Shown here: positions 1 to 10,297 of the stretch, in pieces
Position numbering within the stretch: the first letter of the stretch is position 1
Layout of the letters: every line of letters starts with the position of its first letter
Assembly: GCA_964514075.1 (NCBI GenBank)
Contig: CAZEPH010000056.1
Location: forward strand, 1-10,297
DNA: 10,297 nt
Reading direction: 5' to 3'
Source of the DNA: an uncultured bacterium
GTDB taxonomy: Bacteria > Eisenbacteria > RBG-16-71-46 > CAZEPH01
Position numbers and translations under genes: made by a program
Notes under the pieces: generated by a model
The model's input: the letters and a program-made list of their open reading frames with translations, nothing else
The model's database searches: none
What the model was told of the DNA's origin: nothing

Positions 1-1
1 G

Positions 2-676
2 AATGGCGCGGTGTCCCCGTTATCCGCGCCGTCGCCCTCGCGGATCGTGTCACTCGAACGCCCGGGTGCGGTGCAGAGCGAACTACGCCTCGGGCACACG
101 GCGCCGCCGCGCAATACGTCCGATTACTTCGCGCTCCTCATCATGAACACGATCCTCGGCGGCTGTTTCAACTCGCGTCTCATGCTCAACCTGCGCGAGA
201 GAAACGGCTACACGTACGGAGCCCACAGCCGTCTGGACTTGCGCAAGAGCGGCGGCTTCTTCACGGCCAGCGCGGCAGTGCAGTCGGAGTCGACGGGTCC
301 CGCGATCCACGAGTTCCTCACCGAGTTGACGCGCCTCGTCGAGGACGGCGTGACGGACGCGGAGCTGCAGTACGCACGCGACTACGTGGCCGGCGTGTTC
401 CCGCTGTCGTTCGAGACGACCGGGGACGTCGCGCACCAACTCCTCGCGACCGAGATCCACGACCTTCCCCCGGACTACTTGCCGACGTATCAGGAACGTG
501 TGCGGGCCGTCACGGCGGAGGAAGTGCTCCGTGTGGCGCGCGCGCACGTGCGTCCCGATGCGTTGACTATTTTCGTCCTGGGGGATCGGAGCGTCTTGGG
601 GCGCGAGTGGACCGAACGCTATCCGGTCGACGACGTGTCGCTCACGGACGAGGAGCCCGCTCCATCCACACGTTGA
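2..676 (+). CDS. M16-family (pitrilysin/insulinase-like) zinc peptidase, C-terminal non-catalytic domain; 5' partial, continues upstream of the window
   Basis: The ORF is open to the window edge in frame 2. The translation (GYTYGAHS...FETTGDVAHQLL...DLPPDYLPTYQERVRAVTAEEV) reads like a Peptidase_M16_C domain. GC3-rich codon usage matches the rest of the window. It stops with TGA at 674-676. Confidence 0.65.
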   Translation, partial: NGAVSPLSAPSPSRIVSLERPGAVQSELRLGHTAPPRNTSDYFALLIMNTILGGCFNSRLMLNLRERNGYTYGAHSRLDLRKSGGFFTASAAVQSESTGPAIHEFLTELTRLVEDGVTDAELQYARDYVAGVFPLSFETTGDVAHQLLATEIHDLPPDYLPTYQERVRAVTAEEVLRVARAHVRPDALTIFVLGDRSVLGREWTERYPVDDVSLTDEEPAPSTR

Positions 677-1325
677 GTCCGCGCACGTAGGGCAGATCGC
701 CCTCCTCGCCGGATTCCGGCAGGCGGATGCGCGCGGTCTCCACGATCTCCTCCCCGCGGATCGTGACACCCGCGACGCGACGCGCGGCGAAGACCGTGCG
801 CGCGTACTGCACGTCACGCGGCGTGATGGCGCCCTGCGGCTCGATGCGCCCGTCGCGGAACTCCGCGATGCGAATCGACAAGTACGCGCGTCCGTGCGGG
901 GCGAGTGTGCGCGCGACGGCGGGCAGCATCGCGTCCAGCGCGCCGATCTCGTGCATCGCGCGAAAGGAGACGACGACGTCGCAGTCGTCGGGGAGCCGCT
1001 CGCGCACCGCGTCGCCGGTGAGGAACGTCACGGGCGGTGCAGCGTTCTGCGGCGCCACGAGATCCAGGCCCGTCGCGCGCACGCGCGCGCCGTAATGGAG
1101 CACGAGCGCACGTAACATCCCCCCGTCGCCGCAGCCGATGTCGAGGACGTGCGCGACCGGTTGCCGCGTCAGCACGGCATCCACGAGCGCGTGCAGGGTC
1201 GTGCCTGCGTGCATGTTCTCGAGATAGGAGTCGTACAGCGCGACGTCGTTCTCGCGCTCCTTGAGTCCTGAGGCGTACAGTGCGCGCAGGTGAGCGAGGT
1301 ACTCCTCGCGACGCGGTGCGCTCAC
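642..1325 (-). CDS. Class I SAM-dependent methyltransferase
   Basis: The 227-aa ORF carries the Rossmann motif I VLDIGCGDGG, followed by acidic motif II (ATGLD) and post-I features. Its ATG start overlaps the thyX stop in an ATGA/TGA-type 4-nt overlap (1322-1325), which implies translational coupling. Confidence 0.75.
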   Translation of the reverse strand: MSAPRREEYLAHLRALYASGLKERENDVALYDSYLENMHAGTTLHALVDAVLTRQPVAHVLDIGCGDGGMLRALVLHYGARVRATGLDLVAPQNAAPPVTFLTGDAVRERLPDDCDVVVSFRAMHEIGALDAMLPAVARTLAPHGRAYLSIRIAEFRDGRIEPQGAITPRDVQYARTVFAARRVAGVTIRGEEIVETARIRLPESGEEGDLPYVRGLNVWMERAPRP

Positions 1326-2134
1326 ACCTTGCGGAACGGCGTGTCCGCCACCTCCGACCCGTCCGCGAGCGCGTGCAGCGTGTAGTCACCGAAGAGCGTG
1401 GGCGCCTCGCGCTGCAGGAGGCGCAGACACGCCACGGCGAGTTTGCGAATCTCCGCCTCCGCGTGTTCCGTGGCGCGCATCTCGATGAAGTGCCGCCACG
1501 CGCGTGCGTTCGCGGTCACGACGATCTTCGTTTCCGTGGCGTTCGGCAGAACGGAGCGCGCCGCTTGGCGGGCCATCTTGCGGCGCAGCGTCTTGTCGGG
1601 AATGTGCGTGAGCGCGTCGAAAATGCGCTGCGAGAGCTCGCGGTAGGCCGCGCGCGTCGGCTCCACCGCCGCCGTCCACAGCGCATGTTGCTGTGGGTCC
1701 GCGGCGACGTCGTCGGGTTCGATGAAGCGGCCCTCGGATTCGTCCACATAGCGCTGGCTGAGTTGCGAGTACGCGAAGCCCGCGCGGTGGCGAATGAGCT
1801 CGTGCGTGCACGTACGGCTCACCCCCCAGATGCGCAGCGTGAAGACCGCGTGTTCGAGCACGCTGCCGTGTCCCATCTCGAGGAGATGGCGCACGTACTC
1901 GGCGTTCGTCTTGCGCCCCTTGTTGAACGACATGTAGCAATGCCGCCCGGCGTACTCGACGAGTTTCTCCGCGGCCACGGACGTATCGGTGGACCACGTG
2001 ATGTCTGGATCGTCGACCCACTCCTGCCGCGCGACGAGACGCACCTCGGGTTCGCGGACGATCTGCAGCGGGTGAACGGGCGCCGGGGCGTCGGATGAAT
2101 CGTCGAGAGGCGGCGCGAGCGTGTCGTCGAGCAT
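1322..2134 (-). CDS. thyX: Flavin-dependent thymidylate synthase ThyX
   Basis: It has the diagnostic ThyX motif RHRxxxxxxxS (ELIRHRAGFAYSQLSQRY) plus conserved SRTCTHE and NARAWRHFIEMR segments. I prefer the ATG at 2134 (MLDDTL), which has GAGGA 4-5 nt upstream, over the TTG at 2200, which has no SD and would overlap the LysR gene. Confidence 0.85.
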   Translation of the reverse strand: MLDDTLAPPLDDSSDAPAPVHPLQIVREPEVRLVARQEWVDDPDITWSTDTSVAAEKLVEYAGRHCYMSFNKGRKTNAEYVRHLLEMGHGSVLEHAVFTLRIWGVSRTCTHELIRHRAGFAYSQLSQRYVDESEGRFIEPDDVAADPQQHALWTAAVEPTRAAYRELSQRIFDALTHIPDKTLRRKMARQAARSVLPNATETKIVVTANARAWRHFIEMRATEHAEAEIRKLAVACLRLLQREAPTLFGDYTLHALADGSEVADTPFRKV

Positions 2135-2174
2135 GGGATCCTCGGGGCGGAAGGACGTCGCTGAGAGCGGGAAG

Positions 2175-3125
2175 CTATCGCGTCGCAGAGGGACTCGCAA
2201 GGGCGGCGTCGCGAATGGCGACCACCGCCGGGTGCGTCAGCCGGCGTTCGAGCGAGATGGCGTAGTAGCGCTCGGTCGCGCCCGACACGCGGCCGACGAC
2301 GCGGACGCGATGCCGGCGCGCGATGTCCCGTTCGATGAGTGAGGGGGCCGCAAATGCGCCGACGCCCGCTTCGCCGAACGCTTTGATGAGCGCGCTGTCA
2401 TCGAACTCCCCGACGATCTCCGGCTCGATCATCTCGGAGTTGAGCCACGCGTTGATCGATCCGCGGAGAGAACTCGCCGCGCTTGGCAGCAGCAGTGGTG
2501 CGCCGTTCAGCGATCGCGGAAAGCGCCGGCGCAACCGCTGCGCCAAGACCGGCGCGGCGAAGAGTGTCACGCCGCATTCGACGAGGACGTGATGGTAGGC
2601 GCGCACCCGCAGCGTTGCGGGAACAGGTGCGTCCGTGAGCACGAGGTCGATGTCGTGCGCGGCGAGGCCGCTCACCAGTCGCCGCGACGTGCCCTCCCGC
2701 ACGGTCAAATGCACCGGGCGAGCGATGCGCAGCGCCGGCATGAGCAGGCGGTGGGCGATCGACTTGGGGACCACGTCCGCGACTCCGACCGCGAGTGACA
2801 GCCGGGACGCGGCGTTCGTGTCGGAGAGCGCCTCGAGCAACTCCGCGCCCGCGGCGAAGATTCGTTCCGCGTACGCGAACGCGATGCGCCCGTGGTCGGT
2901 GAGGACGAGGCGTTTTCCACGCCGCTCGAAGAGCGCGAGGCCGAGCACCTGCTCGAGGCGGCGAATCTGCGCGCTCACGGTCGGCTGCGAGAGCCCCAGA
3001 CGATCGCTCGCCTTGGCCACAGTGCCATCGCGGGCGGTCAGCCAGAAATACAGGAGGTGATGGTAGTTCAGCGCGCGGACGCGGCGATCGATCGTACTGA
3101 GAGAAATCCTCATAAGGATGCTCAT
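2175..3125 (-). CDS. LysR-family transcriptional regulator, NhaR-like subfamily
   Basis: The N-terminal wHTH is NYHHLLYFWLTARDGTVAKASDRLGLSQPTVSAQIRRLE. The C-terminal co-inducer domain has EIVGEFDDSALIKAFGEAG, RYYAISLERRLTHPAVVAI and a terminal SPSATR. Each closely parallels E. coli NhaR (NYNHLYYFW; EILGEFDDAALMKAFGA; EYHAIFAERMIQHPAVQRI; SPAVR). An alternative start is the ATG at 3113. Confidence 0.85.
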   Translation of the reverse strand: MSILMRISLSTIDRRVRALNYHHLLYFWLTARDGTVAKASDRLGLSQPTVSAQIRRLEQVLGLALFERRGKRLVLTDHGRIAFAYAERIFAAGAELLEALSDTNAASRLSLAVGVADVVPKSIAHRLLMPALRIARPVHLTVREGTSRRLVSGLAAHDIDLVLTDAPVPATLRVRAYHHVLVECGVTLFAAPVLAQRLRRRFPRSLNGAPLLLPSAASSLRGSINAWLNSEMIEPEIVGEFDDSALIKAFGEAGVGAFAAPSLIERDIARRHRVRVVGRVSGATERYYAISLERRLTHPAVVAIRDAALASPSATR

Positions 3126-3217
3126 ATTATCTTATGTTTTCTTGAACGCCAGCCTCCGATGATCTGTCTCGACGGACGCCGCAAGGGGCGGCGCAGTCGC
3201 CGAATCAGGAGGACAGC
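3105..3217. promoter_or_regulatory. Divergent promoter/operator region between the LysR regulator and hpf, with an AT-rich island
   Basis: A 40-bp stretch (cataaggatgctcatattatcttatgttttcttgaa) is far more AT-rich than the ~70% GC background. It contains TTGAAC at 3142-3147. There is a consensus AGGAGG SD at 3205-3210, 8 nt before the hpf ATG. LysR regulators classically bind such divergent regions. Confidence 0.35.
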
Positions 3218-3559
3218 ATGCACGTCAACATCCGCGGAGCCGGTCGCGCTGTGTCGAAGGACATTCGTGAGTACATCGATCGGCGGTTGTCGTTCGCCTT
3301 GTCCCGTTTCTCGAACCGGGTTCATCGAGTGGCCGTGTACGTCGGGGACCTGAACGGCCCGAAAGGGGGACAGGACCAATGGTGTCACATCGTGGCGCGG
3401 TTGCACACGGGCACGCCGCTGGTGATCGTCGACCGCGACGCGCAGGTGACGACGTTGATCGACCGGGCGGCGGATCGCCTGGGACACGCGGTGTCGCGGC
3501 GCATCACGCGCTTGCGGGACGTGGGCCGGCACGCGGTGGTGATGGAGGGCGCGCGATAG
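3218..3559 (+). CDS. hpf: Ribosome hibernation promoting factor / ribosome-associated inhibitor (short HPF/RaiA/YfiA family, sigma-54 modulation protein fold)
   Basis: The 113-aa protein has the family signature: MxxNIxG..xx(I/V)xxxIR-Y-xx-Lxxxxxrf.....VxVxV at the N-terminus, and D....lidraadrL..q-srr..klrd at the C-terminus. It is preceded by a strong AGGAGG RBS. Confidence 0.7.
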   Translation: MHVNIRGAGRAVSKDIREYIDRRLSFALSRFSNRVHRVAVYVGDLNGPKGGQDQWCHIVARLHTGTPLVIVDRDAQVTTLIDRAADRLGHAVSRRITRLRDVGRHAVVMEGAR

Positions 3560-3580
3560 CGACGACCGTCTCGTCGGCGC
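3560..3580. terminator. Weak hairpin (CGACGA-ccgtc-TCGTCG) in the 34-nt gap between the convergent hpf and SDR genes
   Basis: A 6-bp inverted repeat at 3560-3565 / 3571-3576, followed by GC-rich sequence and gcgcttt. It is marginal. Confidence 0.2.
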
Positions 3581-3593
3581 CGCCGCCTGCGCT

Positions 3594-4379
3594 TTAGGGG
3601 GGAAGCCGTGCGACCAGGCGGTCGCACAGTGGCGGCGCCAGTTTGTTGAGCCATACGATCAGTCGTCCACCGCGGGACACGACGTCCTCTCGTGTCCCGC
3701 GTTCGGTGTCGCGGACGATGCGCGTCGCGACGTCCGAGGGCCGCGCCATCGTGGCGCGTCCGCCGGGGCCGTGTTCGGCGGGGAAGCCGGCGTTCACGAA
3801 GAAGTCGGTGTCCGTGCGTCCCGGACAGACGAGGATGACGCGCACACCGGAGTCCGCGAGTTCCACGCGCCAGCTTTCCGCGAGACCGGCGAGCGCAAAC
3901 TTCGTCGCGCAGTACACCGAGGCGTGCGGAAAGCCGCGGCGTCCGGCGACCGATGACACGAGCACGATGCACCCGCGGGCGCGCTCTAGGTGCGGCAGCG
4001 CCACGCGCGTGAGGCGGATCGGGGCGAGAAGGTTGGTTTCGACGAGACGCACGGCGTCCGCGTCCGTCGTGGAGGCGATGTCGCGCTTGAGCCCGACCCC
4101 GGCGTTGTGCACGAGAACGTCGAGGCGTCCGTAGCGGTCCACGGCCTGCGCGACGCACGTCTCCGCGGCGGACGGGTCACGGAGGTCCGCGCAAACGGCG
4201 TGCGCACGACCTCCGCCGGACGTGACCCCGCGCACGAGAGCGTCCAGCGCGTCACCGCGCCGCGCCACGCACACGACCGCCGCGCCGCGCGCGGCCCACG
4301 CCTCCGCCGTTGCACGGCCGATCCCGCTGGATGCGCCCGTCACCATCACCACGCTGTCCGCCCACAGAGAGTGCGCCAT
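3594..4379 (-). CDS. Short-chain dehydrogenase/reductase (classical SDR, NAD(P)-dependent oxidoreductase)
   Basis: The start is the ATG at 4379 (MAHSLWADSVVMVTGASSGIGRATA), giving TGxxxGxG at residues 14-21. It also has NAG (VHNAGVG), the catalytic S...YxxxK (SVYCATK) and a PG motif (VCPGRTDT). GGAGGAGG lies 6-7 nt upstream of the ATG. The 165 codons upstream of this ATG in the 3594..4874 ORF are low-complexity, run antisense to the SPFH gene and are rejected. Confidence 0.85.
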   Translation of the reverse strand: MAHSLWADSVVMVTGASSGIGRATAEAWAARGAAVVCVARRGDALDALVRGVTSGGGRAHAVCADLRDPSAAETCVAQAVDRYGRLDVLVHNAGVGLKRDIASTTDADAVRLVETNLLAPIRLTRVALPHLERARGCIVLVSSVAGRRGFPHASVYCATKFALAGLAESWRVELADSGVRVILVCPGRTDTDFFVNAGFPAEHGPGGRATMARPSDVATRIVRDTERGTREDVVSRGGRLIVWLNKLAPPLCDRLVARLPP

Positions 4380-4422
4380 TCCGTTCCTCCTCCCGGCCGG
4401 CCCGCATCCTACCGCATGTCTC

Positions 4423-4462
4423 TTGACAGGGGGTGCGATCATAATGATATCATTGCGATATC
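4423..4462 (+). promoter_or_regulatory. Putative sigma70-type promoter (TTGACA -35) with an overlapping perfect 12-bp palindrome AATGATATCATT (candidate operator) upstream of the SPFH-RHH-sigma operon
   Basis: TTGACA lies at 4423-4428. The AT-rich -10 candidates are cataat (4440-4445) and tatcat (4448-4453). AATGATATCATT at 4443-4454 is its own reverse complement. It is embedded in a 22-bp imperfect dyad ATCATAATGATATCATTGCGAT (4438-4459) and flanked by GCGATC / GCGATATC. A very strong RBS AAAGGAGGA (4467-4475) precedes the ATG at 4480. Confidence 0.4.
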
Positions 4463-4479
4463 TAAGAAAGGAGGATTCC

Positions 4480-5349
4480 ATGAACAAGGAATTCATTCGT
4501 GGTGCGGTGGCCGGCGGCGTCGCGTTCGTTGCGCTGCTGGCGATTGTGGTGCTGACGATCGTGGCGTTCGTGCACGGCGTGCGCGAGCACCACCTCCCGA
4601 CGATTCTCGGCGCGGTCGTGATCTTCACGCTGACGCTCGTGTGTGCGAACGGTTTCATCGTCGTGAACCCGAACGAGGGGCACGTCGTGCAGCTGTTCGG
4701 CACGTACACCGGAACGCTCAAGACTCCGGGCATCTGGTTCGTCAACCCGCTCTCGACGCATCGCCGCGTGTCGTTGCGCGTGCGCAACTTCGAGACGCCG
4801 AAGCTGAAAGTGAACGACCACGACGGCAACCCAATCGAAATCGCCGCCGTCGTTGTGTGGAAGGTGGTCGACACCGCGGAGGCCGTGTTCGAGGTCGACA
4901 GCTACGAGAACTTCGTGAACGTGCAGAGCGAGTCGGCGCTGCGGAACCTGGCCACGCTGCATCCGTACGACGCGCACGAAGACGGCCAGATGGCGCTGCG
5001 CAGTCATCCGCAGGAAACGGCGGAGCGACTTCGGGGCGAAATCCAGGACCGTCTGACCAAGGCGGGCGTGGAAGTAATCGAAGCACGCATCAGCCACCTC
5101 GCCTACGCGCAGGAAATCGCGAGCGTGATGCTGCAGCGGCAAGCGGCGAGTGCGATCATCGCCGCGCGCTCGCGCATCGTCGACGGCGCGGTGGGCATGG
5201 TGGAGATGGCGCTCGCGAAGCTCTCCGAGCGCAACGTCGTGCAGCTGGATGACGAACGGCGCGCGGCGATGGTGAGCAACTTGCTCGTCGTGCTGTGCAG
5301 CGACAAGCACGCGCAGCCCGTCGTGAACACCGGAACGTTGTACTCCTAG
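4480..5349 (+). CDS. SPFH/band-7 (stomatin/prohibitin/flotillin-like) membrane protein
   Basis: The 289-aa protein has an N-terminal hydrophobic anchor ([20 protein letters not shown] ... [16 protein letters not shown]). An SPFH core follows ([34 protein letters not shown]...[13 protein letters not shown]), then a C-terminal Ala/Gln-rich coiled-coil-like segment. The strong RBS supports the start at 4480. The in-frame 4222-4479 part of the ORF-track entry is rejected as 5' over-extension. Confidence 0.85.
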
Positions 5350-5359
5350 GAGCGGCATC

Positions 5360-5551
5360 GTGGCCGAACGAAAGCCATTTCTCCTGCGGCTCGATCCGGC
5401 TACGCTCGATGCATTGCAGCGCTGGGCGGCGGATGATCTCCGCAGCCTGAACGGGCAGATCGAGTTCGTGCTGCGGCGCGCGCTGGCGGATGCCGGCCGC
5501 GCGCCGCGCGGAGGAAAGGGTGACGGACGGAGGGAATCGCCACGTCGGTGA
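5360..5551 (+). CDS. Ribbon-helix-helix (Arc/MetJ/CopG-like) DNA-binding protein, 63 aa
   Basis: KPFLLRLDPATLDALQRWAADDLRSLNGQIEFVLRRAL fits the beta-strand/helix A/helix B pattern of Arc-like RHH proteins, followed by a basic disordered tail. The GTG start at 5360 has TAGGAG 8 nt upstream and lies 10 nt after the SPFH stop. Its TGA stop overlaps the GTG start of the ECF sigma gene (GTGA, 5548-5551). Confidence 0.6.
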   Translation: MAERKPFLLRLDPATLDALQRWAADDLRSLNGQIEFVLRRALADAGRAPRGGKGDGRRESPRR

Positions 5552-6195
5552 TCGGTAGGTTCCGGCGCACGGAGGTCGAGCACCTCGACCGCGAAGACGC
5601 CGAGATCGTCCGCCGCACTCTCGCCGGTGACCTGCGTGCATTCGACGCCCTCGTGCACCGACACCACGCGGACCTGCTGCGTGCCCTGCGCACGATCACC
5701 CGAAACCTCGAAGATGCCGAAGATGCGGCCCAGGACGCGTTCGTGCGCGCGTTCCAGGCGCTAGACCGGTTCGACCAGGAGCGCCCGTTTCGCCCGTGGC
5801 TGTGGACGATTGGGATCCGGCTTGCCCTGCACCGCATCGCGCGGAAGGAGACGAAGAACGTATCGCTCGAAGATGCGCGGCCTGGCGCCGAAGGAATCGC
5901 GCGCGACGATCGCGCGCACATGGCCGACGCGACGGGTGTGCAGCATCTTGACGAAACGTTGCTCCGGCGCGATCTGGACCGCGCGATGGACCGGCTCGAC
6001 GCGCATCATCGTGCGGTGCTGCAGTTGTGCGTGATCGAGCAGAAGACATATGAAGAAGCCGCGGAGATCCTCGAGGTGCCGAAAGGGACCATCATGTCGC
6101 GATTGAGCCGCGCGCGGCTGCGCCTGCGCGAGTTCTTGTGCGACGTCCCTGCACCCATCGAGGCCGCTGGAGGCGACGATGACCGAGCGATGTGA
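5548..6195 (+). CDS. ECF (group 4) sigma-70 family RNA polymerase sigma factor
   Basis: Region 2 (LRAFDALVHRHHADLLRALRTITRNLEDAEDAAQDAFVRAFQALDRFDQERPFRPWLWTIGIRLALHRIRK) and region 4 (RAVLQLCVIEQKTYEEAAEILEVPKGTIMSRLSRARLRLREFL) are both clear. It is 215 aa, with a GTG start coupled to the upstream RHH gene. Confidence 0.85.
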   Translation: MIGRFRRTEVEHLDREDAEIVRRTLAGDLRAFDALVHRHHADLLRALRTITRNLEDAEDAAQDAFVRAFQALDRFDQERPFRPWLWTIGIRLALHRIARKETKNVSLEDARPGAEGIARDDRAHMADATGVQHLDETLLRRDLDRAMDRLDAHHRAVLQLCVIEQKTYEEAAEILEVPKGTIMSRLSRARLRLREFLCDVPAPIEAAGGDDDRAM

Positions 6196-7129
6196 CGACG
6201 TCCTCTGGCAGCTGAGCCCGTACATCGATGGCGCGCTCTCGCCGGACGAAATGCAGGGCATCACACGCCACGTGGCCACGTGCACCTCGTGCGCGCGCGC
6301 GCTCGAGGAACTGAAGAGCGCGGATCGTCTGGTCGTGGACGAGTACGGGCGCGCGGTGGCGGGGGAGCGCGAGCAAGCGAACCGCGCGCGCACGCTACAG
6401 GCGCTGCACGCCGCGGGCGCGCCCGCGTGGGCGAAGCCCCGCCGCGCGCGCGCTCCGCTGTGGCGGTGGGCGGGTGTGCTCGTGCCTGTTGCGGCCGCGG
6501 TCGTGATCGTGCTGCGCGTGCAGCCGTGGTCGGAGGGAACGCGCGAGGTGCTGCGCACCGCGACCGACGCCACGCCGTTGCCGGAGACAACCGCGGCAGC
6601 GCCGGGGCCGGCCGGGACGACCGAGACCGCGCGCGTGACAACTCGATCTGCCCCTCCGGCGGTTGGAATGCCCGTGCCGGTGCACGACGAGGAGTTTCCC
6701 GCGGCAGCGACGCCGGCCGAGCAGCAGGCACTTCCCGAGACACAGGCACACGTGAGCGACGCGCCCGAACGAGTCGTTGAATGGCGCGACGGCCGCGCGG
6801 ATTCGGCAGGCGGGAAGTCGCTCTCGCTTCGCGGTGGGCGCGCGGAGGAGAGCGTGCACCTGACCACTCCCGTCGCGGCCGCTCCACGCGCGAAGGAAAC
6901 AGCCGATGCGCTCGCGGGGGACGCATCGGCAGCCGCAGAGTACCGGATCCGCGGCGACGATCTGTTTGCGCGTGCCGTCCGTACGACCAACGCGAGTGAG
7001 GCGCGTCGCACGTATCGTGAAGCTGCCGACATGTATCTTCTCGCGCTGCGGACGGACTCGAGTGCCGCGCAGGTCGATACGGCTCGCCTGTTCAACGCGC
7101 TGCGTCTCAGCACCACGCCGCCGCCGTAG
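6179..7129 (+). CDS. Membrane-spanning zinc-finger (ZAS-type) anti-sigma factor with an extracytoplasmic C-terminal region
   Basis: The N-terminus carries a complete ZAS signature, C5-x25-H31-x3-C35-x2-C38 (ERC...HVATCTSCARAL). There is a single TM helix (WRWAGVLVPVAAAVVIVL), then an Ala/Pro/Thr-rich linker and a ~90-aa helical C-terminal module. The start overlaps the 3' end of the sigma gene by 17 nt, which is the classic sigma/anti-sigma arrangement. Confidence 0.75.
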   Translation: MTERCDDVLWQLSPYIDGALSPDEMQGITRHVATCTSCARALEELKSADRLVVDEYGRAVAGEREQANRARTLQALHAAGAPAWAKPRRARAPLWRWAGVLVPVAAAVVIVLRVQPWSEGTREVLRTATDATPLPETTAAAPGPAGTTETARVTTRSAPPAVGMPVPVHDEEFPAAATPAEQQALPETQAHVSDAPERVVEWRDGRADSAGGKSLSLRGGRAEESVHLTTPVAAAPRAKETADALAGDASAAAEYRIRGDDLFARAVRTTNASEARRTYREAADMYLLALRTDSSAAQVDTARLFNALRLSTTPPP

Positions 7130-7223
7130 GGAATACACAGCGCACTTTCCGCATACGTCCTCCTGACACAACGGACTCGCACACCCTCATCTCGCCCGCG
7201 AGGTCGTCTAGCCGGAGGACATC

Positions 7224-9500
7224 ATGAGAGCGCTTACGAATTGCATCATCCTGGTCGCCATCGTGGTCATCGCGCAGTTCGAGGGCCGGCCCGCGTTCAC
7301 GCGAACCCGCATCGACGTGATCCCGCCCACGCAACCTCCCATCAGAGTGATTGAACCGCCCGCGTACACAGACGGTGTCGAGACCCGCGCCTCTGTTCGC
7401 GCAACACTCGACGGGATGATCCTGGACGTTCGCTGCGAGCATCTCTTCACAAATAGCGGCACCGTCCAACAAGAAGTGCAGGTGCTCCTGCCCATTCCGC
7501 CCGACGCGGTGGTGACCGACGGCGTGCTTCTCGCAGACGGGCGCGAGTATCCCGCGGAGGTCATGGATGCGGCGGAGGCGCGGCGCATTTACGAGGACAT
7601 CGTGCGCCGGCGGCGCGATCCCGCGCTCATCGAGTTGGTCGGGCATGGACTCATTCGCCTGTCTGCGTTTCCGATTCCGCCGGGCGGTTCGCGCACCGTG
7701 ACGTACCGGTACCATCAATCGGTCGCGACGCAGGAGGATGCGGTGCGCCTGCACTTTCCGTTCGCGACGCTCCGCGGTCTCGGGCAGGACGGCCCGATCG
7801 ACTTCCGCCTCGACGTCACCGGACAGGAGCCGATCGTTGCGGTGTACTCGCCGAGTCACTCGGTGGACATCGACCGCAAGAGCGCGCACGCCGCACGCGT
7901 GACCTACGAGGCGCGTTCCGCGCGTCAAGACGATGCACTGGAGCTGATCGTGCGGCGCAGCGAGCGTCCGATCGGAGTGGACCTCCGCACCGCGCCGGGG
8001 AGCGACGAGGACGACTACTTTCTGTTGGCTGTGTCGCCCGGGTGGGACCTGCTGCAACGCCGTCATCGCACACCGGAGACCGCGATCTTCGTGCTCGACA
8101 CGTCCGGGTCGATGGACGGCGAGAAGTTCATCCAAGCTCGGACCGCTCTCCATCGATTCATCGACGATCTGGACGAGAGCGATCGCTTCAACGTGGTTGC
8201 CTTCTCCGATGGAGCGCACTCGCTATTTGAGGACGGCCCGCACGTCGCCACGCGCCGCGAGCGGTCCGAGGCGCGCGAGTGGATCGATCGCCTCGACACC
8301 GGCGGAAGCACCGCGATCGGTGAAGCGCTCGACACGGCGTGCCAAGCCGCCTGGGAGCCCACGATGATCCTCTTTCTCACGGACGGCCGCCCCACGGTCG
8401 GTGAGAAACGACACGACGCTTTGGTGCGGCGTGCGCGTCGAGCGGGAGAGCGCGTGCGCTTCTTTGCGTTCGGCGTCGGCTACGACGTGGACGCACGACT
8501 GCTCGACGATCTCGCGCAACACGGCGGCGGTGGTGCAGCGCGCTACGTCCGCTCGGGCGAGAACGTGGATGCGGCCGTGACGGAATTGCACCGCCGTGTC
8601 GCGCACCCGTGTGCGCGGCGCGTGCGCGTTACGATCGACGGCGCCATGACGCACGATGTGTTCCCGCGCGCAGGCGATCGCGACCTGTACGCGGGCGAGC
8701 CGTTGTTGTTGGCCGGGCGCGTGAGGCCCGACGCGCGCCACGCCGTCGTGCGTCTCACCGCGGAGTCGCCGAGCGGTGAACCGCTGAGCGGCGAGTGGCG
8801 CGTCGACTTCGATGATCCGCACGCTCGCAGTGCATCCGTTCCGGTTCTGTGGGCCGCGCGCAAAGCCGCTTCTCTGCTCGACGACCTGCGGCGTTCGGGG
8901 CGCGATCCGCGGACGGTGCGTGAGCTGCGCGCACTCGCAGCGCGCTACGGCATTCTCACGGAGGAGGTGGCGTTGCTCGCGCGCGACGAAGATGCGGTGG
9001 CGCTCAGCCGGCCGATCGTGCGTTCGGGTCGCGCGCACGTCCCGCCGAGCGTCGGCGTGCCGGCGCCTGTCGCGCCGCAGGACGTACCGTCGTTCACTCG
9101 AGGGGGACGCGCGAACGAGGTCACGTTCCACATCGATGCAGCCGCCGAAGCCTCTCGACTACGCGAGTCCAAGGCCGCTGGCGCGGTGACGGATGACCGC
9201 GCGGCGCAGTCGACGCGCGTGGCGGGCGGCGTGACGTTCGAAGTGCACGACGGCGTGTGGGTCGATCAGCGACTCGCGCACTCCCTGCGGCCAGCCGGTC
9301 GTACGACGAAGATCCGTGCCTACGGCGCATCGTACTTCACGCTCGTCGCGCGAAGCCCGAAGCTGGTGGAGTGGTTCCATGTCGGCGAACACGTGCGGAT
9401 TCTGCTTCCGGGCTTGATTCTGGAGGTGGCGCCGGACGGGGCGGATGCTCTGACGGAGCAGCAACTCGACGACATCCTCGCTGCGGTGAAGAAGTCTTAG
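7224..9500 (+). CDS. Membrane-anchored/secreted VIT (vault/inter-alpha-trypsin) domain + von Willebrand factor type A (vWA) domain protein
   Basis: An N-terminal signal/anchor (MRALTNCIILVAIVVIAQF) is followed by a VIT-like segment (LLPIPPDAVVTDGVLLADGREYPAEVMDAAEARRIYEDIVRRRRDPALIELVGHGLIRLSAFPIPPGGSRTVTYRY). The vWA domain has a full MIDAS: DTSGS in IFVLDTSGSMDG, T in GGSTAIGEAL and D in ILFLTDGRPT. A ~280-aa C-terminal extension follows. GGAGGA RBS at 7215-7220, 4 nt before the ATG at 7224. Confidence 0.85.
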   Translation: MRALTNCIILVAIVVIAQFEGRPAFTRTRIDVIPPTQPPIRVIEPPAYTDGVETRASVRATLDGMILDVRCEHLFTNSGTVQQEVQVLLPIPPDAVVTDGVLLADGREYPAEVMDAAEARRIYEDIVRRRRDPALIELVGHGLIRLSAFPIPPGGSRTVTYRYHQSVATQEDAVRLHFPFATLRGLGQDGPIDFRLDVTGQEPIVAVYSPSHSVDIDRKSAHAARVTYEARSARQDDALELIVRRSERPIGVDLRTAPGSDEDDYFLLAVSPGWDLLQRRHRTPETAIFVLDTSGSMDGEKFIQARTALHRFIDDLDESDRFNVVAFSDGAHSLFEDGPHVATRRERSEAREWIDRLDTGGSTAIGEALDTACQAAWEPTMILFLTDGRPTVGEKRHDALVRRARRAGERVRFFAFGVGYDVDARLLDDLAQHGGGGAARYVRSGENVDAAVTELHRRVAHPCARRVRVTIDGAMTHDVFPRAGDRDLYAGEPLLLAGRVRPDARHAVVRLTAESPSGEPLSGEWRVDFDDPHARSASVPVLWAARKAASLLDDLRRSGRDPRTVRELRALAARYGILTEEVALLARDEDAVALSRPIVRSGRAHVPPSVGVPAPVAPQDVPSFTRGGRANEVTFHIDAAAEASRLRESKAAGAVTDDRAAQSTRVAGGVTFEVHDGVWVDQRLAHSLRPAGRTTKIRAYGASYFTLVARSPKLVEWFHVGEHVRILLPGLILEVAPDGADALTEQQLDDILAAVKKS

Positions 9501-9505
9501 AGAAC

Positions 9506-9549
9506 GCGGGCCGGTCTCCCGCACCGCGGAGACCGGCCCGCGGCGTTTC
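9506..9549. terminator. Bidirectional rho-independent-type terminator hairpin between convergent genes
   Basis: A perfect 14-bp GC-rich inverted repeat: GCGGGCCGGTCTCC (9506-9519) / GGAGACCGGCCCGC (9528-9541), with an 8-nt loop. It is followed by GGCGTTTCC (a short T run). It sits exactly between the VIT-vWA stop (9500) and the NicO-like stop (9550). Confidence 0.6.
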
Positions 9550-10209
9550 CTAGTGCGGCGCCCACGACGGGTGCGACGTAAACAACCCGTCGACGAATCC
9601 GATCTGCGCCATGACGTACACGCCGAACGCGAGACTCAACACGCCTGTCGCGAGGCGCAGCTTCGGCGCGAACGCATCGAACTGCCGCGCCGCCACACTC
9701 GCAGGCACGGCGAACGCGGTAGTGATCACCATCATCCCGAGGATCGTGCCCGCGCCGAACACGACGAGATACGCGGATGCGGCAAGGGGATCGCGCACCG
9801 TCGCGAGAACGAGCAGCGCGACCGCGGCGCTTCCCGCGAGGCCGTGCACCAATCCGAGCACGAACGCACGAACCGACGTACCGCCCGCCTCGGCGCGCGA
9901 CGACAAGAAACCCCGCTGTCCCGCGATGTTCCAGAGTCCGACGAGCGTGAGCGCGATGCCCACGGCGAATTCGAGGGACAAGCCCACACGCGCGGGCACG
10001 GTGAGGTTCAAGAGGATGATTGCTGCACCCACGACCGTGATCGTGAGTGTGTGTCCCAATCCCCACAGCGCACCGATTGTCGCCGACGGCAGGATGCGCT
10101 TGCTGCGTGCGGCGATCGCCGAGACGGCAACGACGTGATCGGCGTCCGTCGCGTGCCGCATGCCAAGAACGAGTCCGAGGCCGATCACCGTGAGAAAGTT
10201 CGAGTCCAT
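9550..10209 (-). CDS. NicO/NiCoT-superfamily (HoxN/HupN/NixA-like) putative nickel/cobalt transporter, short form
   Basis: The 219-aa polytopic membrane protein has RHATDADHVVAVSAI, matching the NiCoT signature RHA(F)DADH(I)AAID (the HX4DH motif) in its first TM. It also has LWGLGHTLTITVV, matching the second NiCoT motif (GHSxVV). GAGGAG RBS 7 nt upstream of the ATG at 10209. It is about half to two-thirds the length of canonical HoxN. Confidence 0.6.
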   Translation of the reverse strand: MDSNFLTVIGLGLVLGMRHATDADHVVAVSAIAARSKRILPSATIGALWGLGHTLTITVVGAAIILLNLTVPARVGLSLEFAVGIALTLVGLWNIAGQRGFLSSRAEAGGTSVRAFVLGLVHGLAGSAAVALLVLATVRDPLAASAYLVVFGAGTILGMMVITTAFAVPASVAARQFDAFAPKLRLATGVLSLAFGVYVMAQIGFVDGLFTSHPSWAPH

Positions 10210-10221
10210 TGCATCTCCTCG

Positions 10222-10297
10222 CTACGTTGAGAGCCGCAGGATGCCGCCTGCGACCAAAGCCTGCACGGCAATCGCCACCCCGAGAACGGTCACGACC
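10222..10297 (-). CDS. 3' end (last 24 codons) of an upstream membrane-protein gene, truncated by the window edge
   Basis: The minus-strand frame reads ...VVTVLGVAIAVQALVAGGILRLST* with the TAG stop at 10222-10224. That is 13 nt before the NicO-like start and overlaps its RBS, suggesting an operon. The peptide is hydrophobic and TM-like, but too short to classify. Confidence 0.25.
   Translation of the reverse strand, partial: VVTVLGVAIAVQALVAGGILRLST

Follow-up and report, generated by a model that had tools for sequence, protein, structure and literature searches.

The window analyzed here is a whole MAG contig of 10,297 bp, met once (one contig, one sample). An ORF check indicated five plus-strand genes, encoding an SPFH membrane protein, a small ribbon-helix-helix (RHH) protein, an ECF sigma factor, a ZAS anti-sigma factor, and an exported VIT/vWA protein, with junctions of 10, −4, −17, and 94 nt: the RHH ORF starts with GTG 10 nt past the SPFH stop, the GTG of the sigma gene and the TGA of the RHH gene share GTGA as a 4-nt overlap, the anti-sigma and sigma genes share 17 nt, and a gap of 94 nt separates the anti-sigma gene from the VIT/vWA gene. 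The array, domains, and spacing given in a preliminary description were borne out by the ORF check and domain scans; its start coordinate of 4423 falls on the TTGACA of the SPFH promoter, the SPFH ORF itself starting at 4480. The features are as follows, the SPFH-RHH part (4423-5551) being referred to as module A and the sigma-ZAS-VIT/vWA part (5532-9500) as module B.

4423..4463, plus strand: promoter and putative operator of SPFH-RHH; layout common to SPFH homologues from unrelated contexts, with RHH as the candidate operator-binding protein
4480..5349, plus strand: SPFH (Band 7) membrane protein, 289 aa (Pfam Band_7, E=2.9e-26)
5360..5551, plus strand: Arc-like RHH protein, 63 aa; family profile matches Arc; partner gene of the SPFH subfamily
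5532..5563, plus strand: ECF-type motif before sigma, GGGAATC-N15-CGGTAGGTTCC, conserved at the equivalent place in orthologous loci
5548..6195, plus strand: ECF sigma factor, 215 aa, sigma2 and sigma4 (Pfam and NCBIfam sigma70-ECF)
6179..7129, plus strand: membrane-spanning ZAS anti-sigma factor, 316 aa (zf-HC2, E=1.2e-7; zinc motif; one TM)
7129..7157, plus strand: second ECF-type motif, GGGAATA-N16-GCATAC, in the 94-nt gap before VIT/vWA
7224..9500, plus strand: exported VIT and vWA (MIDAS) protein, 758 aa (Pfam VIT 6e-16, VWA 6e-19)

A scan of the window detected four terminator-like sites in total versus 2.3 expected, all of them intragenic, and no intrinsic terminator separates any two of the five genes; the tight packing is therefore genuine. 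As a sign of a conserved five-gene unit, the packing does not hold. The data establish which genes are present, how each module is conserved, and what the two DNA motifs are and where they lie; we consider it likely that the region consists of two autonomous conserved modules that became neighbors in this lineage via the insertion of one beside the other.

The conservation of module B was apparent from the orthologous VIT/vWA loci (46-56% identity), which are from Eisenbacteria-type MAGs. A ZAS orthologue was present upstream on the same strand in all eight distinct loci, and a sigma orthologue in all seven for which the contig extends over the sigma region, although part of this conservation is shared descent because most loci of the clade come from related MAGs. 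The trio of sigma, ZAS, and VIT/vWA was also present in at least two distant lineages (L054 and L083; VIT/vWA about 32% identical, GC 55%). The sister sigma clade (L176 and L177; 43% identical) kept the motif and ZAS, and no VIT/vWA gene was found within its flanks; the linkage of sigma to VIT/vWA is therefore clade-limited. SPFH and RHH were present only in the window among the 8 orthologous and 77 more distant VIT/vWA loci. Furthermore, the closest syntenic locus (L001), which retains the flanking genes of the window, has an M16 peptidase, methyltransferase, ThyX, and SDR and then directly sigma-ZAS-VIT/vWA. As sigma lies directly 3' of SDR in this locus, SPFH-RHH is an insertion in the lineage of the window. 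Taken together, sigma, ZAS, and VIT/vWA are supported as a conserved functional group; the "single functional unit" proposed earlier thus stands for these three genes, which recur in the eight orthologous loci, and falls for SPFH and RHH, which adjoin them in the window only.

Module A was conserved in its own right, recurring as a pair in differing genomic contexts. In each of the 70 metagenomic loci that continue for 150 nt or more beyond SPFH, the RHH gene was located downstream of it, and the protein was 58-73% identical to the small ORF 3' of SPFH in every locus examined; the 63-aa RHH gene is an obligate partner of this SPFH subfamily. Among 80 metagenomic and 7 other SPFH-RHH loci, VIT/vWA genes were absent, and an ECF gene, unrelated to that of the window, was nearby in only four. 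The SPFH protein, the ATG of which has GAAAGGAGGA just upstream, has two N-terminal hydrophobic segments (4-37 and 37-64) as a hairpin anchor, and its homologues number hundreds at 58-76% identity, with a length of exactly 289 aa in nearly all; its kinship with stomatin and QmcA is distant (E about 2e-5). The RHH assignment is the weakest of the domain calls, the Pfam RHH_5 and Arc matches of the small ORF being below threshold (RHH_5 E=0.034 from the single sequence). A six-member family profile covered the whole P22 Arc fold (1arq, E=4e-4; tandem pArc, 4e-8), and the family comprised 1743 cluster representatives at E≤1e-3.

The promoter of module A has TTGACA at 4423-4428 and TATCAT at 4448-4453, with TG upstream of the −10, and it was missed by a consensus scan because of its 19-nt spacer. 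Three boxes with the consensus TGAyATCA and 11-bp phasing (TGCGATCA at 4434-4441, TGATATCA at 4445-4452, and CGATATCT at 4456-4463) span this −10. An exact TGATATCA was present within 90 nt upstream of SPFH in 21 of the 24 loci with enough sequence, and the flanking boxes retain the 11-bp spacing in SPFH upstream regions. An 11-bp repeat of palindromic boxes is the geometry of Arc-type dimer-of-dimers binding, and the boxes are, by this analogy, most likely a putative autorepressor operator. Thus, a sigma-70-type promoter would drive the hairpin-anchored SPFH scaffold and the Arc-like protein, which would most likely bind the three boxes over the −10 and repress its own operon.

The window resembles the Arc and Mnt systems of P22 in that the RHH family profile spans the whole beta-alpha-alpha Arc fold and the palindromic boxes recur every 11 bp across the promoter, whereas it has three boxes in the putative operator instead of two half-sites, a conserved basic Pro/Arg tail on the RHH protein, and an RHH gene located 3' of SPFH and not in a phage immunity or toxin-antitoxin locus as for Arc/Mnt-type autorepressors. 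SPFH-NfeD operons (stomatin/YbbK-YbbJ, YqfA-YqeZ, and flotillin YuaG-YuaF; PMC2636767) likewise pair an N-anchored SPFH protein with a small partner in a fixed two-gene operon, but the partner there is an NfeD membrane protein or protease, while that in the window is a cytoplasmic Arc-like DNA-binding protein and no NfeD features were found in the window. For SPFH subfamilies 3, 4, and 6-12, the same paper, in which the term "operon partner" does not occur, gives no NfeD homologue.

The sigma factor of module B matched Sigma70_r2 (9e-17) and r4_2 (4e-13) in the Pfam domain scan, which found no region 3, and scored 96 bits against the NCBIfam sigma70-ECF cut-off of 42.9. It met no NCBIfam equivalog cut-off (best PRK11922, 120 bits versus 204). 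Its nearest solved structures were SigW and AlgU-type ECFs (about 1e-18, with the alignment starting from residue 15), and its orthologues formed 43 clusters at 48-64% identity. The anti-sigma factor combines C5 and H31-x3-C35-x2-C38 with a single TM segment (about 92-118), so that the zinc finger and membrane span described earlier were confirmed; the "extracytoplasmic domain" was not, this part being mostly a low-complexity Ala/Thr/Arg/Pro linker followed by a tail of about 55 aa that is conserved, helical, and only weakly TPR-like (match in one member, E=0.011). This architecture is common to all orthologues and to L054 and L083. In the VIT/vWA protein, the MIDAS residues D292, S294, S296, T363, and D387 are shared by all orthologues, and the N-terminus is a hydrophobic signal or anchor, with classical signal peptides in orthologues. 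Its sequence matched ITIH4 in the PDB (2e-25), and its AF2 model (mean pLDDT 76.7) gave ITIH1 as the top Foldseek match (6fpy, E=6e-31, about 600 columns). As an exported protein of adhesion type, it would probably bind a ligand or surface outside the cytoplasm in a metal-dependent manner.

An ECF-type motif with the consensus GGGAAT-N16/17-(C/G)(A/G)TA(A/G) lies ahead of both the sigma and VIT/vWA genes. The sigma-proximal copy was present in all seven orthologous loci with the sigma upstream region available, in the sister clade, and in L054 and L083, the latter two having their own matched motif pairs (GGGAAT-N16/17-TGTATG and xGTAxC) at the sigma and VIT/vWA positions. Before VIT/vWA, a strict motif lies 50-70 nt 5' of the start in six loci (L001, L002, L004, L005, L016, and L018) and a relaxed one in L003 and the window, whose copy joins a perfect −35 to a degenerate −10 (CATAC). 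The motif stays by VIT/vWA even where other genes part it from sigma-ZAS (L002, L003, and L005). Across 139 kb of orthologous loci, the strict motif matched 13 times, always on the coding strand directly upstream of sigma or VIT/vWA; about 0.9 matches would be expected from the background, in which both strands of 1.10 Mb from other loci gave 7. The internal ECF promoter anticipated before 7224 therefore exists as a conserved predicted motif, with a second copy before sigma. Because the motif precedes both genes, the VIT/vWA protein is most likely, as judged from sequence, a direct target of sigma, and with a sigma-type promoter motif in front of its gene it would be the output of the circuit.

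Which protein binds which motif, what signal induces the system, and what the VIT/vWA protein does are inferred; position and analogy are what link the two motifs to their regulators. In the proposed circuit, the ZAS protein would hold sigma inactive at the membrane until an envelope or thiol-redox signal frees it, and free sigma would transcribe from the GGGAAT-type promoters, resulting in autoregulation through the copy ahead of its own gene and in expression of the exported ITIH-like MIDAS protein as the conserved output. The window is like rpoE-rseA-rseB (E. coli sigma-E), SigW-RsiW, and SigR-RsrA in having an ECF sigma gene followed by an overlapping anti-sigma gene, an H-x3-C-x2-C zinc motif in a single-pass anti-sigma, a putative autoregulatory ECF promoter with a GGAAT-like −35, and an adjoining gene for a periplasmic or exported protein. 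It differs from them in the outer part of the anti-sigma, a low-complexity linker with a short helical tail, and in its third gene, which encodes an ITIH-like protein with its own sigma-type promoter motif in place of RseB. The domain order VIT-vWA-C-terminal region is that of ITIH1/ITIH4 and of bacterial sortase/exosortase targets (TIGR03788 and TIGR04477), but TIGR03788 scored the protein at 200 bits, far under its cut-off of 551, no LPXTG, PEP-CTERM, or other sorting tail was found on it, residues 664-758 (about 95 aa) make up an additional C-terminal domain, and ECF control of its gene is predicted. As in FecI-FecR-FecA, a membrane-spanning sigma regulator adjoins a gene for an extracytoplasmic protein, but this neighbor is a soluble exported protein, and Pfam and NCBIfam scans found no FecR domain, TonB-dependent receptor or transducer, or N-terminal signaling domain; the analogy to FecR-receptor signaling made earlier thus fails. 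The suggested phage-sensing role found no defense-system features behind it either, with no PADLOC model above noise and a CARF model on sigma as the sole match (E=0.005).

In the window genome only, the RHH and sigma genes overlap at stop and start with no terminator between them, and transcription running on from the SPFH promoter probably provides mRNA for sigma and anti-sigma. It is possible, though we would not favor it, that this amounts to a lineage-specific operon fusion, in which sigma and anti-sigma come mainly from the SPFH-promoter transcript via GTGA coupling and the Arc-like repressor sets the basal ECF level; this is compatible with two modules and adds a local rewiring. The sigma-proximal motif overlaps the final RHH codons and straddles GTG 5548, the sole canonical sigma start in the window that retains the conserved EDAEIVRR helix. 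A transcript from the sigma-proximal promoter would therefore lack this codon, which, lying between the −35 and −10, is present only on transcripts from further upstream. The fusion is known from one contig in one sample, however, and several orthologues without SPFH-RHH upstream have the same problem, with no canonical sigma start 3' of the motif or a sole ATG inside the −35 GGAATG; the way around it may thus be a different one, for instance a start codon of non-canonical type.

Somewhat less probable is that the VIT/vWA protein, besides being a target, is an extracytoplasmic partner that would bind the ZAS tail as RseB binds RseA and modulate ZAS stability in a feedback loop. The tail is the sole conserved extracytoplasmic element of the anti-sigma and co-occurs with VIT/vWA even in L054 and L083, and the MIDAS site is intact. 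ECF289, which has a DUF3520-vWA anti-sigma (PMC7826278), is a precedent for an ECF system tied to an extracytoplasmic vWA domain; in the window, however, the vWA is in a separate exported protein with VIT, the anti-sigma is a plain ZAS, and no DUF3520 match was reported for the VIT/vWA protein in Pfam scans. A similar ZAS tail also occurs in the sister clade, which has no VIT/vWA gene nearby.

It is unlikely that the GGGAAT...GATAG element is, instead of a promoter, a conserved piece of coding sequence for an N-terminal extension of sigma or a site bound by another factor. The sigma-proximal element keeps to the reading frame of the sigma ORF in every case, a hint that some genomes may translate it; its distance to EDAELVRR changes in whole codons only (17, 18, 19, or 22), and many gene calls begin at an ATG inside it. 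On the other hand, the DNA around the second copy is clearly non-coding: this copy follows the anti-sigma stop or unrelated genes and has the strong SD-ATG of VIT/vWA 50-70 nt further on. The peptide encoded between the two elements is not conserved, and the hexamers and spacing fit general ECF promoters (−35 GGAAT/C, 16-17 nt, −10 CGTA-like).

Least credible is one conserved envelope surveillance machine of five stoichiometrically co-expressed genes: the tight, terminator-free junctions and the ability of SPFH proteins to organize membrane proteases and sensors would fit it, but the synteny check set beforehand already contradicts it and refutes the five-gene unit by its own criterion, as the five-gene order did not recur and all five genes occurred together in the window only, in none of about 175 related loci viewed from either side, and the two modules differ in the conserved type of promoter that they carry, with TGATATCA occurring once in the window, not in front of module B, and the GGGAAT motif at 5532 and 7129 only, not before module A.

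The preliminary description had proposed that five plus-strand genes in the window form one envelope surveillance or signalling cassette. The window, a complete MAG contig of 10,297 bp whose proteins were found once in the protein collection, has a G+C content of 66–71% across its entire length and carries the following genes:

11–676, plus strand, M16 peptidase C-terminus
642–1325, minus strand, methyltransferase
1322–2200, minus strand, ThyX
2175–3125, minus strand, LysR regulator
3218–3559, plus strand, S30AE/HPF-like protein
3594–4379, minus strand, short-chain dehydrogenase (SDR)
4480–5349, plus strand, SPFH protein (Pfam Band_7)
5360–5551, plus strand, 63-aa RHH ORF, after a 10-nt gap
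5548–6195, plus strand, ECF sigma factor, sharing a GTGA overlap with the RHH ORF
6179–7129, plus strand, ZAS anti-sigma factor, overlapping the sigma gene by 17 nt
7224–9500, plus strand, VIT-vWA protein, after a 94-nt gap
9550–10209, minus strand, NicO-like membrane protein (nickel/cobalt transporter family, sub-threshold)

The five genes and their junctions agreed exactly with those first described, and the SPFH, sigma r2/r4, zf-HC2, VIT, and VWA domain calls were well over the Pfam thresholds. An Rfam scan of the entire window matched no RNA family, and a terminator scan returned only intragenic hairpins, at chance level.

The gene neighbourhood was surveyed for conservation from both the VIT/vWA side and the SPFH side, and homologues of the five genes were found not to be syntenic as a set, all five occurring together, among the loci surveyed, in the window alone. 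The VIT/vWA homologues comprise an orthologue clade at 46–56% identity, followed by a sharp drop to a large background at about 27–38%. The orthologous loci (n = 8 distinct: the window, L001–L005, L016, and L018) are from Candidatus Eisenbacteria and Zixibacteria MAGs. The orthologous ZAS gene lies upstream of VIT/vWA on the same strand in all eight, and the orthologous sigma gene is present in all seven whose contig includes the sigma region; no SPFH or RHH gene was found within 8–9 kb in any of the eight other than the window. The arrangement in L001 is decisive for the separation of the modules, as this locus has the M16, methyltransferase, ThyX, and SDR neighbourhood of the window, yet its SDR gene is followed directly by the sigma gene. 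Among 77 distant VIT/vWA loci, mostly from Chloroflexota and Planctomycetota, none contained SPFH or RHH; a sigma–ZAS pair lies immediately upstream of VIT/vWA in three (L032, L054, and L083), and it is downstream instead in L034, as is a sigma gene in L041. Conversely, VIT/vWA was absent from all 80 metagenomic SPFH loci, and an ECF sigma gene was near SPFH in four of these 80, being non-orthologous in all four and convergent in two. In two metagenomic SPFH–RHH loci, L120 (7900–9705, minus strand) and L125 (7725–9544, minus strand), a non-orthologous ECF sigma and ZAS pair is convergent with SPFH–RHH about 1 kb downstream of it; this is the sole other proximity of SPFH to ECF sigma–ZAS genes seen, and it may be due to chance, ECF genes being so abundant.

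Because the conserved modules are separate in both synteny surveys, the five-gene order is a one-off juxtaposition, and SPFH–RHH is a separate, widespread, self-contained module. The single integrated cassette is therefore not supported. The grouping of the sigma factor, anti-sigma factor, and VIT/vWA protein is supported, and it gains precision from a promoter consensus and a regulon, both predicted. Two further proposals were also dropped: phage defence, as a PADLOC scan of all five proteins gave no meaningful match (the sole one being CARF on the sigma factor, E = 0.005, 14.7 bits), and FecR-type trans-envelope signalling, as none of the proteins matched a FecR or TonB-receptor family. At 5500–5551 in the window, the −35 element and spacer of a sigma-type promoter supply the final six codons of the RHH gene (GRRESPRR*), an arrangement suggesting that SPFH–RHH was joined to the sigma region at a point slightly upstream of 5530, with the RHH ORF simply continuing to the first stop. 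Genes packed so closely that stops and starts overlap are not proof of a conserved functional unit; here the packing reflects one insertion event.

The SPFH protein scored 93 bits against the Band_7 cut-off of 23.6 and has an N-terminal membrane anchor, with two hydrophobic segments within residues 4–64. Its family is very uniform, the Acidobacteriota and Eisenbacteria matches being 58–76% identical and nearly all exactly 289 aa long. A small ORF 58–73% identical to the 63-aa protein of the window follows SPFH in every SPFH context from L009 to L015, and the RHH partner is encoded in all 70 of the 80 metagenomic loci that extend at least 150 nt downstream, being 1.4 kb away in one. An exhaustive search for the small-protein family returned 1743 cluster representatives (50% identity clusters) at E ≤ 1e-3; the cluster names for this protein, the sigma factor, and the anti-sigma factor were only "hypothetical protein" or blank. 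Taken alone, the RHH sequence of the window is sub-threshold (14.3 bits; RHH_5 cut-off, 26), and Pfam RHH_5 was matched in six of six family members and Arc in five of six, with a best E of about 1e-4. A profile of the six members matched P22 Arc over the whole fold (1arq, E = 4e-4; tandem pArc, 4e-8). The structure 9pio in the PDB ("Arc family DNA-binding protein") came from work on ClpXP substrates and was irrelevant. A role of the RHH protein as a toxin–antitoxin component was rejected, as its fixed partner is the upstream 289-aa SPFH membrane protein and not a toxin fold. This fixed RHH partner also distinguishes the module from SPFH–NfeD operons, and no match to the NfeD family was found beside the SPFH gene of the window. 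A survey of SPFH proteins gives no partner for its minor subfamilies (PMC2636767), and our literature search for SPFH with Arc, CopG, or RHH found no paper describing the SPFH–RHH pair.

Conservation of the region upstream of SPFH extends over unrelated contexts and differing G+C contents: TTGACA is followed by three TGAyATCA-like boxes every 11 bp, the candidate boxes spanning 4434–4463 in the window. The middle box, TGATATCA, is perfectly palindromic and encloses the −10 element (TATCAT). Exact TGATATCA was found at most 90 nt from the SPFH start in 21 of the 24 loci with enough sequence, and it occurs once in the window, at 4445. A consensus promoter scan of the window returned no sigma-70 promoter, the SPFH promoter being missed because of its 19-nt spacer. 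The natural reading of this pattern would be an array of Arc-like dimers on one helix face over the −10 element; that is, the Arc-like RHH protein would bind the phased boxes there, and SPFH–RHH would be an autorepressed operon. The module is very widespread, with about 1,700 RHH clusters (50% identity) and an SPFH protein that is 58–76% identical from phylum to phylum, and its clear candidate operator makes it a simple entry point to the role of one bacterial SPFH subfamily.

As for the other module, the only Pfam domains in the sigma factor are Sigma70_r2 (35–100) and r4_2 (141–193), which fits the layout of ECF (group 4) sigma factors, proteins of about 200 aa that lack regions 1.1 and 3. 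It scored 96 bits against TIGR02937 (cut-off 42.9) and aligned end to end with the SigW, AlgU, and CnrH structures, and all NCBIfam equivalog and subfamily models fell under their cut-offs, the best being PRK11922 (120 against 204). The anti-sigma factor matched zf-HC2 (E = 1.2e-7) and carries C5, H31, C35, and C38, an H-x3-C-x2-C arrangement plus an upstream Cys, which is the sequence signature of ZAS (zinc-binding) anti-sigma factors encoded directly after their sigma gene. In all these anti-sigma factors, the ZAS motif is accompanied by a single TM segment, an outer linker of low complexity and variable length, and, at the C-terminus, a conserved helical tail of about 55 aa with the consensus R-W-R-x-I-G-D-L-W-E-W...A-Y...D...R-V. 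The tail is faintly TPR-like, and a Pfam search of the tails detected no domain beyond one weak TPR match. The outer region in the window consists of 20% Ala, 11% Thr, 10% Arg, and 9% Pro. In the orthologous locus L004, frameshifts seem to affect the genes for the anti-sigma factor and the M16 peptidase: the C-terminal half of the anti-sigma factor translates into Arg/Pro-rich nonsense, and its true tail can be read in a different frame (about 8640–8800). These frameshifts are probably a long-read assembly error and not biology.

The features of the VIT/vWA protein are a signal or anchor sequence, Pfam VIT (56–163) and VWA (288–446) domains, and a complete MIDAS (DxSxS...T...D), of which D292, S294, S296, T363, and D387 are invariant. 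The top fold match of its AF2 model (mean pLDDT 76.7) was inter-alpha-inhibitor heavy chain 1 (ITIH1; E = 6e-31, about 600 columns), and the best PDB sequence match was ITIH4. Pfam searches with the C-terminal 306 and 96 residues matched nothing in the 450–660 region or the extra C-terminal domain (664–758). The protein did not reach the cut-off of TIGR03788 (marine proteobacterial sortase target; 200.7 bits against 551.65), and neither a sorting motif nor a TM segment is present at its C-terminal end (...LDDILAAVKKS).

ECF promoters have a GGAAC/T-like −35 and a CGT/GTA-like −10 element, 16–17 nt apart. By aligning the regions upstream of the sigma genes and of the VIT/vWA genes, we found the motif GGGAAT-N16/17-(C/G)(A/G)TA(A/G), often running on as GGTTCC, before both. 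The strict pattern had 13 matches in 139 kb of orthologous loci, all 13 lying on the coding strand and immediately ahead of sigma or VIT/vWA. With 7 matches in 1.10 Mb of other loci (both strands) as background, about 0.9 would be expected. The copies in the window are GGGAATCGCCACGTCGGTGATCGGTAG before sigma (5532–5558) and GGGAATACACAGCGCACTTTCCGCATAC before VIT/vWA (7129–7157), the latter with a degenerate −10. Since the hexamers and spacing are of the ECF-promoter type, the copy at 5532 is read as the predicted autoregulatory promoter and that at 7129 as the predicted target promoter, which agrees with the earlier expectation of an internal ECF promoter before 7224. The motif stays just upstream of VIT/vWA even where genes intervene after ZAS, and its position would mark the VIT/vWA protein as the output of the circuit. 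The intervening genes encode a 90-aa FlgD_ig protein in L002 (8624–8896), two large He_PIG/Rax2-like proteins in L003 (1648–6878), and an opposite-strand pair of MutL-like and TPR proteins in L005 (4020–8843). Two of the distant loci with the complete trio, both with a G+C content of about 55%, have matched pairs of their own: GGGAATAAT-N-TGTATGA twice in L054, and GGAATAA-N17-TGTAGC and GGTATC in L083. In a sister sigma clade (43% identical; L176 and L177), the motif is present before sigma, and no VIT/vWA gene was found in the flanks. In the place expected for VIT/vWA, past one opposite-strand gene after sigma–ZAS, these two loci have a conserved multi-pass membrane protein of about 670–680 aa (L176, 11292–13340; L177, 5571–7577) with no Pfam match and no evident sigma-type motif upstream.

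The sigma-proximal motif straddles GTG 5548, the sole canonical start that keeps the conserved N-terminal helix; structural homologues align with the sigma factor from residue 15. No canonical start lies downstream of the sigma-type promoter in the window (5532–5610), L001, L002, L004, or L016. In L001 (6864–6960) the only canonical sigma start is upstream of the motif. L002 (6356–6445), L004 (6686–6750), and L016 (2219–2365) have no ATG, GTG, or TTG from the preceding stop to EDAELVRR. The motif is always in frame with the sigma ORF, with indels downstream of it being whole codons, and in about ten other orthologues the only ATG is that of GGA-ATG inside the −35 element. Many orthologue gene calls start at this ATG, and others six codons before EDAELVRR. 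The sigma factor may be made from upstream transcripts as well as from its own promoter, its translation may use non-canonical starts, or the motif segment may be dual-purpose. In the window, with GTG 5548 inside the motif, a sigma mRNA that can be translated has one obvious origin, read-through from the SPFH promoter; such feeding of sigma would be a local rewiring and not a conserved design.

By analogy, the sigma–ZAS–VIT/vWA module would act as an ordinary pair of ECF sigma and ZAS anti-sigma factors that has a single target next to it; among textbook layouts, rpoE-rseA-rseB is the closest. It differs from the ECF289 type, in which the anti-sigma factor itself is fused to DUF3520-vWA (PMC7826278). 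For an ECF sigma factor from a candidate phylum, the module predicts a promoter consensus and one conserved target, which together make a minimal regulon, and it could tie bacterial ITIH-like VIT/vWA proteins to an envelope or redox stress response. We consider it rather unlikely that SPFH–RHH is a membrane-state switch wired before the ECF pair and, separately, that the VIT/vWA protein is an RseB-like ligand of the anti-sigma tail; no precedent for either role was found in the literature searched, nor did a search for VIT/vWA with ECF sigma factors find a paper describing this module. In such a switch, the SPFH scaffold would sequester or release the Arc-like repressor, and the resulting two-tier cascade in this organism would run from membrane perturbation through RHH derepression and sigma/anti-sigma supply to the ITIH-like exported protein.

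The NicO-like gene is convergent with VIT/vWA in the window, and a NicO-weak gene is also downstream in L001 (13941–15626, minus strand); the synteny here may be conserved, or the NicO-like gene may be functionally linked to the metal-dependent MIDAS protein. The LysR and S30AE/HPF-like genes between ThyX and SDR in the window (2175–3559) are extra compared with L001 (4815–6725), where a ParA-like gene instead separates the methyltransferase from ThyX, and the neighbourhood around ThyX and SDR seems to accumulate insertions.
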